Source of the DNA: Escherichia phage vB_EcoM_G53
Length of the DNA stretch: 64,000 nucleotides
Direction: 5' to 3' (one strand)
Sequence record: MK327943.1
Shown here: in pieces, positions 1-64,000 of the stretch
Numbering within the stretch: the first letter of the stretch is position 1
Layout of the letters: every line of letters starts with the position of its first letter
Position numbers and translations under genes: made by a program
Notes under the pieces: generated by a model
What the model saw: the letters and a program-made list of their open reading frames with translations, nothing else
The model's database searches: none
Told to the model about the DNA's origin: nothing

Positions 1-1
1 C

Positions 2-25
2 GACCAAGAACAAGAGGATTTTTAA
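2..25 (+). CDS. 20: Portal vertex protein gp20, C-terminal end (partial; continues upstream of window)
   Basis: Frame ending ...DQEQEDF* with stop overlapping the gene 67 ATG (TAATG); T4 gene order 20-67-68-21. Confidence 0.35.
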   Translation, partial: DQEQEDF

Positions 26-261
26 TGGACGATTTAATTCAAGCTATTAAATCAAACGACCTCGTTGCTACTCGAAAGTTTTTTGAAAGTGCAATGGCAG
101 AAAAAACGGTTCGTTTGATTGAAGCACGCAAAGCAGAAATCGCTTCTCAATTTTTAATTGAAGGCGAAGAACCTGAAGAAGAAAAGAAAGCTAAAGCTTC
201 GGAAGACGACGCTGATGAAGGCGATGACGACGAAGACGAAGATGATGAGGACGATGAATAA
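25..261 (+). CDS. 67: Prohead core protein gp67
   Basis: 78-aa ORF, acidic D/E-rich C-terminus, GAGGA RBS; size and position match T4 gp67. Confidence 0.85.
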
Positions 262-686
262 TGTATCTTATCCCTGAATCTTATGAATTGGTACTCGAAA
301 ATGTCGAAGCACTTATTCCTGAAGCACAGGGCCGAATCGATGCATTGTCTTCTGCTCTCGATATTGACGATATAAATACTATTATCGAGAACATGCTTGA
401 AACTGAAACGGATTTAGCTGTTGCAATGGCTTCCATTATTAATGAAGAACAGTTAAATGAGTTTATCGTTAAACATGTTTCTTCTCGTGGTGAAGTCACC
501 CGCACTAAAGACCGTAAAACTCGTGAACGTAACGCGTTCCAAACCACTGGTCTTTCTAAAGCAAAACGTAGACAAATCGCTCGTAAGGTCGTTAAAGCTA
601 AAAAAGCTAACCCTTCAGGCCAAGTTAAAGGCTTGCGTAAGCGTAAAAAGGCTCTTAAACGTCGTAAAGCATTAGGATTAAGCTAA
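261..686 (+). CDS. 68: Prohead core protein gp68
   Basis: 141 aa, basic C-terminus; position between 67 and 21; matches T4 gp68 length. Confidence 0.85.
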
Positions 687-1327
687 TGAATAAACCCGAG
701 TTACTTATTGAAACTTGGGGTCAACCCGGTGAGATTATTGATGGCGTTCCAATGTTGGAATCTCATGATGGAAAAGATTCTGGCTTAAAACCAGGGCTTT
801 ATATAGAAGGTATTTTTCTTCAGGCAGAGGTTGTTAACCGAAATAAACGTTTATATCCTAAACGCGTTTTGGAAAAAGCAGTAAGTGACTATATTAAAGA
901 ACAAGTCGCAACCAAACAAGCCCTTGGAGAATTAAACCATCCACCTCGTGCAAATGTTGACCCTATGCAAGCCGCTATCATTATTGAAGATATGTGGTGG
1001 AAAGGAAACGATGTATATGGACGTGCTAGAATTATTGAAGGCGACCATGGTCCCGGCGATAAATTAGCTGCTAATATACGAGCTGGTTGGATTCCAGGTG
1101 TTTCCTCTCGTGGTCTTGGTTCTTTAACCGACACCAATAAAGGGTACCGTATCGTGAACGAAGGATTTAAATTAACCGTCGGCGTAGATGCCGTATGGGG
1201 ACCTTCTGCTCCAGATGCTTGGGTTACTCCTAAACAAATATCAGAATCAGAAAATTCGGTGGAAACCACCAAAAACAGTGCTGATGAAGCATTTAAAGCT
1301 CTCGCAGAGAGTTTAAAAACATTATAA
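686..1327 (+). CDS. 21: Prohead core scaffold protein and protease gp21
   Basis: 213 aa; recalled T4 gp21 sequence (LLIETWGQPGEIIDGVPMLESHDGKD...) closely matches. Confidence 0.95.
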   Translation: MNKPELLIETWGQPGEIIDGVPMLESHDGKDSGLKPGLYIEGIFLQAEVVNRNKRLYPKRVLEKAVSDYIKEQVATKQALGELNHPPRANVDPMQAAIIIEDMWWKGNDVYGRARIIEGDHGPGDKLAANIRAGWIPGVSSRGLGSLTDTNKGYRIVNEGFKLTVGVDAVWGPSAPDAWVTPKQISESENSVETTKNSADEAFKALAESLKTL

Positions 1328-1330
1328 ATA
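1323..1330 (+). promoter_or_regulatory. T4-type late promoter TATAAATA (gene 22)
   Basis: Exact TATAAATA 30 nt upstream of gene 22 ATG. Confidence 0.6.
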
Positions 1331-1360
1331 ATAATGTAATCTAAACCACAGGACACTAAA

Positions 1361-2173
1361 ATGATCAAAGAACAACTTTTGAAAGAAGCTCAGAACATCG
1401 AGACTTCAGTTGCTCTTAATAGTGTTTTCGAATCAGTAGAACTGTCTCCGGACGTTAAAGCTAATTTCAGCACTGTATTCGAAGCCACCGTTAAGCAGGA
1501 AGCAGTCAAACTGGCTGAATCTCATATCAAAGCCATCGCCGAAAAAGCCGAAGAAGAAGTTGAAAAGGCTAAAGAAGATGCTGAAGAGAAAGCTGATAAA
1601 AAATTGGCTGAACAAGCTTCTAAATTCCTAGACCATCTTGCAAAAGAATGGCTCGCAGAAAACCAAATCGCAGTTGATAAAGGCATTAAAGCTGATTTGT
1701 TCGAATCCATGCTTGGTGGTCTGAAAGAACTGTTTGTTGAACATAACGTTGTTGTTCCAGAAGAATCTGTAGATGTTGTAGCAGAAATGGAAGAAGAGCT
1801 GGCCGAACATAAAGAAGAAACCGCTCGTTTGTTCGAAGAAGTTACCAAACGTGATGCATATATCAATTACGTTCAGCGTGAAACCGCTATTAATGAAAGC
1901 GTAAAAGACCTGACTGAATCTCAGAAAGAAAAAGTTATTGGCCTGGTTGAAGGTATGGATTATTCTGACGCATTTGGTACTAAGTTAACTGCTATTGTAG
2001 AAATGGTTAAAGGTTCTACTAAAGAAGAAGCCGCTATTACCGAAAGTATAAATACAGTTGACAATGACGCTGCCGGTCTTAATTTTGTTGCCGAAGCAGT
2101 TGACACTACCACAACTCAGGTAGAACAGAATTCTAATGTAAGTTTATATGCGAAAGTCGCATCTCGTTTCTAA
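1361..2173 (+). CDS. 22: Prohead core scaffold protein gp22
   Basis: 270 aa, acidic/helical, preceded by TATAAATA late promoter; T4 gp22 is ~269 aa. Confidence 0.9.
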   Translation: MIKEQLLKEAQNIETSVALNSVFESVELSPDVKANFSTVFEATVKQEAVKLAESHIKAIAEKAEEEVEKAKEDAEEKADKKLAEQASKFLDHLAKEWLAENQIAVDKGIKADLFESMLGGLKELFVEHNVVVPEESVDVVAEMEEELAEHKEETARLFEEVTKRDAYINYVQRETAINESVKDLTESQKEKVIGLVEGMDYSDAFGTKLTAIVEMVKGSTKEEAAITESINTVDNDAAGLNFVAEAVDTTTTQVEQNSNVSLYAKVASRF

Positions 2174-2190
2174 TTTAAAGGTTAACACAA

Positions 2191-3759
2191 ATGACTACTA
2201 TCAAAACTAAAGCTCAGCTCGTAGACAAATGGAAAGAACTGCTGGAAGGTGAAGGCCTGCCGGAAATCGCTAATAGCAAGCAGGCTATTATCGCTAAAAT
2301 CTTCGAAAACCAGGAAAAAGATTTCGAAGTATCCCCTGAATATAAAGACGAGAAAATCGCTCAGGCATTTGGTTCTTTCTTGACCGAAGCTGAAATTGGT
2401 GGTGACCATGGTTATAATGCTCAGAACATCGCAGCAGGTCAAACCTCTGGTGCAGTAACCCAAATTGGGCCGGCAGTTATGGGTATGGTTCGTCGTGCTA
2501 TTCCTAATCTGATCGCCTTTGATATTTGTGGTGTTCAGCCTATGAACAGCCCGACCGGTCAGGTATTTGCTCTCCGTGCAGTATATGGTAAAGACCCTAT
2601 CGCTGCTGGCGCTAAAGAAGCTTTCCATCCGATGTATGCCCCAGACGCGATGTTCTCTGGTCAGGGTGCTGCTAAGAAATTCCCAGCTCTGGCTGCTGAC
2701 ACTACTACTGTTGTAGGTGATATCTATACTCACTTCTTCCAAGAAACTGGTACTGTATATCTGCAAGCTTCTGCTATCGTAACACTTGATTCTGGTGCAA
2801 CTGATGCAGCTAAATTAGATGCAGAAGTTAAGAAACAAATGGAAGCTGGTGCACTGGTAGAAATCGCTGAAGGTATGGCTACTTCTATCGCTGAACTCCA
2901 GGAAGGTTTCAACGGTTCTACCGATAACCCATGGAATGAAATGGGCTTCCGTATCGACAAACAAGTTATTGAAGCTAAATCTCGTCAGCTGAAAGCAGCT
3001 TACTCCATAGAATTGGCACAAGACCTCCGTGCAGTACACGGTATGGATGCTGATGCTGAACTGAGCGGTATTCTGGCTACAGAAATTATGCTAGAAATCA
3101 ACCGTGAAGTTGTTGATTGGATTAACTACTCTGCACAGGTTGGTAAATCTGGTATGACCCTGACTCCGGGTTCTAAAGCTGGTGTATTTGACTTCCAGGA
3201 CCCGATTGATATCCGTGGTGCTCGTTGGGCCGGTGAAAGCTTTAAATCTCTGTTGTTCCAGATTGATAAAGAAGCAGTTGAAATTGCTCGTCAAACCGGT
3301 CGTGGTGAAGGTAACTTCATTATCGCTTCCCGTAACGTAGTTAACGTACTGGCTTCAGTTGATACTGGTATTTCTTACGCTGCACAGGGTCTGGCTTCTG
3401 GTTTTAATACCGACACTACTAAGTCTGTATTTGCCGGTGTACTTGGTGGTAAATACCGCGTATACATCGACCAGTATGCTAAACAGGATTACTTCACCGT
3501 TGGTTACAAAGGCGCTAACGAAATGGATGCAGGTATTTACTATGCTCCTTACGTTGCACTTACCCCACTGCGTGGTTCCGATCCTAAGAACTTCCAGCCG
3601 GTAATGGGCTTTAAAACTCGTTATGGTATCGGTGTTAACCCGTTTGCTGAAAGTTCCCTGCAGGCTCCAGGTGCTCGCATCCAGTCCGGTATGCCGTCTA
3701 TCCTGAACAGCCTTGGTAAGAATGCTTACTTCCGCCGTGTATATGTAAAAGGCATCTAA
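2191..3759 (+). CDS. 23: Major capsid protein gp23
   Basis: 522 aa, near-identical to recalled T4 gp23 (521 aa) over its whole length. Confidence 0.98.
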   Translation: MTTIKTKAQLVDKWKELLEGEGLPEIANSKQAIIAKIFENQEKDFEVSPEYKDEKIAQAFGSFLTEAEIGGDHGYNAQNIAAGQTSGAVTQIGPAVMGMVRRAIPNLIAFDICGVQPMNSPTGQVFALRAVYGKDPIAAGAKEAFHPMYAPDAMFSGQGAAKKFPALAADTTTVVGDIYTHFFQETGTVYLQASAIVTLDSGATDAAKLDAEVKKQMEAGALVEIAEGMATSIAELQEGFNGSTDNPWNEMGFRIDKQVIEAKSRQLKAAYSIELAQDLRAVHGMDADAELSGILATEIMLEINREVVDWINYSAQVGKSGMTLTPGSKAGVFDFQDPIDIRGARWAGESFKSLLFQIDKEAVEIARQTGRGEGNFIIASRNVVNVLASVDTGISYAAQGLASGFNTDTTKSVFAGVLGGKYRVYIDQYAKQDYFTVGYKGANEMDAGIYYAPYVALTPLRGSDPKNFQPVMGFKTRYGIGVNPFAESSLQAPGARIQSGMPSILNSLGKNAYFRRVYVKGI

Positions 3760-3783
3760 TCTTAATTGATTAAATCTTATTTT

Positions 3784-3801
3784 GGGAGACTTCGGTCTCC
3801 C
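3784..3801. terminator. Bidirectional intrinsic terminator hairpin GGGAGAC-UUCG-GUCUCCC
   Basis: Perfect 7-bp GC-rich stem with tetraloop, T-runs on both sides, between convergent genes. Confidence 0.65.
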
Positions 3802-3811
3802 ATTTTTGGTT

Positions 3812-4081
3812 TTATTTCTGTGCAATTTCGATGTAAGTTTTCAAAATATTTTGCCAATTAGGCATACCTTCTTGGACATATGCCGGAGAACCGTCTTTGT
3901 TTTTGAATGATGCAAGTTTATCAGTGGCCCAATAACCTTTAGCTCGAGCTTCAGAATCAACTTTCATCCATACTTTGTTGAAGGCATTACCATTAACTTT
4001 TGCACCATATTTTTCTACTAACTTAACTGCTTCAGCTTCCAGAACTTTTAAAGTATCTCGTAAGAAACGTGCTTTAGTCAT
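3812..4081 (-). CDS. Hypothetical 89-aa protein on opposite strand between genes 23 and 24 (position of segD in T4; not a GIY-YIG protein)
   Basis: Clean ORF with GAGGAG RBS and its own upstream early-type promoter; no recognisable domain. Confidence 0.6.
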   Translation of the reverse strand: MTKARFLRDTLKVLEAEAVKLVEKYGAKVNGNAFNKVWMKVDSEARAKGYWATDKLASFKNKDGSPAYVQEGMPNWQNILKTYIEIAQK

Positions 4082-4110
4082 TTTGTTTACTCCTCTGTAG
4101 TTGATAAGTC

Positions 4111-4141
4111 TATAGTATCACATACCAAATACGTTGTAAAC
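4111..4141 (-). promoter_or_regulatory. Early (sigma70-type) promoter, minus strand, for ORF 3812-4081
   Basis: GTTTAC -35 and TACTAT -10-like element with ~17-nt spacing. Confidence 0.45.
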
Positions 4142-4147
4142 AATCTT

Positions 4148-4155
4148 TATAAATA
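4148..4155 (+). promoter_or_regulatory. T4-type late promoter TATAAATA (gene 24)
   Basis: Exact motif upstream of gene 24. Confidence 0.6.
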
Positions 4156-4182
4156 ATCTATATCACATAAGGAAAAAATGCA

Positions 4183-5466
4183 ATGAGTAAAATCCAAAAA
4201 TTATTGCGTGAATCTACAACGTCTACTAGCAACTCAATTGGTCGCCCAAATCTCGTTGCTTTGACTCGCGCTACGACTAAATTAATATATTCTGACATTG
4301 TAGCAACACAAAGAACTAATCAACCTGTTGCTGCTTTTTATGGTATCAAATATCTTAACCCGGATAATGAATTCACATTTAAAACCGGTGCTACTTATGC
4401 TGGCGAAGTTGGATATGTAGACCGAGAAAAAATTACTGAACTCACAGAAGAATCAAAAGTCACACTAAATAAAGGTGATTTTTTCAAATATAATAATATC
4501 GTCTATAAAGTGTTAGAAGATACACCATTTGCAGATATTCAAGAAAGTGATCTAGAATTAGCTCTTCAGATTGCAGTCGTTCATTTAAAGGTACGGTTAT
4601 TTTCAGATGCAGCGGTAACAAGCAAATTTGAAAGCTCTGATAGCGAAATTTCTGATGCAAGATTCCAGATTAATAAATGGCAAACTTCAGTCAAATCTCG
4701 CAAACTTAAAACTGGTCTCACGGTTGAATTAGCGCAAGATTTGGAAGCGAATGGATTTGATGCCCCTAACTTCTTAGAAGATTTGCTTGCTACTGAAATG
4801 GCTGATGAAATTAATAAAGATATTCTTCAGTCTTTAATTACTGTATCGAAACGTTATAAAGTTACTGGAATTACTGACACCGGATTTATTGACTTGAGCT
4901 ATGCATCCGCTCCAGAAGCAGGTCGTTCATTATATCGAATGGTGTGTGAAATGGTATCACACATTCAAAAAGAGACAACTTATACTGCAACGTTTTGTGT
5001 AGCCTCAGCTCGTGCAGCTGCTATTCTTGCTGCTTCTGGTTGGTTAAAACATAAGCCAGAAGATGACAAGTATCTTTCACAAAATGCTTATGGATTCTTG
5101 GCAAATGGATTACCTCTTTACTGCGATACCAACAGTCCGTTAGATTATGTTATTGTGGGTGTTGTAGAAAATATCGGCGAAAAAGAAATTGTAGGGTCCA
5201 TCTTTTATGCTCCATACACTGAAGGAGTAGATTTAGATGACCCGGAACATGTCGGTGCATTTAAAGTTGTAGTTGATCCGGAAAGTTTGCAACCGTCTAT
5301 CGGATTATTGGTTAGATATGCTTTATCAGCAAATCCTTACACAGTAGCAAAAGACGAAAAAGAAGCGAGAATAATTGATGGCGGGGACATGGATAAAATG
5401 GCGGGACGTTCAGATTTGTCTGTTTTATTAGGTGTTAAGCTACCAAAAATTATTGTTGATGAATAA
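4183..5466 (+). CDS. 24: Capsid vertex protein gp24
   Basis: 427 aa, near-identical to recalled T4 gp24; TATAAATA late promoter upstream. Confidence 0.97.
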   Translation: MSKIQKLLRESTTSTSNSIGRPNLVALTRATTKLIYSDIVATQRTNQPVAAFYGIKYLNPDNEFTFKTGATYAGEVGYVDREKITELTEESKVTLNKGDFFKYNNIVYKVLEDTPFADIQESDLELALQIAVVHLKVRLFSDAAVTSKFESSDSEISDARFQINKWQTSVKSRKLKTGLTVELAQDLEANGFDAPNFLEDLLATEMADEINKDILQSLITVSKRYKVTGITDTGFIDLSYASAPEAGRSLYRMVCEMVSHIQKETTYTATFCVASARAAAILAASGWLKHKPEDDKYLSQNAYGFLANGLPLYCDTNSPLDYVIVGVVENIGEKEIVGSIFYAPYTEGVDLDDPEHVGAFKVVVDPESLQPSIGLLVRYALSANPYTVAKDEKEARIIDGGDMDKMAGRSDLSVLLGVKLPKIIVDE

Positions 5467-5472
5467 AACAAA

Positions 5473-5488
5473 GGGACCGTAAGGTCCC
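5473..5488. terminator. Bidirectional terminator hairpin GGGACC-GUAA-GGUCCC
   Basis: Between convergent gene 24 and rnlB. Confidence 0.65.
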
Positions 5489-5495
5489 TTTTTCG

Positions 5496-6494
5496 TTATG
5501 ATACTAATTCAATCCATGCAGGACGCAGAACATCTTGCACCATTCGGACTAATTCTTTCTTAACAAGATTCGGATTATCAGATGATGTTAATACAATACC
5601 TTCGCGAGAAGTTTCTTCCAGAATATCTTGAACAGTCAATCCCATCACTTTGCCAAAATCTTTTGGCGTTACAGCACCAATCTTAGAAATCACATTATTA
5701 ATACGATTTAATGTAACATAACAAGCTAGAACATCAAGCAAGTTTTTGTCAGTTTCGGTTAATGGAACCTGAGTTTTAATAGGCTTATCAGACTTTTTCT
5801 TTTCACTGAATTTAGAGTTCTTGCACTTAATAGCTACACGAGTACCGTTTGGCAACCATTTAGGGAAACAAGGCTTCAGAACATAACCTTCTGCCGTATT
5901 ATCGCCAATAACATTAGCATCAAATACGCAATTATTTGCTTCGACAAGGTCTTCCGATGCCGTGGCGTTATAAGCGGCTAAAACGGAATCAAGGTCATTT
6001 GGAATCATGATAAGAGAATCAAATGTTCCACGACCAAGCATTGGTGCCATTTTAAAACCGAATTCATTACAGAAATCTTGCATTTCGTAATCGGTCAAAT
6101 ACGTATTATCACCACTTTCTGTATTGATAAGGATATCGAACACATAAAAATCTTTTTCACCGTAGTCAACACCTTTCTGGATTCCACCACCAGCGAATTC
6201 ACCAAAGACCTGATATGATACAGCTCGAGAACTACCCATTACTTCTTGAACGTTTTTAATAGCCTTATCATACTTCTTGAGTACAATTTCATAACCATAA
6301 AAATCTTCTGCTGGAAGAATAGGGCCTGTGCGCTTGGCGCATGTGACGTTGTCACGTTCAATTATTAACGAGAAGTTAGTCCCATGGATTTTCTCACGTG
6401 CTACCCAAACACCAGTAGTCAAACCATTAGTGTAGAGTTTTTCAATAAACTTAGAGTTGTAGTGGTTTTCAAGACTGCTGTATTTCTTAAACAT
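5496..6494 (-). CDS. rnlB: RNA ligase 2 (Rnl2)
   Basis: 332 aa; strong match to recalled T4 Rnl2 ([21 protein letters not shown]..., KIHGTNFS ligase motif I). Confidence 0.95.
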
Positions 6495-6585
6495 AAATCA
6501 CCATTATAAATAATAATATCAAAATAATTAGCAGAGACTCTATCTCTGACCGGATGTTTAATTTGAATGGATAGAACCTAGATTC

Positions 6586-6612
6586 ATTATACCATCAAAA
6601 ATTGTAAAGCAT
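6586..6612 (-). promoter_or_regulatory. Middle (MotA-dependent) promoter for rnlB
   Basis: TGCTTTACA MotA box with TATAAT 13 nt downstream on minus strand. Confidence 0.45.
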
Positions 6613-6613
6613 A

Positions 6614-6865
6614 TTAGAACTTGATTTCTATCCAATGACCATCACGCTGGTCGTGATTAATTTTGTACTGAAAGCCATTATCACGAAGCCATTGACCGAC
6701 TTGTTCAGTTATAGTTAAATCGTTCTTTGACGGGTAGTACGTGAATTGTGTCTGGCCTTTATCAGCGGCTTTCTCTGCCATCACAGAGAAGTTAGTAATA
6801 AAATCACTCAACAAATTAGCTTTAGTGGCCAGTGCCCTTTCTCTTAATTCCTGTGCAAAACTCAT
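6614..6865 (-). CDS. Hypothetical protein (24.2-like by position)
   Basis: 83-aa ORF downstream of rnlB cluster, T4 synteny. Confidence 0.6.
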   Translation of the reverse strand: MSFAQELRERALATKANLLSDFITNFSVMAEKAADKGQTQFTYYPSKNDLTITEQVGQWLRDNGFQYKINHDQRDGHWIEIKF

Positions 6866-7062
6866 TTCTTCACCTTTTTGTTAATCAAACGTTTACGGTA
6901 TACAACTTTTTCTTTTGCTTTAAACTTTGACCGAGCTGTCTCGGCTTTAGTCCATAGTAATCCAACTTCTTTAGGTTGTAAACCAATTTTTTGAGCAATT
7001 TCTACGAATGAAAATCCCGCCTCATGTAATGTATAAACTTCAACTTCAGCTCTCATAATCAA
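6862..7062 (-). CDS. Hypothetical small basic protein (24.3-like by position)
   Basis: 66-aa ORF, 4-nt overlap with downstream ORF. Confidence 0.55.
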   Translation of the reverse strand: MIMRAEVEVYTLHEAGFSFVEIAQKIGLQPKEVGLLWTKAETARSKFKAKEKVVYRKRLINKKVKK

Positions 7063-7137
7063 TCCCGTATTATTTGGTTTGTGCCATTATATACATCAAT
7101 CTCAAGTTGTGTTTTGTATGCTTTAAAAACGAAGAAA

Positions 7138-7151
7138 GGGGCCGAAGCCCC
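7138..7151 (-). terminator. Terminator hairpin after hoc
   Basis: GGGGC-CGAA-GCCCC followed by T-rich tract on minus strand. Confidence 0.55.
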
Positions 7152-7157
7152 TTACGA

Positions 7158-8576
7158 TTATGGATATGTATAGATGATACCAGTTTCCAAAGCAGTTTTA
7201 TGGATGATGTATCCATTACGTGATTCTTGAACATCAACTTCCGGATAGTCTTTCATCATCTTCTGAAGAGTGTAACGATGCAGGTAGTATTTACTATCTG
7301 GATCTTCAGTTTTCCAATCTTTACCTTCTTCAGTCATTTTTTGGATTTCATCCATAACCCACCATCCGCACCAGATGTAAGCTGAAGTACGATGTGGAAG
7401 AGGATGAACATAAGGTAATTCACCTTCTGGTTCCGGAGCAACTTTATCAGTTACCTGAACTTGACCTTCTGCTGTAATAGTTTTGCTATCGTAATCAGTT
7501 GCAGTAATAGTTGCAGTAACTTCAATAGTTTGACTTCCAATAGATGAGGTATCAACGGTATATACATTAGTTGACCCTTCTACAGGAGAAGAATCTTTCT
7601 TCCATGAATACTCGATTTGCGCTTCTTCTGGAGCATCAGTGACATTAGCGGTAAATGTAGCCGAAGCATCTTGCTGAACGTTAATAGAAGGAGGAGTCAA
7701 TGTAACCCGTGGATTCATTGTCTTCTTATTAACCGTTAATGATACTTCATTCGAAGTAACTTCCTTTGCATCATAATCTGTCGCGGTTACTTGGGCTACA
7801 CATTTAATTCTTTTTACTCCACTTGTAGTCGGAGTATAGCTAAATGTAGAGTTAGTTTCTCCACCAACCTGTGAATCATCTACATACCACTGATACGTAG
7901 CAGACGCTCCAACCGGTTGAGAAGCTAAGGCAGCAGTAAATTGAACTGGGGTTCCAATTACTCCGGCTGAAGGACTATTGGGAGTTACTGCCAACGTAGT
8001 TGTCTGTGTCTTTTTATTAACAGTCAGTGACACTTCATTAGAAGTAACGCTTAGTGCGTCATAATCTGTTGCGGTTACTTGAGCCACACACTTAATTCTT
8101 TTTACCCCGCTTTCGGCAGGAGTGTAATTGAACGTAGCGTTAGTTGCTTCGCCAACAGGAGAATCGTCTACATACCATTGATAAGTAGCGTTTGCGCCTG
8201 ATGGCTGCGAAGCTAAAGCGGCGGTAAATTCAATAGCTGTTCCTATTACTCCAGCGTCAGGGCTATTAGGAGTTATAGCCAGAGTAGTTGTCTGAGTTTT
8301 ATTTTTAACTGTGATAGTTGCAGTAGCTTCTGCTGTTTCAGCTTCAGCGTCTGGAACTGTATTTGCTGCAACTACTTTAATAGTCTTTTGACCGGCAGGT
8401 CCTTTTAGTACATAACTAAAAGTTGCTTCAGCTCCATCTTGTGGAACATCATCCACAGTCCAAGCATATGTAATAGTTCCACCTTCAGCCTGACCACTAG
8501 GTGTGGCAGTAAACTGCTGGGTCTGTCCTATAACTCCAGTAGGTGTTTTAGGAGTTATATTAACTGTAAAAGCCAT
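7158..8576 (-). CDS. hoc: Hoc, highly immunogenic outer capsid protein with four Ig-like domains
   Basis: 472 aa, Ig-like repeats with YQWYVDD motifs, position hoc-inh; T4 Hoc is 376 aa; contains 96-aa internal tandem repeat. Confidence 0.85.
   Translation of the reverse strand: MAFTVNITPKTPTGVIGQTQQFTATPSGQAEGGTITYAWTVDDVPQDGAEATFSYVLKGPAGQKTIKVVAANTVPDAEAETAEATATITVKNKTQTTTLAITPNSPDAGVIGTAIEFTAALASQPSGANATYQWYVDDSPVGEATNATFNYTPAESGVKRIKCVAQVTATDYDALSVTSNEVSLTVNKKTQTTTLAVTPNSPSAGVIGTPVQFTAALASQPVGASATYQWYVDDSQVGGETNSTFSYTPTTSGVKRIKCVAQVTATDYDAKEVTSNEVSLTVNKKTMNPRVTLTPPSINVQQDASATFTANVTDAPEEAQIEYSWKKDSSPVEGSTNVYTVDTSSIGSQTIEVTATITATDYDSKTITAEGQVQVTDKVAPEPEGELPYVHPLPHRTSAYIWCGWWVMDEIQKMTEEGKDWKTEDPDSKYYLHRYTLQKMMKDYPEVDVQESRNGYIIHKTALETGIIYTYP
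7725..8300. repeat. Tandem ~288-bp repeat (2 copies) encoding duplicated Ig-like domain within hoc
   Basis: Protein residues 93-188 and 189-284 are ~85-90% identical (KTQTTTLA.TPNSP...SLTVNKKT). Confidence 0.85.
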
Positions 8577-8585
8577 AAGCTATCC

Positions 8586-9254
8586 TTATTTTAATGTTAT
8601 GAAAGAAGAATTACGAGTTTCACGAATTAGAACTGATCCATCGCGATTAATATAATAAATTAAGCTAAATAATGTTTGGTGAGCAGAAGCATGTACAAAA
8701 CTAGTTGGGCGAGATTTCCAATCTGGGGTTTCGGCTATCCATTGATAAATCCACCAAGGAACAGTAACATATCCTGGGGCTTTGCCTAATTTAATTAGTG
8801 TAGGACTAAAATTTTCAGGCAGAACAAATTTTACTTCTTTATTTACCTCTGGTTCAGGCTCTTTTTCAGATTCAACAACCTGAGTAATTGCTTCTTCGAA
8901 TTTATCATGGCTGAATTCTTTTTCTTGTTCGACAACTTCTAATACTTCAACTTGTTCTGTTGGAGAATCAAACAACAGAATAGCTTCTTCTTTAACTTCT
9001 TCGTTGGTGAAATTAACACCGTCCACATCATCTGCGGCAGTAATTAAATCAGTGATAGATAATCCATCAGTTTCAGGTAATGGTTCATCAGCCAGTGCGT
9101 TAAGAGCTTCTTCGATATCAACAACAATATTATCGAATGATTTTGTTTTCTTAACACTAATGCCAAATTGTTTCGCATATTCGAACAGTTTAGCTTTGGC
9201 TTCCTTTTTATCGGAAAGAGCACGTAACTCTTCAATATAGTCTTTATCGATCAT
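8586..9254 (-). CDS. inh: Inh, inhibitor of prohead protease
   Basis: 222 aa, position between hoc and uvsW, size matches T4 Inh. Confidence 0.75.
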   Translation of the reverse strand: MIDKDYIEELRALSDKKEAKAKLFEYAKQFGISVKKTKSFDNIVVDIEEALNALADEPLPETDGLSITDLITAADDVDGVNFTNEEVKEEAILLFDSPTEQVEVLEVVEQEKEFSHDKFEEAITQVVESEKEPEPEVNKEVKFVLPENFSPTLIKLGKAPGYVTVPWWIYQWIAETPDWKSRPTSFVHASAHQTLFSLIYYINRDGSVLIRETRNSSFITLK

Positions 9255-9267
9255 AGTATTTCCTCAT

Positions 9268-9275
9268 TATAAATA
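9268..9275 (+). promoter_or_regulatory. T4-type late promoter TATAAATA (uvsW)
   Basis: Exact motif 30 nt upstream of uvsW start. Confidence 0.55.
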
Positions 9276-9304
9276 TAACTATATTTATTACATGGTAATT
9301 TGAC

Positions 9305-10819
9305 ATGACTGACATTAAAGTACATTTTCATGATTTTAGTCACGTTCGCATTGAATGCGACGAAAGTACGTTTTACGAACTTCGTGACTTTTTTAGCTTT
9401 GAAGCTGACGGGTATAAATTTAACCCGCGTTACAAATATGGGAACTGGGATGGTAGAATTCGTCTTTTAGATTACAACCGTTTGTTACCATATGGACTTG
9501 TAGGACAAATAAAAAAGTTCTGTAGCAATATGAGTTATTCTGTATGGATTGACCCTAAAATCTTTGAGACCGAAGACCTTACCAGAGAAGATTTTGACGC
9601 ATGGCTTTCTAAACAAGAAATTTATTCGGGCAACTCCAAAATCGAACCACATTGGTATCAAAAAGATGCAGTATATGAAGGACTAGTTAATCGTCGTCGA
9701 ATTTTAAACCTTCCGACATCAGCAGGTAAATCACTAATCCAAGCACTTTTAGCTCGATATTATCTAGAGAACTATGAAGGTAAAATTCTCATTATCGTCC
9801 CTACAACAGCATTGACAACCCAGATGGCTAATGATTTTGTTGATTATCGCTTGTTTAGTCATTCGATGATTAAGAAAATTGGCGGTGGTGCTGATAAAGC
9901 AGACAAATCTAAAAACGACGCTCCAATTATTGTTGGCACATGGCAAACGGTAGTTAAGCAGCCTAAAGAATGGTTCTCTCAGTTCGGTATGATGATGAAC
10001 GATGAATGCCACTTAGCAACAGGCAAAAGTATTTCTTCAATCATCTCAGGATTAAATAATTGCATGTTTAAATTCGGTTTATCCGGCTCATTAAGAGACG
10101 GAAAAGCCAATGTAATGCAGTATGTAGGCATGTTCGGCGAAATCTTCCGTCCTGTTAGCACGTCTAAATTAATGGAAGATGGACAGGTAACTGAGCTTAA
10201 GATTAATAGTATTTTCCTTCGTTATCCGGACGAATTCACCGTTAAATTAAAAGGTAAAACATACCAAGAAGAAGTTAAAATTATTACCGGACTAAAACGT
10301 CGTACAAAGTGGATTGCTCAACTTTCGGTCAAATTGGCTAAGAAAGACGAGAACGCCTTTGTAATGTTTAAACACGTTACACACGGTAAAGAAATATTTG
10401 AAGCTATTAAAGAGCTTGGATACGAAAAAGTTTATTACGTATCAGGTGAAGTTGATACTGAAACACGTAACGCGCTTAAAGTCATGGCAGAAAATGGTAA
10501 AGGCATTATTATTGTCGCATCATATGGAGTATTCTCTACTGGTATTTCAGTCAAGAATCTTCATCATGTTATTTTTGCCCATGGTGTTAAATCAAAAATT
10601 ATCGTACTTCAAACCGTAGGTCGTGTGCTTCGTAAGCACGGTTCTAAAGCTGTTGCTACAGTTTGGGATCTCATAGATGACGCAGGTGTAAAACCTAAAT
10701 CATTAAATACTAAAAAGAAGTATACTCATCTTAATTACTTGTTAAAACACGGTATTGATCGTATCCAACGTTACGCTGATGAGAAATTTAACTATGTAAT
10801 GAAAACAATTAATTTATAA
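9305..10819 (+). CDS. uvsW: UvsW RNA-DNA and DNA-DNA helicase
   Basis: 504 aa; strong match to recalled T4 UvsW incl. Walker A (LPTSAGKS) and DECH box. Confidence 0.96.
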   Translation: MTDIKVHFHDFSHVRIECDESTFYELRDFFSFEADGYKFNPRYKYGNWDGRIRLLDYNRLLPYGLVGQIKKFCSNMSYSVWIDPKIFETEDLTREDFDAWLSKQEIYSGNSKIEPHWYQKDAVYEGLVNRRRILNLPTSAGKSLIQALLARYYLENYEGKILIIVPTTALTTQMANDFVDYRLFSHSMIKKIGGGADKADKSKNDAPIIVGTWQTVVKQPKEWFSQFGMMMNDECHLATGKSISSIISGLNNCMFKFGLSGSLRDGKANVMQYVGMFGEIFRPVSTSKLMEDGQVTELKINSIFLRYPDEFTVKLKGKTYQEEVKIITGLKRRTKWIAQLSVKLAKKDENAFVMFKHVTHGKEIFEAIKELGYEKVYYVSGEVDTETRNALKVMAENGKGIIIVASYGVFSTGISVKNLHHVIFAHGVKSKIIVLQTVGRVLRKHGSKAVATVWDLIDDAGVKPKSLNTKKKYTHLNYLLKHGIDRIQRYADEKFNYVMKTINL

Positions 10820-10834
10820 GGGCTTCGGCCCTTA
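10819..10834 (+). terminator. Hairpin between uvsW and uvsW.1
   Basis: AAGGGC-UUCG-GCCCUU. Confidence 0.45.
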
Positions 10835-10844
10835 GGAGATAAAA

Positions 10845-11078
10845 ATGGTACTTGAATTTAAACAATTTTTATACGAAGCATCTATTGACGAATTCATGGG
10901 TAAAATTGCTAGTTGTCATACCCTAGAAGGGCTTGAAGAATTGGAAGCTTATTATAAGAAACGTATAAAAGAAACGGAATTAAAAGATACAGATGATATT
11001 TCTGTCAGGGATGCCTTAGCAGGTAAGCGTGCCGAACTTGAAGGCGACGATGATGAGGATGTGGAAGAAGACTTCTAA
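10845..11078 (+). CDS. uvsW.1: UvsW.1 small acidic protein
   Basis: 77 aa immediately after uvsW, RBS AGGAG, T4 synteny. Confidence 0.75.
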   Translation: MVLEFKQFLYEASIDEFMGKIASCHTLEGLEELEAYYKKRIKETELKDTDDISVRDALAGKRAELEGDDDEDVEEDF

Positions 11079-11136
11079 TTAAAAAAAGGCCCGACCTTTT
11101 TGGAAGGGCCAAAAACCATAGGCAAAAAAGGTAACA

Positions 11137-11304
11137 CTATAGTAAAAGTTGGGTTTCGTTCAATTGCTCTTCTGAACTTTCTGAAACCGGTAATTGTTGG
11201 ACATAATTATAACAAGGACCAGGATGTGCTGGACCTTTGTCTGTTTCAACAACCAATGCAGAATCGATTGGAGTTTTACAGACAACACAAATCTTATCTG
11301 ACAT
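11137..11304 (-). CDS. Hypothetical 55-aa protein with Cys-x2-Cys (uvsY.-2 position)
   Basis: ORF MSDKICVVCKTPIDS... not in ORF track (<60 aa); TATAAATA late promoter on minus strand at 11334-11341. Confidence 0.45.
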   Translation of the reverse strand: MSDKICVVCKTPIDSALVVETDKGPAHPGPCYNYVQQLPVSESSEEQLNETQLLL

Positions 11305-11333
11305 GATTGCCTCCTAAGTTGAAATTACATATC

Positions 11334-11341
11334 TATTTATA
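11334..11341 (-). promoter_or_regulatory. Late promoter TATAAATA (minus strand) for 55-aa ORF
   Basis: Exact motif ~30 nt upstream of ATG at 11304. Confidence 0.45.
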
Positions 11342-11561
11342 CAACTCTCATATGCATATCAATGCCCATATCTTTAGAATAAAAATATTCATCAAGATAT
11401 CCGGCAAATTTTCCTTTAATATAAAGGACGTCTTCACCACACGGGTGGTCTGCCAGGATACGAATATCCTGACGACGTAGACGATACTTTTCCATTAAGA
11501 ATTTAATTTCAGTTTCAAATTCTTCGTCATTATTAAAGGCATCTTCAATTGAATAACGCAT
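11337..11561 (-). CDS. Hypothetical protein (uvsY.-1 position)
   Basis: 74-aa ORF whose start overlaps uvsY stop. Confidence 0.65.
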   Translation of the reverse strand: MRYSIEDAFNNDEEFETEIKFLMEKYRLRRQDIRILADHPCGEDVLYIKGKFAGYLDEYFYSKDMGIDMHMRVV

Positions 11562-11974
11562 TATTGCCCCGCTTCAAATTCTCGCATATCCTGGATATGT
11601 TTAAGTGCAAAACTACGAGACTTAACTGCGTCAAGTGCACCACTACAGAACTCAAGTAAAATTCCCCAGTATTGTAAAGTAGTCTCTATTTTAAGCACAT
11701 CTTTATCTGCAGCCAGGACAGTTTTCATTTCAGATTTCTCGTATCGGTCCATACTGAATTCATCACCGTCACCTCGTCCCGAGTAGTAGTCTAATCTTGC
11801 TTTTAGAGCAGTTTTCTTCTGAGTCTCTATACGCAACATTTCTTTACGAATAAATGAGTGCTTACGTAGCCATTTGCTGTATAACTTAACATTATTCGCC
11901 GTCTCATATTGCAACTTTGACATATCAATAGCTAAGTCTGCGTCTAACTCTTCCTGTAAATCTTCCAGCTTCAT
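11561..11974 (-). CDS. uvsY: UvsY recombination mediator
   Basis: 137 aa; close match to recalled T4 UvsY. Confidence 0.95.
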   Translation of the reverse strand: MKLEDLQEELDADLAIDMSKLQYETANNVKLYSKWLRKHSFIRKEMLRIETQKKTALKARLDYYSGRGDGDEFSMDRYEKSEMKTVLAADKDVLKIETTLQYWGILLEFCSGALDAVKSRSFALKHIQDMREFEAGQ

Positions 11975-12028
11975 AATATTCTCTCATTAACTAATAATCT
12001 CCCGGCTGTATCGGAAGGACCTAAAACC

Positions 12029-12054
12029 ATTATACATAGGTCGCCTTGAAGCAT
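12029..12054 (-). promoter_or_regulatory. Middle (MotA-dependent) promoter for uvsY
   Basis: MotA-box-like ATGCTTCA 12 nt upstream of TATAAT on minus strand. Confidence 0.5.
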
Positions 12055-12452
12055 TACACTCTATTGCTTGACGCTAACTGAAGTTTAATTTGTTCAATAT
12101 CGTCAGGGTTGTCTACGACCGAAAATCTAATCTCTACTATAACCGTATAGTCATCATATACTGGCGTTACACTTACAGAAAGTTTGTCGATGCGTGGCTC
12201 ATAGTTACGAACAGCTGCCTGGATATTACGCTCAATCGTATCGGCTGTAAGTGGTGTCATGTTCTCGAAAAGTTCGTCGACCAAATCGCATCCAAATTCA
12301 GGGTCGAAGGGGCGTGAGCCTTTTCTAGTTGTCACTATGCCAAGAAGACTATTTTTAATAGAACGAAGTCCTACAGAACGAGCAACGTCCTTGTTCCAAT
12401 CCATACGCATTTCTGGGTCGATATCTGAATAAAGTTTATTGATATTAGACAT
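12054..12452 (-). CDS. 25: Baseplate wedge subunit gp25
   Basis: 132 aa, near-identical to recalled T4 gp25. Confidence 0.96.
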   Translation of the reverse strand: MSNINKLYSDIDPEMRMDWNKDVARSVGLRSIKNSLLGIVTTRKGSRPFDPEFGCDLVDELFENMTPLTADTIERNIQAAVRNYEPRIDKLSVSVTPVYDDYTVIVEIRFSVVDNPDDIEQIKLQLASSNRV

Positions 12453-13078
12453 TATAATAACTCAAAGAATTCTTTGAGGCCTCGTATTGTGTGAACGTGT
12501 GACGCCCCACATTTGGGACATTTAATAGGGGTTGCCAGATAAATTGATGGCGACACCAAAAGATTTTTAATATTGATCATGTCATCTTCTGTTATAAGGC
12601 CGTAAAGGTCGTTTATTTCTGCTTCAGTTAAATCTTCAACAGGGATGGACTCTCCATTGACAAAAACGGCCTCAATACATGAAGCAATCATTAATGCGAT
12701 ATTTTTATCGTCAAATAATTTAGGTTGACGGAACTTAATTTTAATACCACTAAACGAATACCAGGGATCGGCCTGTTCATCTAATTGAGTGTGCAATAAA
12801 TTCATATAGACTTGAAATGAATGCCCACAGGAACAATTCCAGGTGTGTTCTTGATTCACTTCACCTAACGAATGTGCCCACAGATTTACCAACAATAGCT
12901 CGGCTTCTTGTTTAGTCAAGTTTTTAGCGTTAGAGCAATTAGTGATAATATTGTTCACTGCTGATTCAATAGTACCGGTAGCCCGTGCACCTATGAGTCC
13001 TAAATATTCTTTTAAAGTAAAGGCTCTACAATTCACTTCTTTATCGCCTAAACGTACGGTAAACGTATATTTGTACAT
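12452..13078 (-). CDS. 26: Baseplate hub subunit gp26
   Basis: 208 aa, position and size as T4 gp26. Confidence 0.9.
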   Translation of the reverse strand: MYKYTFTVRLGDKEVNCRAFTLKEYLGLIGARATGTIESAVNNIITNCSNAKNLTKQEAELLLVNLWAHSLGEVNQEHTWNCSCGHSFQVYMNLLHTQLDEQADPWYSFSGIKIKFRQPKLFDDKNIALMIASCIEAVFVNGESIPVEDLTEAEINDLYGLITEDDMINIKNLLVSPSIYLATPIKCPKCGASHVHTIRGLKEFFELL

Positions 13079-13096
13079 GTTAACTCCTTTATTGTG

Positions 13097-13108
13097 TATT
13101 TATAAATA
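13097..13108. promoter_or_regulatory. Overlapping divergent late promoters (TATTTATAAATA) for gene 26 (minus) and gene 51 (plus)
   Basis: TATAAATA present on both strands within a 12-nt palindrome-like element. Confidence 0.55.
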
Positions 13109-13125
13109 ATAGAAAAGGAGTAATT

Positions 13126-13878
13126 ATGGCTAATATAATTCGTTGTAAATTACCGGATGGTGTTCATCGTTTCAAGCCGTTCACCGTAGCGGATTATAGA
13201 GACTTTTTACTAGTTAGAAATGATATCGAACATCGTTCGCCACAAGAACAAAAAGAAATAATTGCTGATCTGATTGATGATTATTTTGGCGAGTACCCTA
13301 AAACATGGCAACCATTTATATTCCTGCAAGTTTTTGCAGGCTCTATAGGCAAAACAAAAGTTCCCGTTATTTTCACTTGCCCTAAATGCTCTAAAGAAAA
13401 AACTGCACCATTTGAGATATATCAAAAAGAACTAGTCGAACCTGAACTTGATGTTGCTGGTATAAAAATACGTTTTTCTTTCCCTGAAAAGTTTTATGAC
13501 AACAAAGCATTAATGATAAGTGAAAACATAAAAGAAATATATTATAATGACGAATGGTACCCATGGAATGATTTGACTGAAGAGAACCAAATCCAAGTAA
13601 TAGAAGCAATAGACATTGACTCGCTCGAGAAGGTTATTGCTTCTATGAATCCTATTAATTTGACCCTTAGATTAGGATGTTGTGAACGACATGTTAAAAC
13701 ATATACTGATATCTTAGAGGTTTTTAAATTGTTAGTTAACCCTGATGAGATTTTTACATTCTATCAGATAAACCATTCACTGGTAAAGAGTCAATACACA
13801 TTGGATTCTATTATGCAAATGATTCCTGTTGAACGTGGTATTGCTTTAACATTAGTAGAAAAGGACCATAAAAAATGA
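13126..13878 (+). CDS. 51: Baseplate hub assembly catalyst gp51
   Basis: 250 aa, divergent from gene 26, T4 synteny. Confidence 0.9.
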
Positions 13879-15047
13879 AAGTATTCCAACGTCCAGGATA
13901 TCCTAACTTAAGCGTTAAATTATACCAAGATTATTCGGCTTGGCAAGAAAATAGATACGTTGAACTCGCAGCAACAATAACAACTTTAACCATGCGAGAT
14001 TCGCTATATGGAAGAAATGAAGGGATTCTTCAATTTTATGACACTAAAAACATTCACACTAAAATGGACGGTAGACAGATAGTTCAAATCTCTGTTTCAA
14101 ATTCAAACACGCCTCTCCAAGTTAGAACTCGAATTTATGGATGTAGACATTATTCTGTGTCTGTGGACTCAAAAGGTGACAATATTATTGCAATTGAGCT
14201 TGGAACAATACATTCTATAGAGAACCTTAAATTTGGGCGACCATTCTTCCCGGACGCAGGCGAATCTATACGTGAAATGTTAGGTGTCATATACAAAGAC
14301 CGTGCGTTAATTACTCCGCCAATAAACACTATTAATGCTTATGTTCCTGATATCCCTTGGACAAGCACATTTGATGATTATTTGGCATATGTCAGAGAAT
14401 TAGGACTTGCTACAGCGAGTGATAAGTTCGTATTCGTATGGCAAGATATTTTAGGCGTAAACATGATTGACTACGATACTCTTATTGGTCAGGAAGGCAT
14501 TAAGATGATTGTAGGTGAGCCAAATACTGTAGGTCAGTATATTCAAGAGCTTGAGTATCCATTAGTATGGGATTTCACCTGGATGACTAAAGCTAACCAA
14601 TTTACAAGAGACCCTATTAAAAACGCCACGATATTCGCTCATTCATTTTTAGATACATCTATTCCGGTTATTGTTACAGGCGATGGCGATAATGCTATTG
14701 TTGTGTCAAGATCCGGTGGATATTCCGAAATGACCTATCGTAATGGATTTGAAGAAGCAAGTCGTCTTCAGACAATGGCTCAATATGACGGATATGCTAA
14801 ATGCACTACTACAGGTAATTTTAACATAACGCCTGCTACTAAAATTATATTTGTTGACCAAAAGAACCAATTCAAATCCGAATTTTACGTAGATGAAGTT
14901 ATTCATGAGTTATCAAATAACAACTCACAAACTCATCTATACATGTTTACCAACTCAATGGTGTTAGAACCTGTTAACCCAGTTAAGGTTAAAAATGAAC
15001 TTAAATCTGATTCTACCTCTAAAGAAAATAATTCTACCACAGTCTAA
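13875..15047 (+). CDS. 27: Baseplate hub subunit gp27
   Basis: 390 aa, T4 gp27 is 391 aa, synteny. Confidence 0.92.
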
Positions 15048-15528
15048 TAAAAAGGTAATGATTCCTAAATTAGGGCTCAAACATTATAATCTTTTAAAGG
15101 ACGTTAAAGGTCCTGATGAAAACATGAAAATCTTAGCTGATTCTATTTGTAAAAATATGAGTCCTGCAGATTTTGATTTTGCATGTCTACATATATTGGA
15201 ATTTAATAACAAACTTAAGTCTGAAGTTGAAAAAGATGGATTCACTTATAAACTAGATGACGTCTATGTATGCCAACGAACAGAATTCCAATTCCAAGGT
15301 AATACTTTTTATTTTAGACCCCCAGGCAAATTTGAACAATTCGCTACAATCAGTGAAATGCTATCAAATTGCTTAATAAAAGTTAATGACGAAGAGAAAG
15401 AAATTTCTTTCCTTGAGATGCCTGCTTTTGTAATCAAATGGGCAGAAGACCTTTCGACAACTATTGCTATTCCAGGCCCTAATGGTCCTATTAAGGGTAT
15501 AGCAGAAATTATTGGATTGCTTGAATGA
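14995..15528 (+). CDS. 28: Baseplate hub distal subunit gp28
   Basis: 177 aa, overlaps gp27 3' end as in T4. Confidence 0.88.
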
Positions 15529-17297
15529 AACCTGAAGAAATGAAATCCATGCGTAGAAATAAGGTCATTGCCGATAATAAACCACAAAAAGTAGCTGCAA
15601 CAGCAGCTACCGATTCATTAGAAGCATTGAATAACATTTCATCAAAACTAGACGATGTCCAAGCCGCGTCTGAACTCACATCACAAAGTGTAGAAGATAA
15701 AGGCAATGGAATTATTGAATCAATTGGAGACTTAAAGAATTCGACAGATAATACTGCTGAAGGCACAGAGCTTATCGCAGAAGTTATTGAAAAACAAACT
15801 GAAGTCACTAAAAGTATAAACGAAGTTTCTAGTGCAATAAGCTCTAAGTTAGACCGATTAGCTACATTATTAGAGCAAAAATTACAAACATCTACCGCTA
15901 TTCAAAATACAGGAGGCACCTCTCTTGAAGTAATTGAGAACGCGATACCTGTTAAAGTGGTTGAGAATGAAACTTCTGATGAGTTGTTTAAAGCATTCCC
16001 TACACCTGAAAAGATTGATAATAAGCCAGACGAAGATTTCTTCCCAGCCACGGTTCAAGAAAGTGCTAATTCTACTTCCGATTCTAAAGGCGGAATTAGC
16101 TTTAAATTGAGCGATAAAATTGCAATGCTCACCAAAACAGTTCAAACCGGGTTTAATAAATCAATATCAATTTCAGACAGAATTGCTGGAATGCTTTTCA
16201 AATACACTATAACGGCTGCTATTGAAGCAGCAAAAATGGCCGCACTTATTCTTGGTATTGTTATCGGTATTGATTTATTGATAGTCCATTTCAAATATTG
16301 GACAGACAAGTTCACTTCTGCCTGGGATTTATTTGACGAAAACTTTACTAAATTCTCCGATGAAGCTAAAGAGTGGGGTAAATTCTTAAGTGATATATTC
16401 ACTTCTATTGACTCGATAAAACAATTGTGGGAAGCTGGAGACTGGGGCGGTTTAACCGTTGCTATTGTCAAAGGTGTAGGAACAGCATTAATGAACTTAG
16501 GTGAACTAATTCAATTAGGAATGGCTAAACTCTCTGCGTCTATATTGCGTGCTATAGGTTTTGGCGATACCGCGGACGAAATAGAAGGACGTGCTTTAGA
16601 AGGATTCCAAGAAACTACTGGGAACAAATTAAAGAAAGAAGACCAAGAGAAAGTCGCTAAATATCAAATGAAACGTGACGATGGGGAATTAGGAACCGTT
16701 TCTAAAGGTCTTGATATGTTACAACGCGGCAAAACATTCGTTACTAACTGGGTTCGTGGTAATGACAATAAAGAAGAGTTTAGTACAAGCGATGAGCGTG
16801 CTGCGGAATCAGCAAAATTAAAAGAGTTGCCTGAAGAGGAGCGTAAAGAGGCGTATATAAAAGCTAATGAAACTCGTGCGGCACTGGTTAGATTTGAGGA
16901 TTATATCGATAAAATCGATATGACTAATCCGGAAAATGCTAAAAACGTCGAGAAGTCTTATGCTGATTTAAGTAAACTTATTAAAGACCCTGAACTTAAT
17001 AAAACTCCTGTTGTTAAAAAGGAAATAGATGCTAGATTTGAAAAGCTAAATAATAAAATGGCTGAAGCCAAAAATGCCCAGACAACAGTTAAGCCTGAAT
17101 CTTCGTCTAAATCTCCAGAAGCAAAACAAGTTCAGTCAATAGAGAAAGGACGTGCTTCTGAATCTAAACAACAGCAACCGGTAGCGGCGATTAGTAACAC
17201 AAATAATGTCGTCAAAAAGAATACCGTAGTCCAGAATATGACCCCTGTAACAAGTACAACGGCTCCTGGAATTTTCCATGCCACCGGTGTTAATTAA
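15525..17297 (+). CDS. 29: Baseplate hub subunit / tail length determinator gp29
   Basis: 590 aa, same size as T4 gp29, synteny. Confidence 0.92.
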   Translation: MKPEEMKSMRRNKVIADNKPQKVAATAATDSLEALNNISSKLDDVQAASELTSQSVEDKGNGIIESIGDLKNSTDNTAEGTELIAEVIEKQTEVTKSINEVSSAISSKLDRLATLLEQKLQTSTAIQNTGGTSLEVIENAIPVKVVENETSDELFKAFPTPEKIDNKPDEDFFPATVQESANSTSDSKGGISFKLSDKIAMLTKTVQTGFNKSISISDRIAGMLFKYTITAAIEAAKMAALILGIVIGIDLLIVHFKYWTDKFTSAWDLFDENFTKFSDEAKEWGKFLSDIFTSIDSIKQLWEAGDWGGLTVAIVKGVGTALMNLGELIQLGMAKLSASILRAIGFGDTADEIEGRALEGFQETTGNKLKKEDQEKVAKYQMKRDDGELGTVSKGLDMLQRGKTFVTNWVRGNDNKEEFSTSDERAAESAKLKELPEEERKEAYIKANETRAALVRFEDYIDKIDMTNPENAKNVEKSYADLSKLIKDPELNKTPVVKKEIDARFEKLNNKMAEAKNAQTTVKPESSSKSPEAKQVQSIEKGRASESKQQQPVAAISNTNNVVKKNTVVQNMTPVTSTTAPGIFHATGVN

Positions 17298-17305
17298 GGA
17301 TTATT

Positions 17306-18415
17306 ATGATTAGTGTAAAAGAAATAGTAGTAGATGCAAAGGATTTAAATAAAGCAATCCCAGTCTCAGAAAGTGCCGGGCAAAGCACTAAAACAGAAAC
17401 AACTACTAAAACTTATGTTGCTCAATTTCCTACAGGAAGAGCAGCCGGAAATGACTCCACAGGAGACTTCCAGGTAACAGACCTTTATAAGAATGGATTA
17501 TTATTTACCGCGTACAATATGTCTGCACGCGATTCAGGATCCCTCAGGAATTTACGTCCGGCGTATGCCGGGACTTCATCTAATGGTATCATATCAGATT
17601 TAACTGATAATGTGAAAGATGCAGTGACTAAATTCTCAAATGGATTGCTTCCTGCCGGAGCTAATAAGTCTACTATAAACAAAACTCCTGTTGCTAATAT
17701 ACTTTTGCCACGTTCCAAATCCGACGTTGATACAACTTCGCATCGTTTTAATGATGTCGGTGATAGCCTTATTACTAAAGGTGGAGGTACTGCTACGGGT
17801 GTTTTAAGTAACATTGCTTCTACCGCAGTTTTTGGTGCATTAGATTCTATTACTCAAGGGCTTATGGCTGATAATAACGAGCAGATTTATACGACTTCTC
17901 GTAGTATGTATGGTGGTGCTGAGAACCGTACTAAAGTCTTTACATGGGATTTAACTCCACGTTCAACTGAAGACCTTATGGCTATTATAAACATTTACCA
18001 GTATTTTAACTATTTCTCATACGGTGAGACCGGTAAATCACAGTACGCCCAAGAGATTAAAAGTTATTTAGACGAGTGGTACCGTTCAACGTTTATTGAG
18101 CCTATGACACCAGACGATGCAGTAAAAAATAAGACATTGTTTGAAAAGATTACTGCGTCATTAACAAATGTATTAGTTGTAAGCAACCCTACAATTTGGA
18201 TGGTTAAAAACTTTGGTTATACATCTAAATTTGATGGATTAACTGACGTATTTGGCCCATGTCAAATTCAAAGCGTACGTTTTGATAAAACTCCAAATGG
18301 ACAATTTAATGGTCTTGCTGTTGCTCCTAACTTACCATCAACATTTACGTTAGAGATAACAATGCGAGAAATTATTACATTAAACCGTTCTTCACTTTAT
18401 GCGGGGACTTTCTAA
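17306..18415 (+). CDS. 48: Baseplate tail tube cap gp48
   Basis: 369 aa, synteny 29-48-54. Confidence 0.9.
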   Translation: MISVKEIVVDAKDLNKAIPVSESAGQSTKTETTTKTYVAQFPTGRAAGNDSTGDFQVTDLYKNGLLFTAYNMSARDSGSLRNLRPAYAGTSSNGIISDLTDNVKDAVTKFSNGLLPAGANKSTINKTPVANILLPRSKSDVDTTSHRFNDVGDSLITKGGGTATGVLSNIASTAVFGALDSITQGLMADNNEQIYTTSRSMYGGAENRTKVFTWDLTPRSTEDLMAIINIYQYFNYFSYGETGKSQYAQEIKSYLDEWYRSTFIEPMTPDDAVKNKTLFEKITASLTNVLVVSNPTIWMVKNFGYTSKFDGLTDVFGPCQIQSVRFDKTPNGQFNGLAVAPNLPSTFTLEITMREIITLNRSSLYAGTF

Positions 18416-19377
18416 TGTACTCTTTAGAAGAATTTAATAACCAAGCTATAAATGCAGATTTCCAACGAAACAATATGTTTAGTTGTGTATTTGCTACTAC
18501 ACCATCAACCAAATCATCTTCACTAATTTCGTCAATTGGTAGTTTTGCTTATAATAACTTAGGGTTGGATTCAGATTGGCTAGGATTGTCTCAAGGTGAT
18601 ATCAATCAGGGCGTAACAACCCTGATTACAGCAGGAACACAGAAATTAATTCGAAAATCAGGTATAAGTAAATATCTGATTGGAGCAATGAGTCAACGTA
18701 CGGTACAAAGCTTGTTAGGTGAGTTCACAGTAGGAGCTTATCTGATAGACTTCTTCAATATGGCATATAATAATACAGGTTTAATGATTTATTCTGTAAA
18801 AATGCCTGAGAACCGATTATCGTATGAAACGGATTTCAACTATAACTCCCCGAACATCCGAATTACCGGTCGTGAAATGGACCCGTTAGTAATAAGCTTT
18901 AGAATGGATTCTGAAGCATCTAACTTTAGAGCAATGCAAGACTGGGTAAACTCAGTCCAAGACCCTGTAACAGGTCTTCGTGCTTTACCACAAGACGTCG
19001 AAGCAGATATTCAGGTTAATTTACATGCACGAAATGGTTTACCACATACCGCTGTCATGTTCACTGGATGTATTCCTGTTAGTGTCTCTTCTCCTGAGTT
19101 AACGTATGATGGTGATAATCAGATAACAGTTTTTGACGTAACATTTGCTTATCGCGTTATGCAATCAGGTGCTGTAAATAGACAGGCTGCTTTAGAATGG
19201 CTGGAATCAGGACTTATTAGTAGTGTTTCAGGAATGTTTGGAAATAATCAGAATGATTCTGGACTAGGAAGTGCAGTATCAAGACTTTCTAGATTAGGTG
19301 GGACTGCTGGTGGTGTGTCTAATATAAACACATTGACAGGTGTTGTGAATTCTGCGTCAAGAGTTTTAGGACTATAA
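18415..19377 (+). CDS. 54: Baseplate tail tube initiator gp54
   Basis: 320 aa, same size as T4 gp54. Confidence 0.92.
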   Translation: MYSLEEFNNQAINADFQRNNMFSCVFATTPSTKSSSLISSIGSFAYNNLGLDSDWLGLSQGDINQGVTTLITAGTQKLIRKSGISKYLIGAMSQRTVQSLLGEFTVGAYLIDFFNMAYNNTGLMIYSVKMPENRLSYETDFNYNSPNIRITGREMDPLVISFRMDSEASNFRAMQDWVNSVQDPVTGLRALPQDVEADIQVNLHARNGLPHTAVMFTGCIPVSVSSPELTYDGDNQITVFDVTFAYRVMQSGAVNRQAALEWLESGLISSVSGMFGNNQNDSGLGSAVSRLSRLGGTAGGVSNINTLTGVVNSASRVLGL

Positions 19378-19383
19378 GAAAAA

Positions 19384-19400
19384 GGGAGACGTTGTCTCCC
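19384..19400. terminator. Bidirectional terminator hairpin after gene 54
   Basis: GGGAGAC-GUU-GUCUCCC flanked by A/T runs. Confidence 0.6.
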
Positions 19401-19409
19401 TTTAGGGGT

Positions 19410-19703
19410 TTATTTACGGAATGAAAGGAATGCTGGTGCTCTGAATGGAGTATCATCTTTAGAGTATTTAACTAATACGACCATTGGTACCTCTGTTTCT
19501 AAATGACCTGTCACTACACCGACAAAAATTTGATCAGTGTGCTCAGGGTCACGAAAGTTTTTAAGAGGTTCCATAGCAATATGGAATGCACCTGGGAATA
19601 CTCGATTCAATTCATCAATCACAGCTTCGTTAAAAACATCATCCGCTGGGATAGCATCTTCAACTACTAGTTCTTGGCCATTAAAGCGAAGCATAGATTT
19701 CAT
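19410..19703 (-). CDS. Hypothetical protein downstream of alt (alt.-1-like); start reassigned to internal ATG with GAGGAAA RBS
   Basis: ORF-track start at 19775 overlaps alt; early promoter 19733-19762 and RBS favour start at 19703. Confidence 0.55.
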   Translation of the reverse strand: MKSMLRFNGQELVVEDAIPADDVFNEAVIDELNRVFPGAFHIAMEPLKNFRDPEHTDQIFVGVVTGHLETEVPMVVLVKYSKDDTPFRAPAFLSFRK

Positions 19704-19732
19704 AACGTTTTCCTCATGTTGTTGATGGGATG

Positions 19733-19762
19733 ATAGTATCACACATCCATGTGTTTGTAAAC
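19733..19762 (-). promoter_or_regulatory. Early promoter (minus) for alt.-1-like ORF
   Basis: GTTTAC...TACTAT. Confidence 0.45.
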
Positions 19763-21849
19763 TATCCTTGGACAAATTTAAACGGAACTGATTCTAAATC
19801 CATTAAAGATGCTAACAATTTCAAACCTTTAGGTGCACTAGTTTTTTCTACAAATGAGGCAAAAGATACCGGCTCATCTGATTCGATTTCACCTGTCATA
19901 GCAACTACCTCGCCTGTTTCCATGAGAACATCACCATCATAAATGACAGCTTCATCTAACTGGTCTGAGGACATGACTTCAGCTTGAATAAATTTAAGGT
20001 TGGATTCTAAACCTGCACCAGTATCAGATGACGCATCTGTAATTTTATTTATCTGCAAGAGAATGCCTCTAGGCAAAATAATTTCTTGCTCATTAGGGTG
20101 ATTACTCAACTGTCCTGGATAAATCACGTTAACTTTATGGGCGCCATCAATAGCCCATCCAACGTTAACACGGATTTGTTCTGGTGCATGCATAGCTGTT
20201 CTTACTTGACTCGGAGAAATAGTAACACCTTCGTCATTATTGTCAATGTTAAGCTCTTTGCGAACTTCTTCAGGAGCAAGTCCAAGGGCAACGTTCTCTT
20301 TAAACCCACCGAAAATAATAGGAGCTAGTGAAGTGGAAACATAGTTTCTGAAGTAGAATACCTTATTTTTAACCATTGCTTCGTAAATAGGCATTCTGAT
20401 AGACTGAGCTCTATATAACGTTAGTCCTTCAGGTAAACGGTCTCCATTTAAAAACGCCGAATCAAGACCATCAATAGCGCGTTTAACTTCATCTTCATCT
20501 GCAACATCGTAAAAATCTGGTTTATAACGACCTAACAACATATTATTGATATCGGTATACGCAGAAGAGGCATATTCACGAATAGCTCGTTTTTCAGCAA
20601 CAGAGTATTGTTTAGGGTCCCGATTCATTGTTATATTAAAGGTGCCTCTAGCCGATTCTCGTGCATAAGTATACATCACATTAGACAAGAACGCTGATTT
20701 ACGTTGTTTCCAAGTTCTTTCAGATACTTCAGCTAAAACGTCGTCAGGCAGTTGGAAATTATCACGTCTAAAATCTTCAAACCATTCGTCTTTAATAGAG
20801 TCTGCAATTTCATTTGCAGCTTCAACAAAAGCAGCTAATGCTTTAACAGATGTTGTTTTTTCAGTTTTAATTTTCTTAGCAAACTTTTCTAAAGATGGCT
20901 TAATAACACTACCATAAGAAACTTCATCAGCAAATTTAAAGGATTCATCAATACGATTATAAATCTTATTTTCGATATCAGCAACTAAAGTGCCTTTTGC
21001 TGTGGACGATGCTTGGGCTAGTACGATTTCATATGCTTCAGGAAGTAATTCGGCTGTAGCTGGGCCACTAACTTCTTTAGCAGAATTTTCGTATTTCTGG
21101 AATAACTCACCTTCTTGTCGGTCAGCTTCTAAAGATTGACTTGCTGCAATAGCACGACGAGAAATTTTAGTACGAGCAATAACAGGCTTATCTTTACGTT
21201 TTTCTTCTACAGCAGCAATAGAACCAGCGATAGCCGTTTCTTTGGTGACCTTTTCGCCAGTCTTTTTACTCACATAAACTTCGCCAACATCAGAATCTAC
21301 TTTCGTGTACAACTCTGTGTTAATGTTAGGGATGCCTTTAATATCTTCAATGTTAGCATTTTTACGAACCATCATCACATAGGTGTGTTTACCTGTGAAT
21401 TGATACATTGCCGTCAATACTTTAAAACGACCACCGGTTTTAGTAGAAACTAAACGAGCAAGAAGAGTTTGAAGTTGTTGTCCACGTCCTTTCAATTTCT
21501 TGGTAGGGAATCGGAACAGAACTGCATCCATACGAAGAGCTTTAACCTGTTCATATACTGTATTGAAAATGGTGTTGATTGCATCAATAGGAGCAGGACC
21601 AAGGCCATTTTTCAATTCAGCGAGATTACCCTTTTCAGACAGACTCATAATAACAACATGGGCGTATTTGTCGCCAAGTTTAACTTGTTTTACAGCGTCG
21701 CCTTCGGAAAGGTAAGAGAATAAACGAACTACGATGTTTGTATCGATATCACCAATTTTCCAGACTTGTGGAACTTTAGCTTTAGGGTTCAAATTGACGA
21801 CAGGAAGACTGCCTTCAGATTCAAACACTTCATTTAATTGTTCAGACAT
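19762..21849 (-). CDS. alt: Alt, packaged ADP-ribosyltransferase
   Basis: 695 aa; C-terminal R...STS...EQE (R-S-ExE) ADP-ribosyltransferase motif; position next to DNA ligase as in T4. Confidence 0.9.
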   Translation of the reverse strand: MSEQLNEVFESEGSLPVVNLNPKAKVPQVWKIGDIDTNIVVRLFSYLSEGDAVKQVKLGDKYAHVVIMSLSEKGNLAELKNGLGPAPIDAINTIFNTVYEQVKALRMDAVLFRFPTKKLKGRGQQLQTLLARLVSTKTGGRFKVLTAMYQFTGKHTYVMMVRKNANIEDIKGIPNINTELYTKVDSDVGEVYVSKKTGEKVTKETAIAGSIAAVEEKRKDKPVIARTKISRRAIAASQSLEADRQEGELFQKYENSAKEVSGPATAELLPEAYEIVLAQASSTAKGTLVADIENKIYNRIDESFKFADEVSYGSVIKPSLEKFAKKIKTEKTTSVKALAAFVEAANEIADSIKDEWFEDFRRDNFQLPDDVLAEVSERTWKQRKSAFLSNVMYTYARESARGTFNITMNRDPKQYSVAEKRAIREYASSAYTDINNMLLGRYKPDFYDVADEDEVKRAIDGLDSAFLNGDRLPEGLTLYRAQSIRMPIYEAMVKNKVFYFRNYVSTSLAPIIFGGFKENVALGLAPEEVRKELNIDNNDEGVTISPSQVRTAMHAPEQIRVNVGWAIDGAHKVNVIYPGQLSNHPNEQEIILPRGILLQINKITDASSDTGAGLESNLKFIQAEVMSSDQLDEAVIYDGDVLMETGEVVAMTGEIESDEPVSFASFVEKTSAPKGLKLLASLMDLESVPFKFVQG

Positions 21850-21888
21850 AGTGTTTTCCTTTTAGTAATAATTTATATTTATGCCAAA

Positions 21889-21906
21889 AAGAGCCCGAAG
21901 GCTCTT
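21889..21906 (-). terminator. Hairpin between ligase-region ORF and alt
   Basis: AAGAGCC-CGAA-GGCUCUU. Confidence 0.5.
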
Positions 21907-22093
21907 AATCCACAATCGGGAGCAAAGTACGATAAACTTCAAAATTAGGGCCTTTTTCGTACTTATCAAAATTGTCCATAAAAATACGATAGGAATCGTT
22001 ATTAGGAAAATCTAATATAATCTGAGAGCAAGAGGTGGAAACATCTCCACCATCCTTCTTAGCTACAATAACTGTTTCTAAATAAGCTTTCAT
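21905..22093 (-). CDS. Hypothetical 62-aa protein between ligase and alt
   Basis: ATG overlaps ligase stop (TAATG); followed by hairpin terminator. Confidence 0.5.
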   Translation of the reverse strand: MKAYLETVIVAKKDGGDVSTSCSQIILDFPNNDSYRIFMDNFDKYEKGPNFEVYRTLLPIVD

Positions 22094-23586
22094 TATAAAC
22101 CTGTCTGGGACCACGGTCCAAATACGTCTTCAAACGAATCCGCTTCTGTTTTATCAAAACGGAACCCTTTAATAATTGGAAGGAAAATACCTACAGTACC
22201 TTCACGGCCTTTAGAATGAACCCATCCATTACATTCACAATCAGCGATACGTCCAATCAATTTACCTTCACGAGCTTCGGTCATTAATCGTTCACGGTCC
22301 AAATCATGACGCTCATCTAAAGGAATAAGAACCTTTACACCATCAACTGTTTTATGAGTTGTATCTTTAAACCCTGAACCACAATCGGTTGTAATACGAC
22401 GACAACGTGATACGAGTTCGACACCACCTAATTTGTTAGGGTCTTTAGAGTGCTCATAGTATCCTACAACTTCTAAAGCGATATCAATAACTTCTTTAAA
22501 TTTAATTAGGTTCTTAGAGCGTTTGTTTTCCCAGTATGAATCACGGTTTTTAAGGATAATACCTTCAAGACCTTGGTCAACATATTTTTTATAAACCACT
22601 TTAGCTTCGTCAAGATTACGAACTAACTGATTTTCAATTGGCTCAATTCGCTTAAAGCCTTCAGCCATATTTTCAAGAGCAGCAAAACGAACATCGTATT
22701 TCTGACCTTTAATTTTGCCATCAGAATAGACTTCATCTAAAGGAACATAGTCCCAGGCTTGAAGAACCATACCTTCCGCTTCTTTAGGAGAAATAGTCCC
22801 TTGAAGAGATTTATTTGCTAAACCATTTGAAGTGCTACGGTCTGCAACTTGTACTTCTTCGGATTCTTCATTATCACCAAATAAGAACGACAGGTCATTT
22901 CCTGAGCTCACAGCCTTTTTAATATCAAATGAATGATAAACTAATTCACCGTCGATTAAAACCCCATTAGGGTGTCTTTCACGAGCTTCTTTAGTCATTT
23001 CCATTAGTTCATCCGCTAATAGAGTAAGACCATGATATTCGTTGCCGGCACGAGAAAAGAATTGAACACCATCATCGCGAACTTCAGCGAAACAACGAGC
23101 ACCATCTGCTTTTAATTGGGCAAATGCGGGCCATTTAATATTTTTAGTAATCAATTTCTCGTCATATGCAGATGCTAACATCTGTGGTTGCAATTGAATA
23201 AGTCCAGGCCACACCTTATTCGCGATAGACACTGAAGCACCTACTTCAAGGTCGCGCATCATTACACGACGAAGGACTTCTACATCATCAGGTTTACCAT
23301 CAGCGATATAACCCATGAGCTCTTTAATTGCAGCATTACCAGTGAGTTTACGAGTGGCTAATGTGAACTCAATAAAATCCAACATGTCATCTAATTCAAG
23401 AAGACCATACGCTTGAGACCTTTCACCTGGTCCTGGCCATTTCTTAATATAATACTGGATACCACGTGCATATGTTAAACGATACACACGTTCAAGTAAT
23501 TTGTTGTCCTTATTTTTCTTAAGGATTTCCTGTTTTGTTTTAGTAGAACCGATCGCAGCTATTTGGTTTAAAATATCTAAAATCAT
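22093..23586 (-). CDS. 30: ATP-dependent DNA ligase gp30
   Basis: 497 aa; strong match to recalled T4 DNA ligase incl. KADGAR adenylation motif. Confidence 0.97.
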   Translation of the reverse strand: MILDILNQIAAIGSTKTKQEILKKNKDNKLLERVYRLTYARGIQYYIKKWPGPGERSQAYGLLELDDMLDFIEFTLATRKLTGNAAIKELMGYIADGKPDDVEVLRRVMMRDLEVGASVSIANKVWPGLIQLQPQMLASAYDEKLITKNIKWPAFAQLKADGARCFAEVRDDGVQFFSRAGNEYHGLTLLADELMEMTKEARERHPNGVLIDGELVYHSFDIKKAVSSGNDLSFLFGDNEESEEVQVADRSTSNGLANKSLQGTISPKEAEGMVLQAWDYVPLDEVYSDGKIKGQKYDVRFAALENMAEGFKRIEPIENQLVRNLDEAKVVYKKYVDQGLEGIILKNRDSYWENKRSKNLIKFKEVIDIALEVVGYYEHSKDPNKLGGVELVSRCRRITTDCGSGFKDTTHKTVDGVKVLIPLDERHDLDRERLMTEAREGKLIGRIADCECNGWVHSKGREGTVGIFLPIIKGFRFDKTEADSFEDVFGPWSQTGL

Positions 23587-23852
23587 TTGATGTCCTCGAT
23601 TTTGGTTACGGTTCTATTATAAGCCACTTCATCTAGAAGCGATTTCAACGTTTTCTGATAAGTTGTAATCCATTTACCGAGTCCTTCAACATAGTATTCT
23701 GAAATGTAGATGAACCCTTGTTCAACACACTCTTTAAATATTTCTGCGTCTTTTACTGAACGAAACGATGGCCAGTCTCGAAAGAACATGTTAACGTGAC
23801 CGTAGTCACGTGTGGTATTTTTGCCATCTGTAATATCATGAACTACAAACAT
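23583..23852 (-). CDS. Hypothetical protein (30.1 position)
   Basis: 89-aa ORF, 4-nt overlap with ligase start. Confidence 0.6.
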   Translation of the reverse strand: MFVVHDITDGKNTTRDYGHVNMFFRDWPSFRSVKDAEIFKECVEQGFIYISEYYVEGLGKWITTYQKTLKSLLDEVAYNRTVTKIEDIK

Positions 23853-23861
23853 AATTAACCC

Positions 23862-24686
23862 TTAACAATTTATAGACCAAGTCCATTTAGACGAATCTAA
23901 AGGAAAGTTTTGAATCGTCCACCACGGCTGCATATCGGTTGGTCCTGGAGTTCGCCAGGTATATGGAGTGCGTGTTGTCGAGGGGCCACCAATTTGATTA
24001 GGCCATGCGCCTGGACTTGTTGCACCAGATTCTTTAAGCAAATCCGCCAATCGTTTTAAAAGGTCTTCACGATCTGAATCTGAATTATGCTCAGGTGGAA
24101 CCAAACGAGATTCAATATCATCCCACGTGTGTACACGTTGTGCAGTACGAGGAATGGCATCACGTTCACCACGAGCCAACCAATAAATCGGTACATTAAG
24201 AATTTCTGCCGCATGGTCACAATGATGAGCTAAATCGTCAACGTAACAAATTACGTTATATTTTGTTTTAGCTAGTTCGAATAATTGTTCCTTTGAAGAA
24301 TCATGACCACACATCATTACTTCAGAGAAAGCGCCTGGGAACAAAGCATTCAAATTAAATTGTCTATTCAATCGAGCATCAATTGAATCACCTAGCGCCG
24401 TCACGGCTACAAAATTATAGTCTTCTTTTAGTTTATTGATAACTCGAAGAGCATCCGAATAAGGCGCTAAGTAACGAATAAAATCAGAGCTATTATATTT
24501 TTCTATTAATTGTTTACCAAGGTTATCGTCGGTATTGAACAGTTTACCAGGAGAAATAAATTTTTCGTCCTGAATCATTTTTAAAATATGTTCTAATGGA
24601 AGGTTATATTTTTGGGCAAAATAAGGAAGTCCAGATTGCCAGCTTAAACATACACCATCAATATCAGTCAAAATAGTAGGCTTCAT
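23862..24686 (-). CDS. HAD-superfamily-like hydrolase (30.2 position) with Trp/Pro-rich C-terminal tail
   Basis: N-terminal DIDGV motif typical of HAD phosphatases; 274 aa. Confidence 0.6.
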   Translation of the reverse strand: MKPTILTDIDGVCLSWQSGLPYFAQKYNLPLEHILKMIQDEKFISPGKLFNTDDNLGKQLIEKYNSSDFIRYLAPYSDALRVINKLKEDYNFVAVTALGDSIDARLNRQFNLNALFPGAFSEVMMCGHDSSKEQLFELAKTKYNVICYVDDLAHHCDHAAEILNVPIYWLARGERDAIPRTAQRVHTWDDIESRLVPPEHNSDSDREDLLKRLADLLKESGATSPGAWPNQIGGPSTTRTPYTWRTPGPTDMQPWWTIQNFPLDSSKWTWSINC

Positions 24687-25150
24687 AAAGAGTCTCTTAA
24701 TAGGTTTAACACGTCAATAAATTCATCTTCAGTTAGTATTGTATCATCTTTTGTTAGGTGGCTGGCCATGCTGTGCTTCAAAATTTTTCCTTTAGAGGCT
24801 TGTAAGGCATCACGAAACCCCTTGTTTTGGATCGCGGCTTCAAAATATGCATTTGTGTATAATTCTTTCCACGCTTCAGAGTATCTTGAAAATGGAACTC
24901 CTAACCAGAAGAGAGTCCCACGGTCCTGAGCTCTTGCATAAGACCTTCCAGCTTGCTGTGCAGCCAATCCAGACAACCCAAATATACGTCTTTGTTGTTC
25001 AACATTTTTCACCTTACATCCTTGGAGAAATCCTTCAAGACCTCCGAATTGAATACCATCCATAACAAAAGGCCATTGAGCAAAGTTACTTAATGCACAT
25101 GACGGCCATTTGAAATTACTTCTTATTTCTAATTCAGACATCTTTAACAC
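24683..25150 (-). CDS. 30.3: NADAR-family (YbiA-like, DUF1768) protein, 30.3-like
   Basis: 155 aa; sequence pattern (WPFVMDGIQFGGLEGFLQGCK...) typical of NADAR domain; T4 30.3 is a NADAR member. Confidence 0.7.
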   Translation of the reverse strand: MLKMSELEIRSNFKWPSCALSNFAQWPFVMDGIQFGGLEGFLQGCKVKNVEQQRRIFGLSGLAAQQAGRSYARAQDRGTLFWLGVPFSRYSEAWKELYTNAYFEAAIQNKGFRDALQASKGKILKHSMASHLTKDDTILTEDEFIDVLNLLRDSL

Positions 25151-25352
25151 TTATAATTTCAACATCAGCCCAATGTCCGTATCCAGGCATACGGTCTTCG
25201 ATAGATAAATTTCTGTCATTTTTAGGCATTTTAATTGACGTAACGTATGGTTCTAAACGGTTTTCCGCGTAATATGGAAAAACGTCAGTTACACGATAAG
25301 TAACTTCAATCATTTCCGTACCAAACAATTTCTGGATTAATTTATTCAACAT
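25134..25352 (-). CDS. Hypothetical protein
   Basis: 72-aa ORF in 30.x block. Confidence 0.5.
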   Translation of the reverse strand: MLNKLIQKLFGTEMIEVTYRVTDVFPYYAENRLEPYVTSIKMPKNDRNLSIEDRMPGYGHWADVEIISVKDV

Positions 25353-25539
25353 GTTTCAACCCTTTAATAGGAGATAACTCTTTACCCATACGTATGTCAG
25401 AAGTCCCATCAACCCATTGAACAGCATACGCTTCATTGATAATTCCAGCGGCAGTTTTAAATTCTTTGAGAACTTTAAAAATCATCCCAGGGATTCCAAC
25501 ACCTTTTAATTGGACTGTTTGTGCTATTAAAAATTTCAT
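25342..25539 (-). CDS. Hypothetical protein
   Basis: 65-aa ORF preceded by early-type promoter 25561-25600. Confidence 0.5.
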   Translation of the reverse strand: MKFLIAQTVQLKGVGIPGMIFKVLKEFKTAAGIINEAYAVQWVDGTSDIRMGKELSPIKGLKHVE

Positions 25540-25593
25540 ATTTTTCCACTTACTAAAGAAATCATTATACTCTAATCCGTCCTTGGATGTACA

Positions 25594-26208
25594 CTACTTA
25601 ATGAAATTAATTTCTACCGGATGAACAACAGGTTGAGCAGTGATATATTGAGTAATTGCTTTCATGACTAGAGCTTCAGAACCAGGATTTTTCTCAACGA
25701 ATTCACGTGCTAGGTTATGAGCTTCGAGTTCACTCAATAAACCGGAACGCTGGCATCCACGGTCTTGAGTACCCTGTTCAGATAAAAGGACTACTACATA
25801 TTTTTCATCGTCGTAGGGCTTAGCCAGTTGAGCAAATGTTCCTTTACTTCCAAAAGGAGAGTTATGTCGCCACATCACGCCGTGAGGAGTTTCAACCTTC
25901 GTATATTCGTGCGGTCCATTTTTCTTAGTTTCTTGATGTGGAACTTCATAGACCTTAGGGTTAGGACATTCAATAAAATGCTCATCTAAATCGGTCGAGA
26001 ATATTAAAGTAAAACAATTACTGAATTTACCAACACCGGCCTGATAAATTTTACCTTCAGAAGTTCTAATTTCACAAACTGAGCCGGCATCAGTAACTTC
26101 TAAAACTTCAAAAGGCTCAATAAGGTCATATGAGAACATGTTTTTAAGGCGTGGAGTAATATCCCCATTTTTAAAATTCATTTTATAAAAAGTATTAACT
26201 TTAAACAT
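25594..26208 (-). CDS. Hypothetical 204-aa protein (start reassigned to ATG after GAGGAAA RBS)
   Basis: ORF-track N-terminus runs through terminator hairpin at 26221-26236. Confidence 0.6.
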   Translation of the reverse strand: MFKVNTFYKMNFKNGDITPRLKNMFSYDLIEPFEVLEVTDAGSVCEIRTSEGKIYQAGVGKFSNCFTLIFSTDLDEHFIECPNPKVYEVPHQETKKNGPHEYTKVETPHGVMWRHNSPFGSKGTFAQLAKPYDDEKYVVVLLSEQGTQDRGCQRSGLLSELEAHNLAREFVEKNPGSEALVMKAITQYITAQPVVHPVEINFIK

Positions 26209-26220
26209 AATTTCCTCAGT

Positions 26221-26236
26221 GGGAGCCGAAGCTCCC
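26221..26236 (-). terminator. Terminator hairpin GGGAGC-CGAA-GCUCCC
   Basis: Perfect stem-tetraloop. Confidence 0.5.
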
Positions 26237-26243
26237 AATTAAT

Positions 26244-26609
26244 TTAGATATCAAATTCGTTAAGAACTACATCAAAGATTGCTTCGAGATGTTCAGGTTT
26301 AGCTCGGTTACTCAGGATATGACGAATCCAAGTTTTAACCAGAAGTTTACGATTAACACCATTCCAGCAAGGATGAGTACCTAAATCACGCTGACGGAAA
26401 TCATCATCTAATGCAATTTTAAAATTTGAACCTTCCATCGTGATTGAAACCGTGATACCATTTTCAAATCGCATATAAACGTAATTAGGAGTCATGCACT
26501 GTTCGATTTCACAAACTGTACCGTTTTCGTGTTTCCATAAGCAAATAACTTCAGAAGAACCAGCAATACCGTTAGAAACATATTTACGTTCGAAGTTGGT
26601 GTAGTTCAT
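26244..26609 (-). CDS. Hypothetical protein
   Basis: 121-aa ORF with upstream early promoter. Confidence 0.6.
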   Translation of the reverse strand: MNYTNFERKYVSNGIAGSSEVICLWKHENGTVCEIEQCMTPNYVYMRFENGITVSITMEGSNFKIALDDDFRQRDLGTHPCWNGVNRKLLVKTWIRHILSNRAKPEHLEAIFDVVLNEFDI

Positions 26610-26649
26610 TTTATTCTCCAGATGTTTAAGTTGTTTGTTGGTACAGGTC

Positions 26650-26679
26650 TATAATAACATAACCTGTACCAAAGTAAAC
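26650..26679 (-). promoter_or_regulatory. Early promoter (minus)
   Basis: GTTTAC N17 TATTAT. Confidence 0.45.
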
Positions 26680-26683
26680 TGTT

Positions 26684-27052
26684 TTATGCAACTTTAATCC
26701 AATTGTCTAAGTTTAAAACACCTTTGGCTTTCATTTTTTCTATCAGGTTATCTGCTGTAATGCGTCCATTTTGATACCATGTAACATCTTCAGAGTAACC
26801 AGTTTCTTCGTCAACATATGTTTCTGAACGAATTTTACCGGTAATAATAGTTTTTAATTCATATGTGTCACCTGTGAAAAAGTTTGCTAACACAATTTTC
26901 CAAGAGAAATCATCTGAAGGACCTTCAGGGGTCATACAACCTACGAACTCAAATTGCTCTTTGTATAACATCCACTGGAATTCTTTAATTTCGATAGCTT
27001 TATAACCATCGTGGTCTTTACATTTGATGTATGAGTTCAGATTGATTTTCAT
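26684..27052 (-). CDS. Hypothetical protein
   Basis: 122-aa ORF with upstream early promoter. Confidence 0.6.
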   Translation of the reverse strand: MKINLNSYIKCKDHDGYKAIEIKEFQWMLYKEQFEFVGCMTPEGPSDDFSWKIVLANFFTGDTYELKTIITGKIRSETYVDEETGYSEDVTWYQNGRITADNLIEKMKAKGVLNLDNWIKVA

Positions 27053-27093
27053 TTTGTTCTCCAGGTTGTTTTATTGATTAGATGGTACAAGTC

Positions 27094-27123
27094 TATAGTA
27101 ACACATCCTACAGGAGAGTAAAC
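27094..27123 (-). promoter_or_regulatory. Early promoter (minus)
   Basis: GTTTAC...TACTAT. Confidence 0.45.
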
Positions 27124-27159
27124 ATCTTTTTAAACTTTTTCTGCCCTAAACGCACAAAA

Positions 27160-27177
27160 GGGAGACCGAAGTCTCCC
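27160..27177 (-). terminator. Terminator hairpin after 59-aa basic ORF
   Basis: GGGAGAC-CGAA-GUCUCCC followed by UUUUGUG on minus strand. Confidence 0.55.
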
Positions 27178-27182
27178 TAAAA

Positions 27183-27362
27183 TTATGCAACAACCTTTCC
27201 AAAACGAGAAGCATCATCTCGAAGAACTGCACGTGCTCTGCGCATGATCTTCTCAACTGTTTGATTAATACGAGAGTTCGACCCACGCTTGTATCCAGCG
27301 CGTTTAGAGGTACCATCAACTTTCTTTTCAACTGCTTTCTTTGCTTTAGCTTGTTTTGCCAT
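27183..27362 (-). CDS. Hypothetical 59-aa highly basic protein (MAKQAKAKKAVEKK...)
   Basis: ATG ORF not in track; K/R-rich; ends just before terminator hairpin 27160-27177. Confidence 0.4.
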   Translation of the reverse strand: MAKQAKAKKAVEKKVDGTSKRAGYKRGSNSRINQTVEKIMRRARAVLRDDASRFGKVVA

Positions 27363-27657
27363 TATAAATTCTCTTTAAATGAAAATGCAGGACTTATTGA
27401 CATTGCCTGCGCAAGCCCTCAAGGGGAACATAGGTTTTGGATATTTAACGACAGGATAACCATAAACCCGTCATCATACCAACCACGACTTAGACAGATA
27501 ACCTTTTTCTGACGCGTGATAGTACAAAATACATTCAAGAGGTACACCGTAAAACTGCCGGGGCCTTAAAACTATAATGATTCGCAAATCATTAATCAGA
27601 CAGTTCGACGGCTCCTCGATTTTCTAGCCGCACTTAAGGTAGCGAATCACCTAAAAC
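27363..27657 (-). other. 295-bp ORF-free region between rIII and the 59-aa basic ORF (candidate noncoding RNA or regulatory region)
   Basis: No ORF >35 codons on either strand in an otherwise tightly packed region; contains 7-bp inverted repeat GATTCGC...GCGAATC and GC-rich palindromes. Confidence 0.3.
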
Positions 27658-27906
27658 TTATTTAAGGGTAATAACAAAATGACGTACTGCTTTACGAGCT
27701 GCAGAAGCCAAAGGCTTAGCATATTTCAGTTCATCTTTTGCTTCCAGTTCAGAGGCCAAAGCTGCCTGTACCGGGTTCAGATGTTTGAAATAATGCAGGA
27801 TTTCCAGTGCTTCGGCTTCAACATCAATCGACGCGCCGTAGTTTTCGTGACCGTTATTCCATGCGTTTCGTTGCAGTTCAAGAGCGTGTTGTAATTGTTT
27901 AATCAT
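27658..27906 (-). CDS. rIII: rIII lysis-inhibition accessory protein
   Basis: 82 aa as in T4; sequence agrees with recalled T4 rIII; position upstream of gene 31. Confidence 0.85.
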   Translation of the reverse strand: MIKQLQHALELQRNAWNNGHENYGASIDVEAEALEILHYFKHLNPVQAALASELEAKDELKYAKPLASAARKAVRHFVITLK

Positions 27907-28022
27907 TTTAAATTCTCAATTCGAGATAATATTTAGTAGCCACGTTCGTCTGAATTTCACCTTCTTTCGACAAGTCTCTCAGTTGTAGGCTACCGCTTAG
28001 AAGAGTGTTCTCTTCATATAGT

Positions 28023-28030
28023 TATTTATA
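28023..28030 (-). promoter_or_regulatory. Late promoter TATAAATA (minus strand) upstream of rIII
   Basis: Exact motif on minus strand. Confidence 0.4.
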
Positions 28031-28363
28031 TCACTTATAAAGACACGGAATAGCTTTATAGTGGCATGTTACGAATTTCTGTTTAATTTCTTTAGGTTGT
28101 TTAAGTCCCAAAGCCACAAATGGATGTGGAACATTTCGAATTTGTCCAACTGGTAGTGGAGTCAAATCACCGACTTCAACAAAACCTTCAGGAACATCAG
28201 GACCTACAGAATGAACTACACATAGTTCAGGAACTTCACCTTGAACACGTTTACCAATCACAAGTCCTGATTCGGTAACTTCTTCATCACCTGCTTGAGC
28301 GGGTTCAGAAACCAGAATGACATATTCACCAACAGCACGAATTGGGAGTTGTACTTCAGACAT
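28031..28363 (-). CDS. 31: Co-chaperonin gp31 (GroES analogue)
   Basis: 110 aa; near-identical to recalled T4 gp31. Confidence 0.95.
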
Positions 28364-28393
28364 CTTATTTCCTTGTTGTTTGACGATAGATTA

Positions 28394-28419
28394 ATAATAC
28401 CATACTATTCGTAAAGCAT
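28394..28419 (-). promoter_or_regulatory. Middle (MotA-dependent) promoter for gene 31
   Basis: ATGCTTTA MotA box with TATTAT 12 nt downstream. Confidence 0.45.
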
Positions 28420-28420
28420 A

Positions 28421-28729
28421 TTACATAAGAAGCAAACGTTCTACCGGAGTACCATCAACCGAAATTACTTTATCAAGGCGGAAAGAACGCCACTGACCTA
28501 ACTTGGTATCGAATGCTCGAACTGATTCACGAGGTTCAGAACGAACTTCTGATGCCGGATTGTTATTTTCATATTTGACTTCAAGTTCATCGCGAGAAGC
28601 AAACATAGCGCGTACCTCACCGTTAGCCTTTTCAAATACAACACAATGAACGCCTACAGACAGAATAGTTTTAATACGTTCACGAAGAACCATAGTTTCT
28701 TGTTCAGTTAAAATCATATTATTCACCAC
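28421..28729 (-). CDS. Hypothetical protein (31.1 position)
   Basis: 102-aa ORF between cd and 31. Confidence 0.6.
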   Translation of the reverse strand: MVNNMILTEQETMVLRERIKTILSVGVHCVVFEKANGEVRAMFASRDELEVKYENNNPASEVRSEPRESVRAFDTKLGQWRSFRLDKVISVDGTPVERLLLM

Positions 28730-29300
28730 AAAAGTTTCGGATTTGTTCCCAATTCAGAGAACGAAGATTATTACGAGAGTACTGAATTACTTCAATACCG
28801 GCTTGTTTTAGAATGTCTGCCCAATTTTCAGGAGATCGGTCGTATAATTCTGCATATACAACCTTTTTAATACCTGACTGTGTAATAGCTTTAGTGCAAT
28901 CAGGACACGGAGAAAGCGTCGTATATAACGTAGCACCTTCAATAGAATTACCTTTACGAGCTGCAAATAAAATTGCATTCAGTTCAGCATGGATTTCATT
29001 ATTAGCAGACCATGCACTATGAGCGGCCCGATGTTCTTTAGCCAAAACAAAATTATCCACCCGTCCAAATGCTGTAGTGCCTTCTTTATGCCCAGCAACG
29101 ATGACCGGGCTTGGTTTATTCTTCAACCAACCGTTTTCGGATGCATGTTCGCAACAGTTTGTACCACCTGAAGGAGAGCCATTATAACCTGTAGAAATAA
29201 TGCGTCCATCTTTTTCAATGACGGCACCAACTTTCCATGAACAACATTTTGATTCTTGAGAAATCAAATAAGCAATTTGAAGATATGTGCTAGCTTTCAT
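28719..29300 (-). CDS. cd: dCMP deaminase
   Basis: 193 aa; matches recalled T4 Cd; HAELNAI and SPCPDC zinc-binding motifs. Confidence 0.95.
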   Translation of the reverse strand: MKASTYLQIAYLISQESKCCSWKVGAVIEKDGRIISTGYNGSPSGGTNCCEHASENGWLKNKPSPVIVAGHKEGTTAFGRVDNFVLAKEHRAAHSAWSANNEIHAELNAILFAARKGNSIEGATLYTTLSPCPDCTKAITQSGIKKVVYAELYDRSPENWADILKQAGIEVIQYSRNNLRSLNWEQIRNFCGE

Positions 29301-30347
29301 TATTGAACCTTATTAATATAAGTTAACAGCTCTTTAGTTTGTTCCCAACTGATGCACGCATCGGTAACGGAAACGCCATAGGACATATTATCAGAAATTT
29401 TTTGATTTCCTTCATGTAGGAATGATTCTATCATAATTCCTTTGACCAAATCATTAGCTGCTAAATTTTTACCAATACCAATTTGATTGCTATAATGCCC
29501 ATCAGCGTTTGCATGGCTACAGTCAACCATTACATAATGATTCAGACCTACTGCACTTGCTTTGTTAGAAGCTTCTTGAATATCAGAAGAATGATAGTTG
29601 ACCTACTGCACTTGCTTTGTTAGAAGCTTCTTGAATATCAGAAGAATGATAGTTCGGGCCGTTGGTCCCGCCACGCAATACGATATGCGTATTCTGATTA
29701 CCTTCAGCTTCAACAATGCCTACAGTACCATCGACGTCCATACCCATATACCGATGAGGCCAGGCGGCACTATACATCGCGTCTGTAGCTACTTTAATAG
29801 AACCATTGGTTGCGTTCTTGAAGCCTACGCACATCGGTAGACCTGAAGCAATTTCACGATGTGTCTGACTTTCAGTCGTACGGGCGCCAATAGCAACCCA
29901 TGAGAAAATACCAGAAAGATACTTAATCGTGAATGGGTCTAATACTTCAGTTGCTAATGGAAGTCCCATACGTAGAAGTTTACGACACAATGTTCGTGCA
30001 ACTATAAGACCGTGGTTCATATCAAAACTTCCGTCAAGATATGGATCATTTACAAGACCTTTCCAACCTACGGTAGTTCGAGGCTTTTCAAAATAAACGC
30101 GCATCACTAACAGAACATTAGGAAGACGAGTTTGAAGTTCAGCCAGACGTTTGCCGTATTCAACAGCAGCAATAGGGTCATGAATTGAACAAGGACCTAC
30201 AACAATAAGTTTGCGTGGGTCTTCACCGTTCATAATCGAATTAACTTGTTCGCGATGAGAAGCCACTTGTGATGCGTAAGCTTCCGACAAAGGAATAATC
30301 TCAGCCAGTTCTTTTGGAGAAATAAGTTTTCTGACGACAGGTAACAT
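29300..30347 (-). pseudogene. AroG-type 3-deoxy-7-phosphoheptulonate (DAHP) synthase, interrupted by a 55-bp tandem duplication
   Basis: N-terminal ORF 29583-30347 carries GPCSIHD, MRVYFEKPRTTVGWKGL, GARTTESQ motifs; C-terminal ORF 29300-29530 carries SHANADG...ESFLHEGNQ...SVTDACI; removing one repeat copy joins them in frame. Confidence 0.8.
29545..29654. repeat. Exact 55-bp tandem duplication (2 copies: 29545-29599 and 29600-29654)
   Basis: Direct reading of sequence; unit gacctactgcacttgctttgttagaagcttcttgaatatcagaagaatgatagtt. Confidence 0.95.
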
Positions 30348-30467
30348 AACAATCCTTAGGAGATATAAACAGATTCTGATTCAACAATACCTTTAACCGG
30401 ATTAGACAGGCTAAGTTGGTAGTGCTCAGATTTATGACCATTCTCGATAGTAATGAGATAGCTCTCA

Positions 30468-30704
30468 TTATAGTGTTCCATATACTCGAGTTGCTTCAAC
30501 AAGACCATCACTGCCTAATTTAAGATTAGTAATTTGGTCACCATCTTTAGGATTAACGATTATGAGAAAAGAACGTGGAGATTCTTGAATAACTCGTAAT
30601 GTTGCATCTTGGAAACGTTCAGACACTTTATTGATGAGTGCTTGAGCAAATTCTTTTACTTTAATCTGAAATTCGTGTACTGTAATTGGGTTTTCACTTA
30701 ACAT
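30468..30704 (-). CDS. Hypothetical protein
   Basis: 78-aa ORF with upstream early promoter. Confidence 0.55.
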   Translation of the reverse strand: MLSENPITVHEFQIKVKEFAQALINKVSERFQDATLRVIQESPRSFLIIVNPKDGDQITNLKLGSDGLVEATRVYGTL

Positions 30705-30731
30705 TTCTATTTCCTCATTTGTTGGTAGAGT

Positions 30732-30762
30732 TATAGTATCACAACTCCACCATGTTGTAAAC
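30732..30762 (-). promoter_or_regulatory. Early promoter (minus)
   Basis: GTTTAC...TACTAT. Confidence 0.45.
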
Positions 30763-30764
30763 CA

Positions 30765-31040
30765 TTAAATTGCTTTGCATTCAATTTTTTGTGTACCGAA
30801 ATTGATATCACATTGGATAACTAAATCGCCGTCAAGATCAAATACCACTATGACGTGTGCAGACCCAGGGAGAAGAGTAATAGCAATAGAATCTACTTGG
30901 TCTGGGAGCAAAGCGTTAAGTACATGAGTTACTTGAGCATGAACTCTGAGTTCGGCCGCATTATCAAGCACTTCAAACATATTATTAGCAATAATCTGGC
31001 TGAAGACTACCTTTACAATTTCAGAATAAGTTGGGAACAT
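30765..31040 (-). CDS. Hypothetical protein
   Basis: 91-aa ORF. Confidence 0.55.
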   Translation of the reverse strand: MFPTYSEIVKVVFSQIIANNMFEVLDNAAELRVHAQVTHVLNALLPDQVDSIAITLLPGSAHVIVVFDLDGDLVIQCDINFGTQKIECKAI

Positions 31041-31047
31041 AATTACC

Positions 31048-31272
31048 TCAGTGCACAGTATTTACTTTAACTCGAACAACAAATCGCTCGGTTGGTTCAC
31101 CTACAGGAACAAACTCTACATGATATTCACCTTTGTAACGAGTATTCAGATCATTACGAATTCCTGCGAGTTTGTTGATTAATGTAGGACTCATATTAAG
31201 TCCCACTAGTTTACGAAGCATTTTGTATGCTTCATCTTCGATTTCATGATGTTTATCGTACATAGTTTTCAT
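31048..31272 (-). CDS. Hypothetical protein
   Basis: 74-aa ORF. Confidence 0.55.
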   Translation of the reverse strand: MKTMYDKHHEIEDEAYKMLRKLVGLNMSPTLINKLAGIRNDLNTRYKGEYHVEFVPVGEPTERFVVRVKVNTVH

Positions 31273-31444
31273 TTAACCATTCAATTGCCTGGTCGACGTT
31301 ATCAAATATACCGCCGTCCAAACGTTCTTCATGCTCATAGTCCAGCACATCAATACCGAACTGTCCATTTACTAAAGGCCAGGCTACAAACAAATATTCT
31401 TTATGATGTTCGATGGCCTCAATCACTTCATATAATCGTTTCAT
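31253..31444 (-). CDS. Hypothetical protein
   Basis: 63-aa ORF, stop overlaps pseT start. Confidence 0.5.
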   Translation of the reverse strand: MKRLYEVIEAIEHHKEYLFVAWPLVNGQFGIDVLDYEHEERLDGGIFDNVDQAIEWLNENYVR

Positions 31445-32531
<1,087 letters not shown>

Positions 32532-32532
<1 letters not shown>

Positions 32533-32831
32533 TATTTGATTCCTAAGAAAGCTTCAAGAATACGAATGTTGAGTTCGCGCCGGTCTTTATTAATTTCAGC
32601 AACGTTTTTATTAATTGACGTACTTCTAACGTTTGAAGAAATAAATTTAATCATATGACTTTTGAGTTGTTGCAAATCCAACCCTTTTTCTTTAGCAGCT
32701 TTACGAAGAGCTTTACCTGCTTCATCTAGTGCCTTTGCTGCATCTTTGTCATAATCTACAAGTGTCATTCCACGGCAGATATCAATATACTCATCAGACC
32801 GTTTGATGTAATTCTCTAGTAATGTTTTCAT
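32532..32831 (-). CDS. Hypothetical protein (pseT.1 region)
   Basis: 99-aa ORF with early promoter/terminator cassette upstream. Confidence 0.55.
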
Positions 32832-32849
32832 TTAGATTTCCTCAATTAT

Positions 32850-32889
32850 CCATAGGAGCATTATACTCTGCTCCCGAGAGTTTGTAAAC
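32850..32889 (-). promoter_or_regulatory. Terminator-promoter cassette: hairpin GGAGCATTATACTCTGCTCC overlapping -10 TATAAT, with GTTTAC -35
   Basis: GTTTAC N18 TATAAT on minus strand; inverted repeat ggagca/tgctcc. Confidence 0.5.
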
Positions 32890-33113
32890 TATTTTACTAA
32901 AGATTCAATATACTCATGAAGAGCTTTAGTCGCTACTGCCCACTTATTCTGATATTCATTTTTCAGATTAGCACGAGACTGAACTAACAAGCGGTCATTA
33001 GTCGGAGGCAAAGATTCTAATCGTTGAATCTGGCGTCCATAAATCATAGCCGCCATTTCAGATTCATAGATAAGCCCTTTAATGTATTCATGCTGTTCTT
33101 TAGTCATTGGCAT
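32889..33113 (-). CDS. Hypothetical protein
   Basis: 74-aa ORF. Confidence 0.55.
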   Translation of the reverse strand: MPMTKEQHEYIKGLIYESEMAAMIYGRQIQRLESLPPTNDRLLVQSRANLKNEYQNKWAVATKALHEYIESLVK

Positions 33114-33394
33114 TTTTCCTCTTTTAAACCACTACGATAATAACATAACATAGTCTTCTGGTCATGTATATATCTTTTTACGTCGTTTAACCAGATACGA
33201 AATTCTTGAGAGTCTTCAAATGGCATTCCAACCCACGGATTACCATCAATAACCTTTACTTGCCATTTCTGGTTGTATTCGGAAATAGGCGTAGGCCATG
33301 AAGGATGTAAAGTTTCTTTAGGGCTTACTGGCACATCCTGAGTACATCCAACTAGGAGACCAATAGATAATACAGCCACAGTTAATTTAATCAT
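33104..33394 (-). CDS. Outer-membrane spanin lipoprotein (o-spanin, pseT.2-like)
   Basis: Signal peptide with lipobox LLVGC; adjacent to i-spanin as in T4 pseT.3/pseT.2. Confidence 0.65.
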   Translation of the reverse strand: MIKLTVAVLSIGLLVGCTQDVPVSPKETLHPSWPTPISEYNQKWQVKVIDGNPWVGMPFEDSQEFRIWLNDVKRYIHDQKTMLCYYRSGLKEEKCQ

Positions 33395-33747
33395 TCTGAG
33401 AGCTTCCTGAGGTCTTCTGCAAAGGAATCGAAGGACCTGTTGATTTGTTTTTCGACCAATCCTGGCTTACTTGCCACCACGTTCTTCTTCTTCGAATCCT
33501 TACGGAGCTTTTCATTTTCAGCCTTAAGTTGGTCAACTAAAACACGGTTCTTATAAGTCATTTCTTCGATTGACTGATATTGAATCTTGAAGTCGTCTAA
33601 TACTTTAGCATTGTTTTTAGCAGTCTCTTTAACAGAAGCCAATTCAGTATTCAGCGAATCGACTTTATGGTTCAGAAATGCTATTGTTACAGTAGCAACA
33701 ACTGCAAAAGCTGCCACTACAATATATGATGCATTTACTTTAAGCAT
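33391..33747 (-). CDS. Inner-membrane spanin (i-spanin, pseT.3-like)
   Basis: N-terminal TM helix followed by coiled-coil region; 4-nt overlap with o-spanin gene. Confidence 0.65.
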   Translation of the reverse strand: MLKVNASYIVVAAFAVVATVTIAFLNHKVDSLNTELASVKETAKNNAKVLDDFKIQYQSIEEMTYKNRVLVDQLKAENEKLRKDSKKKNVVASKPGLVEKQINRSFDSFAEDLRKLSE

Positions 33748-34235
33748 GTTTGAATAATCTCAATGATTTCGTCTCGGGATAATCCATTGATAAGAACTGT
33801 TTTAGGCCCGTCAGTTTGGATTTTGTATGATTCAAACAATACACACAACTCTTCTGCTGTATGATATGGGCTTGAGATTCCGAGACGGTTGAATTTGTCG
33901 GTAAGAGGGTCGCAAATAATATAGAATTTGATACCTGCGATATGTACGTTTGGTTGACTAATATTAATGAACACATTAGCGTCATATTTAGTCAAATTGT
34001 TTTGAAGAAATTCTACCATAGAATTAACTGCTTCTGGCATCGCTTCGCGTTTCTCTTCAGCGTATCGGGTTGAATACTCTTTTTGTTTTACTTTCTTTTT
34101 AAGATTTTTGGCCAGTGTAACACGTAGGTCAGTAAGATAACCAACTGGACGTCCTTTCTTAAAGACCCGGATTCCGTCAGTTGTGTCTCCAAAAGCGTTT
34201 ACGACCATATCGTTAGTAATCAATTGCATATTCAT
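33735..34235 (-). CDS. alc: Probable Alc (transcription termination on dC-DNA); 166 aa from ATG with GAGGAG RBS
   Basis: Position between spanins and rnlA and size (T4 Alc 167 aa); sequence identity not verified. Confidence 0.45.
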   Translation of the reverse strand: MNMQLITNDMVVNAFGDTTDGIRVFKKGRPVGYLTDLRVTLAKNLKKKVKQKEYSTRYAEEKREAMPEAVNSMVEFLQNNLTKYDANVFINISQPNVHIAGIKFYIICDPLTDKFNRLGISSPYHTAEELCVLFESYKIQTDGPKTVLINGLSRDEIIEIIQTCLK

Positions 34236-34263
34236 AATTTTCTCCTCGTGTTGTTGATAAACC

Positions 34264-34292
34264 CATAGTATCACCATCCTTGGTGTTTGTAA
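34264..34292 (-). promoter_or_regulatory. Early promoter (minus) for alc-like gene
   Basis: GTTTAC...TACTAT. Confidence 0.45.
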
Positions 34293-34296
34293 ACCG

Positions 34297-35430
<1,134 letters not shown>

Positions 35431-35449
35431 TCAGTTAGTTTTTTTTAAA

Positions 35450-35478
35450 TTGTACCACAATCCTTGTGGTATGTAAAC
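35450..35478 (-). promoter_or_regulatory. Early promoter (minus) for rnlA
   Basis: GTTTAC N18 TACAAT. Confidence 0.45.
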
Positions 35479-35888
35479 TACTTTTTCTTATGTTGGATAT
35501 TCCAAGGCGGGTTGAACTTTTTGATAAAAAGTGGTTCTTCAAGGTCCATTGTTGCGATGGTCATTGAACCAAGTTCGTTGGTGACTGAAAGGTCAAAACA
35601 TTGGCGGGCCCAGAATTCAACCTTTTTGCCTTGCATTAAGGCATCCAAAATCATAAGTGATTTTCTTGAATCTGAAGTCTGGTCTTTTCGATTTATGGCT
35701 GTTCGATAATAGTTAATGCGTTTCTTTAAATTCTTGGTTTTACCAATATACACGAGTTCGTCATCTATAGCAATAGCATATATGACATTTTTCTTATTAG
35801 GGACATCAACTGTTTTAATTGTTGCATCTTCTAATAGCTCCAATTCTGTATATTTAATAAAGGAATATTCGGCGGCGATATCTTTCAT
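35478..35888 (-). CDS. denA: Endonuclease II (GIY-YIG-like)
   Basis: 136 aa as T4 DenA; YAIAIDDELVYIGKT...R motif; position next to nrdB. Confidence 0.85.
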   Translation of the reverse strand: MKDIAAEYSFIKYTELELLEDATIKTVDVPNKKNVIYAIAIDDELVYIGKTKNLKKRINYYRTAINRKDQTSDSRKSLMILDALMQGKKVEFWARQCFDLSVTNELGSMTIATMDLEEPLFIKKFNPPWNIQHKKK

Positions 35889-35896
35889 AATAAAGT

Positions 35897-35910
35897 GGGA
35901 CCGAAGTCCC
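35897..35910 (-). terminator. Terminator hairpin after nrdB
   Basis: GGGAC-CGAA-GUCCC. Confidence 0.5.
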
Positions 35911-35914
35911 GTCC

Positions 35915-37093
35915 TTAGAAATATTTTTTGTATGAATTGATTACATTTTGGTCTACATCATTATCAATTTGTGCGACAAGATAAGAACTGATTTCAACTT
36001 CCTGAGGAGCTGCTTGAACTAAATCAGAGTTCAGATATTCACGAATCCAAGGATACGGATGCTTGGTCGGAGCATCCGTAATTGGACATGGCAAACCACA
36101 CTGTTTCATACGAGACACGGTCAAGTAATCAACAAAAGCACACATACTCTGCGTATTGATACCTGGACATGTACCATCTTTAAAGAGGTGTGCAGCCCAT
36201 TCCTTCTCTTGACTATTTACTTCCATAAAAATGTCAACTGCTTCTTGTTCACATTCTTTAGCAATTTGAACCCACTCATCACCGTCAGTACCAGATTGAA
36301 GTTGACGGATAATGTACTGAGTACCCTTGAGATGGAGTTGTTCGTCACGAGCAATGAACTTCATAATCTTTGCATTGCCTTCCATAATTTCCATATTTTT
36401 ATGGAAGTTAAAGGTACATGCAAATGATACGTAAAAACGAATAGCTTCCAAGGCGTTAATTACATGAAGGCAAAGATAAAGAGATTTCATTAGCTCACGC
36501 TTCCAATATGTCTCATGCTCAATAGCATCTTCAATAACGTCTTCGTCTGCATTAATTTCTTTTTGGTATTCGATATCGGCTTTAGCGTTTTCCCAATAAC
36601 GAGTTTTAACCAGAACATCATCGTAATATTTACCTATTGATTCAGCTCGTTTCATGATTGCTTCGTCTAATACAATCTCATCAAATACTTTGGATGGATC
36701 GGTATAAAGATTTCGCATAATATGAGTGTACGAACGAGAGTGAATAGTTTCACTGAATGTCCATGTTGCAACCCACGTATCTAATGAAGGGTCGGAAATC
36801 AGTGCCATAAGTACCGCAGATGGGGCCCTGCCTTGGATAGAATCTAATAATGATTGATACTTAAGATTGTTTGTAAAGATGTCCTGTTGGAACTGAGGAA
36901 GCTTATTGAACTGCGCAGAGTCCAACATCAAGTTTACCTCTTCTGGGCGCCAGAAAAATGACAATTGCTTTTCAATAAGTTCTTCAAAAACTTTATGTCG
37001 CTGAATATCATAACGTGCGAGGCCAAGACCAGAACCAAAGAACATTGGTTCATTCAAAACATCGACTTGTTGTGTGTTAAAAACTGTACTCAT
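35915..37093 (-). CDS. nrdB: Ribonucleotide reductase small subunit NrdB (intron-less)
   Basis: 392-aa continuous ORF; T4 NrdB homolog. Confidence 0.95.
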   Translation of the reverse strand: MSTVFNTQQVDVLNEPMFFGSGLGLARYDIQRHKVFEELIEKQLSFFWRPEEVNLMLDSAQFNKLPQFQQDIFTNNLKYQSLLDSIQGRAPSAVLMALISDPSLDTWVATWTFSETIHSRSYTHIMRNLYTDPSKVFDEIVLDEAIMKRAESIGKYYDDVLVKTRYWENAKADIEYQKEINADEDVIEDAIEHETYWKRELMKSLYLCLHVINALEAIRFYVSFACTFNFHKNMEIMEGNAKIMKFIARDEQLHLKGTQYIIRQLQSGTDGDEWVQIAKECEQEAVDIFMEVNSQEKEWAAHLFKDGTCPGINTQSMCAFVDYLTVSRMKQCGLPCPITDAPTKHPYPWIREYLNSDLVQAAPQEVEISSYLVAQIDNDVDQNVINSYKKYF

Positions 37094-37148
37094 TATATTT
37101 TCTCACTTAGTTATTAACTCATCCATGAGTAAATTATAATCAAAAGTC

Positions 37149-39404
37149 TTAAAGCTTACAAGCAGAACAATCTTCAGCTTTAGGTGTTTCTAATTCATAG
37201 TCATCTGTACCTGACCCATCACGAGTGTTATGATAGTAGAGGTTTTTTCCGCCAAAGTACCAGAAGTAAAGCAGATCGTCAAGCATTACCGACATTGGCA
37301 CTTTACCTTTCTCAAATACTGCAGGGTCATAGTAAGTATTAGCAGAAGCAGATTGGCACACCCATTTCAACATGATAGCAACTTGGGTCAAATAAGGTTT
37401 ATTACCTTTCTTAGCAAGTTTCCACGCGTAGTCGTAAAGACTCATGTTATGTTCTATATTAGGAACAACCTGTCGGAAGTTGCCTTCTTTAGATTCTTTA
37501 ATACTTACTGGACCGCGTGGGGGCTCAATCCCGTTTGTAGAGTTCGATACTTGACTGCTTGACTCACAAGGCATGAGTGCAGACAACGTTGAGTTACGAA
37601 TTCCATGTTCTTTGAGTTCAGCTCGAAGTTCTTCCCAATCACATACGTAGTTCGGGGCTGCGATTTGGTCAATCTTTTTATTGTACCAGTCGATAGGTAA
37701 TTCGCCTCTAGACCATTTAGTGTCTGAATAATACTCGCAACATCCTTTTTCTTTGGCGAGTTTGATTGAAGCTTTGATAAGGCCATATTGCAATCTCTCA
37801 AACAATTCATGAGTCAAATCGTTAGCGTCTTCATATGAAGCGAAGTTAGAAGCTAACCATGCAGCATAGTTCGTAACACCAACACCAAGATTACGACGCT
37901 TTTTGGCTTTTAAAGCTTCTGGAACCGGATAATCTTGATAGTCTAACAGGTTATCAAGTGCACGTACTTGTACTTCAGCAAGTTCATTAATTTTATCTTG
38001 GTCTTGCCAATCAAATTTATCTAACACGAATGCAGATAACGTGCATAAACCAATTTCAGCATCAGGACCATTCACATCATTAGTTGGAATAGCGATTTCA
38101 CAACATAAGTTACTCTGACGAATTGGAGCTTTTTCACGAATAAACGGAGTGTAGTTATTCGTGTTATCAACAAACTGTGGATAAATTCGAGCAGTACCAG
38201 AGCGTTCAGTCATGAACAATTCAAAGAGTTCTAGTGCTTTGATTCTTTTCTTTCTGATTGTTGGGTCTTTTTCAGCTTTCTCATAAAGCTCACGGAATTT
38301 ATCTTGATCTTCAAAGAACGAGTAGTATAGTTCGCCTGACATTTCGTGAGGGCTAAATAAAGTAATATAATCATTTTTACCAAGGCGTTCCATCATAAGG
38401 TCATTAATCTGAATTCCGTAGTCCATATGTCGAATACGGTTTTCATCCACGCCTTTGTTATTTTTCAGAACTAATAGGTTCTCTACTTCTAAGTGCCACA
38501 TCGGATAATACGCTGTAGCAGCACCACCACGAATACCACCTTGAGAACAAGATTTTACTGCAGTTTGGAAATGTTTCCAGAATGGAATAACACCCGTATG
38601 TCGAACTTCACCCATACCGATCTTAGAACCTTCTGCACGAAGCATACCAACGTTGATACCAATACCAGCTCGTTTAGAAATATATTCAATAATTGATGCT
38701 GAAGTTTTGTTAATAGATTTTAACGAATCACCGGCTTCAATAACTACACAACTAGAGAATTGGCGAGTTGGAGTACGAGCACCTGCCATAATTGGGGTTG
38801 GCAATGAAACTTGATGAGTAGAAACGGCATCATAAAAACGAATAATATGTTTCAAACGGTCATGAGTTTCGTTTTGGTGTAAGGCCATGCCAATAGCCAT
38901 GATAGCAAACTGGGGAGTTTCATAAATCTTCCCAGTTGTTTTATCTTTAACTAGATATTTTTCTTTAAGCTGCATAGCACCAGCATAAGTCAGGTCAAAG
39001 TCTCGTTCATGTTTAATCTGTGAATCGAGATAAATGATTTCTTCTGCTGAATATTGAGACAACAGCTCAGGGTCATATTTGCCTTCATTAACACAATAAG
39101 AAATATGGTCGATAAAAGCAGGCGGTTCAAACTGCCCATATACATCTTTACGAAGTGCAAACATTAGCCCTTTGGCGGCGACATACTGATAATCAGGTTC
39201 TTCGACAGAAATCGAGTTAGCTGCAACTTTAATACAAATCTTCTGGATATCTTTGGTGCTCATCCCGTCGACAAGATGGGTCTTAATTTCTTCGTACAAT
39301 TCATATGGGTCAATTTGTGTTCCTTCACATTGCCAGGTCAGAACTTGGATAATTTTCTGTGCATCAAAATTTTGGGATACGCCACTGCTCTTAGTTACTT
39401 GCAT
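37149..39404 (-). CDS. nrdA: Ribonucleotide reductase large subunit NrdA
   Basis: 751 aa; class Ia RNR features, T4 synteny. Confidence 0.96.
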   Translation of the reverse strand: MQVTKSSGVSQNFDAQKIIQVLTWQCEGTQIDPYELYEEIKTHLVDGMSTKDIQKICIKVAANSISVEEPDYQYVAAKGLMFALRKDVYGQFEPPAFIDHISYCVNEGKYDPELLSQYSAEEIIYLDSQIKHERDFDLTYAGAMQLKEKYLVKDKTTGKIYETPQFAIMAIGMALHQNETHDRLKHIIRFYDAVSTHQVSLPTPIMAGARTPTRQFSSCVVIEAGDSLKSINKTSASIIEYISKRAGIGINVGMLRAEGSKIGMGEVRHTGVIPFWKHFQTAVKSCSQGGIRGGAATAYYPMWHLEVENLLVLKNNKGVDENRIRHMDYGIQINDLMMERLGKNDYITLFSPHEMSGELYYSFFEDQDKFRELYEKAEKDPTIRKKRIKALELFELFMTERSGTARIYPQFVDNTNNYTPFIREKAPIRQSNLCCEIAIPTNDVNGPDAEIGLCTLSAFVLDKFDWQDQDKINELAEVQVRALDNLLDYQDYPVPEALKAKKRRNLGVGVTNYAAWLASNFASYEDANDLTHELFERLQYGLIKASIKLAKEKGCCEYYSDTKWSRGELPIDWYNKKIDQIAAPNYVCDWEELRAELKEHGIRNSTLSALMPCESSSQVSNSTNGIEPPRGPVSIKESKEGNFRQVVPNIEHNMSLYDYAWKLAKKGNKPYLTQVAIMLKWVCQSASANTYYDPAVFEKGKVPMSVMLDDLLYFWYFGGKNLYYHNTRDGSGTDDYELETPKAEDCSACKL

Positions 39405-39700
39405 ATGTCCTCTATATTAAATTCGTCTTTAAAAAGTTTATTAACCACTAGAGCTATTATATCACCATGACAGGCTTTTGGTTTACATGTGCATCCCAGA
39501 CGCATACCACGTAAAGGTTCTAGATGAGCTTTTGTGATTTCTCCACACTTAATTCTCTTAATAAAATCCTTTTTGAAAAGCTCAATAGCTTCTTCTCGGG
39601 AAGAGGCATCCTTGCCTACATAATTTCCCCAGAATGTGCCACGATGAATATTAACATCAAAATCGGATTTATATTTATTCACAACGCGGCACATTTTCAT
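39395..39700 (-). CDS. Hypothetical Cys/His-containing protein (nrdA.1 position)
   Basis: 101-aa ORF with CTCKPKACHGD motif. Confidence 0.55.
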   Translation of the reverse strand: MKMCRVVNKYKSDFDVNIHRGTFWGNYVGKDASSREEAIELFKKDFIKRIKCGEITKAHLEPLRGMRLGCTCKPKACHGDIIALVVNKLFKDEFNIEDICK

Positions 39701-39954
39701 TACATGTCCTCTGCAATAATTTCTTCGTATTCTTTAGGAGTCAAGACCGTGATATTAAAATAAACCAACGGTTCTTTTTCTATACCGAATCCACCACAGA
39801 ATTCACGATATTCATAAATTCGTTCATGTGAATAACAAATGAATCGTTCACCTTTAACTGTGATTTCACTATTTGGTGAAGGGATATCCAGTTCACTTGG
39901 ATTTTTCATTTCAAAAATTGTGGTGCCATATGAATTAATAAAACGTAAAATCAT
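39700..39954 (-). CDS. Hypothetical protein (nrdA.2 position), start reassigned to avoid 166-nt overlap with td
   Basis: Internal ATG just after td stop. Confidence 0.5.
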   Translation of the reverse strand: MILRFINSYGTTIFEMKNPSELDIPSPNSEITVKGERFICYSHERIYEYREFCGGFGIEKEPLVYFNITVLTPKEYEEIIAEDM

Positions 39955-39955
39955 T

Positions 39956-40816
39956 TTATACCGCCATTTTAGCTTTGATAGCTGGATGAGATTCGTAATT
40001 TTTAAGAACGAAATCAGAATGTGCCATCGTTCCAGTAACCCAGTCCATTTGGATTTTTGTAGGCCAATTCTCAAAATTACTAGGCCAATTAATTTCAAGA
40101 GAACATAACTCTTTAGGTTCACGACGAAGAACTTCTTTGCATTGTTCTATATGATTGCTGTAGATATGCGTGTTGCCGCCTGAGAACACTAAATCACCTG
40201 GGATAAGGTTACACATCTTCGCTACAATATGCGTCAAGGCAGCGTACGAGGCAATGTTGAACGGCAGGCCCAAGAAAACATCTACACTGCGTTGATACCA
40301 TTGTAAATCAAGATGCCCATTACGCACATTAAATTGATAGAACATATGACAAGGAGGAAGAGCCATTTGGTCAATTTCGGCTGGGTTCCATGCAGAAACT
40401 ATTTGACGACGATCATTAGGAAGAGCTTTAATACGGTCGATAGTTTTGTCCAATTGGTCTACACCACCAAAATCACGCCATTGCTTACCATAAATAGGAC
40501 CAAGTTCGCCGCTATGATACCCAAGGTCTTTTGCCTGATTTTCATAGTTGTCGTCCCAAATAGTTTTACCTTGAATAAGACTACCATGAGTACGAATACG
40601 CAAATCATTAACATTGGTAGAACCAGACATGAACCACAGTAACTCGGCAATACAAGCTTTCCACGCTAATTTCTTAGTTGTTACCGCAGGGAATCCTTTA
40701 GTCAGATCCCAACGTAATTTAGTTCCGAACAGGGCAATTGTTCCTGTGCCTGTACGGTCGTCTGTTTCGTAGCCATTTTCTAGGATATCATTAATCAGGT
40801 ATTGGTATTGTTTCAT
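39956..40816 (-). CDS. td: Thymidylate synthase (intron-less)
   Basis: 286 aa continuous ORF; ThyA motifs. Confidence 0.96.
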   Translation of the reverse strand: MKQYQYLINDILENGYETDDRTGTGTIALFGTKLRWDLTKGFPAVTTKKLAWKACIAELLWFMSGSTNVNDLRIRTHGSLIQGKTIWDDNYENQAKDLGYHSGELGPIYGKQWRDFGGVDQLDKTIDRIKALPNDRRQIVSAWNPAEIDQMALPPCHMFYQFNVRNGHLDLQWYQRSVDVFLGLPFNIASYAALTHIVAKMCNLIPGDLVFSGGNTHIYSNHIEQCKEVLRREPKELCSLEINWPSNFENWPTKIQMDWVTGTMAHSDFVLKNYESHPAIKAKMAV

Positions 40817-41400
40817 TTATAAACGCTCTCAGTAATTTCGGTGAGTTCATCGATTCTGTAGTAATGAGATTCTACCATAGAACGTTGAAGCATAATATCT
40901 TGGACGAAATCTTTATCAAGTTGAACATCGGAATTAACACGACATTTCTTAATGATTTTAGTCATCACGATTTCATCGGCATAAGGCAGTGCTTGTTTTA
41001 ATAAAGCAGGACCGCCGATAACAGATACATTAACATGTTCAGTAGAAAGTTTAAACGGTACATCAGTTGCAGGGCTAAACAGGTTAATTTCACCACCTGT
41101 TACCAAGGTAATAAATTCAGATTGGGTGATATAGAACCGTGCAAGTTCATCAGTTTTAGTCCTAGGCAGTTTTCTGGCCATATCAGTGACAACCACATGA
41201 GTACGATCTGGGAGTAGACGAGGTAATGATGCAAAAGTCTTAGCACCCATAACCATTACAGTGTTTTTAGTGCGAGCAACAAAGTTACTCATATCTTGTT
41301 TGATATGCTTCCATGGAAGTCCATCACCTAATCCAAAAGCATATTCCAGTTTATCATCAACTGTTTTAGATGGTGCGCATGCGAATACTAATTTAAGCAT
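40813..41400 (-). CDS. frd: Dihydrofolate reductase
   Basis: 195 aa; matches recalled T4 Frd. Confidence 0.93.
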   Translation of the reverse strand: MLKLVFACAPSKTVDDKLEYAFGLGDGLPWKHIKQDMSNFVARTKNTVMVMGAKTFASLPRLLPDRTHVVVTDMARKLPRTKTDELARFYITQSEFITLVTGGEINLFSPATDVPFKLSTEHVNVSVIGGPALLKQALPYADEIVMTKIIKKCRVNSDVQLDKDFVQDIMLQRSMVESHYYRIDELTEITESVYK

Positions 41401-41641
41401 TTTTAAGTCCTTTAATAACTTTTTGGATTTGTGATTTAGACGAAACTAGTTCTGTCTGAATTTCCAAACCATCGGTTTGGTCAAATGTTGTAACACAAAC
41501 ACGGGGTTTTGTTGTGTATCGCCCAGACAAATCAAATGCGTCACCAATGAATTCGGCTAAATCCGGATGGTCTAAATTAACTGAAGTATAAACTTCATAT
41601 CCTACATCAGTGCCTTGAGAGTATTCAACAACAACATTCAT
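41393..41641 (-). CDS. Hypothetical protein (frd.1 position)
   Basis: 82-aa ORF overlapping frd start. Confidence 0.55.
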   Translation of the reverse strand: MNVVVEYSQGTDVGYEVYTSVNLDHPDLAEFIGDAFDLSGRYTTKPRVCVTTFDQTDGLEIQTELVSSKSQIQKVIKGLKNA

Positions 41642-41643
41642 AA

Positions 41644-41892
41644 TTATTTCCTCAGATTTTTCTTAACAACTTTCCAATCAGCTTTAAACGATTCAACATC
41701 AGAGTGGTGAATCCAGAATCCTGCACTTTCACCATCTTCGTAGAGTGGACATCCATCACATTCTTCGTTCCAACCAATTTCACGTAAAGCTTCTTCAGCT
41801 TGTTCAAGGAGTTCAGCGTCTTTACCGACGATGTTGAAGTACCATTTACCTCTAACTTCAGAATCTTTGATGCTCTGTCGTTGCAATCTCAT
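41644..41892 (-). CDS. Hypothetical protein (start reassigned to ATG after GGAG RBS)
   Basis: Early promoter 41921-41958 lies inside ORF-track N-terminus. Confidence 0.5.
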   Translation of the reverse strand: MRLQRQSIKDSEVRGKWYFNIVGKDAELLEQAEEALREIGWNEECDGCPLYEDGESAGFWIHHSDVESFKADWKVVKKNLRK

Positions 41893-41954
41893 TTTATTCT
41901 CCTTCACTTTTGATTTGATAGGGCTACTATAACATAACCCTATCTGATTGTACA

Positions 41955-42347
41955 CTACTTTTTAAAAGTTTTTTGCAAAAGTTCGATGATTTCGTCGACG
42001 TTGGTTTCATCTACGATACAATGTATTTTTGTTACACCTAAAGTTATACCTTCGTTAGTAGGTTGAGGCTTTACTAAATCTACCTCAGTAAAGTATTTGA
42101 ACTCGTCAGGATAAATCTCAAAATAAGTTTCAATTTCACCACCGCCAGAACATACAGTACCATCTTCCATAGTTACACTTACTACGTTTGACGTATCGCT
42201 ATCATAATCAGGTTCCATTCCGTTTACAACAAAACTAGGCCCGTGGAGTTCAATCAATTTTAACATCTTAGCGTTATTGTGTGGTGCTTCTTGAACAAAG
42301 TCATCTTTAAATAAAGGGTTAATGATATAAGATTTTCCGATTTCCAT
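41955..42347 (-). CDS. Hypothetical protein (frd.2/frd.3 region)
   Basis: 130-aa ORF with upstream early promoter. Confidence 0.6.
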   Translation of the reverse strand: MEIGKSYIINPLFKDDFVQEAPHNNAKMLKLIELHGPSFVVNGMEPDYDSDTSNVVSVTMEDGTVCSGGGEIETYFEIYPDEFKYFTEVDLVKPQPTNEGITLGVTKIHCIVDETNVDEIIELLQKTFKK

Positions 42348-42375
42348 TTTGATTTCCTCATGTTGTTGATAGGTC

Positions 42376-42405
42376 TATACTAACACATCCAGGGAAGAAG
42401 TAAAC
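42376..42405 (-). promoter_or_regulatory. Early promoter (minus)
   Basis: GTTTAC...TAGTAT. Confidence 0.45.
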
Positions 42406-42436
42406 AACTTTTTCGGCAATTTACAGATACTCAAAA

Positions 42437-42454
42437 GGGAGACCGAAGTCTCCC
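42437..42454 (-). terminator. Gene 32 terminator hairpin
   Basis: GGGAGAC-CGAA-GUCUCCC followed by U-run on minus strand. Confidence 0.6.
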
Positions 42455-42460
42455 AATTTA

Positions 42461-43363
42461 TTATAAACCAGCTAACAGGTCATCGAGGTCGCCATCATCA
42501 GAGGATGAGGTAGAGCTCATGAAGTCATCTTCAGTTTTTGCAGAACTAAAGGCTTCCATGTCTTTATCAAAATCGTCAAGGTCAGAAGCAACTTTATCTG
42601 CAACAGAAGCTGCTGCGGCTGCTGCACCACCAAGAGCGGCAGTACCAAGAACCTTAGCGAAAGATTCATTTAATTTTTCAAAGGATTTGAACTGGTCTTT
42701 AGCCGTCAAAGTAGTAAGGTCTACCATCTGGTCATATAGTTCTTTCTGGAATGCTTCATCATTAATACGAGGAATTTCAGATTGACCCAAGAATTTAGAT
42801 TCGTCATAGTTGCTAAAACCGGAAACCTGCTTAGCTTTCAGAACGAAGTTGGCACCTTCAAACGGACAAGTAACATCAACTGGAGTTTCACCCATTTCGG
42901 TATCAACAGCAATCATTGCATTGATTTTGTCCCAAATCTTTTTACCGAAACGATATTTAAATACTTTACCTTCGTTATCTGGAGCTTGAGGGTCTTTAAC
43001 AACCAGAATATTAGCCCAATAAGAAGTTTTACGTTTCAGTTGAGAATATTCATTTTTGTTGGTATTGTACAGGTCATTTTTACTAATGTACTGACATACA
43101 GGACAAGAGTCGTAATCGCCGTGTGTAGAAGAGCAATTTTCAATATACCATTTACCATTTTTCTTGAAACCGTGGTTAACAAGAATTGCAAATGGTAGTG
43201 CATCATCAGTTTTTGCTGGCAAGAAACGAATTACCGCTTGACCATTACCTGATGCATCTAGCTTCAGCTTCCATTCGCCTTTATCTTCTGAAGAGAAACC
43301 TTTGTTACCGTTCAGTTTAGCCATTTGAGCAGCGAGGTCAGCAGTAGATTTACGTTTAAACAT
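42461..43363 (-). CDS. 32: Single-stranded DNA-binding protein gp32
   Basis: 300 aa; near-identical to recalled T4 gp32 N-terminal and core regions. Confidence 0.97.
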
Positions 43364-43440
43364 TATATTTACCTTTATTTAGATTATTTAATTTATTTAC
43401 AGTTGGTTGCTACGACACTTATACCTCGTAGCTGGTATGA
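43364..43440 (-). promoter_or_regulatory. Gene 32 translational operator (hairpin/pseudoknot plus AU-rich UAAA repeats)
   Basis: Leader rc: gcuacgagguauaagugucguagc hairpin followed by uaaauaaauuaaauaaucuaaauaaagguaaauaua AUG, as described for T4 gene 32 autoregulation. Confidence 0.6.
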
Positions 43441-43442
43441 TT

Positions 43443-43450
43443 TATTTATA
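43443..43450 (-). promoter_or_regulatory. Late promoter TATAAATA (minus strand) in gene 32 leader
   Basis: Exact motif on minus strand. Confidence 0.4.
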
Positions 43451-43479
43451 AAGTAATTTTAACACACAAGAAATAAAGC

Positions 43480-44133
43480 TTAATACTTACATGATTTGAT
43501 TGTTTCTATGAACAATTTCTTAGCAGCATTTCCATCGATTTGAAGTATTTTTCGATATGCCTTTAATTTGGTAGAATAATTTTGCCAGACTAAGTTATCG
43601 GTGAGTTCGTCGTGCTTATCTATAATATTCAAAAATGAGTCCAACAATAAGAAAGTTTCAAATGAAATTATATTGCTTTGTAGCAATTTAAATATGTAGC
43701 TCGACTGAACGTTGTTATTATAATCAAATATCTCTTGAAGCGCACTAACTTCAACTTTCTTACTGAAATAGTAGATGTTACGTACGTCTTCAGCAAACGT
43801 CTCCTTGGCTTGTTTGAGACGTCCAATATATTCCCTATAGAAAACTAATGCATCAGCGTCTGATATCTCACCAATCCATGCGTCTTGGTTAGCAACTAAG
43901 TTGCTTATGAATATCAAGGTGAGTTCCTTCAATTTATATTTCTCTGCTAGTTTTTCAAAGAAATATTTATCTCGGCGTTTTTGATACGCATTATCCGAAA
44001 CACGCATGCACCAGTTATATTTGATTACATCATACCGACCACCAAAGTGGTTTTTGCACATCAAGTATAGTTTATATACTGATTTACCGTTAATATAACG
44101 TTCTCCGTCAGGAGGCATGCGTATTTTAATCAT
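43480..44133 (-). CDS. 59: Helicase loader gp59
   Basis: 217 aa; matches recalled T4 gp59. Confidence 0.95.
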   Translation of the reverse strand: MIKIRMPPDGERYINGKSVYKLYLMCKNHFGGRYDVIKYNWCMRVSDNAYQKRRDKYFFEKLAEKYKLKELTLIFISNLVANQDAWIGEISDADALVFYREYIGRLKQAKETFAEDVRNIYYFSKKVEVSALQEIFDYNNNVQSSYIFKLLQSNIISFETFLLLDSFLNIIDKHDELTDNLVWQNYSTKLKAYRKILQIDGNAAKKLFIETIKSCKY

Positions 44134-44468
44134 AATAAGAAATCTAACGTATTAGTTTTTTCACCACGAGCAACTGATGGGCGAAGCATGTTTTCGTCAA
44201 TTGCTTCGCTTGTAATTTTTTCAACAATTCCTGTAGGAATAAATTTAGCAAATTGTGTTTCTGGAATAGAATTTTCTTCCAAGAAAGCAGTTGTTGCTTC
44301 TAAATAAGACATACCAAATTGTTCAACCATGGATTCGATAATGAATCCGTTTTCTTGTCGGTCAAGCAATTTAGCGATATCATCTTTATCGTGTTTTACT
44401 GCTAATTCTTGTTCAGATAAACCGGCCTCATCAACCGGTTTAATATCACTTAGTGAAAACTGTGTCAT
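44130..44468 (-). CDS. 33: Late transcription co-activator gp33
   Basis: 112 aa, T4 size and position. Confidence 0.88.
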   Translation of the reverse strand: MTQFSLSDIKPVDEAGLSEQELAVKHDKDDIAKLLDRQENGFIIESMVEQFGMSYLEATTAFLEENSIPETQFAKFIPTGIVEKITSEAIDENMLRPSVARGEKTNTLDFLL

Positions 44469-44715
44469 AAAGCTCGACTACCTCTTCGTTTTCAGCTTCA
44501 AATTGGTCACGAGCGTCTTTATGATAAAGAGCTAACAAACGATTAAACATTTTTCCATCGACACCAAGCTCTTCTTTAGCACGAGTACGAATGTCTTTAA
44601 TCAGTTCATTATAACCAGAAATTTTAAGTTTGTTATCGGAAGCTTCCTTGACTAGTTTAGCCAGTTCTTCACCATGCACATCTTGATTAAATTCAACTGC
44701 TTCTTTCTTAGCCAT
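44446..44715 (-). CDS. dsbA: dsDNA-binding protein DsbA
   Basis: 89 aa from MAKKEAVEF...; matches recalled T4 DsbA. Confidence 0.88.
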   Translation of the reverse strand: MAKKEAVEFNQDVHGEELAKLVKEASDNKLKISGYNELIKDIRTRAKEELGVDGKMFNRLLALYHKDARDQFEAENEEVVELYDTVFTK

Positions 44716-44722
44716 GTTTACC

Positions 44723-45640
44723 TCAGAATTCATTAATTACACTTGTTAATTTAGAAAGACCAGATTTTACAAAGTATGAATAAATCTTGCCTTTAGGTTG
44801 TTGTTTATATGAGTTATAATACTCTATAATGGTTGAAGCAATATTATCAGGGATATAATCAAAATCAATGAGAACCAAATTTTCTTGATACCGTTTATAT
44901 TCTTCAGCACTTAATAATACTTCAGCTTGAGAACGGTCATTGGCAATTGCTTCAATAATCGATGTTTTCATACTCGGAGTTCGTTCACCATCAACTCTGG
45001 TAAACCAGAAGTCGCCACGAACTCGAACAGATGCAACACCATCCTTACGATCACCTTTAAGAATTTTAGTCATGCAATCAATTTCAGCAGAACCATTCTT
45101 AATTTTAACCCATTTTTTCTGTGGTGGCGACCACTGTTTAACGTTAGGATATTTGTGTAATTGTGTAAAGTCACCATCTGATGCAACAATACATACTTTA
45201 TGTCCAGCTAATGACAAATATTTAGTTAATACACCAATATGGTCATCCGCTTCATACTTGTCAATATCCATTACAATGTATGGCATGTATTTCTTAATCT
45301 CATCAACAACTTGATGGAGCGCAGTAAAATATCCTTCCCAATCCCACTTTGAAGCTTCACGATCGGTTTTACGATTTTTCTTGTAATAATACGCAAAGTC
45401 ACGACGCCAATAACCTGAAGTAGCATTATCCATACACAATACAAATTTTGTATAGCCTTGCTTACGGAACATCACTACGTTTTTACGAATTGAATTCAAG
45501 ATTACATGTCGAACCATTGGAACAGTAATTTTATCACCGTCTTCAAAGTTGTTTAATGCGGCTGCCAACGCAATGTTACTAAAGTCGGCAAGTGCAATAC
45601 CTTCTTTGTAATCTTCATCCAACATCATTTCTAAATCCAT
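44723..45640 (-). CDS. rnh: RNase H (5'-3' exonuclease)
   Basis: 305 aa; strong match to recalled T4 RNase H. Confidence 0.96.
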   Translation of the reverse strand: MDLEMMLDEDYKEGIALADFSNIALAAALNNFEDGDKITVPMVRHVILNSIRKNVVMFRKQGYTKFVLCMDNATSGYWRRDFAYYYKKNRKTDREASKWDWEGYFTALHQVVDEIKKYMPYIVMDIDKYEADDHIGVLTKYLSLAGHKVCIVASDGDFTQLHKYPNVKQWSPPQKKWVKIKNGSAEIDCMTKILKGDRKDGVASVRVRGDFWFTRVDGERTPSMKTSIIEAIANDRSQAEVLLSAEEYKRYQENLVLIDFDYIPDNIASTIIEYYNSYKQQPKGKIYSYFVKSGLSKLTSVINEF

Positions 45641-45670
45641 ATGAACCTCTTGTTCAGTTAGTCAACTTGT

Positions 45671-45702
45671 CTATAGTAACACACTCATTTGAAAGCGTAA
45701 AC
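45671..45702 (-). promoter_or_regulatory. Early promoter (minus) for rnh
   Basis: GTTTAC...TACTAT. Confidence 0.45.
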
Positions 45703-45705
45703 TGG

Positions 45706-45713
45706 TATAAATA
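45706..45713 (+). promoter_or_regulatory. Late promoter TATAAATA (gene 34)
   Basis: Exact motif upstream of gene 34. Confidence 0.55.
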
Positions 45714-45743
45714 AGTATTATTGAAACAATAAAGGAAAAACGA

Positions 45744-48700
45744 ATGGCCGACATCAAACGTAAGTTCAGAGCCGAAGACGGTCTGGACGCCGGTGGCGAC
45801 AAGATTGTTAACGTAGCATTAGCCGACCGTACAGTAGGTACTGATGGCGTAAACGTTGACTTCCTGGTACAAGAAAACACCGTTCAAGTATATGATTCTA
45901 CGCGTGGATATAACAAAGGATTTGTTGTTCTTTATGACAACCGTTTATATCAAGCAATAAATGATATTGTGTCTCCTTCCGGGGCATTTAACCTTTTACA
46001 ATGGCGTGCAGTTCGTACTGATGCACAATGGATAACTGTCGCTTCTGGGACTTATCAACTTTCTTCAGGTGAATCGATTTCGGTTAACACTGGTGCTGGC
46101 AATGATATGGTTTTCACGTTGCCAAATGCGCCGGTTGATGGTGATACTGTTGTTTTGGCTGATATTGGTGGAAGAACCGGGACAGTTAAAGTACAGATTA
46201 ACGCGTCTGTGCAGAGTATTTTAAACTTTAGAGGTGAACAAGTTCGTACAGTTTTAATGACGCGTCCGCGTTCACAACTATTGTTTGTGTTTAGTAATCG
46301 TTTGTGGCAGATGTATATTACCGATTATGGTAAAGAATCAATCACTGTTACACCTGCGTCACCATATCAAGCACAAGCAAATGATTTTATCGTTCGTCGT
46401 TTTACTAGTGCAGCACCAATCAACATTACACTTCCACGTAATGCTAATAATGGTGATATAATCCACATAGTTGATTTAGATAAATTAAACCCACTGTATC
46501 ATACAATTGTTAAAACATTTGATGATACAACGTCTATTGGTGAAGTCGGGACTCATATTGCCGAAGGCAGAAATGACTCTGACGCGTTTTTTGTTTTTGA
46601 TGCTGCAAGTAGTTTATGGCGTATATGGGAAGGCGACCAGAAATCGCGTCTTCGTATTATCCGTGCGGATTCAAATATTCGTCCAAATGAAGAAGTTCTT
46701 ATTTTTGGCACAAATAACGCTACAGCCGGAACTATTAATCTTACGCTGCCTACAGGAATTTTGAGTGGTGACACTGTTAAAATTTCAATGAACTACATGC
46801 GTAAAGGCCAAACAGTAAAAATTAAAGCTGCCGAAGGTGATACAATTGCTTCTTCTGTTGCATTGCTTCAGTTCCCTAAACGTTCTGAATATCCACCTGA
46901 TGCTCAATGGGTCTCTGTTACTGAACTAGAATTCAATGGCACTACTTCATATGTTCCTGTATTAGAATTAGCGTATATCGAAGACACTGTTGCTGGTACA
47001 AGTTATTGGGTTGTTCAACAAAACGTCCCAACTGTAGAACGTGTCGATGCTGGAACTGATACAACTAGAGCTCGTGTAGGTGTTATTGCTCTTGCTACTC
47101 AAGCGCAAGCAAATGTTGATTTAGAGAATACTCCAGCTAAAGAATTGGCTATTACTCCCGAAACGTTGGCAAATCGTACAGCAACTGAAGCTCGACGTGG
47201 TATCGCTAAAATTGCTACAACAGCACAAGTTAACCAGAATTCCACAGCATCATTTTTGGACGATACTATTGTTACGCCTAAAAAACTAAATGAGCGTACA
47301 GCAACTGAAACTCGTCGCGGTCTTGCTGAAATTGCTACTCAGGCCGAAACCGATGCTGGTCTTGATGACACAACGATTATTACACCTAAGAAATTGCAGG
47401 CACGTCAGGGCTCTGAAACACTATCTGGCATAGTTAAATATGTATCAACTACTTCTGCTACTCCTGCTGAAACTCGTGGGGCCGCAGGCACTAACGTTTA
47501 TAATAAAACCGTAAATAATTTAACTATTTCTCCTAAAGCCCTTGACCAATATAAAGCAACTTATGCTCAACAAGGTGCAGTAATTTTAGCTGTTGATAGT
47601 GAAGTAATTGCTGGACAATCTCAAGCAGGTTATTCTCACGCTGTAGTAACTCCTGAAACACTACATAAGAAAACTTCTACTGATGGACGTATTGGTTTAA
47701 TTGAAATTGCTACGCAAGCAGAAACTAATGCTGGGACTGATTATACACGTGCAGTAACGCCTAAGACGTTAAATGATAGGAGAGCGACGGAAGGATTATC
47801 CGGCATAGCCGAACTTGCTACGCAAGTTGAATTTGATACTGGAACTGACGATACTCGTATCTCAACTCCACTGAAAATTAAAACTCATTTTGATTCTTCT
47901 GACCGTACCAGTGTTAATTCTGATTCTGGACTTATTGAAGAAGGAACCTTGTGGAACCATTATACTCTTGATATTTCTAAAGCAAATGAAACACAACGTG
48001 GTACACTTCGCGTAGCGACTCAGGCAGAATCTAATGCAGGAACTTTAGATGATGTTCTTATTACTCCTAAAAAGCTTTTAGGGACTAAGTCCACTGAAAC
48101 GTCTGAAGGCGTAATTAAGGTTGCTACTCAGGCTGAAACTATAACAGGAACTTCTGCTAATACTGCTGTATCTCCTAAGAATTTAAAATGGATTGTCCAG
48201 AATGAACCAACATGGGCTGCTACTACAGCAATTCGTGGATTTGTTAAAACTTCATCTGGTTCAATTACATTCGTTGGTAATGATACAGTTGGTTCAACAC
48301 AACCTTTAGAATCATATGAAAAAAATAGCTATGCTATATCTCCATATGAATTAAACCGTGTATTAGCAAATTATTTGCCATTGAAAGCTAAAGCCGTAGA
48401 TAGTAATTTATTAGATGGACTAGATTCATCTCAGTTCATTCGTAGGGACATTGCACAGACGGTTAATGGTTCACTAACCTTAACCCAACAAACGAATCTG
48501 AGTGCCCCTCTTGTATCATCTAGTACTGCTACGTTTGGTGGTTCAGTTTCGGCAAATAGTACATTAACTATTTCTAACTCTGGAACAGCTACTCGTCTGA
48601 TTTTTGAAAAAGGACCTCAAACTGGAACTAACCAAGCACAGACGATGACTATCAGAGTTTGGGGAAATGAATTTGGCGATGGTTCAGATACAACACGTTC

Positions 48701-49619
48701 TACTGTATTTGAAGTTGGCGATGAAACATCTAATCACTTTTATTCTCAACGTAATAAAGCCGGGAATATAACGTTTAGTATCAATGGTACTGTGATGCCA
48801 ATAAATGTTAACGCTTCAGGCACGTTAAATGCGAATGGCGTTGCAACATTTGGTCGTTCAGTTACAGCCAATGGCGAATTCATTAGCAAGTCTGCAAATG
48901 CTTTCAGAGCAATTAGTGGTGATTACGGATTCTTTATTCGCAATGATGGCGGCAGCACATATTTTATGCTTACTGCATCTGGTGATCAGACCGGTGGATT
49001 TAATGGATTACGTCCATTATCAATTAATAATCAATCCGGTCAAGTTACGATTGGTGAAAGCTTAATCATTGCCAAAGATGTTACTATAAATTCAGGCGGT
49101 TTAACTGTTAACTCGAGAATTCGTTCTCAGGGTAGTAAAACATCTGATTTATATACCCGTGCACCAACATCTGATACCGTAGGATTCTGGTCAATCGATA
49201 TTAACGATTCAGCCACTTATAACCAGTTCCCAGGTTATTTTAAAATGGTTGAAAAAACTAATGAAGTGACTGGGCTTCCATACTTAGAACGTGGCGAAGA
49301 AGTTAAATCTCCTGGTACATTGACTCAGTTTGGTAACACACTTGATTCACTTTACCAAGATTGGATTACTTATCCAACAACTCCAGAAGCACGTACAACC
49401 CGTTGGACTCGTACATGGCAGAAAACTAAAAATTCTTGGTCAAGTTTTGTTCAAGTATTTGATGGGGGTAACCCTCCTCAGCCATCTGATATTGGTGCTT
49501 TACCTTCTGATAATGCAACAATCGGAAACTTGACAATAAGGGATTTCTTAAGGATTGGTAACGTCCGCATTATTCCAGACCCTGTGAATAAATCTGTTAA
49601 ATTCGAGTGGATTGAATAA
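45744..49619 (+). CDS. 34: Long tail fibre proximal subunit gp34
   Basis: 1291 aa (T4 1289); late promoter upstream; synteny 34-35-36-37. Confidence 0.93.
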   Translation: MADIKRKFRAEDGLDAGGDKIVNVALADRTVGTDGVNVDFLVQENTVQVYDSTRGYNKGFVVLYDNRLYQAINDIVSPSGAFNLLQWRAVRTDAQWITVASGTYQLSSGESISVNTGAGNDMVFTLPNAPVDGDTVVLADIGGRTGTVKVQINASVQSILNFRGEQVRTVLMTRPRSQLLFVFSNRLWQMYITDYGKESITVTPASPYQAQANDFIVRRFTSAAPINITLPRNANNGDIIHIVDLDKLNPLYHTIVKTFDDTTSIGEVGTHIAEGRNDSDAFFVFDAASSLWRIWEGDQKSRLRIIRADSNIRPNEEVLIFGTNNATAGTINLTLPTGILSGDTVKISMNYMRKGQTVKIKAAEGDTIASSVALLQFPKRSEYPPDAQWVSVTELEFNGTTSYVPVLELAYIEDTVAGTSYWVVQQNVPTVERVDAGTDTTRARVGVIALATQAQANVDLENTPAKELAITPETLANRTATEARRGIAKIATTAQVNQNSTASFLDDTIVTPKKLNERTATETRRGLAEIATQAETDAGLDDTTIITPKKLQARQGSETLSGIVKYVSTTSATPAETRGAAGTNVYNKTVNNLTISPKALDQYKATYAQQGAVILAVDSEVIAGQSQAGYSHAVVTPETLHKKTSTDGRIGLIEIATQAETNAGTDYTRAVTPKTLNDRRATEGLSGIAELATQVEFDTGTDDTRISTPLKIKTHFDSSDRTSVNSDSGLIEEGTLWNHYTLDISKANETQRGTLRVATQAESNAGTLDDVLITPKKLLGTKSTETSEGVIKVATQAETITGTSANTAVSPKNLKWIVQNEPTWAATTAIRGFVKTSSGSITFVGNDTVGSTQPLESYEKNSYAISPYELNRVLANYLPLKAKAVDSNLLDGLDSSQFIRRDIAQTVNGSLTLTQQTNLSAPLVSSSTATFGGSVSANSTLTISNSGTATRLIFEKGPQTGTNQAQTMTIRVWGNEFGDGSDTTRSTVFEVGDETSNHFYSQRNKAGNITFSINGTVMPINVNASGTLNANGVATFGRSVTANGEFISKSANAFRAISGDYGFFIRNDGGSTYFMLTASGDQTGGFNGLRPLSINNQSGQVTIGESLIIAKDVTINSGGLTVNSRIRSQGSKTSDLYTRAPTSDTVGFWSIDINDSATYNQFPGYFKMVEKTNEVTGLPYLERGEEVKSPGTLTQFGNTLDSLYQDWITYPTTPEARTTRWTRTWQKTKNSWSSFVQVFDGGNPPQPSDIGALPSDNATIGNLTIRDFLRIGNVRIIPDPVNKSVKFEWIE

Positions 49620-49627
49620 GAGGTATT

Positions 49628-50755
49628 ATGGAAAAATTTATGGCTAAGTTTGGACAAGGATACGTCCAAACGCCATTTTTATCGGAAAGCAATTCAGTAC
49701 GATTTAAATTAAGCATAGCGGGCTCTTGTCCGCTATCAACATCTCCTGCTTATATTAAGTTTCAAGATAATCCACTTGGGTCCCAGGTTTTTTCCGTTGG
49801 ATTAAACGTTCGTGTAATAAATCCTACAACAGGTGCAGTAGTTGAATCTAAGACATATAATTTCTCTACTGAAAACGACGCCACGTCAAGTGCATTTGTT
49901 ACTTTCATGGACACATATGCTTCAAATTTTATATTTGCTCTTGTTACTAACGCTAAAACAAACTTTCCACCTGAAGTTCTTGCATGGTTTACTAAAGCTG
50001 GGAGTTCTGCTATTCCATTAGCTCAACAAGTTTTAAATATAGTGGACATTTCTTATTCAGCATTTTATATTTCTGGTAAGAATGCTATAGCACTAGAACA
50101 TATTAAGTATAGTAATAAGAAAACTTCATCCGACTATAGTACACCACTTGATGTTGTGTACGACACTATCGATGATATTGGTGCTACCGGCTTCCCTAGT
50201 CGTACGTATGAATCGTCAGACACATTTTTATCTGCTGTTGGAGGTACTAATAATGAAATTAAAAGGATGCCTACAACATCCCTTATTACACCTCTCGCTG
50301 GGTATAAATTGAAGCCTGGAGATTTCCTTTATATGAAATTCCAACTAATGGCCAATGCTGATTTGTTAGCACAAGGGACGGCACGACTTTCTATTCGTTT
50401 CTTTAAATCTCCTTCTACTTCACCTATTTCATTTAAGGATATAAACTTTGATGGGGGCGCAGGTGAATGGAAGATATATGAAGACTACATAGAAATTCCT
50501 GCTGGTGCTGACGGGTTCACGATTTATTGTTATCGTACAGCTCCAGTCGGGCAAGGTGGATTAAGAAACGTTATATTCACTGAAGTATCATGTAATGGAA
50601 GCGTTTCAAAACCTGCTGAGTTTGGTATAAACGGTATTCGTGTAAATTATGTTTCAGAATCTTTAAGTGCTCCAGACATAATGACATTACCTACTCAATC
50701 TTCAACTGATACTGGTAAGGTATTTGGACAAGAATTTAAAGAAGCATCAGAATAA
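49628..50755 (+). CDS. 35: Long tail fibre hinge connector gp35
   Basis: 375 aa, synteny. Confidence 0.9.
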   Translation: MEKFMAKFGQGYVQTPFLSESNSVRFKLSIAGSCPLSTSPAYIKFQDNPLGSQVFSVGLNVRVINPTTGAVVESKTYNFSTENDATSSAFVTFMDTYASNFIFALVTNAKTNFPPEVLAWFTKAGSSAIPLAQQVLNIVDISYSAFYISGKNAIALEHIKYSNKKTSSDYSTPLDVVYDTIDDIGATGFPSRTYESSDTFLSAVGGTNNEIKRMPTTSLITPLAGYKLKPGDFLYMKFQLMANADLLAQGTARLSIRFFKSPSTSPISFKDINFDGGAGEWKIYEDYIEIPAGADGFTIYCYRTAPVGQGGLRNVIFTEVSCNGSVSKPAEFGINGIRVNYVSESLSAPDIMTLPTQSSTDTGKVFGQEFKEASE

Positions 50756-50760
50756 ATTTA

Positions 50761-50778
50761 GGGAGACTTCGGTCTCCC
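50761..50778 (+). terminator. Terminator hairpin after gene 35
   Basis: GGGAGAC-UUCG-GUCUCCC + AUUUUUG. Confidence 0.6.
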
Positions 50779-50785
50779 ATTTTTG

Positions 50786-50793
50786 TATAAATA
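50786..50793 (+). promoter_or_regulatory. Late promoter TATAAATA (gene 36)
   Basis: Exact motif upstream of gene 36, just after terminator hairpin. Confidence 0.55.
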
Positions 50794-50817
50794 TGGTATA
50801 CATATAAGGAGACAACT

Positions 50818-51483
50818 ATGGCCGATTTAAAAGCTGGTAGTACAACTGGCGGTGCTGTTATATGGCATCAAGGTAATTTCCCTTTAATGCCAGCAGGTGA
50901 TGACGTCCTGTATAAAACGTTTAAACTCTATTCAGAATATAATAAACCACAAGCTGCTGATAACGATTTCGTTTCTAAAGCTAATGGTGGTACTTATGCA
51001 TCAAAGGTAACATTTAACGGTGGCGTTCAAGTTCCGTATGCTGTAAACAACACAAACCCATGCGGTGTTTATCCAGGTAACGGTGATAATGCTACTTTTG
51101 CTGTAGCAAATATCGATATTGTTTCGTGGAATGGTATTGGTTTTAAATCATCACAAGGTTCAGCAGCTCGAACTGTTGTAATTAATGCACGCAATGGTGA
51201 TATTAGTACAAAAGGCGTTGTATCTGCTTCAGGACAAGTAAGAAGCGATATGACTGCTCCGGTTGCAGCAAATGATCTCACAAGAAAAGATTATGTTGAT
51301 GGACGAATAAATATTGTTACGGATAACGCAAATTCCCGTGTATTGCGTAAAGGCGATACCATGACTGGTACTTTAACAGCACCAAACTTTTTCTCACAGA
51401 ATCCGGCGTCTGAGGCTAATCATGTTCCTCGTTTCGACCAGATTGTAATTAAAGATTCTGTTCAAGATTTCGGCTATTATTAA
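50818..51483 (+). CDS. 36: Long tail fibre distal connector gp36
   Basis: 221 aa as in T4, late promoter upstream. Confidence 0.9.
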
Positions 51484-51491
51484 GAGGACTT

Positions 51492-54400
51492 ATGGCTACA
51501 TTAAAACAGATACAATTTAAAAGAAGCAAAGTGGCAGGAGTTAATCCTACTGCAGCACAATTAGCCGAAGGCGAATTAGCGATAAACTTAAAAGACCGAA
51601 CTCTTTTTACTAAAGATGACCTCGGTAATATTATTAGCCTAGGCTTTGCTAAGGGCGGGCAAGTTGACGGCAACGTTACTATTAACGGACTTTTGAGATT
51701 AAATGGCGATTATGTACAAACAGGCGGAATGACTGTAAACGGACCTATTGGTTCTACTGATGGCGTAACTGCAAAAGTTTTCAGATCTACACAGGGTTCA
51801 TTTTATACAAGAGCAACAAACGATACTGCAAATGCCCATCTTTGGTTTGAAAATACAAATGGCTCAGAACGTGGTGTTTTATATTCAAAACCGCAGTCTG
51901 AAAATGAAGGCGTAATTACAATGCGTGTTCGTCAAGGAACCGCTGCGGGAGCTCAAAATTCAGAATTTCATTTCATTTCTACCGATGGCGGTATCTTCCA
52001 GGCACGCAAATTAACTGCTTTAACTTCTATTAGTACACCAACTATTAGTGTTAATTTAATTAATCATGATTCTAAATCATTTGGACAATACGATTCGCAG
52101 TCATTAGTTCAATATGTTTATCCTGGAACCGGTGAAACAAACGGAATCAATTACCTTCGTAAAGTTCGAGCTAAATCAGGCGGAACCATTTACCATGAAA
52201 TCGCTTCTTCGCAAACCGGAAAAAGTGATGAAATTTCTTGGTGGACTGGAAATACAGCCGTTAATAAACAAATGGGTCTTCGTAATGATGGGTCTTTAGT
52301 ATTACGACGCTCGCTCGCAATTGGTACAATTACAACAGATGAAAACATTAATAACTACGGCTCCGCTGGAGCAATGGGCGAATGTTATATAGTTATCGGT
52401 GATGCATCAACAGGTTTATCATACAAAAAAACTGGAGTATATGATTTAGTTGCTAGTGGTCTTTCTTTAGCATCTATTACTCCTGATAGTTTCCGTAGTA
52501 CCCGTAAAGCGATTTTTGGGCGCTCAGAAGACCAAGGTACAACATGGATTATGCCTGGAACGAACGCTGCATTTTTATCGGTTCAAACACAGGCTGATGA
52601 AAACACTGCTGGAGACGGTCAAACCCATATTGGATATAATTCTGGCGGAAAAATGAACCACTATTTCCGTGGTAAAGGCAAAACTAATATTAATACTCAG
52701 GAAGGTATGGAAGTTAATCCGGGTATTTTGAAATTGGTAACTGGCTCTAATAATGTAATGTTTTATGCTGATGGCGGTATTACATCTGTTAAGCAGCTTT
52801 CAATATATAATGGCATATATTTAGCAGCTAATAATTCTACTGCTGGGCTAACATTCGCTCCAACTACTACAATTGATGGCACTAAGCAAATTTTGTGGGA
52901 AGGCGGTACTCGTGCTGGTCAGAATAAAAGCTATGTAACTGTTAAAGCATGGGGTAATTCATTTAACGCATCCGGCGATCGTAATCGTGAAACTGTATTT
53001 GAAGTTAGTGACGGGCAAGGATATTATTTTTATTCACAGCGTGTGGCTCCAAGTGGCTCTGAAACTACTGGGCCTGTTGTAACCCAGTTCAATGGACAAG
53101 TTAATGCTAGAGGAAGTATTATTACTGACGGAAGTCTTAGAGTTAACGGATTAAGTACATTATCCGGACAAGTTACTATGGATAACGGGCTTGTTTTATC
53201 CGGCGGTGGTTCTATTACCGGTCAAGTTAAAATCGGTAATACCGCAGATGCTTTCCGTATTTACAATGCTGAATATGGAGCTATTTTCCGTCGTTCTGAA
53301 GCGTCTTTGCATATTATACCTACACTTAAAGATGCAGGTGAAAGTGGTGGTATTTCTAACCTTCGCCCATTGAGTGTTTCTCTTAACAACGGTATGGTTC
53401 AAATGCGCCATTCTGTTACGTTAGGTGATGATGGTGCTGGCGGTAATATGGTGACCGTTGATAATGATAATAAACTTGTTGTTATAACTAGTCATAGTCG
53501 CATTTCTCCTAATTACCGTATGCAATTAGGACAATCGGCATATATCGACGCTGAATGTACTGATACTGCACGACCTGCTGGAGCCGGTTCTTTTGCTTCA
53601 CAAAATAATGAAAACGTTCGTGCTCCGTTCTATATGAATATTGATAGAACAGATACAAGCACTTATGTTCCTATTGTGAAACAAAGATACGTTCAAAATA
53701 ATAGTTGTTATTCTATTGGTACTTTAATTAATGGTGGTAACTTTAGAGTTCATTATCACGAAGGTGGTGACGGCGTTTCTACTGGTGCTATTATAAAGGA
53801 TCTTGGATGGGAATTTAATAAAAACGGTGATTTTTATTCTCCTGGTAAATTAGGCGCTGGTAATGTTCGTATTGGTACTGATGGTAATATCACCGGTGGT
53901 TCTGGCAACTTTGCTAACTTGAATACCACAATAAATAACCTTAAGACGGATATTGTCTCAAGTTATCCTATTGGTGCTCCGATTCCTTGGCCTACTGATA
54001 CACCTCCTGAAGGTTATGCCATAATGGAAGGTCAAACATTTGATGCTGGCTTGTATCCTAAGTTAGCTGCGGTGTATCCTTCCGGCGCTCTGCCTGATAT
54101 GCGCGGTCAAACTATCAAGGGTAAACCATCTGGGCGTGCTGTATTAAGTACAGAAGCAGATGGTGTTAAGTCACATAGCCATAGTGCAAGTGCATCAAGC
54201 ACAGATTTGGGTACTAAAAACACATCAAGTTTTGATTATGGTAGCAAAACGACTTCAAGCTTTGATTATGGTACTAAGACCAGTAATACCACTGGTAACC
54301 ATAACCATACAGTGAGTGGTAATACTAGTTCCGCAGGAGCTCACCAACACGCGCGTTCAGGTCCTCAGGTCACTGCTGCATGGGCAGACGATTTGTTTAG

Positions 54401-54719
54401 AGACGGGGTTACTACGATAGGTGCAAACTCATATGCTAAAATTAACTCAGGTATCACTGGTTCGACTTTAGCAACTAAGGTCGGTAAAACATCAAATGAC
54501 GGTGCCCACACCCATAGTTGGTCAGGAACTACTAGCTCTACGGGTAACCATGCTCATACGGTAGGTATTGGTGCTCATACCCATTCGGTAGGTATTGGTG
54601 CTCATTCTCATACTGTTGCAATTGGTTCCCATGGACATACAATAACTGTAAATGCCACAGGAAATACAGAAAACACAGTTAAAAACGTTGCTTTTAACTA
54701 TATCGTTCGTTTAGCATAA
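51492..54719 (+). CDS. 37: Long tail fibre distal subunit gp37 (receptor-binding) with His-x-His boxes
   Basis: 1075 aa; C-terminal repeated GxHxH motifs (NHNHT, AHTHS, AHSHT, SHGHT); followed by T4-type gp38. Confidence 0.93.
54180..54640. repeat. Short tandem repeats in gp37 tip-coding region
   Basis: Repeated acttcaagYtttgattatggta units and gtaggtattggtgctcat units. Confidence 0.7.
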
Positions 54720-54724
54720 GGAGA

Positions 54725-54739
54725 AGGGGCTTCGGTCCC
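54725..54739 (+). terminator. Hairpin after gene 37
   Basis: GGGGC-UUCG-GUCCC + UUUUU. Confidence 0.5.
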
Positions 54740-54749
54740 TTTTTATAAT

Positions 54750-55301
54750 ATGAAACTCTATCACTATTATTTTGACACTAAAGAATTTTACAAAGAAGAA
54801 AATTATAAACCATTAAAAGGCGTAGGATTTCCGGCTCATTCGACACCAAAAAAACCTTTAGACCCTAAAGAAGGCTATGCTGTTATATTTGACGAACGCG
54901 AGCAAGAATGGGTATATGTTGAAGACCATCGAGGAAAAACAGTATGGACTTATGATAAGCAAAAAATTGTTATTGACACTCCAGGTGCTCTTCAAAATGT
55001 TACTACAGAAGAACCTGGCGAATTTGACATTTGGACTGACGACGGGTGGAAGGAAGATGAAGCGTATAAGCGGGTAGTTCAACGTGATAAGAAAATTCAT
55101 GAACTCTATAAATTATTCAGTGTTTTAAGTTCTCTTATTGATGCAGAGGTTGCTAATAGAGAAGAAAAACGAAAATTTAAAGAGCTCAAAAAATTCTTTG
55201 CCCTTTTAGAAAAACATGAACATCTTGGCGGCGAATTCCCTAAATTCCCTGACCTTGAAAGCAAATCACTTGTTAAACGAATTATAAATATCTTTAAGTA
55301 A
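54750..55301 (+). CDS. 38: gp38 tail-fibre assembly chaperone (T4 type)
   Basis: 183 aa; close match to recalled T4 gp38 (MK.YHYYFDTKEFYKEENYKP...). Confidence 0.9.
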   Translation: MKLYHYYFDTKEFYKEENYKPLKGVGFPAHSTPKKPLDPKEGYAVIFDEREQEWVYVEDHRGKTVWTYDKQKIVIDTPGALQNVTTEEPGEFDIWTDDGWKEDEAYKRVVQRDKKIHELYKLFSVLSSLIDAEVANREEKRKFKELKKFFALLEKHEHLGGEFPKFPDLESKSLVKRIINIFK

Positions 55302-55310
55302 GGAGGTATT

Positions 55311-55970
55311 ATGGCAACACCAAAAGTGTCATTTTCGCCTAGTGATATTCTATTTGGGTTGCTAGATCGTATTTTCAAAGATAACGCTACTGGAAAGGTT
55401 TTAATGTCCCGAGTAGCGGTAATTATTCTTTTGTTCCTAATGGCACTAATATGGTACAAAGGAAGTATTTTGCTGGATTATTATGTAAGATCTAAGTATG
55501 ATACTTATACTGAAATAATCCAAAAAGAACGAGCTTTACGTTTTGAATCTGCGGCTCTAGAACAACTGCAAATAGTTCATATCTCATCTGGTGCAGATTT
55601 TAGTGCTGTGTATTCTTTCAGACCTAAAAACTTAAATTATTTCGTCGACCTTATAGCTTATGAAGGCAAACTGCCTAGCACAATTTCTGAAAAGTCCCTT
55701 GGCGGATTTCCAGTGGACAAAACGGCCAATGAATATATAATTCATTTAAGTGGCCGTCATTTCTCGTCTAAATCAGAATTTGCATTTTTGCCTACAAAAT
55801 CTAAGACTGCCGAACTTTCTTATATGTATAGTTGTCCATACTTTAATTTGGATAACATCTATGCTGGAACTGTGACGATGTATTGGTATAAGGGGAATAA
55901 TATACTTGAGGAAGATCGCTTAGCGGCTATATGCAACCAAGCGGTCCGAATACTAGGAAGGGCTAAATAA
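55311..55970 (+). CDS. t: Holin T
   Basis: 219 aa; strong match to recalled T4 holin incl. single TM segment. Confidence 0.95.
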   Translation: MATPKVSFSPSDILFGLLDRIFKDNATGKVLMSRVAVIILLFLMALIWYKGSILLDYYVRSKYDTYTEIIQKERALRFESAALEQLQIVHISSGADFSAVYSFRPKNLNYFVDLIAYEGKLPSTISEKSLGGFPVDKTANEYIIHLSGRHFSSKSEFAFLPTKSKTAELSYMYSCPYFNLDNIYAGTVTMYWYKGNNILEEDRLAAICNQAVRILGRAK

Positions 55971-56243
55971 TTAGTTGTTAGAATACATCGCTAAATGACG
56001 ATAAATATTTTCAAAACCTTCATTGAATTCACTAATCAGTGTTTTCTTTTCTTCGGCAGTTAAATTTGTAATTAGTTTTCTGAACGAATTCTGATTTAGC
56101 TGCCGACCATCTTTTTTAATTCCAATCTCATTCAAGAATCCGATGAAACTTGCTCGGTCTTCAACAATATCTTCCCTAGAGAATTTAATCAAAATAGAAG
56201 CAATAGTAATAATTTCGCGTACGATTTCAATGTCTTTATTCAT
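55971..56243 (-). CDS. asiA: Anti-sigma70 factor AsiA
   Basis: 90 aa; close match to recalled T4 AsiA. Confidence 0.93.
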   Translation of the reverse strand: MNKDIEIVREIITIASILIKFSREDIVEDRASFIGFLNEIGIKKDGRQLNQNSFRKLITNLTAEEKKTLISEFNEGFENIYRHLAMYSNN

Positions 56244-56289
56244 AACGTTTTATTCATTCCACTTAATTGATAGGAGTATAGTACCATTA

Positions 56290-56451
56290 TCAGTGTTGAT
56301 TGTAAACGGCTTTTTCTACGCTTTTAACGTAATTGGTATAGTCTTCCTGTTCGTACGAGTTTAAGGCTAAGAACGAGGCTAATAGTTCATTATAGACTAA
56401 AGCCTCACGCTCACGTTCGGCCTCTACTACGTTCTGAAGATTATGACTCAT
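56290..56451 (-). CDS. Hypothetical small acidic protein
   Basis: ORF with internal ATG start downstream of arn-like gene. Confidence 0.4.
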   Translation of the reverse strand: MSHNLQNVVEAEREREALVYNELLASFLALNSYEQEDYTNYVKSVEKAVYNQH

Positions 56452-56740
56452 ATTGTTCCTTATAACTATCAATGTAGTCCTGTATGTCGAAGAATGACAT
56501 TTCATATTCTAGGACATTAAGAGCCCGTTCTTCAGTATAGTCAGAACCAAAGACGATAGTGATTTCACCAGGCTTCATGTGATTGAAATCGACACTAAAA
56601 GGAATACGAGAACATACTTCGTCTTCCATATCTACGATAACACTACGACACACTTCTCGGTTAACCTGATAAAGCTCTGCAAGTTCTTCACAACGAATAA
56701 CAAGTTCAGTGGCAGGATTTTCTTTGATTTTAGTAAGCAT
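56441..56740 (-). CDS. Hypothetical acidic protein, possibly Arn (anti-restriction nuclease) by position
   Basis: 99-aa acidic ORF between asiA and motA; identity to T4 Arn not verified. Confidence 0.45.
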   Translation of the reverse strand: MLTKIKENPATELVIRCEELAELYQVNREVCRSVIVDMEDEVCSRIPFSVDFNHMKPGEITIVFGSDYTEERALNVLEYEMSFFDIQDYIDSYKEQYES

Positions 56741-56814
56741 AGTCTTTACCCTTATGTTTTTGTTTGCGTTTAGATTGAAGTTCTGATTTCTTCTTGTCCT
56801 TATGGACAGAAGCC

Positions 56815-57042
56815 TTATTGAAATCGTGTTTTGCTACAAGATTGTTCATAATGATTTATAACCTCATTTAAACATTTGTCTGTGAAAGAAAACTTTTTAG
56901 CCACAGAACATTCGATAATGTGCTCTTTCAAATCTTTAGAGTCAGTATAACCCATCTCAGTAATAAAGTGGCGAATTAAAGCTTTATTCTTATCATTAAC
57001 AGAATTAAAATAATCTGCTTTAGAATCAATTATTCTCATCAT
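56815..57042 (-). CDS. Hypothetical protein
   Basis: 75-aa ORF. Confidence 0.5.
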   Translation of the reverse strand: MMRIIDSKADYFNSVNDKNKALIRHFITEMGYTDSKDLKEHIIECSVAKKFSFTDKCLNEVINHYEQSCSKTRFQ

Positions 57043-57307
57043 CTAATTTCCTTAATTGATATTGCAACGAGCTAATAATTTCTTCATTCATTTTAATATA
57101 CATGTCGCGCAAGAAAGGTTTTAACCCATCACGAATAATTGCTAACGTATCACCTTTACATAAATTAACCAAATAAGGATGGTCTAAAGCATCCCAACCA
57201 GGCTGATTAGCATACATACCATAATTTTCTTCCATCATAGCATTCAGGCGTTTGATATGATTAATGTGGGCTTCAATAGCATCAATCTGGAGTTGTTTAA
57301 GATTCAT
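57026..57307 (-). CDS. Hypothetical protein
   Basis: 93-aa ORF. Confidence 0.5.
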   Translation of the reverse strand: MNLKQLQIDAIEAHINHIKRLNAMMEENYGMYANQPGWDALDHPYLVNLCKGDTLAIIRDGLKPFLRDMYIKMNEEIISSLQYQLRKLDDENN

Positions 57308-57768
57308 TAGTAAAGGTCCTCAGAGTAAAGTTCTTTTTCATTACCACCACGTTCAATACGTACTTGTCCAGCGTAAGTTGCAATAATCATTGCTTCTTCA
57401 CGTGTCCAATAATTACTATATTGGTCAATAAACCCTTGGTCATCATCACAAACTTGTTGAGTAACTAATTGAGGTTTAACTACATCTAAAACTTCTGCCA
57501 TATCTTTAGAATAATGACGAGCACCTGGAATAATAAGAGTTCGTCCATCTTTTAATTTAAAACGGTTGGCTGCGCAGACAATTCGTCGTTGATACTTTTG
57601 GTTTTCATCCCAATACAGAGTCTGCCAACAGATTTCAGGAACTTCATCTAAAACATTTTGTTCTGTATATTCACCACCGTAAGAAGCTAATTTAGCAGCC
57701 AGACTTTCCGGAGTCTCACGCGACAAAGCTTTATCTAACAGAGCTAAACGTTCTTTAAAAGTTTTCAT
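57307..57768 (-). CDS. Hypothetical protein
   Basis: 153-aa ORF. Confidence 0.55.
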
Positions 57769-58094
57769 TTAAACCATCCTTTAATACGTTGCCAAATAGA
57801 TTTTTGTGCTTGTTTATTAACACCAATTGAACGAATAACCGGTTGTGACTGCTGATATTCTTTATAATCTTCTTTATAGATTTCGTAAGCTGCATCAACA
57901 AATGAACTGATCGCTGCCATAAAGTTTTTACGAAGACCAAATGGCGCGTCATTATTTTCACGAATAACCGTATATTGGCCTGCTTTAATCTTTACAATTG
58001 TCCCTAAATAAGCCCCGTGATACCAAATATCCCATCCTTCCTGAGTAGGTTCTGCACATTTACGAAGTTCGTTAATAATATTCAGCTTATTCAT
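57765..58094 (-). CDS. Hypothetical protein
   Basis: 109-aa ORF, 4-nt overlap with downstream gene. Confidence 0.55.
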
Positions 58095-58104
58095 TATGTA
58101 TTCC

Positions 58105-58737
58105 TCACAGTACGTTAGTTACAAGGGTAATGATTTCTTTGGAAACATTAGGGAAGTCAATGTAAGTATATTTACCACCGATCTTAATCTTAACATCATT
58201 TTCAAGAGAAGTAAACAGCTTTGATTCGGTTTCTGACATGTTGTATGCAAAGATTCTAAGAGCGCCATCTCGTCGAATTTCAATTTGGCGAATACCTAGA
58301 ACTCGTTTAGCGAATCGAACTTCCAAGTTACTACGGTTTTCACCAATTTCTTTAACTTCAACTTTATCTTTAATATTTTCAAAAACAAAGTTTGCTAATT
58401 CATGCATTTCAGGAGTAACTCCACGTGCTTTTCTAGTGTTACGTTTCTGAAGAAGTTCTGGAGCATTTTCTTGGGCAAAGAGGTCTGCAGCTTTTTGGAT
58501 AATATCCATTGCTTCGCCTGTTGCTACAAGTCCATCACCGGATTTTTCGACTAAACCTTTCTTAATCAATACACCAATGTTAGAGTTAACAACCGATGCA
58601 TTGTATTCCGCTTCCAGAGCTTCACGGACATTGGCAGCAGTGGTGAAGTTGTTCTTAATGATATAAACCATTATTGCAGCAGTTTTTTCATTCAGAGCGT
58701 TTTCAGAAGCTTTGATGATGTAAGTAACTTTAGACAT
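58105..58737 (-). CDS. motA: MotA, activator of middle-mode transcription
   Basis: 210 aa; matches recalled T4 MotA. Confidence 0.92.
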   Translation of the reverse strand: MSKVTYIIKASENALNEKTAAIMVYIIKNNFTTAANVREALEAEYNASVVNSNIGVLIKKGLVEKSGDGLVATGEAMDIIQKAADLFAQENAPELLQKRNTRKARGVTPEMHELANFVFENIKDKVEVKEIGENRSNLEVRFAKRVLGIRQIEIRRDGALRIFAYNMSETESKLFTSLENDVKIKIGGKYTYIDFPNVSKEIITLVTNVL

Positions 58738-58806
58738 TTTATTTCTCCAAATTAGTATTTTTTTTTTTGATAGGTCTATAATATCATGTTTGAAGCAAAA
58801 GTAAAC
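58722..58806 (-). repeat. Promoter/RBS/start cassette, copy 1 (upstream of motA)
   Basis: ~90% identical to 59045-59127 incl. tttagacattttatttctccaa and gataggtctataatatcatgtttgaagc. Confidence 0.8.
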
Positions 58807-58843
58807 TTTATTTTGGGCTCTTTTTCAAAAGCCCTGGTAAAAT

Positions 58844-59059
58844 TTACAAACTCATTTCTTTAATAAGGCTAATAAGTTTTGCCTTTTTAGAACGAAGCTT
58901 TTCTAAATGATACCCGTTTGAACCGCGAACAACTAAAGAATTGATTTCAACTTCTAAGAAATTTAATTCTTCAACAAGTGCTTTACGGGGAGCATTCATA
59001 CCAGGTTTAACTTTACCGAAACGAGTAGTTGTGTTTTGGGTTAATTTCATTTTAGACAT
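58844..59059 (-). CDS. Hypothetical 71-aa basic protein with motA-like 5' leader
   Basis: ORF starting MSKMK preceded by duplicated promoter/RBS cassette. Confidence 0.55.
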   Translation of the reverse strand: MSKMKLTQNTTTRFGKVKPGMNAPRKALVEELNFLEVEINSLVVRGSNGYHLEKLRSKKAKLISLIKEMSL

Positions 59060-59127
59060 TTTATTTCTCCAATTTGGTTGTTTTGTTTTGATAGGTCTAT
59101 AATATCATGTTTGAAGCACATGTAAAC
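59045..59127 (-). repeat. Promoter/RBS/start cassette, copy 2
   Basis: Near-identical to 58722-58806. Confidence 0.8.
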
Positions 59128-59153
59128 TGTTTTGTGAGGAAAAATGCACAAAA

Positions 59154-59169
59154 GGGAGCCGAAGCTCCC
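59154..59169 (-). terminator. Terminator hairpin after gene 52
   Basis: GGGAGC-CGAA-GCUCCC followed by U-rich tract. Confidence 0.55.
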
Positions 59170-59245
59170 TAATCATGTTTGTCCAACCAATACAGCCAAA
59201 TCACTAGTGCAGCTATTGCACTGAGAAATCCTAAGGCTAGGGCAC

Positions 59246-60571
59246 TCAAAGTGCCTCCAAGTCTTTAGTGTACTCTGTCACAACATCAGTAGACTTCCAA
59301 TACTCATTTTCTTCTTTCTTAGCTTTAGCTTCTTCTGCTAGTTTACGTGCTTCATCGGAAGTGATATGGAAGATGTTAAGACCTACCAGTTTATCGACAT
59401 GTTCTTTATACATTTCGATTTGTGCTAGCTCTTCGGTCAAAGCTTTACGAGTCTTGCCTTGAATCACAATTTCGCCACTGATAACTTTTTTGATGAAGTG
59501 TGCCTTAGCAAAAGCAAGTTTAAATGCTTTTTCAGATTCAAGGATTTTGTTGTCAATACGTTTCTGAACGTAAGTCTTACGGACTTCAACAAAATCTTTG
59601 ATTAAGTCCACTACGTTATCGTAGACAGCTAATTTACCCTTTTCATTAATCACTGTGATGTTTTGTGAACGACGTTCGATGAGACTAAAATCTTTCATGA
59701 TTTTTTCATGACGTAGCTCTTCATCATCAGGAAGCGAGTACTCTTTACGGAACTTCACCTTAAACCCAAAGCCGTGTTCACCGCAATCATCTTCCCACGA
59801 GATTAGACCTTTGTCTTCCAACGGGTCAAGAACCTTACTCACGTACGTTTCACGGTCGAATTTATATGGGATTTCAGTTATTTGCATTTGAGTGCGAGAT
59901 GTGAACTTGTATGTTCCGTGAATCTCATAACGCCCATCAACTTCATGTACTTCACCACGGAATTCCGGGAATTCAACTTTTGGCTTAGTGACATTTTTAC
60001 CTTGAAGAGCTTGTAATACGGCCTTTTTGACTGATTTAAAACTATGAGGCAGAATATTTGTTGCGTAACCGGTTGCAATACCAGAGACGCCATTCAAAAG
60101 AACTGTCGGAATAATAGGAAGATAGAATTTTGGTGGAATGTGTTCTTTATCTTCATGAGCTGGAGCATATTCAGTATCTTTATATACGTTATAGAAATTT
60201 TTACTTACACGAGCAAAAATATAACGAGATGCTGCAGCTTTTTGGACTGTTCGAGAACCAAAGTTGCCTTGGCCATCTAACAGTGGATAGTTGTTGTTCC
60301 ATGTGTTAGCCATCAATGCACCTGCATCTTGTGCAGAAGATTCACCATGGTGATAACCTAAATCTGCAACACCGCCTGCAATTGACGCAAGTTTATGAAA
60401 TTTTTCTTTATTACCACGAGCCAAATCTAACGCACGATGGACCACAAAACGTTGAACCGGCTTAAATCCATCAATCATGTTCGGGATTGCACGGTTTTCA
60501 ACGGTGTACATCGCATATGCTAAGGCTTCGTTATCAATAATACTTTTTAGATTACGAGAATTCAATTGCAT
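59246..60571 (-). CDS. 52: DNA topoisomerase II medium subunit gp52
   Basis: 441 aa; strong match to recalled T4 gp52. Confidence 0.96.
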   Translation of the reverse strand: MQLNSRNLKSIIDNEALAYAMYTVENRAIPNMIDGFKPVQRFVVHRALDLARGNKEKFHKLASIAGGVADLGYHHGESSAQDAGALMANTWNNNYPLLDGQGNFGSRTVQKAAASRYIFARVSKNFYNVYKDTEYAPAHEDKEHIPPKFYLPIIPTVLLNGVSGIATGYATNILPHSFKSVKKAVLQALQGKNVTKPKVEFPEFRGEVHEVDGRYEIHGTYKFTSRTQMQITEIPYKFDRETYVSKVLDPLEDKGLISWEDDCGEHGFGFKVKFRKEYSLPDDEELRHEKIMKDFSLIERRSQNITVINEKGKLAVYDNVVDLIKDFVEVRKTYVQKRIDNKILESEKAFKLAFAKAHFIKKVISGEIVIQGKTRKALTEELAQIEMYKEHVDKLVGLNIFHITSDEARKLAEEAKAKKEENEYWKSTDVVTEYTKDLEAL

Positions 60572-60575
60572 ATTT

Positions 60576-60716
60576 TCACCATATTAATGAATGAATAACC
60601 ATTATAACATCTGAAATGAAAAGCACTACTTGGATTAACCCAAACATCACACCGTAGTACAGAACCGTAAGCAGCAACAAGAGCCCGAAGGCTCCTGCTA
60701 AGATTTTCTTAATCAT
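60576..60716 (-). CDS. Hypothetical 46-aa hydrophobic membrane peptide
   Basis: ATG ORF MIKKILAGAFGLLLLLTVLYYGVMFG..., not in track; position of ac/stp in T4. Confidence 0.4.
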   Translation of the reverse strand: MIKKILAGAFGLLLLLTVLYYGVMFGLIQVVLFISDVIMVIHSLIW

Positions 60717-60862
60717 TACTCGCCTTTTAACACGTTAAAAAGAGCTAAGACCGCTAAGGTACCTTGTGATATGGCCTGTTGAAATACTGTTGTTTCGCCT
60801 GTAACTAAAGTGTTAACTAATAAAAACGACCAACACAGCAATGCAATAATCCATGCTACCAT
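60716..60862 (-). CDS. Hypothetical 48-aa hydrophobic membrane peptide
   Basis: ATG ORF MVAWIIALLCWSFLLVNTLV...; stop overlaps next start. Confidence 0.4.
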   Translation of the reverse strand: MVAWIIALLCWSFLLVNTLVTGETTVFQQAISQGTLAVLALFNVLKGE

Positions 60863-60914
60863 TTTAATTACCTCAAAAATAAATTAAAGGCCCAACTTAA
60901 TAGGCCCGTATAAA

Positions 60915-61361
60915 TTAGTAACTCTGCAGAATGAATTTGAAATTATCTGCCAGAAGACGGTTCATTTCAGTGAGTGTTTGATATTCTGATGTATGGTTGC
61001 GAGTGAATGCCAGAGCCAATTGACCTTTACCATAACCAGTGGTCAGTGGTTTCATGTTCTTAGCTGCAACAAAGATTACATCATATTCAATATTGTTAGT
61101 GCCCATGGTACGGGCTAGTTGCGAACGGCCTTGACGAATGTGAGAAAGAATTGCATCCAACCCTTGTTTAGAACGTTGACGTCCTACAAAGAATCGTGCT
61201 GCTACTTGTCGCCAATCAGATGAACCTTTAATGAAGAAGTAAAAACCTTCACGAGAACGAAACTCTTTAGAAACTTCAGAACCGTATTCGCCATTACGAA
61301 CTACTGCAACAACTTCACCGCCAACTGCCAGAAGGTCTTTACGAGTTAAATATTTGGTCAT
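60915..61361 (-). CDS. ndd: Ndd nucleoid disruption protein
   Basis: 148 aa; matches recalled T4 Ndd ([12 protein letters not shown]...SHIRQ.RSQLART...[22 protein letters not shown]). Confidence 0.9.
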
Positions 61362-61389
61362 GCTAATTTCCTCAATTGATTAATGTTTT

Positions 61390-61434
61390 TGTAATCCATG
61401 AGAGCATTATACTCTGCTCTCAAGAGTTTGTACA
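61390..61434 (-). promoter_or_regulatory. Second copy of terminator-promoter cassette (upstream of ndd)
   Basis: gagagcattatactctgctctc hairpin with TATAAT and TTGTAC -35. Confidence 0.5.
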
Positions 61435-61437
61435 ATT

Positions 61438-61638
61438 TTATTCGGCCATATCAGAACGTTCAAAAAGCTCTTCAACAGTTAAACATTCAGTGTCATCCTC
61501 GATAAAGAATCGGGTCCAACACGTTGGGGCGATACAGTTATGAGTTTGTCCGGCGATAGAAGCTACACGAATAAGCTGCTGACCATTATTCAGAACAAAT
61601 TTTTCACCAATTTCAACATCTTTAAAAAGCTTAGTCAT
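61438..61638 (-). CDS. Hypothetical protein (ndd.1 region)
   Basis: 66-aa ORF with upstream early promoter. Confidence 0.55.
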   Translation of the reverse strand: MTKLFKDVEIGEKFVLNNGQQLIRVASIAGQTHNCIAPTCWTRFFIEDDTECLTVEELFERSDMAE

Positions 61639-61888
61639 TTTGTGTTCCTCATGTTTCAGTAGGACTACTATACCATAATCCTACCTTGTTGTAAACAATT
61701 AAATTACATTAAAATATGTTAAAGCCAACCATGTTCCAGTGAACGAACATGCGATGTAAAACCACGCATCACAAATTGTTCTTAGTACAATAAGAAGTGC
61801 ATTTTTCATAAGTACCTCAACACAATTGAAAATATTATACAAATCATTGGGATACTAAGCAACCATATTCCGATCCACATTTTAGAGC

Positions 61889-62152
61889 TCATAGCTCAAC
61901 TTCCGCGAGTTCCATATATCCTTTGTTGATAACCTCTTTAAGGTCTTTAGAAAGAATAACACCAAAATGGTCGTTCATATGTCCGTTAACTAAACGAGTT
62001 ATTTCGGCTTCAGATGACATATAAGGCACGTCCGAGTCCCAGTGAGATAGGCCTAAATGGGTATAAATCATCCCTTCGTCATCTGCAGTGTTGTACATTG
62101 AAACAAATTCGCCTGTTACTTTATGTTTTGCGTAGAAAAATTTAAATTTCAT
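61889..62152 (-). CDS. Hypothetical protein
   Basis: 87-aa ORF with upstream early promoter. Confidence 0.55.
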   Translation of the reverse strand: MKFKFFYAKHKVTGEFVSMYNTADDEGMIYTHLGLSHWDSDVPYMSSEAEITRLVNGHMNDHFGVILSKDLKEVINKGYMELAEVEL

Positions 62153-62220
62153 GATGTTATCCTCTTTTAGATAGGACTACTATATCATAGTCCTACTTAG
62201 TTGTAAACACTTTTGTGAAA

Positions 62221-62841
62221 TTAAAGATGAAGATACCACCCGTTGTAGTTGCTCTTGCGGACGATTTTCTTTAGGTCTTCATGGTCTCCCACGAACTTTA
62301 TAGAATAAGAGAAGACGTCAGGTGAGGTTTCTTTGACATCTAATATAATAATGCAATCTGCGACTCGATGGTTCAAGAAGGGCCCTATATTGATTCCATT
62401 ACCACCCGGATAATCACCACTGTATCCTGTGGTAACCGAAATCCATTTCGAATCCATCTGATGGGTCTTTACTTCTACGCGTAGACCACAGTACTTAGGA
62501 TGAGCTAACACGTCCCATGCATACGTGTACGGGTCTTCTACGTCTTCATTACCTTTATTAACATATCCGTCTAGCCAATTTGCTACTACATACTCTGCAA
62601 AGACTGCAACCTTACAACGTCGAACAACGTCTTCTTTTATTTGACCTGGATCTTGTTTCAACGAGTACCGAGCAGTATCAGCGATCTTAACCTTCATTTC
62701 GCTAGTCAAAAACTCATTCGACAGGATAAATGTCGGAAGACTCTTCAGCCTCAACAGCCCCAAGTTCGTCTTTACCATAGATACCTCTGATGTGTAGTTC
62801 GCCAAAATAAATGCGGTCACCTTCTTCAAGATATTCTGCAT
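62221..62841 (-). CDS. Hypothetical protein (denB region); true start may be internal ATG at 62697
   Basis: 206-aa ORF overlapping upstream ORF by 128 nt in a different frame. Confidence 0.5.
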   Translation of the reverse strand: MQNILKKVTAFILANYTSEVSMVKTNLGLLRLKSLPTFILSNEFLTSEMKVKIADTARYSLKQDPGQIKEDVVRRCKVAVFAEYVVANWLDGYVNKGNEDVEDPYTYAWDVLAHPKYCGLRVEVKTHQMDSKWISVTTGYSGDYPGGNGINIGPFLNHRVADCIIILDVKETSPDVFSYSIKFVGDHEDLKKIVRKSNYNGWYLHL

Positions 62842-63040
62842 CTACCGGTGGGATTTCAATAACAACTTCGTCGCATTCTAACCAGCCGTAGTGTGCATCA
62901 CCAGGATGTTTTACCAATTTAGCGCAATAAACTGATTTACACTTATGATGACCACGAAGATTAGCAATTTTGGATTCTGATACGTCAAATGGATGAATCA
63001 TAATTACCCCTAAAGAAAAAAAGGGGACCGAAGTCCCCAA
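62714..63040 (-). CDS. Hypothetical protein directly downstream of rIIB
   Basis: 108-aa ORF (possible start at internal MIHPF). Confidence 0.5.
   Translation of the reverse strand: MGTSVPFFSLGVIMIHPFDVSESKIANLRGHHKCKSVYCAKLVKHPGDAHYGWLECDEVVIEIPPVDAEYLEEGDRIYFGELHIRGIYGKDELGAVEAEESSDIYPVE
63023..63038 (-). terminator. Terminator hairpin after rIIB
   Basis: GGGGAC-CGAA-GUCCCC + UUUUUUU. Confidence 0.6.
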
Positions 63041-63043
63041 TTA

Positions 63044-63991
63044 TTATTCTGCAAATAATTCAGTAACATCTGAAATTACTTCGTAACGACAAGTACGCAT
63101 CTTAGCATCGCCATAGTCAACTGGGATAGATACAACATCACGTGGATGAACTTTAACCTTAACAACTTTATCTGAGCTAGAACCAAAGTGGCGAATATAA
63201 GATTTAGCACAAACGTGGAGACCGCGGGAGCAGGTTTGTGTATCATCGTCGTTAACACGAGTACGAGGCATTGAAACAACTTTACCTGGGGAGTTATCAA
63301 ATGTGCCACTATAGCAGTCTAAATAGTCCTTACGAACTACTTTCCACGCATAGAAATGACCATCTTCAGTGATTTCAATATCATTTGCAACCAAGAAGTC
63401 GAATAAACGTTGTACAGCTTTTTCGCTTGGGTTTTCTAACAGGTTTTCAAGGAATGGCAGATAGAATTTAAAGTCTTCACCTTTTTCCATAGAATCAATA
63501 ATACGGTTAACCAGCCCTGAACGAATCTCTATACCTTGATAAAATAAACTACCACCTTCAATAGTAACATTACCATCAACAAACTTAGTAATAGCTTTCT
63601 TGATGTTAATAAGTTCGACAGCTTTACTAAGGTTTCCTGCGACCAGATTAGCTTTAATTTCTTCAAAATTTGCATGACTTGATGGAGTCGCATTGTATGC
63701 TACGCGTCCTTCAATAATTGAAATAAATTTAGATGACGCGTTCCATACGATTTCAGGACGATGTCCGCCGATAATAGGTTCATCATTTTCTGGAACTTCT
63801 TCGATTACATAAGAGGCATCGTTTGCTTCAGGGACAACGCCTTCTGCTTTAAAATTCTTAACAATCTTACGAAGAGTATCTGTTGAAATGTCGAAGTAAT
63901 CGGCAATTTCTTTACGAGTCCATTTGCCTGATTCAACCAGGCCGTAAGCTTCTAACTGTTCTTCTTGGGACAAGCATTTGATATTGTACAT
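63044..63991 (-). CDS. rIIB: rIIB membrane-associated protein
   Basis: 315 aa; strong match to recalled T4 rIIB. Confidence 0.95.
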   Translation of the reverse strand: MYNIKCLSQEEQLEAYGLVESGKWTRKEIADYFDISTDTLRKIVKNFKAEGVVPEANDASYVIEEVPENDEPIIGGHRPEIVWNASSKFISIIEGRVAYNATPSSHANFEEIKANLVAGNLSKAVELINIKKAITKFVDGNVTIEGGSLFYQGIEIRSGLVNRIIDSMEKGEDFKFYLPFLENLLENPSEKAVQRLFDFLVANDIEITEDGHFYAWKVVRKDYLDCYSGTFDNSPGKVVSMPRTRVNDDDTQTCSRGLHVCAKSYIRHFGSSSDKVVKVKVHPRDVVSIPVDYGDAKMRTCRYEVISDVTELFAE

Positions 63992-64000
63992 AATGTTTCC

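Follow-up and report, generated by a model that had tools for sequence, protein, structure and literature searches.

The window, by which we mean the whole stretch of 64,000 nt that was analyzed, comes from a T4-like coliphage of the genus Mosigvirus and is 100% identical to Escherichia phage vB_EcoM_WFL6982 between positions 27100 and 27950. The genes around the feature of interest are tightly packed, as the initial annotation had noted, and all are encoded on the minus strand in the order cd, 31.1, gene 31, rIII, a gap, 30.9, a terminator and 30.8. The upstream gene, rIII (27658..27906, minus strand), encodes the lysis-inhibition accessory protein; its ORF matched PHROG 1457 (E 8e-43), and the name rIII is also found in the annotation of near-identical phages. 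On the other side of the gap are a ribosome-binding region (AAAGAGAAUUUAUA) and gene 30.9 (together 27183..27376, minus strand), whose ORF (27183-27362) specifies a very basic product of 59 aa that belonged to no family in a Pfam search and matched PHROG 1427 (E 2e-31), which is of unknown function. The transcription unit holding the gap ends after this gene at an intrinsic terminator (27155..27180, minus strand), read from the sequence as GGGAGAC-UUCG-GUCUCCC and then UUUU, and annotated as such in a near-identical phage. The gap itself (27363-27657), of which the minus strand is the one transcribed, makes up the 3' region of rIII and the leader of 30.9. That it has no credible ORF, as had been claimed, was borne out by its containing only ORFs of 26-42 codons with GTG, TTG or ATG starts, none of them conserved in relatives in frame or length. 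Its placement upstream of rIII in the initial annotation had to be reversed: with rIII and all of its neighbors encoded on the minus strand, the gap lies downstream of that gene.

The counterpart of the gap in T4 is 244 bp long (130541-130784) and unannotated, and in total 775 phage records matched the gap by blastn. Among 47 sequences compared (46 loci and the window), a homologue of T4 gp30.9 was found downstream of rIII in 43, and every one of these 43 sequences encoding both genes had a gap of 120-420 nt between them. The lengths of the gap among relatives (294, 295, 288, 244 and 162 nt) differ by numbers that are not multiples of three. In distant T4-like phages, rIII either abuts 30.9, with the two genes about 10 nt apart (L096 and L097), or is found without 30.9, and we take this to mean that the contents of the gap are an insertion carried by the enterobacterial T-even phages.

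A consensus scan for promoters and terminators revealed no promoter-like site or terminator within the gap, nor was a conserved early, MotA-dependent or late promoter apparent in it by eye; a promoter-like match in the window, TTTTAC-N17-TATTTT, was rejected, being missing from T4. Early, middle and late promoters have been reported to drive rIII (PMC9409239) and, based on these reports and on the fact that the first element of the gap begins one base past the rIII stop codon, transcription presumably runs through the gap, and does so throughout infection. Considered in bulk, the folding energy of the whole gap was unremarkable (z = -0.55 for the minus strand and -0.98 for the plus strand); the structural signal sits in single modules and in the comparison between phages, not in bulk stability. 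An ARAGORN search of the window identified no tRNA or tmRNA. The Rfam covariance search that the initial annotation had proposed came back blank, with no match to the gap, whether to riboswitches such as preQ1, to ribozymes such as pistol and twister or to sRNAs, at E values up to 10, and scans of 12 related loci returned nothing relevant, 10 of them having no match at all at E up to 1. The blank result for the gap is no proof of novelty, as the same scan gave no match to ToxI either.

ToxIN is a plasmid-borne abortive-infection system, and ToxI is its RNA antitoxin. When the whole gap was compared by blastn with 5,426 complete E. coli genomes (E up to 1), matches were obtained only to its first 44 nt, at 137 places, all on plasmids and arranged in tandem with two to four per record. 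A blastn search of the 72,556 plasmids of PLSDB (E up to 10) likewise matched only this segment, hereafter module A, and the plasmids matched included pECA1039 from Pectobacterium atrosepticum, where ToxIN was originally discovered. At all six of the blastn loci that were inspected, on plasmids of E. coli, Pectobacterium (pECA1039), Hafnia, Klebsiella and Yersinia, the matches were to tandem repeats of 35-38 nt directly upstream of a ToxN/AbiQ type III toxin gene. With four further loci that were reached by a search with the ToxN protein, the repeats were directly upstream of toxN in 10 of the 10 plasmid loci inspected. Repeat subtypes of their own accompanied the ToxN homologues of Enterobacter, Klebsiella and Serratia plasmids, which share only 37-42% identity with the E. 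coli protein, and the repeats of the four divergent toxN loci resembled module A and not modules B-D of the gap.

Models built from these repeats identified module A (27618..27656, minus strand; UUUU-AGGUGAUUCGCUACCUUAAGUGCGGCUAGAA-AAUC) as one complete ToxI-type, that is, type III antitoxin, RNA unit. A covariance model made solely from 12 plasmid ToxI units (R1) matched 27656..27622 across all of its positions, 1-36 of 36, with 56.3 bits and an E value of 3.3e-12, the next best match in the 64 kb having 10.9 bits. A second model that covered five plasmid subtypes (R2) gave 50.7 bits on L002, a sequence whose gap is identical to that of the window and, in the reverse direction, an HMM made from phage units recovered the plasmid repeat arrays in each of the six loci searched. 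The 25-nt core of module A is identical to the type 2 repeats of the Hafnia and pU90-1 plasmids. All five modelled base pairs are kept, one of them through a compensatory change, the central pseudoknot pair 9-25 being C9-G25 in place of U9-A25, and the presence of CUA at positions 27-29 means that C27 and U28, the toxin-contact nucleotides defined by Blower et al. (2011, 2012), are retained. As judged from its sequence, module A is almost certainly homologous to ToxI, and its strand, its completeness and its retention of the toxin-contact bases can be read from the same alignments. Neither this homology nor the conservation of the gap had figured in the initial annotation.

A tandem array, of two or more repeats, is not present in the window. 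Module A is a single unit, the 10 nt that follow it (CGAGGAGCCG) only weakly resemble the start of a second, and what is found downstream of it is 30.9 and no toxN. Accordingly, it is an orphan ToxI unit, or pseudo-ToxI, and not a toxI locus. The cleavage motif of ToxN is AA^AU, and cuts in phase at this motif release the 36-nt unit. The 3' flank of module A reads GAAAAUC, like that of type 2 arrays. On its 5' side, a single base separates the unit from the rIII TAA stop codon (27660-27658), and the nearest AAAU, as read from the sequence, overlaps that codon (UUAAAUAAG), 5 nt more distant from the unit than it is in native arrays, so that the product of processing by ToxN would be about 41 nt rather than 36.

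The differences between the module A core and the ToxI of P. atrosepticum are few: U9C together with A25G, a reduction of UUU to UU at positions 16-18 and an extra 3' A. All of these belong to groups 2, 3 and 5 in the mutagenesis of Blower et al. (2012; PMC3475682), which left antitoxin activity unaffected. The same study established that C27G or U28A abolishes ToxI activity, and both of these changes are present in the pseudo-ToxI of phage PhiTE. Based on this published mutagenesis, the core of module A should be an active inhibitor of type 1 ToxN.

The remainder of the gap is also structured, and here the evidence is the comparison between phages, in which both conservation and compensatory base changes were found, as the initial annotation had proposed for a genuine RNA. 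Module B (27532..27620, minus strand) is an irregular long hairpin of about 89 nt, which RNAalifold with 15 variants resolved into three stacked helices closed by CGAGG/CCUCUUG, an inner hairpin UAAUGAUU-UGCG-AAUCAUUA and a 3' bulge region left unpaired; five of its 25 pairs have compensatory changes. Two of its pairs are invariably G-U (columns 11-82 and 17-76) and would be C-A mismatches on the opposite strand, which identifies the minus strand as the RNA strand. Matches to module B by nhmmer were confined to the rIII-30.9 gap of T-even phages and to a copy of the cassette in phi92-type phages. Module F (27480..27530, minus strand) is a hairpin of about 50 nt with an outer stem AUCACG/CGUGGU, an inner stem CAGA/UCUG and a conserved loop AAAAGGUUA, and RNAalifold with eight variants showed compensatory changes in four of its 11 pairs. 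T4 has no module F, and other phages have a 135-nt module, E, in that slot.

Module C (27429..27479, minus strand) is an H-type pseudoknot that is supported by covariation among 23 distinct sequences. Its first helix, P1, pairs GACGGG (27472-27467) with CCUGUC (27455-27450), and in P2 the loop sequence UAUGG pairs with CCUA of the 3' tail, which in the window and in the T4 lineage requires a 1-nt bulge. Across the 23 sequences, 83.9% of cells were paired versus at most 50.4% when the partners were slid, the covariation score was 0.478 versus at most 0.13, and both sides changed in eight of 11 pairs. Conservation is high in the joining segments GUU, UUAUC and CGUUAAAUAUCCAAAAC, and for the unpaired nucleotides of the module it is above that of the flanking proteins. 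Module C was also detected in the tRNA clusters of contigs from unrelated phages, with tRNA-Asp and tRNA-Pro on either side in L121, tRNA-Met immediately before it in L140 and tRNA-Ile preceding it in L049, and it is this presence in tRNA arrays that supports its being a free-standing small RNA gene. A scan of 185,579 species genomes for the module C pattern produced 10 matches, all without the helices and attributable to chance only. Two candidate interpretations of the module were discarded, a leader peptide starting from the AUGAUG at its start (some phages do not have this ORF, and in the others its length varies between 3 and about 34 codons), and a K-turn or C/D-box reading of UGAUGA, for which there is no partner CUGA.

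The last module, D (27377..27427, minus strand), has a small hairpin (CCCCUUGAGGG, 27426-27416), a second hairpin GCAGG...CCUGC (27410-27387) with a 5-bp stem and a 14-nt loop, and the U-rich tract AUUUUCAUUU (27386-27377), which the consensus terminator scan did not call. The slid-partner test found 98.6% of its cells paired versus at most 51% with slid partners, with one compensatory pair only (A-U to U-A), so module D is weakly supported. In distant phages, the second hairpin has another sequence, and in all lineages compared a hairpin and a U-rich tail are still found just before the 30.9 ribosome-binding site. Module D resembles a terminator or attenuator, and its most likely identity is a leaky terminator or attenuator and 3' stabilizer ahead of 30.9. 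The folds of B, C and F are evident from the comparisons above, while any role for B, C, D or F is something that we infer.

Alignment of the gaps in the direction of transcription revealed that modules have been gained, lost and reordered among the T4-like phages. The order is A-B-F-C-D in the window, A'-B-C-D in T4 and B-F-C-D in RB69, and in many phages of Klebsiella, Citrobacter and Enterobacter the 135-nt module E is combined with C, A and D in varying order. Searches with nhmmer for all of the modules had matches in the rIII-30.9 gap, on the transcribed strand and once per genome, and there was no second copy of any module within the 64-kb window. In phi92-type phages, a T4-type A'-B-C-D cassette is located inside the tRNA cluster, without 30.9. 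A function bound up with rIII or 30.9 is made less likely by the phi92-type cassette and the modules in tRNA clusters. The blastn searches of the plasmids and E. coli genomes revealed no bacterial counterpart of B, F, C, D or E, and neither those searches nor the module C scan revealed a link of B, F, C or D to any defense system. Type III antitoxin-like arrays corresponding to B, F, C or D were likewise not found in these plasmids and genomes or at the four divergent toxN loci; in the first 50 kb of the Yersinia plasmid NC_009705, examined for a TenpIN locus, no toxin is annotated and no module had a match.

Module A is 99-100% conserved across many Mosigvirus isolates, and RB69, a member of the same genus, is without it, a clean presence/absence polymorphism of about 36 nt, as expected of an accessory counter-defense element. 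A possible explanation of the relative resistance of RB69 to toxIN through module A was discarded, as RB69 does not have the module. Among T4-like phages, ToxI units of differing subtypes occupy the one site, each matching another plasmid toxIN subfamily, those of L034 and L039 being closest to the Enterobacter type and that of L044 to the Serratia type. Single ToxI units are also carried by some 250 phage records that span several families, in part between tRNA genes, including the unrelated phages SE131, FH3, T5-like Kenya-K42 and Vibrio JSF10. The unit of Salmonella phage SE131 is situated after an ORF and before a terminator with GAAAU on both sides, and those of the T5-like Salmonella phage Kenya-K42 and Vibrio phage JSF10 are between tRNA genes, the JSF10 unit having a compensatory UUAGC/GCUGU change. 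The variation of subtype at one site and the apparently independent acquisition of units by unrelated phages point to repeated selection.

How such a unit might serve a T-even phage is suggested by what is known of ToxIN. Processed ToxI units hold the toxin ToxN in an inactive state (PMC9391042 and work cited there), and the shutoff of host transcription that a phage induces leads to the decay of the unstable ToxI and the release of ToxN, which cuts phage RNA (PMC9391042). It is by this shutoff-triggered decay that ToxIN restricts T-even phages (PMC9391042), and a ToxI mimic made by a phage can suppress ToxN (PMC3475682). In the explanation that we find best overall, and would place somewhat on the favorable side of even, the gap would be a non-coding RNA cassette of independent folded modules, transcribed with rIII on the minus strand, and module A would be an anti-ToxIN decoy RNA. 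As infection stopped host transcription and the host ToxI decayed, the freed ToxN ribonuclease would encounter the ToxI look-alike that the phage transcript provides, bind it and probably trim it at the flanking AAAU motifs, and ToxN would be inhibited once again so that infection could proceed. Binding and inhibition of ToxN by module A are predicted from its sequence, and anti-ToxIN mimicry is, in our estimation, its probable function.

Several observations count against a decoy. Module A is a single unit versus the three to seven of native arrays, and its 5' tail is UUUU and not AUU(U/C). Wild-type PhiTE, which has 1.5 pseudo-ToxI repeats, is still aborted, and expansion of its repeats is needed for escape (PMC3475682), but PhiTE has the knock-out GAC at positions 27-29 and a phasing problem, and module A has neither. 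In addition, T2, T4 and T6 are strongly restricted by plasmid toxIN, though a diverged unit is present at their rIII-30.9 site. The T4 unit scored only 14.2 bits (E 0.74), and a plasmid counterpart of it was not found. The known anti-ToxN factor of the T-even phages is a protein, TifA (PMC9391042), which may make an RNA decoy redundant.

The initial annotation had offered three options for the gap: a small structured RNA, a long regulated leader or a decayed gene. The last of these, or more broadly a decayed or unrecognized protein-coding gene, would draw on the minus-strand ORFs 27419-27547 (42 aa, GTG) and 27474-27587 (37 aa, TTG), and on two deposited records that annotate small CDSs for "hypothetical proteins" of 33-42 codons. 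It is very improbable given that the frame, start and length of these ORFs differ among close relatives, that indels are not multiples of three, that T4 deletes about 50 nt across the ORFs, that the substitutions are compensatory in RNA helices, and that most records, T4 included, annotate nothing in the gap. The leader may fit the last module, D, with its hairpin and U-tract and then the 30.9 ribosome-binding site. The small structured RNA came closest, as the gap is indeed structured, but it consists of several independent minus-strand modules and not of one. What had been proposed to define a single RNA was a 7-bp inverted repeat, GATTCGC at 27579 and GCGAATC at 27642, enclosing 56 nt. The repeat does exist at these positions, and its significance does not hold up, since at least one 7-bp inverted repeat occurs in 74% of shuffled versions of the region and the four observed (versus a shuffle mean of 1.7) are within chance. 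Its arms are in two modules that fold and are inherited separately, one in the ToxI-like stem and the other in the loop and 3' strand of a hairpin within module B, its pairing is disrupted in T4, where GATTCAC faces GCGAATC, and also in L013, and RB69, L014 and L022, which are without module A, cannot form it yet keep module B. We consider a single RNA of this kind the least credible of all the readings. The palindrome CCGGGGCC, also pointed out initially, is present at 27558 but is not conserved, T4 having GACCCCGAC.

Two further alternatives are of more weight. The whole gap could be an ordinary cis-acting untranslated region and its ToxI-like piece merely another hairpin, with hairpins that stabilize the rIII message against 3' exonucleases, provide RNase sites, cause partial termination and tune the translation of 30.9. 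Such a region would be at home where two genes run in the same direction without a promoter-like site between them, and would account for the hairpin and U-rich tract that are always directly before the 30.9 ribosome-binding site despite differing sequence, for the UCUCC...GGAAGA that in many phages can pair and sequester the Shine-Dalgarno, and for the gap that follows rIII in 43 of the 43 compared sequences having 30.9. Against this, which modules accompany 30.9 and in what order differs between phages, and neither gene needs the cassette, as rIII abuts 30.9 at about 10 nt in L096 and L097. Modules C and A are present in tRNA arrays with no 30.9 nearby, the cassette was captured by phi92-type phages without 30.9, the unpaired nucleotides of module C are better conserved than the flanking proteins, and the ToxI match is far beyond that of a generic hairpin; we therefore see the cis-acting reading as possible and on the unlikely side. 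Module A could alternatively be a functionless relic of past recombination with a toxIN plasmid, as in PhiTE-F, drifting neutrally in a tolerant intergenic site. It is, after all, in single copy without an intact native-phase 5' cleavage site, the T4 version looks degraded at 14.2 bits, RB69 does well without the unit and the T-even phages rely on TifA (PMC9391042). A relic would nevertheless not be expected to have kept five of five modelled pairs, one of them compensatory, and both toxin-contact bases, nor to differ in its core from active ToxI only by experimentally neutral changes. The 99-100% conservation across many Mosigvirus isolates, the several lineages holding differing subtypes at one site and the independent acquisition of units by unrelated phages also speak against neutral drift, which leaves the relic distinctly improbable.

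The reading of module A as an anti-ToxIN decoy could be extended to its neighbors. The rIII-30.9 gap of the T-evens, T4 included, might as a whole be an RNA counter-defense island, a shuffled array of decoy RNAs in which C, B, F and E would each mimic or sequester a different undescribed host immune RNA or RNA-binding effector, and decoys of this kind would also reside in the tRNA clusters of phages, the ToxI mimic being the only one recognizable today. The placement of modules in tRNA clusters is compatible with a decoy role for the others and is no proof of one, and we regard this larger proposal, taken with all of its parts, as doubtful.

ToxIN is a standard model of phage sensing by a toxin-antitoxin system and T-even phages are its standard challenge, and in the literature searched the expanded PhiTE pseudo-ToxI is the only understood RNA-based escape and TifA the only known T-even counter-measure. 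A naturally fixed single ToxI unit with active bases would, if the decoy reading is true, be a second, RNA-based anti-ToxIN layer, and its subtype variation and its absence from RB69 could help explain differences in host range between close relatives. Module A is situated in a gene-dense region of common coliphages, and orphan antitoxin RNAs may be a common and unannotated class of phage counter-defense. In T4 itself, the 244-bp gap has conserved RNA folds with covariation (B and C) for which neither a function nor an Rfam family has been described. No mention of a ToxI-like element in T-even phages was found in the literature searched, which mostly did not cover subscription journals, so that a prior description is possible.

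Comparable RNA elements are known from T4 and its relatives. The PeSL mobile regulatory cassettes that Arbiol et al. are said to have described in 2010 are short intergenic modules shuffled between T4-type genomes; they are reportedly many per genome, with an early promoter and a stem-loop, whereas the modules of the gap are single-copy and have no promoter-like site. The species 1 and 2 RNAs of T4 (rnaC and rnaD) are likewise short structured non-coding RNAs that are co-transcribed in arrays, and no sequence similarity between them and the cassette was visible by eye. Unlike rnaC and rnaD, the cassette in the window is outside a tRNA cluster, although elsewhere A and C are between tRNA genes and the cassette is in the tRNA cluster of phi92-type phages. 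TifA (T4 gp61.4; PMC9391042, PMC10853763) has the same presumed target as module A, ToxN, and occurs in the same group of phages, but it is an 85-aa RNA-binding protein encoded elsewhere, whereas module A is an RNA with sequence homology to the native antitoxin.

With that antitoxin, the ToxI of pECA1039 and of E. coli ToxIN, module A shares a unit of 35-36 nt (AGGUGAUU(U/C)GCUACCUU(U)AAGUGC(A/G)GCUAGAA), the pair 9-25, C27 and U28, a 3' end rich in A that includes a cleavage-type AAAU motif, and the transcribed strand. It is unlike ToxI in being phage-borne, in being a single unit and not three to seven in tandem, in having no toxN downstream, in its 5' tail of UUUU in place of AUU(U/C), in having no upstream AAAU in the native phase, and in its location in the 3' region of an mRNA without a promoter and terminator of its own. 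Its nearest parallel is the pseudo-ToxI of PhiTE (Blower et al. 2012; PMC3475682), also an intergenic ToxI look-alike in a phage and one with the same differences from P. atrosepticum ToxI (U9C/A25G, UUU to UU and the extra A). Once expanded, the PhiTE locus acts as an RNA mimic that suppresses ToxN (PMC3475682), and a 2017 study of T4-family phages escaping ToxIN considered PhiTE the only phage with an understood escape mechanism. PhiTE, however, has 1.5 repeats with GAC at 27-29 and escapes only after expansion or recombination, whereas module A is one full unit with the active CUA, in an unrelated T4-like phage and as part of a larger RNA cassette. That a phage can have a pseudo-ToxI is thus already known from PhiTE; what is new is that the active contact bases are kept, that the subtype varies between phages, and that the unit is placed in a cassette of conserved RNA folds.

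The cassette of RNA folds in the T4 order, A'-B-C-D, in which A' is T4's diverged version of the ToxI-like module A, was also present in phi92- and muut-type phages, which are themselves not T4-like (comparison loci L045, 1290-1640, and L047; Escherichia phage phi92, NC_023693.1, ~53.4-53.9 kb). There it sits in the tRNA cluster, with tRNA-Gly on one side and tRNA-Gln on the other, and after it come the ribosome-binding site and ATG of 30.9, in fusion with the final ~40 codons of rIII. A 13-nt direct repeat, TTTATTGGAGATT, bounds this entire insert, from the cassette to the rIII fragment, and the second copy of the repeat forms the 5' acceptor stem of the tRNA-Gln. The insert looks like a permuted fragment captured via microhomology.

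Copies of the module C pseudoknot were likewise found within or adjoining the tRNA gene arrays of four phage contigs from IMG/VR (L121, 6797-6854; L140, 832-880; L049, 1340-1410; and L051, 3190-3245), in none of which the rIII-30.9 context was seen. A shared motif, CCTGTAAYAAGGTCAAGYCYGTG, precedes the copy in both L049 and L051. L051 also has a 64-aa basic ORF (3740-3934) containing …KAVRDPNGLFRPKTERDKSKYYRKEKHKK…, the product of which may resemble the ribosome-rescue factor ArfA. Complete single ToxI units occur in unrelated phage families, in Salmonella phages SE131 and Kenya-K42, Escherichia phage FH3 and Vibrio phage JSF10 (L115-L118); in two of these, which are T5-like, the unit lies between tRNA genes. 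ToxI-like matches were obtained in ~250 phage records in all; among those listed or inspected, none had an RNA annotation at the match.

In many T4-like phages of Klebsiella, Enterobacter, Citrobacter, Escherichia, Yersinia and Serratia, the slot of module F is taken by another element, module E. It is absent from the window, but was present in the comparison loci L006 (931-1065) and L029 (1761-1895) and in ~400 phage records, among them that of Klebsiella phage JD18 (118857-118991). Module E is a GC-rich, single-copy RNA element of ~135 nt that in deposited records is called a "hypothetical protein" or has no annotation, and it matched neither Rfam nor the E. coli genomes. Its RNAalifold structure has 45 pairs, with compensatory changes in 22 of them. 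Inspection of the sequences by eye showed that the closing stem covaries and that there is a GAAA-loop hairpin, and that two hairpin loops, CGAUGG and CCAUCG, covary as in a kissing interaction.

Gene 30.9 (27183-27362) encodes gp30.9, a lysine- and arginine-rich product of 59 aa. In T-even phages that have both, 30.9 comes after the RNA cassette, and in distant phages (L096, L097) a shorter gp30.9 homologue directly follows rIII. Elsewhere in the window, cd is adjoined by a minus-strand gene for phospho-2-dehydro-3-deoxyheptonate aldolase (DAHP synthase; ~29300 onward, L001 3701-3851). This auxiliary metabolic gene, which T4 does not have at the corresponding position, carries an annotation in three near-identical phages, mogra, NicPhage and NRG-P0074.

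The window belongs to the genus of which RB69 is the type member, and the gap of RB69 (L155 8344-8606, NC_004928.1 132343-132605) begins TAAGTAAATCGAGG and contains no ToxI-like unit. The unit was therefore rejected as the source of the published partial resistance of RB69 to plasmid toxIN, and RB69 would serve as a natural control strain for it.

Follow-up and report, generated by a model that had tools for sequence, protein, structure and literature searches.

Two adjacent minus-strand open reading frames (ORFs) lie between pseT and cd in the window analysed here, a 64-kb stretch of T4-like phage DNA, and raise three questions: what they encode, why the coding sequence is split, and how an intact product would be controlled. 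We consider it likely that the locus, with the explanation developed below, is the gene for DAHP synthase (DAHPS), which carries out the first step in making aromatic amino acids, as it sits between pseT and cd in the RB69-like phages (Mosigvirus) and in several others of the T4 type. The features discussed are collected in Table 1.

Table 1. Features of the DAHP synthase locus, with positions in the 64-kb window
Feature	Position	Strand	Remarks
Disrupted DAHP synthase gene	29300..30347	-	1048 nt as given; 993 nt (330 codons plus stop) without one repeat copy
ORF A	29583..30347	-	254 aa; native residues 1-249, then five out-of-frame residues (QLSFF) and TGA
ORF B	29300..29530	-	76 aa; native residues 255-330, including His260, Glu289 and Asp311
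Copy 1 of the 55-bp unit	29600..29654	-	gene nt 694-748, codons 232-250; encodes NYHSSDIQEASNKASAVG
Copy 2 of the 55-bp unit	29545..29599	-	identical to copy 1; the extra copy, found in no relative
Copy 1-copy 2 junction			would appear on reads as ...GAATGATAGTT followed directly by GACCTACTGC...
AAGGA Shine-Dalgarno-like sequence	30353..30357	-	5 nt upstream of the ATG at 30347
cd (dCMP deaminase)	28719..29300	-	downstream neighbour of the DAHPS gene
pseT (polynucleotide kinase)	31445..32344	-	upstream limit of the conserved slot

Identity of the gene product

The two ORFs jointly encode a DAHP synthase, as the original prediction from the DNA letters had it. The sequence blocks that it quoted (GPCSIHD, MRVYFEKPRTTVGWKGL, AIGARTTESQ, IVLRGG, SHAN, ESFLHEGNQ and SVTDACI) are all in the ORF translations, and its estimate of about 330 aa for the mended product agrees with the 330 aa obtained when one copy of a 55-bp repeat is removed. 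The family check that it proposed, a profile and protein search with the repaired translation, gave matches far above chance to Pfam PF00793 (DAHP_synth_1; 251.9 bits, E=6.8e-75, cut-off 25.5) and NCBIfam TIGR00034 aroFGH (427.6 bits, cut-off 173.2), with the E. coli AroF structure 6AGM as the best-scoring solved relative (E=4e-105).

At the metal-ligand positions, tested as Cys61/His268/Glu302/Asp326 in AroG numbering, the repaired product has Cys53, His260, Glu289 and Asp311, which are invariant across the phage-type clade described below; the KPRT motif (K88-P-R90-T91) and the PEP-binding Arg/Lys residues R83, R156, K177 and R225 are likewise present and clade-invariant. An AlphaFold model (pLDDT 93.7) has a (beta/alpha)8 barrel with the beta6a/beta6b insertion, a hairpin of strands 198-203 and 209-214, and an N-terminal extension that is 8-9 residues shorter. 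The predicted fold superimposes on AroG and the Neisseria DAH7PS (1GG1, 1KFL and 4HSO) with a TM of 0.96 and an rmsd of 1.3-1.4 A. Judged by sequence and model, repair of the frame yields a 330-aa type I-alpha DAHP synthase in which the catalytic, metal-binding and substrate-binding residues are all intact, and the intact enzyme would convert PEP and erythrose-4-phosphate to DAHP.

A known gene in a conserved slot

That T4-like phages carry a DAHP synthase is already known, the cargo having been annotated, catalogued and published. More than 100 Mosigvirus genomes have it annotated, and a 2020 publication reported it as a Mosigvirus AMG whose function was unknown; a literature search for functional studies of any phage DAHP synthase gave genome-description mentions only. 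PHROG 5045 (phospho-2-dehydro-3-deoxyheptonate aldolase, AMG category) matches with 602.8 bits, residues 1-330 falling on profile positions 8-337 of 341, the query being the intact phage protein P0001, which is 99% identical to the repaired product. The gene is carried at 80% coverage or more by 212 phage records, 139 of them at 95% identity or more, and among the matches listed each phage gene is one uninterrupted piece. Some GenBank records name it aroF or AroG. After removal of one repeat copy the 330-aa ORF differs by three substitutions from the annotated protein of Shigella phage JK45, YP_010076299.1, and it is 99% identical to the DAHP synthases of Mosigvirus and other T4-like phages (JK45; NicPhage CAJ1523412.1), with which it also shares its place between pseT and cd as well as its stop/start overlap with cd; the frame-breaking duplication is found only in this window. 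As a discovery of cargo, the locus adds little.

The slot from pseT to cd is conserved in five T4-like genera (Mosigvirus, Kanagawavirus, Marfavirus, Winklervirus and Bragavirus), and the window is colinear with NicPhage on both flanks of the DAHPS gene. Between pseT and the gene come five small PHROG families of unknown function. T4 itself has just cd.1-cd.5 between cd and pseT, in keeping with the earlier statement that only small ORFs occupy this interval, which makes the gene an accessory one by comparison with T4. The DAHPS stop codon overlaps the cd ATG (TAATG, base 29300 being common to both), a geometry which, going by position only, is possibly that of translational coupling between the two genes. 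A promoter and terminator scan of 28000-32600 was uninterpretable (10 sigma-70-like sites versus 14.7 in shuffled sequence), and expression timing is therefore read from gene position alone, which would place it early or middle in infection, within the leftward nucleotide-metabolism transcription unit.

Relationship to AroF, AroG and AroH

The label AroG-type, under which the gene was first described, does not hold at the level of paralogues. The repaired protein scores 354.8 bits against AroF (51% identity) and 310.7 bits against AroG (47-48%), with 43% identity to AroH; it fails the AroG equivalog NF006723 (364 bits, cut-off 568; 739.5 for the AroG of E. coli), and its best NCBIfam model, NF009395, is likewise the best model of AroF. 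Although fold and chemistry are like those of the Phe-sensitive E. coli AroG (1KFL/1QR7), the AroG Phe-site residues Pro150, Gln151, Ser180 and Ser211 are replaced by Ile141, Lys142, Pro171 and Gly202, the last being the Tyr-type Gly (AroF 212) and not the Phe-type Ser (AroG 211). AroG residues 1-8 are also absent, among them Asp6 and Asp7, which we take to be part of the Phe site in 1KFL.

AroF is thus the closest E. coli paralogue and has the same Tyr-type Gly, and with this Tyr-sensitive isozyme (6AGM) the phage protein has in common the type I-alpha barrel, the beta6a/beta6b hairpin, identical catalytic and substrate residues and the equivalent of Pro148. It nevertheless differs in lacking AroF residues 1-9, in both inhibitor contacts (Gln152 to Lys142, Ser181 to Pro171), in Pro151 to Ile and Phe210 to Tyr, in having eight fewer internal residues and a shorter C-terminus, and in falling outside the enterobacterial AroF group in a neighbour-joining (NJ) tree. 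In that tree the phage-type DAHP synthases, which come from phages wherever the source is named, are monophyletic in 100 of 100 bootstraps, and what their clade joins is not AroF by itself but a group in which all three of AroF, AroG and AroH occur. Because the sampling leans toward the query and includes AroG and AroH only once each, the monophyly of the clade is supported but its root among the three paralogues is not placed with confidence. The phylogeny had been suggested as a way to find an enterobacterial donor; what it returns is no recent donor, but a monophyletic clade about 50-55% identical to cellular enzymes. On this comparison of sequences the gene is a member of an old, monophyletic phage-type clade that is closest to AroF-like enzymes and is not an orthologue of AroF, AroG or AroH.

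The N-terminal arm and the inhibitor pocket

The start of the phage enzyme had been put some 18 residues later than that of AroG; the actual gap is 8 residues. Met1 aligns with AroG Arg9 and AroF His10, which makes the N-terminus 8-9 residues short. It cannot be extended: going upstream from the ATG at 30347, the reading frame reaches a stop 12 codons away, with no ATG, GTG or TTG in between. The start lies at AroF position 10-12 in 24 of 25 phage-type sequences and at position 4 or earlier in all 99 cellular ones. The arm is shortened, not deleted, with helices alpha00 and alpha0 kept and the equivalent of AroF Ile11 present as Leu2.

Changes in the pocket accompany the shorter arm. In 1KFL and 6AGM the main chain of the inhibitor is held by the side chains of Q151/Q152 and S180/S181. 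The AroG Q151 column is K or R in every phage-type sequence (25/25) and Q in 98/99 cellular ones, the S180 column is P in 25/25 and S in 97/99, and the P150 column is I in 24/25 and P in 91/99, respectively. These are the columns altered in engineered resistant enzymes (phage Ile141, Lys142 and Pro171): AroG P150L and S180F are feedback-resistant, AroF with Gln152 substitutions or with Ile11 deleted is Tyr-insensitive, and yeast ARO4 Q166K is feedback-resistant. As the Q166 column of Aro4 is that of phage Lys142, the Gln-to-Lys change is identical in the two. The engineered enzymes are, however, single laboratory mutations with measured phenotypes, whereas the phage combination is natural, fixed in the clade and read from sequence. 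An arm without its first 8-9 residues, together with Lys and Pro in place of Gln151/152 and Ser180/181, suggests that the phage enzyme is probably not inhibited by Tyr or Phe, a conclusion toward which we lean without pressing it, and a feedback-insensitive phage enzyme is plausible.

The alternative that we take most seriously, while leaning away from it, is that the enzyme is still allosterically regulated, by tyrosine or by some other metabolite to which the remodelled pocket is suited, and only adds regulated capacity. Such regulation would suit an AroF-like protein that has the Tyr-type glycine, has lost only 8-9 residues with alpha00 and alpha0 in place, and retains, well conserved, the beta6a/beta6b hairpin that makes up half of the allosteric site, together with Asp137, Pro138, Leu170 and Gly202 (Asp146, the AroF Pro148 equivalent, Leu179 and the Tyr-type Gly). 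With the hairpin and these residues conserved the site could still be in use, perhaps for another ligand. Tyrosine or phenylalanine would nevertheless meet a pocket in which both side chains that hold the inhibitor main chain, and Pro150 beside them, have been exchanged, and in AroG, AroF and Aro4 single changes at those positions abolish inhibition.

The 55-bp tandem duplication

The cause of the ORF split, which the original prediction missed, is a tandem duplication, perfect over its 55 bp, at 29545..29654 (TRF: period 55, 2.0 copies, 100% match). Because 55 is not divisible by 3, duplication of the unit that begins at codon 232 shifts the frame. ORF A retains Cys53, Lys88, Arg90, Arg156, Lys177 and Arg225 but is without the metal ligands His260, Glu289 and Asp311, and the 30 nt that precede the ATG of ORF B contain nothing like a Shine-Dalgarno sequence. 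The duplication is the sole perfect repeat in the 64-kb window and the only structural break relative to NicPhage across 24 kb, no further perfect long repeats or frame-breaking indels having been found within the window. Microhomology, which would have spoken for an origin by recombination, does not extend beyond either repeat boundary at the junction. An AATGAT hexamer occurs near the junction, out of register.

The gene had been presented as one in need of repair, but this state is private to the sequence given here and is no trait of the family. A 60-nt query across the copy-copy junction had no contiguous match in 50,697 phage records, the exact 32-mer at the junction had 0 matches in IMG/VR and 0 in JGI metagenome contigs, and the broken 254-aa ORF is absent from the protein and contig collection searched. 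The length of the duplication equals that of the SPAdes end overlap on circular phage contigs, and the break is therefore probably an assembly artefact, an explanation in which we place fairly firm trust. A 55-bp end overlap on a circularly permuted contig would have been kept when the contig was closed, and the contig re-opened elsewhere. For a T4-like phage, trimming of a 55-bp overlap before the contig was 'reopened' has been described (PMC8483715); 55-bp SPAdes end overlaps are also documented for E. coli phages of about 170 kb, and analogous artefacts are known with lengths of 127 bp and about 79 bp. The duplication resembles such a k-mer overlap in being a perfect repeat of a standard assembler k (55 for SPAdes), in its two copies and in a position that is arbitrary as regards genes, and it is missing from independent sequences of the same gene. 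It differs in that the copies, instead of standing at contig ends, lie side by side within the window, which would require closing and re-opening without trimming. A tandem repeat of exactly 55 bp in a phage genome that has been re-opened is the mark that an untrimmed assembler overlap leaves, and the broken frame is best treated as a data-quality flag, with correction due before any pseudogene label is applied.

A true 55-bp duplication, by which the isolate would carry a DAHP synthase pseudogene through replication slippage or illegitimate recombination, seems to us unlikely, though not negligibly so. The duplication stands in the sequence as given, and since the remaining indels relative to the closest relative over 50 kb are of 1-3 bases each, the sequence is not error-ridden in general. 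Tandem duplications occur in T4-type phages, AMGs are frequently dispensable under laboratory conditions, and in culture the loss of accessory metabolic genes is common. The duplication nevertheless has the length, exactly 55, of the SPAdes terminal overlap documented for just such phages, its copies number exactly two, are 100% identical and are flanked by no microhomology, and neither the phage records nor the two metagenome collections contain the junction, while the gene is uninterrupted among the matches listed for the 212 other phage records. Should the duplication be real, the DAHP synthase gene would be dispensable under the conditions in which this phage was propagated, and the isolate would be a ready natural knock-out for probing what the gene contributes.

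It is very improbable that the two ORFs are a deliberately split or recoded gene, working by two-fragment complementation or a programmed frameshift: ORF B does begin with ATG, and the ORFs jointly cover residues 1-249 and 255-330, but no relative is split, ORF B is without a ribosome-binding site, a frameshift product would contain an 18-residue internal repeat, and the cut leaves three of the four metal-binding residues on a different fragment from the rest of the barrel. Least credible of all is a recent capture of host aroG or aroF, or a misassembly that joined host DNA to the phage contig, which might be read into the aroF and AroG labels in GenBank and into one cluster representative whose name assigns it to E. 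coli (phage DNA within a bacterial assembly being the probable reason), but is contradicted by the low protein identity to the AroF, AroG and AroH of E. coli, by a monophyletic clade that is syntenic in five genera, by a GC of 41% for the gene versus 38% for the window, and by colinearity with NicPhage through both flanks. The host chimera that the original prediction named as its own refutation is ruled out by blastn against 5,426 E. coli genomes, in which the best DNA match extends over 11% of the gene, with 74% identity.

Proposed role in infection

Beyond the broken frame, the locus offers a phage clade naturally altered at the positions that engineers mutate for feedback-resistant DAHP synthases. 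We propose, as a reading that we hold to be evenly balanced and that is drawn from alignment columns, that the DAHP synthase clade of T4-like phages, in at least five genera, has shed aromatic feedback control through a trimmed arm and the Gln-to-Lys and Ser-to-Pro replacements. A deregulated enzyme would sustain carbon flow into the shikimate/chorismate pathway regardless of the aromatic amino-acid pools of the host, and the candidate beneficiaries are the aromatic amino acids themselves, or folate derived from chorismate, for the dCMP/dTMP enzymes encoded next to it. If the proposal is true, it would provide a defined mechanism for an AMG hitherto listed as 'function unknown', a source of naturally deregulated enzyme and a natural counterpart of the feedback-resistant alleles of metabolic engineering, and infection by these phages would force the shikimate pathway open at its point of entry.

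Disruption of the DAHP synthase gene

As originally predicted, two minus-strand ORFs, ORF A and ORF B, carry between them all of the quoted 3-deoxy-7-phosphoheptulonate synthase (DAHPS) blocks in translation. The gene reads as two ORFs because a 55-nt string, AACTATCATTCTTCTGATATTCAAGAAGCTTCTAACAAAGCAAGTGCAGTAGGTC, is present twice back to back on its coding strand, the sole perfect tandem repeat within the 64-kb window. The unit begins at codon 232 in phase 0; its length of 55 nt is not divisible by 3, so the reading frame is displaced by the second copy, and ORF A ends with 249 native residues followed by out-of-frame QLSFF. Deletion of one copy yields a 993-nt ORF of 330 codons, referred to here as the repaired protein. 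As ORF A has only one of the four metal ligands and no ribosome-binding site was found for ORF B, the gene in the window's present form would be non-functional.

Features of the DAHPS region and of the capsid-region repeat
Feature	Coordinates	Strand	Description
ORF A	29583..30347	-	254 aa, head to tail with ORF B
ORF B	29300..29530	-	76 aa, head to tail with ORF A
55-bp tandem repeat	29545..29654	- (coding strand of DAHPS gene)	Tandem Repeats Finder: period 55, 2.0 copies, 100% match
TAATG, DAHPS stop overlapping cd start	29298..29302
Five small ORFs between DAHPS gene and pseT	30356..31444	-	PHROG 15876, 1504, 1695, 3609, 2360, all unknown function
Imperfect 288-bp (96-codon) tandem repeat	7719..8309		76% match, 2.1 copies

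The duplication is one clean lesion in otherwise good sequence. The window is that of a Mosigvirus-type T4-like phage with 99.1% identity to vB_Eco_NicPhage over 24 kb, an alignment whose sole break is the duplication site, and over 50 kb the window otherwise departs from NicPhage only through indels of 1-3 bases, most of them in clusters that compensate one another within divergent patches. Two isolated indels relative to NicPhage, one base deleted and one T inserted, lie at 27126 and 39954, near small ORFs or gene boundaries. Separately, the imperfect 288-bp repeat lies inside a gene annotated 'capsid and scaffold protein' in NicPhage (NICP_218), where the window is ~289 bp longer (blastn offsets 432 then 721), equivalent to one extra in-frame unit and possibly to an additional Ig-like domain of a Hoc-type head decoration protein.

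We consider an assembly artefact the likely source of the 55-bp duplication, with its length the telling point. In the announcement of T4-like phage 132 a 55-bp overlap was trimmed and the contig then re-opened to match T4 (PMC8483715); were the trim skipped before re-opening, a perfect two-copy 55-bp tandem repeat would result at an arbitrary internal position, as seen here. Phages LF82-4 and LF82-16, from the same host as the phages of another 55-bp-overlap case, also carry the DAHPS gene. In related cases, a 127-bp overlap had the length of the SPAdes k-mer, and Sanger sequencing disproved internal repeats of ~79 bp. The duplication may instead be real and private to this isolate, making its DAHPS a pseudogene. 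Of 50,697 phage records, none gave a contiguous match to a 60-nt probe with the copy-copy junction at its middle, the 32-mer junction was not found in IMG/VR or in JGI metagenome contigs, and the broken ORF was not found in the protein collection searched.

Identity and origin of the enzyme

The assignment of the repaired protein as a DAHP synthase is secure. Profile searches bear out the predicted family (Pfam DAHP_synth_1, 251.9 bits; NCBIfam aroFGH equivalog TIGR00034, 427.6 bits against a cut-off of 173), the closest solved structures are, in order, E. coli AroF (6AGM, E=4e-105), Neisseria DAH7PS and E. coli AroG, and none of the four metal ligands or of the residues that bind PEP and E4P is missing or varies. 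Furthermore, the confident AlphaFold model (pLDDT 93.7) of P0001, an intact relative 99% identical to the repaired protein, superposes with AroG and Neisseria DAH7PS (TM 0.96, 1.3-1.4 A). The AroG-type label first given to the enzyme does not hold at the paralogue level, as the protein falls below the NCBIfam cut-offs for AroG and AroH, shares its top-scoring model (NF009395) with AroF, and carries a Tyr-type Gly at the site of a Ser in AroG and AroH.

The gene is accessory relative to T4, as had been supposed, because T4 carries only cd.1-cd.5 between cd and pseT, a position taken here by the five small ORFs. Such cargo is already known in phages and is not new: by tblastn, 212 phage records contain the gene with coverage of >=80%, and in 139 of these the identity is >=95%; in all matches listed it is one uninterrupted piece, usually labelled phospho-2-dehydro-3-deoxyheptonate aldolase, DAHP synthase, AroG or aroF. 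It has a dedicated PHROGs family in the AMG category (phrog_5045, 603 bits) and was noted in Kanagawavirus KLB31 by a 2025 paper.

A search for an enterobacterial donor had been proposed; a recent donor is made unlikely by the findings below, and we regard the gene as a long-standing resident of a T4-like phage sub-lineage. This view rests on the best E. coli DNA match covering <=11% of the gene at 74% identity; on the nearest named relatives (55-77% identity) all being T4-like phages (Edwardsiella PEi20, Erwinia Virsaitis27, Klebsiella pzk-kv8, EcS1, SdyM_006 and Providencia PSTCR6), the remaining near relatives coming from metagenome contigs and cellular enzymes reaching only ~50-55% identity; on the monophyly of the 25 phage-type sequences in 100/100 bootstraps (NJ tree, 124 sequences); on a conserved slot (pseT, small ORFs, DAHPS, 0-2 small ORFs, cd, 31.1, 31, rIII) common to Mosigvirus, Kanagawavirus, Marfavirus, Winklervirus and Bragavirus; and on a GC content of 41% near the phage 38%. 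Beyond the T4-like clade, more remote DAHPS homologues (35-47% identity) turn up in other records labelled as phage, namely Acinetobacter phage MD-2021a (H119/H120) and human faecal 'Bacteriophage sp.' (H121/H122); these may have been acquired independently or may be bacterial sequence contaminating the records. RefSeq taxonomy puts Shigella phage JK45 (NC_054940.1) in Tequatrovirus despite 98% identity to the Mosigvirus-type window over 24 kb, probably a misclassification.

N-terminus and feedback control

Feedback insensitivity had been suggested from a start ~18 residues later than that of AroG. This basis is wrong, as Met1 aligns with AroG Arg9 and AroF His10, an actual deficit of 8-9 residues, with internal gaps and the C-terminus making up the remainder of the 20-residue length difference; the idea itself survives on changes at the inhibitor site and on a short N-terminus in nearly all of the clade. 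The start is not movable upstream because an in-frame TGA lies 12 codons away with no start codon between, and AAGGA precedes the ATG by 5 nt. The first residue falls at AroF position 10-12 in 24 of the 25 phage-type sequences and at position 4 or earlier in all 99 cellular ones, which marks the short N-terminus as a clade trait. The sole phage-type member starting before the usual position, P0022 (an ENA metagenome protein of 332 aa, MHRVAKERKIKTPK...), could reflect a start called differently or a genuine variant.

Gln151/152 and Ser180/181 hold the main chain of the inhibitor through their side chains in the co-crystals of AroG with Phe and of AroF with Tyr (PMC9529685). At AroG position Q151 the phage-type sequences have Lys (24) or Arg (1) and the cellular ones Gln (98 of 99); at S180, Pro (25) and Ser (97); at P150, Ile (24) and Pro (91); and at F209, Tyr (25) and Phe (97), respectively. 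One change at such a site is enough for feedback resistance, as in AroG P150L and S180F, AroF with Gln152 substitutions or Ile11 deleted, and yeast Aro4 Q166K. Aro4 Q166 presumably occupies the column of phage Lys142, the Aro4 sequence used for the alignment fitting the published numbering at three sites. We therefore lean, if only somewhat, towards a phage DAHPS no longer inhibited by Tyr/Phe. The inhibitor site may instead be re-tuned rather than abolished, since the beta6a/beta6b hairpin is kept along with several residues of the pocket. No assay of any phage DAHPS was found in the literature open to search.

Proposed role

The gene encodes a catalytically complete type I-alpha DAHPS, intact in relatives, in a conserved early-region slot. 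The overlap of its stop with the cd start, an abutment also annotated in JK45, NicPhage and Entb_45, suggests that translation of the shikimate-entry enzyme is coupled to that of dCMP deaminase. We propose that DAHPS would be expressed together with the leftward nucleotide-metabolism genes and would make DAHP from PEP and E4P; being probably insensitive to aromatic amino acids, it would thereby increase the flow towards chorismate in infected cells. The useful product might, speculatively, be aromatic amino acids for virion protein or chorismate-derived p-aminobenzoate and folate, the latter in keeping with the adjoining cd and with td and frd, which lie on the same strand ~10 kb upstream. Overall, the original observation holds and its interpretation does so in part: the feature is a known phage gene in a probably mis-assembled state, and its remaining value lies in a flag on the 55-bp repeat and in the testable prediction of a naturally deregulated DAHPS.

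Follow-up and report, generated by a model that had tools for sequence, protein, structure and literature searches.

A perfect 55-bp tandem repeat dividing the DAHP synthase gene in a Mosigvirus genome record is probably an untrimmed assembly overlap

T4-like phages package their DNA by the headful mechanism, and their genomes are circularly permuted. The assemblers SPAdes and metaSPAdes use by default the k-mer lengths 21, 33 and 55, the final k being 55. In the SPAdes contig of the T4-like coliphage 107 (PMC10281100) and in the circular SPAdes contig of phage 55 (PMC10353447) a "55-bp terminal overlap" was trimmed by hand, and only then was the genome reopened for synteny with T4 or ST0 (PMC10281100, PMC10353447). 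Phage 55 belongs to Mosigvirus, the same genus as the phage considered here. A 127-bp version of the assembler terminal overlap has been reported (PMC5923482), and the same class of overlap was removed before genome reordering in a 2026 preprint.

The sequence studied here, further referred to as the window, is a stretch of 64,000 nucleotides from Escherichia phage vB_EcoM_G53 (MK327943.1), a T4-like coliphage of the genus Mosigvirus. It contains the 55-nt unit GACCTACTGCACTTGCTTTGTTAGAAGCTTCTTGAATATCAGAAGAATGATAGTT in two directly adjacent, 100% identical copies, copy 1 at 29545–29599 and copy 2 at 29600–29654. Tandem Repeats Finder describes the repeat with period 55, 2.0 copies, 100% matches and a score of 220, in agreement with an earlier note on this DNA that had reported an exact 55-bp tandem duplication at 29545–29654. 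The pair is the sole exact repeat of such size in the whole 64-kb window. Since the probability of a chance identity over 55 nt is about 4^-55, the repeat is not due to chance.

The novel junction is the boundary between the copies (29599/29600) and reads ...AGAATGATAGTT / GACCTACTGCAC..., also written as ...AGAAGAATGATAGTT / GACCTACTGCACTTG.... The repeat is situated in the middle of the DAHP synthase gene, unrelated to gene boundaries. No microhomology was found at the duplication endpoints (the left and right extensions are both 0 bp), and neither were hairpins, quasi-palindromes or repeats. The single-copy sequence contains no internal repeat or endpoint homology from which the duplication could be regenerated.

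The interrupted gene and its predicted product

The whole DAHP synthase locus occupies positions 29300–30347 on the minus strand. Its length is 1048 bp as given and 993 bp (330 aa) when one copy is removed. As 55 mod 3 equals 1, the duplication causes an apparent +1 frameshift, which occurs after residue 249. On the coding (minus) strand copy 2 is read first and copy 1 second, and the premature stop codon (29583–29585) lies inside copy 1. The N-terminal ORF (29583–30347, minus strand) encodes 254 aa, that is, 249 native residues plus QLSFF, and ends in ...NKASAVGQLSFF followed by the stop within the second-read copy. The C-terminal ORF (29300–29530, minus strand) encodes 76 aa and starts at the native Met255 (MVDCSHAN...). 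Both the QLSFF terminus in the second-read copy and the restart at MVDCSHAN had been described in the earlier note, and our ORF boundaries confirm them. Deletion of one 55-bp copy yields a continuous 330-aa frame (...NYHSSDIQEASNKASAVGLNHYVMVDCSHANADG...). The note had further stated that this frame aligns with AroG, and the profile and structure matches given below bear this out.

The repaired 330-aa protein matches the Pfam family DAHP_synth_1 (PF00793) over profile positions 8–269 of 270 (E 6.8e-75), scoring 251.9 bits with the gathering cut-off of 25.5, while the two fragments cover profile positions 8–189 (254-aa ORF) and 197–269 (76-aa ORF) of 270. Its best solved relatives are AroF (6agm, E 4e-105) and AroG (1gg1/5cks, E 1e-91) from E. 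coli, the identity to AroF being 52.5% over 320 aligned residues. In the alignment with E. coli AroF (6agm), residues C53, H260, E289 and D311 of the repaired protein each stand opposite the same amino acid. We take them to be the four metal ligands, as derived from AroG structures. On the basis of these alignments, the repaired gene is predicted to encode a DAHP synthase of the AroF/AroG type (type I-alpha).

The 254-aa ORF keeps Cys53 and the KPRTT motif, and the 76-aa ORF holds His260, Glu289 and Asp311. Given the frameshift after residue 249, the 254-aa product would retain the Cys ligand only. A single uninterrupted polypeptide with all catalytic residues is absent from the sequence as given and appears after the removal of one copy. 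Complementation between the two ORFs as parts of a split enzyme was considered and set aside, given that the C-terminal ORF has no evident ribosome-binding site (no obvious Shine-Dalgarno sequence was seen upstream of it) and nothing suggests selection for a split form.

Relatives and genomic surroundings

The site is covered by 139 GenBank phage records. Among the matches listed, 30 out of 30 span 106 bp of a 161-bp query and are thus single-copy. With a 1251-bp query, 40 out of 40 among the matches listed span 1196 bp, being 55 bp short. No match to a 44-nt query centred on the copy-to-copy junction was found in 50,697 phage records, and the 32-nt junction was not found in IMG/VR. The exact 55-nt unit occurs in only one metagenome contig, in a single copy, and has no match in complete E. 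coli genomes. Ten independent contigs from Logan, ENA and NCBI were picked out because they contain the neighbouring cd gene in identical form, and each of them encodes an intact 330-aa DAHP synthase. At the protein level, the 90% cluster comprises 164 members, and 15 out of 15 among the members listed are 330 aa long. No product identical to the truncated 254-aa ORF is on record among about 15 billion proteins. The protein search likewise gave no 254-aa QLSFF product, phage matches from long contigs all having the length of 319–338 aa. The earlier note had proposed a search for single-copy versions in related phages, and all relatives inspected proved to be single-copy. Moreover, over its 993 nt the repaired gene does not differ at a single position from the intact gene of the independent Logan assembly ERR14231160 (100% identity), and hence the DAHP synthase gene of the window carries no other decay.

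Full-length homologues (about 319–338 aa, 63–79% identity to the window ORF) are present in several T4-like genera, the carriers being Edwardsiella phage PEi20, Erwinia phage Virsaitis27, Klebsiella phage pzk-kv8, Escherichia phage EcS1, Shigella phage SdyM_006 and Providencia phage PSTCR6. The N-terminus of these phage enzymes is shorter than that of the host AroF and AroG. The mean pN/pS of the gene among close relatives is about 0.28, and this value, together with the full-length homologues across T4-like phages, indicates that the gene is maintained by selection, as judged from sequence comparison. The literature searched offered nothing useful on the Mosigvirus enzyme, and no study of the role of phage DAHP synthase in infection was seen in it. 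Most likely, the phage carries an intact copy of the already well-known Mosigvirus DAHP synthase gene.

The nearest GenBank record is that of phage NicPhage (OY726582), with 99.1% identity over 24 kb. In the part compared, the aligned window is colinear with NicPhage save for the 55-bp duplication. The remaining small indels lie between genes or reflect alignment wobble that is compensated, and no other frameshifting indel was seen. The neighbouring genes encode the gp21 prohead protease, a Hoc-like Ig/PKD protein, gp31 (Cpn10-like), dCMP deaminase and PseT. The dCMP deaminase gene cd (28719–29300, minus strand) is the downstream neighbour; in the window as in the relatives, its start and the DAHP synthase stop have 1 nt in common.

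Several other features of the window were recorded. A 21-bp-period repeat (GACGACGATGACGAAGACGAT, 2.5 copies) at 205–257, upstream of the gp21 prohead protease gene (686–1327), would give an acidic Asp/Glu run if read in a plus-strand frame. A tandem repeat with the period of 288 bp (2.1 copies, 76% matches) at 7719–8309 lies within the ORF 7158–8576 (minus strand, 472 aa), whose PKD/Ig domains resemble the Ig-like repeats of Hoc-type head decoration proteins. In the gp37-like long tail fibre ORF (51492–54719), positions 51635–52434 have no blastn alignment to NicPhage and the flanks align at 97–98%; this part probably represents a receptor-binding segment that was swapped or is hypervariable. 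The same ORF has short tandem repeats of 30 and 27 bp towards its C-terminal end (54217–54273 and 54549–54613). Translated, the unit CATACTCATACGGTAGGTATTGGTGCT would read HTHTVGIGA, which recalls the His-x-His repeats at the tips of T4 gp37. In one of the relatives, phage WFbE185 (MK373778.1), a 240-aa GIY-YIG/NUMOD3 homing-endonuclease-like ORF (197–919) adjoins pseT; neither the window nor any of the other nine contigs has it at this place.

Origin of the repeat

We consider it likely that the 55-bp tandem repeat is an untrimmed assembler k-mer overlap, introduced by assembly or record handling and absent from the phage DNA. A short-read de Bruijn contig of a circularly permuted T4-like genome would close on itself, and its two ends would have in common a stretch exactly as long as the largest k-mer of the assembly, which is 55 under the SPAdes and metaSPAdes defaults. 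If the contig were then given a conventional start by rotation ("reopening"), or treated as circular and read through its ends, with this overlap still in place, the former contig ends would meet inside the sequence as a perfect, directly adjacent repeat of k bp. Such a repeat could fall anywhere; here it lies within the DAHP synthase gene. End-to-end joining of two graph-adjacent contigs would have the same effect. The real phage would then have one copy and an intact 330-aa DAHP synthase, predicted to be functional. We infer that this record passed through such an untrimmed-overlap workflow.

The repeat is as long as the final k-mer in a common setting of de Bruijn assemblers, and its copies are identical. 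The genome is T4-like, and that of the Mosigvirus phage 55 did assemble as a circular contig. The breakpoint looks arbitrary, falling mid-gene with 0 shared bases and no endpoint hairpins, and the repeat is absent from independent assemblies of near-identical genomes. Zero microhomology and the absence of endpoint hairpins or repeats are what an arbitrary contig break predicts and thus favour the assembly explanation; random breaks would share no base 56% of the time, (3/4)^2. Taken together, the default-k length, the perfect copies, the lack of microhomology, the uniqueness, the intact repaired gene and the documented practice of trimming 55 bp and then reopening the genome favour an artefact.

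We also sampled both ends of four Mosigvirus GenBank records and found no untrimmed k-sized terminal overlap; one of them, ST0, has a 10-bp overlap. Hence untrimmed overlaps are not the norm, and most submitters evidently trim them. For the artefact explanation this small sample carries little weight in either direction. The ST0 record (MF044457.1) is flagged as circular, and its first 10 bases are the same as its last 10 (ATCATCTGCT). Here a short end overlap was left untrimmed, broadly comparable to the one proposed for the window.

The uniqueness of the repeat also speaks against the possibility that the isolate underwent a genuine, very recent 55-bp tandem duplication, by replication template switching or illegitimate recombination during propagation, which inactivated DAHP synthase and left a fresh pseudogene. 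We regard such an event as unlikely, given that the duplication is unseen among the listed matches of the 139 GenBank relatives covering the site and among the listed members of the 164-member protein cluster, and that the gene is otherwise conserved (pN/pS about 0.28; several T4-like genera). Nor would a real event explain why the length, at precisely 55 bp, coincides with a default assembler k. Short direct repeats are the usual boundaries of slippage-type duplications, as known for T4 and bacterial duplication and deletion endpoints, whereas here both extensions are 0 bp; a search for literature on T4 duplication endpoints gave nothing useful. In favour of a real duplication, the sequence as given does contain both copies, and the N-terminal product loses His260, Glu289 and Asp311 through the frameshift. 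That the gene has no further lesion would suit a mutation only a few generations old as well as it suits an artefact. A 55-bp event is physically possible, and auxiliary metabolic genes are generally dispensable in the laboratory, so that the knockout of one during laboratory propagation would be unsurprising; the loss would be tolerated because the host AroF, AroG and AroH supply the pathway in rich medium. Still less probable is the stronger claim that the duplication is real in virion DNA and knocks out DAHP synthase as a heritable off state that reverts spontaneously through recombination between the copies.

Least credible of all, and in our view extremely improbable, is a reversible on/off switch, where gain and loss of the 55-bp copy by slippage or homologous recombination would toggle DAHP synthase expression. 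Copy number would indeed toggle the frame, 55 not being a multiple of 3, and a T4-like phage proficient in recombination might in theory reduce two perfect 55-bp copies to one. However, a switch would predict recurrence or copy-number polymorphism among relatives, and none was found: the two-copy state was seen in no other phage record, IMG/VR contig, metagenome contig or protein, and all relatives inspected are single-copy, so a switch is unsupported. Moreover, nothing in the single-copy sequence would lead to the duplication arising anew, and known contingency loci are short-unit tracts with copy number variable among relatives, unlike a 55-bp repeat. The earlier note had left three readings side by side. 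Among them the assembly artefact is strengthened by the length, exactness and uniqueness of the repeat, a recent inactivating mutation becomes less likely, and the slippage switch finds no support for want of recurrence.

With an untrimmed overlap as the preferred explanation, the apparent split of the DAHP synthase gene is most likely not a biological feature, and the main value of the observation lies in quality control. It would be wrong to read the apparent pseudogene as a case of gene loss or phase variation, or to cite it as evidence that Mosigvirus can do without DAHP synthase. In public phage genomes, an exact tandem repeat with the length of an assembler k (55, 77, 99, 127 or 141) may serve as a flag of such an artefact, further marks being the lack of endpoint homology and uniqueness among near-identical relatives. 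Should the duplication be real, it would be a modestly interesting case in which an auxiliary metabolic gene of a phage was newly knocked out in a revertible way.

Comparison with known systems

In Mosigvirus and other T4-like phages the DAHP synthase gene has the same position as in the window, immediately upstream of cd. The window gene shares 99–100% nucleotide identity with genes from HX01, ST0, JK45, Shf125875 and others that bear the annotation phospho-2-dehydro-3-deoxyheptonate aldolase. Compared with the inspected Mosigvirus relatives, only the window has the 55-bp duplication.

The repaired phage protein resembles the E. coli enzymes AroF, AroG and AroH (PF00793) in matching the family profile end to end and in having the metal-ligand residues of AroF. 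The E. coli AroF and AroG chains are 350–356 aa long, whereas the phage protein is about 20–25 residues shorter, with a shorter N-terminus and two short C-terminal deletions. Unlike the E. coli enzymes, the DAHP synthase of the window is, as given, divided between two ORFs, and it is a predicted enzyme.

Slipped-strand contingency (phase-variation) loci share with the window a reading frame that shifts with repeat copy number. They are tracts of short units, whereas the window has a single 55-bp unit with no polymorphism among the inspected relatives. De Bruijn k-mer terminal overlaps usually occur at the two ends of a linear contig, whereas the copies in the window are adjacent and internal; compared with the usual overlap, an extra step of rotation, reopening or wrap-around would have been needed. 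In the other respects considered, the window resembles the k-mer terminal overlaps of SPAdes and metaSPAdes (55, 77 or 127 bp): it has the 55-bp length, perfect copies, an arbitrary position, no endpoint homology and a genome of the kind that assembles as a circle.

Follow-up and report, generated by a model that had tools for sequence, protein, structure and literature searches.

[quoted passage not shown] In T2, T6 and S16, by contrast, gp38 is an adhesin, a protein unrelated to T4-type gp38 that has glycine-rich motifs and stays on the virion (PMC6851490, PMC3157838). The fibre family of lambda Stf and of prophages has also been described (PMC9659904).

We analysed a window of 64 000 nucleotides from Escherichia phage vB_EcoM_G53 (MK327943.1), on which all positions below are given. 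The region at its fibre locus very probably encodes the receptor-binding gp37 needle of a Mosigvirus (an RB69-like T-even phage) together with its dedicated gp38 chaperone, the needle being a long-stem form with fixed, coupled repeat arrays.

The fibre locus and the gp37 tip

The open reading frames and Pfam matches of the window gave the fibre operon order gp34-35-36-37-38-t (Table 1), on a backbone 98% identical to the Mosigvirus phages F31, APCEc01 and JK36. A late transcript of g36-g37-g38 probably begins at the TATAAATA box that follows a terminator-like hairpin upstream of gene 36, its promoter role being deduced from the T4 late-promoter consensus. Between gp37 and holin t lies the gp38 gene, which begins 31 nt past the stop codon of gp37. 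A motif match also placed a second TATAAATA box at 55283-55290, within the 3' end of g38, and two minus-strand open reading frames over gp38 (54858-55100 and 55106-55459) lie wholly within well-supported plus-strand genes.

Table 1. Features of the distal fibre locus, with positions on the window and residues of gp37
Feature	Position	Strand	gp37 residues (T4 equivalent)	Basis
Terminator-like hairpin GGGAGAC-TTCG-GTCTCCC + T5	50761-50784	+		read from sequence
Putative T4 late-promoter box TATAAATA, 5' of gene 36, after hairpin	50786-50793	+		motif match
gp36, small distal half-fibre subunit, joins gp37 N-terminus	50818..51483	+		221-aa ORF; Pfam Phage_T4_gp36, E = 2.5e-38
gp37, long tail fibre distal subunit, 1075 aa	51492..54719	+		ORF
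Knob/collar domain D10, N-terminal part	53958..54170	+	823-893 (811-881)	Pfam Collar; 2XGF alignment
Outgoing (ascending) stem strand of needle D11, 60 aa	54171..54350	+	894-953 (882-931, 50 aa)	alignments; PMC9603124
Three 30-nt / 10-aa units (T4 two)	54195..54284	+		repeat search, Tandem Repeats Finder
HxH sites 1-3, outgoing strand	54174-54182; 54300-54308; 54342-54350	+	H895/H897; H937/H939; H951/H953	
Head ('tip') subdomain, predicted to contact the receptor, ~46 aa	54351..54488	+	954-999 (932-959, 28 aa)	alignments
Returning (descending) stem strand of D11, 59 aa	54489..54665	+	1000-1058 (960-1009, 50 aa)	alignments; PMC9603124
HxH sites 4-8, returning strand	54507-54515; 54549-54557; 54576-54584; 54603-54611; 54630-54638	+	1006; 1020; 1029; 1038; 1047	
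Three 27-nt / 9-aa units, then HGH (T4 two units)	54549..54638	+		repeat search, Tandem Repeats Finder
C-terminal strand back into knob	54666..54716	+	1059-1075 (1010-1026)	2XGF alignment
gp38, T4-type tail fibre assembly chaperone, 183 aa	54750..55301	+		T4 gp38 homology, Pfam, phrog_105
Holin t, end marker of fibre operon	55311..55970	+		Pfam Phage_holin_T, E = 1.8e-92

The first-pass annotation had placed a gp37 tip and a gp38 at 53900-55301, a span that does cover the tip (aa ~804-1075) and the entire gp38, and the length it gave for gp37, longer than the 1026 aa of T4, also holds. Over its whole length gp37 was 67% identical to T4 gp37 and 84% identical to that of LH01, the last ~870 aa being nearly identical to the latter. 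Sliding identity showed directly that window positions 51640-51900 are 94-95% T4-like and cannot be aligned to LH01, while 52870-54720 are 93-100% LH01-like; in the nucleotide search no record covered the whole gp37 gene at >95% identity. Judged by these sequence comparisons, gp37 is a mosaic of segments with different relationships.

A T4-type tip, as had been proposed, was borne out by a phmmer search against the PDB, in which gp37 aa 798-1075 matched chain A of 2XGF (residues 2-242, E = 1.9e-87), and by a Pfam Collar domain preceding the needle (PF07484, aa 828-875, E = 3.7e-11, 43.3 bits against a cutoff of 24). Domain and stem limits were transferred from T4 (PMC9603124), with an offset of +12 for D10. 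The order of collar/knob, outgoing stem, head, returning stem and C-terminal strand is that of 2XGF. Collar and C-terminus are almost the same as in T4, the columns of the C-terminal strand are invariant or nearly so across 91 homologues, and each of the seven T4 HxH sites has a conserved counterpart at the aligned position. The tip is nevertheless not a copy of the T4 tip, as alignment showed one further unit in each array (SSFDYG, 10 aa, in the outgoing strand; VGIGAHxH, 9 aa, in the returning one). Its head, too, is a different one, ~18 aa longer than the 28-aa T4 head and without clear similarity to it. By homology with the solved structure, the tip would be an intertwined homotrimer with axial iron, in which three gp37 chains leave the globular knob, extend as an intertwined stem, form a small distal head and return to the knob. 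An AlphaFold2 monomer of aa 798-1075, built from an alignment of 91 sequences, gave a pLDDT of 52 and a pTM of 0.21 with almost no secondary structure, scores too low for the model to be of use, as is to be expected of a single chain whose fold exists only as the intertwined trimer.

HxH boxes and paired repeat arrays of the shaft

Eight HxH boxes were found in the gp37 tip, three on the outgoing and five on the returning strand. Seven had been listed in the first-pass annotation, and all are present (NHNHT, AHQHA, AHTHS, NHAHT, AHTHS, AHSHT and SHGHT, at aa 937, 951, 1006, 1020, 1029, 1038 and 1047); the remaining one, KSHSHS at aa 895, was absent from that list and corresponds to the first T4 site. 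Their spacing is 42,14,55,14,9,9,9 against 32,14,37,14,9,9 in T4, and the HxH histidines at tip-alignment positions 98/100, 140/142, 209/211, 223/225, 241/243 and 250/252 were invariant in the 91 homologues. Each box, contributed by three chains together, would coordinate a single iron ion along the axis of the fibre. Because the outer stem has three plus three units where T4 has two plus two, eight axial iron sites are predicted against the seven of T4, in a shaft one layer, or roughly 2-3 nm, longer; the extra eighth site, which falls on the returning strand, and the register of the strands are deduced from the spacing of the boxes.

The repeated 20-aa and 25-aa peptide units reported earlier are present in this C-terminal region, and the tandem DNA repeats that encode them are real and in frame. 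Tandem Repeats Finder detected a 30-nt period at 54217-54273 (1.9 copies, 89% matches, score 91) and a 27-nt period at 54549-54613 (2.4 copies, 84% matches, score 102), and the repeat search extended both to three units per array, at 30-nt spacing over 54195-54284 and 27-nt spacing over 54549-54629. The units read SSxD[LY]GxKxT (10 aa) on the outgoing and HxHxV[GA]IG[AS] (9 aa) on the returning strand. Adjacent units are 63-80% identical in DNA in the outgoing array (unit 2 against unit 3, 24/30 nt) and 67-89% in the returning array (unit 1 against unit 2, 24/27 nt), where units 1-2 contain a 20-nt exact direct repeat, CGGTAGGTATTGGTGCTCAT, 27 nt apart. Chance or low complexity was rejected as the source of the repeats, since none of 200 codon-shuffled versions of the gene reached, even in its best value, the 24/27 identity of adjacent units.

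The numbers of outgoing and returning units matched across 237 homologues, at 2/2 (T4), 3/3 (the window) or, in a few of them, 4/4, with one ambiguous case and no mismatch. In the same set, the first HxH gap followed the number of terminal 9-aa steps (32 with 2, 41/42 with 3 and 52 with 4), and the inner 14...14 layer occurred on both strands or on neither. A slip in a single array is thus evidently not tolerated. The state of the arrays changed an inferred ~30 times or more (at least 30) on a tree built from flanking sequence, a short and recombining scaffold on which the figure depends. Physical linkage within one ~500-nt cassette, instead of selection, could lie behind part of this coupling. 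We put forward tentatively, as something possible but short of probable, that the needle shaft is built of quantised layers, each consisting of one outgoing 10-aa and one returning 9-aa HxH unit, so that its length evolves only in paired steps. The papers accessible to us contained no explicit statement of such a rule; if true and unreported, it would serve as a design rule when fibres of altered length are engineered, and would make it possible to test whether the length of the shaft is tied to how far the fibre reaches through the LPS or O-antigen layer.

The repeats had also been read as a substrate for slippage-driven change of host range, and here the earlier interpretation was not upheld. 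It would make the two arrays contingency-type substrates in which slippage or unequal recombination often alters unit number and hence host range. That the repeats are genuine and in frame agrees with this, as does the variation of unit number across the wider family (2, 3 or 4), and the 20-nt direct repeat offers homology enough for a stretch to be deleted or duplicated now and then. To go by its title, a paper by Tetart et al. [quoted passage not shown] There is thus a laboratory precedent for the idea, though neither the locus of the window nor its relatives support it. No unit-number polymorphism was found among the full-length aligned matches listed (77-98% nucleotide identity), every one of which aligned 840 nt to 840 nt without indels, and all relatives that were fetched and translated had 3 + 3 units. 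Instead of many near-identical units, as slippage-prone arrays have, just 2-3 units were detected per array (three by the repeat search), with adjacent units 63-89% identical in DNA, an imperfect identity from which the duplications must be old. The repeats, moreover, encode the putative iron-binding shaft and not the predicted receptor-contacting head, which is where close relatives chiefly differ, and with unequal counts in none of the 237 homologues, selection appears to act against a single slip.

Nor is the apparent expansion relative to T4 a recent one. The layout with eight HxH boxes is common to TuIb, Bas44, F31, GiZh and SP18, and lambda Stf also has eight; about 150 phage records cover at least 80% of the tip of the window as against 32 for the short T4 tip, and 21 of those 32 are at least 99% identical to T4. 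The long-stem tip class is the majority, old state and T4 the rarer short form, an atypical reference, and being longer than T4 is thus no evidence of expansion. Frequent slippage at this locus is, in sum, quite improbable, and the repeats look fixed rather than switchable. They would instead be the genetic footprint of a layered shaft, old, fixed and structurally coupled; to take them for host-range switches would be to overlook that they are structural layers of an iron-stapled shaft whose strands have to be kept in register.

gp38, the head and the receptor

At 183 aa, gp38 has the same length as T4 gp38, to which it was 68% identical over 179 aa without gaps (E = 6e-93). It matched phrog_105, 'tail fiber assembly' (E = 6.4e-49), and its sole Pfam match was Caudo_TAP, at 23.3 bits just above the cutoff of 22.1. 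It could be asked whether gp38 is instead an adhesin as in T2, T6 and S16, capping the gp37 tip and setting host range, since gene 38 holds the same position in both fibre types and an old database record for TuIb names a 'receptor-recognizing protein 38'. Against this stand the full-length identity to the T4 chaperone and the phrog_105 match, while no Pfam match to the T2/S16-type adhesin family, which is marked by glycine-rich motifs with hypervariable loops, and no glycine runs or glycine-rich motifs were found in gp38, which is without similarity to those adhesins. T2-type gp37, furthermore, lacks the T4-type needle and head, both of which are complete in the gp37 of the window. Finally, gp38 is 97% identical to Gp255 of phage fD1, a protein that was not detected in virions by mass spectrometry, in contrast to Gp251-254, which were (PMC8309999). 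An adhesin role is hence extremely improbable, and the earlier assignment of gp38 to the T4-type chaperones, and not to the T2-type adhesins, stands.

Together with the host-independent chaperone gp57A, encoded elsewhere, the gp38 chaperone would fold and trimerise the tip and would not be built into the virion. As gp38 is an assembly chaperone and not an adhesin, the gp37 tip is the expected receptor binder, as had been anticipated, and published work on Mosigvirus phages with the same gene pair agrees (PMC10844046, PMC8594841). Within the tip, receptor choice would be made by the head between the stem strands. Compared with F31, which has the closest backbone, sliding identity was 91-99% in the collar, fell to its lowest (46-67%) in the head and returned to 86-99% in the C-terminus and gp38. 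An 89-aa head query was 100% identical in ATK47/48, FP43, SA35RD and Aplg8 and 98.9% identical in SHSML-52-1, and the group of heads following the fully identical set was only 60-68% identical. The head thus looks like a swapped cassette in which the diversity between relatives sits, and may be exchanged between phages by recombination within the conserved stems. In engineering of this fibre family, the head should be exchanged between conserved stems and stem units altered only in pairs.

By class, the primary receptor is likely to be OmpC, with a possible contribution from LPS. The Mosigvirus phages AV117 and AV118, which have the same gene pair, need OmpC (PMC10844046), and in a screen of 255 phages the OmpC specificity of all 17 OmpC-specific Straboviridae was analysed via gp37 C-terminal domains, whereas Gp38 adhesins were the assignment for phages that use other porins. 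That the primary receptor is not OmpC but, for example, OmpF or the LPS core alone is unlikely in view of these findings, though by a smaller measure than the alternatives discussed above. The head of the window is only about 60-68% identical to heads with a reported receptor class (JS09/AV113-type, TuIb and Bas44), the AV117/AV113/JS09-type heads being only about 65% identical to it, and the literature on ATK47, Aplg8, FP43, SA79RD, SHSML-52-1, KAW3E185, phage 55, PNJ-6, LH01 and Mizar yielded no receptor determination for the exact head allele. TuIa, with a T4-type gp37, is reported to use OmpF (Montag et al. 1990), so that membership of the class is no guarantee of OmpC. AV116 and AV122, also with a T4-type gp37, have been proposed to be LPS-dependent (PMC10844046). 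OmpC thus remains the preferred assignment, and the phage groups with those T-even phages that bear the adhesin on gp37 itself and are most often OmpC users, a grouping that aids receptor prediction and the choice of cocktail partners and has little import beyond annotation.

Comparison with known fibre tips

The tip is not new, as its longer form is common and already in databases. It is about 99% identical to that of LH01, with about 5 differences in the last 280 aa, and the tip DNA of LH01, SHSML-52-1, ATK47/48, Aplg8, FP43 and SA35RD/SA79RD aligns with that of the window over 840 nt, free of indels, at 95.5-97.7% identity; in contrast, the N-terminal third of the gp37s of the LH01 group differs from that of the window. 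TuIb (X55191) and AdolfPortmann (Bas44) share the identical layout of HxH boxes and the same length of 207 aa from DMRG to the end, with a T4-type gp38 downstream as in the window; their heads, however, are only about 64% identical to that of the window, and both are Tequatrovirus phages while the phage of the window is a Mosigvirus. Related E. coli prophage fibres comprise hundreds of homologues at 55-65% identity. In lambda Stf (orf-314) the same collar and iron-needle module, with eight HxH boxes (42,14,48,14,9,9,9), is likewise followed by an assembly protein, of the Tfa family, but the heads are different and the module sits on an unrelated and much shorter fibre shaft, in prophages of siphovirus or myovirus type.

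The fibre operon and the gp37 tip

The window comes from a T-even Mosigvirus phage and is 98% identical over its first 20 kb to F31, APCEc01 and JK36; the gp37/gp38 tip region forms the end of the long-tail-fibre operon. The gene assignments of the first-pass annotation, with gp38 as a chaperone and not an adhesin, were borne out: gp38 aligned without gaps to T4 gp38 (68% identity) and matched Tfa-type assembly families, and the family searches returned no adhesin-family match for it. It is 97% identical to its homologue in phage fD1, which mass spectrometry found absent from fD1 virions, the four fibre proteins being present (PMC8309999). Together with gp57A, gp38 would assist gp37 trimerisation and would then be released.

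Genes of the fibre operon (window nucleotides) and domains of the gp37 tip (residues)
Feature	Position	Size	T4	Remark
gp34	45744-49619
gp35	49628-50755
Stem-loop GGGAGAC-TTCG-GTCTCCC and T5 run, then late-promoter box TATAAATA	50761-50793			between genes 35 and 36, just upstream of 36
gp36	50818-51483
gp37	51492-54719	1075 aa	1026 aa
gp38	54750-55301	183 aa
Holin t	55311-55970
Knob, N-terminal part	aa 823-893	71 aa	71
Outgoing stem	aa 894-953	60 aa	50
Head	aa 954-999	46 aa	28
Returning stem	aa 1000-1058	59 aa	50
Knob strand, C-terminal	aa 1059-1075	17 aa	17

Further TATAAATA boxes lie at 45706-45713, 38 nt ahead of gene 34, and at 55283-55290, within the 3'-terminal part of gene 38 and upstream of holin t; the window holds 14 such boxes against 7.4 expected. 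Over gp38 and the start of holin t run two minus-strand ORFs, 54858-55100 (80 aa) and 55106-55459 (117 aa, TTG start), which are probably spurious.

On alignment gp37 is 67% identical to that of T4. The gene has a mosaic make-up: positions 51640-51900 share 94-95% identity with T4 and are unalignable to LH01 or F31, both of which match the remainder, and 51900-52080 resembles none of LH01, F31 and T4 (34-45%). The region 51640-52080 corresponds to approximately residues 50-200. The best database match to the first 800 nt was phage LF82-41 (92%), and no database record matched the whole gene at >95% identity.

The sequence statements of the first-pass annotation (gp37 length, His boxes, repeats, gp38) were all correct; the seven His boxes were found in gp37, and an eighth, KSHSHS at residue 895, had been missed. 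Tandem Repeats Finder recovered the reported DNA repeats, with periods of 30 nt at 54217-54273 and 27 nt at 54549-54613. Each array holds three units, those of the returning strand being HAHTVGIGA, HTHSVGIGA and HSHTVAIGS, and shuffling the codons of the gene 200 times never gave adjacent units as similar as those observed.

The last 278 residues matched PDB 2XGF (E = 1.9e-87). The T4 chain runs through the knob (811-881), outgoing stem (882-931), head (932-959), return (960-1009) and knob again (1010-1026), limits that were transferred to the window tip (PMC9603124), and HxH boxes hold seven axial iron ions in the T4 needle (PMC6957217). A monomeric AlphaFold2 prediction of the tip could not be used (pLDDT 52). 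Compared with T4, the tip carries 37 additional residues as three separate insertions: 10 in the outgoing strand, 9 in the returning strand, which bear the eighth HxH, and 18 in the head, which has no recognisable similarity to the T4 head.

Pairing of outgoing and returning units

HxH spacing was analysed in 237 sequences drawn from the 120 best homologues of a 5.8-billion-protein search, eleven individual phage tips and the best 50%-identity-cluster representatives. The first gap always went with the number of terminal 9-aa steps (32 aa with two, 41 or 42 aa with three, 52 aa with four), and an inner layer (14...14; once 12...12) never occurred on one strand without the other. No mismatch between outgoing and returning units was found among the 237, one sequence (P0218; 69,9,9) being ambiguous. 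This sole misfit to the spacing classes could be explained by a 32 + 37 layout that has lost its second HxH box, which would leave the needle one metal site short. The rare homologues P0191, P0200, P0206 and P0234 have four outgoing and four returning units and no inner layer (52, head, 9,9,9,9), which would make their outer stem the longest observed.

A neighbour-joining tree built from the flanking collar and C-terminus, which are short, gave at least 30 state changes, a number inflated by recombination, and both strands changed together each time. Since phages appear to exchange the head that lies between the two arrays, one crossover there between parents with two and three units per strand would give a mismatch. 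None was seen, from which we infer that the two strands have to keep register, each layer consisting of a single outgoing unit packed against a single returning HxH unit. This strict, family-wide pairing is possibly the sole new point of the analysis.

Proposed slippage, probable head exchange and the likely receptor

It had been proposed that the tandem repeats serve as a slippage-driven host-range switch. A substrate exists, namely an exact 20-nt repeat in the returning array whose copies are spaced by 27 nt, and a 1996 paper, going by its title, reportedly described host-range expansion by duplications in the T4 adhesin. However, the full-length aligned relatives listed, some with as little as 77% nucleotide identity, all have the same unit number. 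In addition, the units have drifted apart in sequence, they are situated in the shaft and not in the head, and arrays with differing unit numbers were never seen. Thus the proposal is unsupported, and such a switch is very unlikely.

LH01, F31 and T4 were each aligned with the window over the gp36-t region. Relative to F31, whose backbone is closest, identity is 91-99% in the collar and 86-99% in the C-terminus and gp38, but only 46-67% in the head; by these identities the head looks like a cassette swapped by recombination in conserved stems. This pattern agrees with Tetart et al. 1998, said from its title to concern adhesin specificity swapped by recombination between conserved motifs. It also agrees with published accounts in which variation in these phages is focused in the head (PMC10844046; bioRxiv 10.64898/2026.04.02.716166).

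Carried at the distal end of the iron-stapled needle, the head would make the first, reversible cell contact, and by analogy with relatives its receptor is likely to be OmpC. OmpC is required by the Mosigviruses AV117 and AV118, both of which carry the window's gp37/gp38 gene pair (PMC10844046), and a 255-phage screen analysed 17 of 17 OmpC-specific Straboviridae via gp37 C-terminal domains (bioRxiv 10.64898/2026.04.02.716166), a grouping with which the BASEL paper agrees. The heads of the receptor-tested relatives share only about 65% identity with that of the window, and no receptor experiment on a phage with its exact head was found in the literature.

The tip among related fibres

The window tip is common and already known. 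Over its 840 nt, SHSML-52-1, LH01, FP43, KAW3E185, Mizar, phage 55, Aplg8, ATK47/48 and SA79RD/SA35RD match it at 95.5-97.7% identity with no indels; a head of 100% identity occurs in ATK47/48, FP43, SA35RD and Aplg8, and LH01 gp37 differs at about five of the last 280 residues. The layout of eight HxH boxes and three units per strand also occurs in TuIb (X55191), the BASEL phage Bas44, F31, SSE1, GiZh, SHBML-50-1, SP18 and lambda Stf (orf-314). Among phage records, 150 cover 80% or more of the window tip and only 32 the T4 tip; of the latter, 21 reach 99% identity or more with T4. With the three-unit layout so widespread, T4 is the short outlier, and a tip longer than that of T4 is not the expansion it was taken for but the usual form, which had been sequenced before. 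E. coli prophage fibres in the homologue search fell mostly into classes with seven or six HxH boxes. The C-terminal part of lambda Stf (orf-314; record positions 392-1336), unlike T4 with its seven boxes, has the same needle as the window, with eight HxH boxes and three units per strand (42,14,48,14,9,9,9).

Follow-up and report, generated by a model that had tools for sequence, protein, structure and literature searches.

Two early-promoter cassettes flank a small accessory gene upstream of motA in an RB69-like phage and probably mediate its deletion

We find that the gene for MotA, the activator of middle-mode transcription, and an adjoining gene for a 71-aa protein are each preceded by a copy of the same regulatory cassette, and we are fairly confident both that these are a pair of PeSL-type cassettes flanking the 71-aa gene and that recombination between the direct repeats deletes this gene together with one cassette. 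PeSLs are the promoter-early stem-loop cassettes of T4-type phages (Arbiol et al. 2010, PMC2839356; Comeau et al. 2014, PMC4122927), for which the published model is that two flanking cassettes recombine, so that the gene between them is cut out and a single hybrid cassette remains (PMC2839356), as with the pair that flanks ORFan192 in the comparison of RB49 with phi1 (PMC2839356; PMC4122927). Elements of this kind, and the part they play in gene shuffling, are already published; the instance in an RB69-like phage, at motA, is new, and in the literature searched we found no description of PeSLs in the RB69 group or at the motA locus.

The DNA analysed is a single stretch of 64,000 nt (the window), which is assignable to an RB69-like phage of the T4 type, genus Mosigvirus; the best megablast match of the region among GenBank phages is phage LH01, at 99.1% identity. 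Gene names, including motA, agree with annotated relatives. The genes all lie on the minus strand in the order gene 52 (the conserved upstream flank of the locus), 26-aa ORF, 71-aa ORF, motA and arn.4-like gene. The cassettes were located by blastn, a repeat finder, MAFFT and a pattern scan, and the features of the locus are as follows.

59246-60571, minus strand: gene 52 (topoisomerase II medium subunit), a 441-aa ORF annotated in relatives as gp52 or DNA topoisomerase II
59169-59249, minus strand: 26-aa hydrophobic ORF, translated as MSALALGFLSAIAALVIWLYWLDKHD, with a TTG start that overlaps the gene 52 stop codon
59153-59170, minus strand: stem-loop B, GGGAGCUUCGGCUCCC (-15.5 kcal/mol, z -3.39); with its tail, the element covers 59139-59170
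59051-59128, minus strand: cassette copy B, upstream of the 71-aa gene (-35 GTTTAC, 59122-59127; TG-extended -10 TATTAT, 59099-59104; leader; GGAG, 59067-59070; ATG TCT AAA, 59051-59059)
58844-59059, minus strand: 71-aa ORF (ORF call, 71 codons), the cargo between the two cassettes
58815-58834, minus strand: stem-loop A, GGGCUUUUGAAAAAGAGCCC (-12.3 kcal/mol, z -3.35), after the stop codon of the 71-aa gene
58729-58807, minus strand: cassette copy A, upstream of motA (-35 GTTTAC, 58801-58806; TG-extended -10 TATTAT, 58778-58783; leader with a run of 11 A; GGAG, 58745-58748; ATG TCT AAA, 58729-58737)
58729-59050, minus strand: 322-bp unit of one cassette plus the 71-aa gene, its exact boundaries being ambiguous within the repeat
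58105-58737, minus strand: motA, 210 aa, from the ORF and the annotations of relatives
57765-58094, minus strand: arn.4-like gene, 109 aa, immediately downstream of motA

The 26-aa ORF has a GGAGG ribosome site ahead of its TTG start and no match in Pfam; an 81-nt CDS is annotated at its position in phage HX01, and T4 has motA.1 there. At the same position in phage 348Ecol098PP, a different small ORF and the terminator are of Dhakavirus type while the promoter to which they are joined is of Mosigvirus type; this swap marks a second exchange, whose boundary falls at the cassette. At the other end of the locus, we considered a protein of Mosigvirus AV110, Gp94 or 'Emp', which has 109 aa, adjoins MotA, and inhibits Mre-dependent peptidoglycan synthesis; one neighbour of its gene is MotA, and two unknown early genes lie on the far side (2026 preprint, 10.64898/2026.09.14.751387). 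We rejected the 71-aa gene as Emp, since Emp has 109 aa and its neighbours match those of the arn.4-like gene instead. By length and position alone, the arn.4-like gene at 57765-58094 fits as the counterpart of Emp.

When each cassette was compared with the whole window by blastn, the minus-strand segments 58729-58807 and 59051-59128 were identical at 72 of 79 columns (91.1%), with one 1-nt gap (E ~5e-22), in good agreement with an original prediction of about 90% identity; a MAFFT alignment of the two copies agrees with that of blastn. The ungapped repeat finder divided the match in two, 66 nt at 85% and 39 nt at 87%, with spacings of 321 and 322 nt. Two blocks are completely identical: a 33-nt promoter core (58765-58797 and 59086-59118) and the 22-nt TTGGAGAAATAAAATGTCTAAA, which comprises the ribosome site, the start codon and codons 2 and 3 (58729-58750 and 59051-59072). 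Elsewhere in the 64 kb, blastn found nothing that shares more than 12-20 nt with either cassette. The coordinates first proposed for the cassettes are right to within a few bases, except that the left copy had included 7 nt of motA coding sequence (58722-58728) that are not shared, and weak similarity reaches about 9 nt further upstream than had been given.

Read on the minus strand, each cassette consists of an upstream stop codon, a stem-loop, an A-rich stretch, the -35, the spacer, the -10, a leader of about 30 nt and GGAG-N7-ATG TCT AAA, the stop codons of the 71-aa ORF and the 26-aa ORF standing just upstream of the respective stem-loops. The spacer is 17 nt counted from GTTTAC, or 16 nt from TTTACW, with TG at its end in both copies; counted in the latter way, the two promoters read TTTAC(A/T)-16-TATTAT. 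GTTTAC-N17-TATNAT occurs three times in the window, compared to an expectation of 0.06. Thus the early promoter, the common leader end and ribosome site, and the MSK with which both the 71-aa ORF and motA begin can all be seen in the two copies, as the original prediction had it; the upstream stem-loops and the connection to PeSLs were absent from that prediction. The motA leader differs in one respect, an 11-nt homopolymer at 58760-58770 (A11 on the coding strand) that makes it 3 nt longer. All six relatives inspected at this position, including LH01 at 99% identity, read AAAACAAAT, and the run could reflect either replication slippage or a homopolymer sequencing error.

Both stem-loops are annotated as terminators in phage SA79RD. 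Stem-loop B is followed by the U-rich tail UUUUGUGCAUUUUU and is probably an intrinsic terminator after gene 52 and the 26-aa ORF; the pattern scan reported the palindrome at 59153-59170 on the plus strand only, without a T run, and the U-rich tail of the minus strand was read from the sequence. Stem-loop A has no U-tract, for want of which it might fail to terminate transcription. Transcription is predicted to terminate at the stem-loops, and both promoters would be expected to fire early on the host RNA polymerase. Folding indicates that the leaders are essentially unstructured (z -0.4 to -0.7). The duplication makes co-regulation of motA and the 71-aa gene plausible, as had been proposed, and it predicts shared translational control of the two mRNAs. 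RegB endoribonuclease cuts the T4 motA mRNA in its GGAG ribosome site (PMC2988021), and the consensus for RegB with S1 is a single-stranded site of 11 nt, GGAGRAYARAA (PMC1702504). Both copies read GGAGAAAUAAA, which agrees with 9 of the 11 consensus positions (mismatches at 7 and 8), and shared RegB cleavage of the two mRNAs is possible.

The locus resembles published PeSLs in most respects. As in these, a stop codon in AT-rich sequence, a stem-loop, a sigma-70-type promoter, a ribosome site and a start codon are packed into about 100 bp; each copy runs from the upstream stop codon to the downstream start codon; and two cassettes stand around a small gene, with a single hybrid cassette in close relatives that lack the gene. 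The stem-loops lie upstream of the -35, as in one published subclass, and the promoters have the PeSL hexamers TTTACW and TAYWAT, with a spacer of 16 nt compared to the published N17 of the T4/PST group. The elements also form a repeated family in the 64 kb, with nine N17 promoters and two N16 promoters, and copy B precedes an ORFan-type gene; moreover, the repeat bounds a 322-bp indel with two classes of junction. The locus differs from described PeSLs in that it does not belong to a large hyperplastic region but lies between the conserved gene 52 and motA, in that one cassette drives a master regulator, in that the repeat enters both coding sequences by 6 nt, and in that stem-loop A has neither a U-tract nor G/C tracts. 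It also differs in what we can document, namely copies that evolve in concert across two genera and natural crossovers of two classes. The characterisation of PeSLs further takes in demonstrated promoter and terminator activity and mini-circles that arise when nearby cassettes exchange.

T4 itself has a comparable arrangement upstream of motA, with the MSKVTYII start, the GTTTAC -35, the GGAG ribosome site followed by an A-rich stretch and, ahead of the promoter, a terminator after a small ORF downstream of gene 52. In contrast to the window, T4 has a single cassette, in which the spacer and the leader have diverged in sequence.

The cargo appears to be a genuine coding gene. It corresponds to phrog_6200 in PHROGs; compared to its homologue in JS98, differences fall 17/13/34 on the three codon positions, and its length never varies. 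The family was found in Mosigvirus-like and Dhakavirus-like sequences only, and a search of 5.8 billion proteins yielded just 8 clusters, all of one narrow family. The 71-aa gene adjoins motA in every case examined, and in each of 93 phage records it occupies a single place, with no copies at other loci. The protein has no match in Pfam or PADLOC; profile matches in the PDB are weak and to coiled coils (E at least 0.1), and the AlphaFold model (pLDDT 76.6), a disordered basic N-terminus followed by a generic helical hairpin, has no Foldseek hit at E <= 0.001.

The original prediction that such repeats can drive deletions is directly borne out by relatives: among close ones, about 45% are missing the 322-bp unit, no more and no less, and retain a single cassette, with two crossover positions inside the repeat. 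The match of the region to many close relatives breaks into two pieces whose span is shorter by about 321 bp, and in the alignments of moskry and 348Ecol098PP one cassette is fused in frame to motA. The full 481-nt module was found in 81 records, and a junction query was covered to at least 80% in 148 records; in an evenly spaced sample of 45 records, 25 had the module and 20 did not, a ratio of roughly 55:45. RB69 itself may also lack the 71-aa gene, as the homologues cited by the annotators of SA79RD suggest.

We inspected the junction in thirteen further relatives, and the alleles without the module fall into two classes. In class 1 (n=8: moskry, mar005P1, p000v, JK45, 348Ecol098PP, F27, SQ17 and PTE-Eco05), a B-type terminator, a B-type -35 flank (which is polymorphic) and a B-type leader are joined to motA. 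Since the B-type leader is joined to motA, the crossover lay within the 22-nt block of ribosome site and start codon. In class 2, represented solely by phage PTK (a 5.5-kb draft contig), the upstream part is B-type, including the diagnostic ATGTGC, but the leader is the A-type CAAATACTAAT, and thus the crossover lay in the identical promoter core. Similarity of the flanks interleaves genomes with and without the module: SA79RD, which has it, and moskry, which does not, differ at 6 of 900 nt, compared to 12 between the window and LH01, both of which have it. Therefore, either the event recurs, or recombination moves alleles between genomic backgrounds. Most alleles without the module carry private substitutions, AACCGAA in the leader and TATAAACC after the -10; since they have these in common, class 1 may represent a single old allele that recombination has spread, and not a series of recent deletions.

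The 71-aa gene is an old resident of the locus. The Dhakavirus phages JS98, VR5, Bp7 and C6 have a homologue (about 75% identity) at the same place, and their promoter core is likewise duplicated. Between the window and JS98, nucleotide identity is 72.1% in the 71-aa gene, 74.1% in motA and 72.6% in the 3' end of gene 52. Thus, the divergence of the 71-aa gene equals that of its flanks, and the gene has been at this locus since Mosigvirus and Dhakavirus split. T4 has motA.1 and a single cassette whose upstream context is like that of copy B, a state that reflects either insertion in the ancestor of Mosigvirus and Dhakavirus or loss in T4.

Comparison of the copies within and between these genera indicates that the two cassettes evolve in concert. 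The 41-nt promoter core is 95.5% identical from copy to copy in Mosigvirus and 97.6% in Dhakavirus, compared to 90-92% for counterpart copies between the genera. From the leader to codon 3, the copies are 86% identical in Mosigvirus and 60% in Dhakavirus, compared to 68-72% for counterparts between genera, and each of the A and B leaders is most similar to its own counterpart in Dhakavirus. The same promoter core is present at motA of Marfa (Klebsiella), Merlin (Citrobacter) and X20 (Serratia), and the motA of Marfa also carries the exact start block TTGGAGAAATAAAATGTCTAAAGTTACTTAC. Since the core stands upstream of motA in these other genera, the cassette is native to motA. The Dhakavirus 71-aa gene starts with ATG AAT/AAC AAG (MNK) behind a ribosome site of its own, whereas its Mosigvirus counterpart starts with MSK; the translation start of the Mosigvirus gene was overwritten from motA. 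The original prediction that the cassette was copied by recombination is thus upheld by three observations: the greater likeness of copies within a genome than of counterparts between genera, the MNK and MSK starts, and the native association of the block with motA. In Bp7, the spacer of the motA ribosome site, GGAGATACAAAATG, matches that of its own 71-aa-gene copy and not that of JS98 motA; it is another patch copied between the two cassettes. In the Bp7 record (1322-1956), the annotation also divides motA between two CDSs, 1322-1531 and 1531-1956, a sign of a possible frameshift or sequencing error.

We propose the following history. A copy of the promoter core would have served the 71-aa gene since before the split of Mosigvirus and Dhakavirus, and gene conversion or recombination would have kept the two copies alike. 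In Mosigvirus, the copied tract reached through the ribosome site and the first three codons, changing the start from MNK to MSK. Homologous recombination between the direct repeats, 322 bp apart, could then remove the 71-aa gene and one cassette, leaving a single hybrid cassette to drive motA, and this deletion would have occurred in nature at least twice, by different crossover points. The recombination machinery would presumably be the phage's own, and re-insertion, or unequal exchange between co-infecting phages, might also take place.

We considered that the likeness of the two copies might be no more than convergence on a strong T4-type early-promoter consensus (UP element, -35, TGn, -10 and GGAG), with no copying at all. 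Indeed, the consensus of T4 early promoters extends beyond the hexamers (PMC2988021; PMC1524935), and the motA promoter core is conserved in several genera. Nevertheless, we regard convergence as very improbable. The other early-type promoters of the window, nine with N17 and two with N16, match the pair in hexamers or in 12-20-nt cores only, and most of them differ in spacer length and consensus; because the nine N17 promoters differ in this manner, the likeness is not a by-product of the promoter consensus. The pair is also alike at non-consensus positions of the spacer and leader and in codons 2 and 3, substitutions specific to one genus, or even to one phage, occur in both copies of a genome, and the change from AAT AAG to TCT AAA requires three substitutions within 6 nt. 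Even harder to credit is the reading that the 5' end of motA was duplicated in tandem and that the 71-aa ORF is no separate gene but a decayed remnant of the duplicated coding sequence. Although both ORFs start with ATG TCT AAA behind an identical ribosome site, the proteins are alike in MSK only (BLASTP E 2.1), the length of the 71-aa ORF is conserved, and its substitutions are in excess at the third position. Moreover, the Dhakavirus homologue starts with MNK, and therefore the common start is secondary. We rejected the ORF as a decayed duplicate of motA, given that it has no similarity to MotA.

The polarity of the event deserves more weight. If the state without the module were ancestral in Mosigvirus, as in T4, the 322-bp module would have been inserted, possibly more than once, by recombination with a circular donor or a co-infecting phage. 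Such an origin would account for the single cassette of T4, with its upstream context matching copy B, and for the private substitutions of alleles without the module, which are missing from copy B of genomes that have it; the PeSL model permits reversible insertion as well (PMC2839356). We nevertheless consider insertion unlikely, though less so than either of the foregoing explanations. The 71-aa gene occupies the same locus in Mosigvirus and Dhakavirus, with divergence to match that of its flanks, the A and B leaders are each closest to their own Dhakavirus counterparts, and the A-type leader of PTK must derive from a genome with the module. Furthermore, the junction expected of a circle or tandem duplication (A-type leader to codon 4 of the 71-aa gene) had no exact match in IMG/VR, and the best 15 GenBank phage records listed match it as two pieces only, the normal arrangement; circles are, however, unlikely to be present in assembled genomes, and the missing reciprocal product also counts against deletion by exchange between the cassettes. 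Thus, we favour deletion over insertion within Mosigvirus, because the divergence of the 71-aa gene keeps pace with that of its flanks and because PTK has an A-type leader.

Deletion between short direct repeats has a precedent in T4 itself, where, in the classical rII studies, the DNA between direct repeats a few hundred bp apart was reportedly deleted with precision and one copy of the repeat was kept. The repeats at motA differ in being regulatory cassettes of about 80 bp, and here the product retains a promoter and ribosome site for the downstream gene. Because the cassettes recombine through the very sequence that supplies the promoter and ribosome site, every product of exchange should stay functional; T4-type phages could in this way gain and lose small accessory genes with the expression of essential neighbours intact. 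Although current understanding of the shuffling mechanism is unchanged, the locus stands out for a clean deletion polymorphism, two distinguishable crossover classes, a copied tract that extends into coding sequence and the involvement of a master regulator. It offers a ready assay for short-repeat recombination and for the lengths of gene-conversion tracts in RB69-like phages, and spontaneous deletion variants at motA are to be expected in genome engineering and in phage therapy stocks.

Since the neighbour is motA, the switch to middle-mode transcription, the state of the module could alter MotA dosage. Both spacers contain TTTTGCTTCA (58788-58797 and 59109-59118, minus strand), which resembles the MotA box and ends 7 bp from TATTAT. 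A MotA-dependent middle promoter has (a/t)(a/t)(a/t)TGCTT(t/c)A at 12 +/- 1 bp upstream of the -10, and there is no TAnnnT at 11-13 bp from the motif in either copy. We therefore rejected a middle promoter, with TGCTTCA 7 bp from the -10 instead of 12 +/- 1. TGCTTYA is common in the window (62 matches compared to 26 expected). Conservation of TTTTGCTTCA ahead of motA extends to Mosigvirus, Dhakavirus and Marfa, and Merlin and X20 have near matches; the motif might serve autoregulation or be a mere part of the conserved promoter. There is a slim chance, less than we allow for insertion, that the duplicated cassette is a MotA dosage switch and that TTTTGCTTCA is an operator through which MotA shuts off both early promoters. 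If so, phages with the module would have motA behind two tandem early promoters, and read-through past stem-loop A could raise or prolong MotA synthesis, whereas phages that lack it would have one promoter only for motA.

The window contains further early-type promoters. TTTACA-N17-TA(C/T)(A/T)AT occurs nine times, compared to 0.24 expected, and the eight of these on the minus strand are listed first:

4112-4140, minus strand: N17 promoter
6954-6982, minus strand: N17 promoter
19733-19761, minus strand: N17 promoter
30733-30761, minus strand: N17 promoter
32860-32888, minus strand: N17 promoter
34265-34293, minus strand: N17 promoter
35449-35477, minus strand: N17 promoter
56278-56306, minus strand: N17 promoter
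26651-26678 and 27095-27164, minus strand: two more N16 early cassettes that resemble the motA pair

In several of the N17 promoters, the spacer between -35 and -10 includes a palindrome, such as ACACATGGATGTGT or CCACAAGGATTGTGG, and in most of them a GAGGA ribosome site follows the -10 at a distance of about 16 nt; this family looks like the PeSL subclass with its stem-loop between -35 and -10. One N16 cassette holds GGAGAATAAAATG, which matches the T4 RegB optimum GGAGAAUAAAA exactly. Ahead of the other stands a hairpin, GGGAGACTTCGGTCTCCCTTTTGTGCGTTT, that is closely like stem-loop B, and the 70-nt upstream segment with this hairpin folds at -20.7 kcal/mol. The exact sequence of stem-loop B, GGGAGCTTCGGCTCCC, is found again at 26221-26236.
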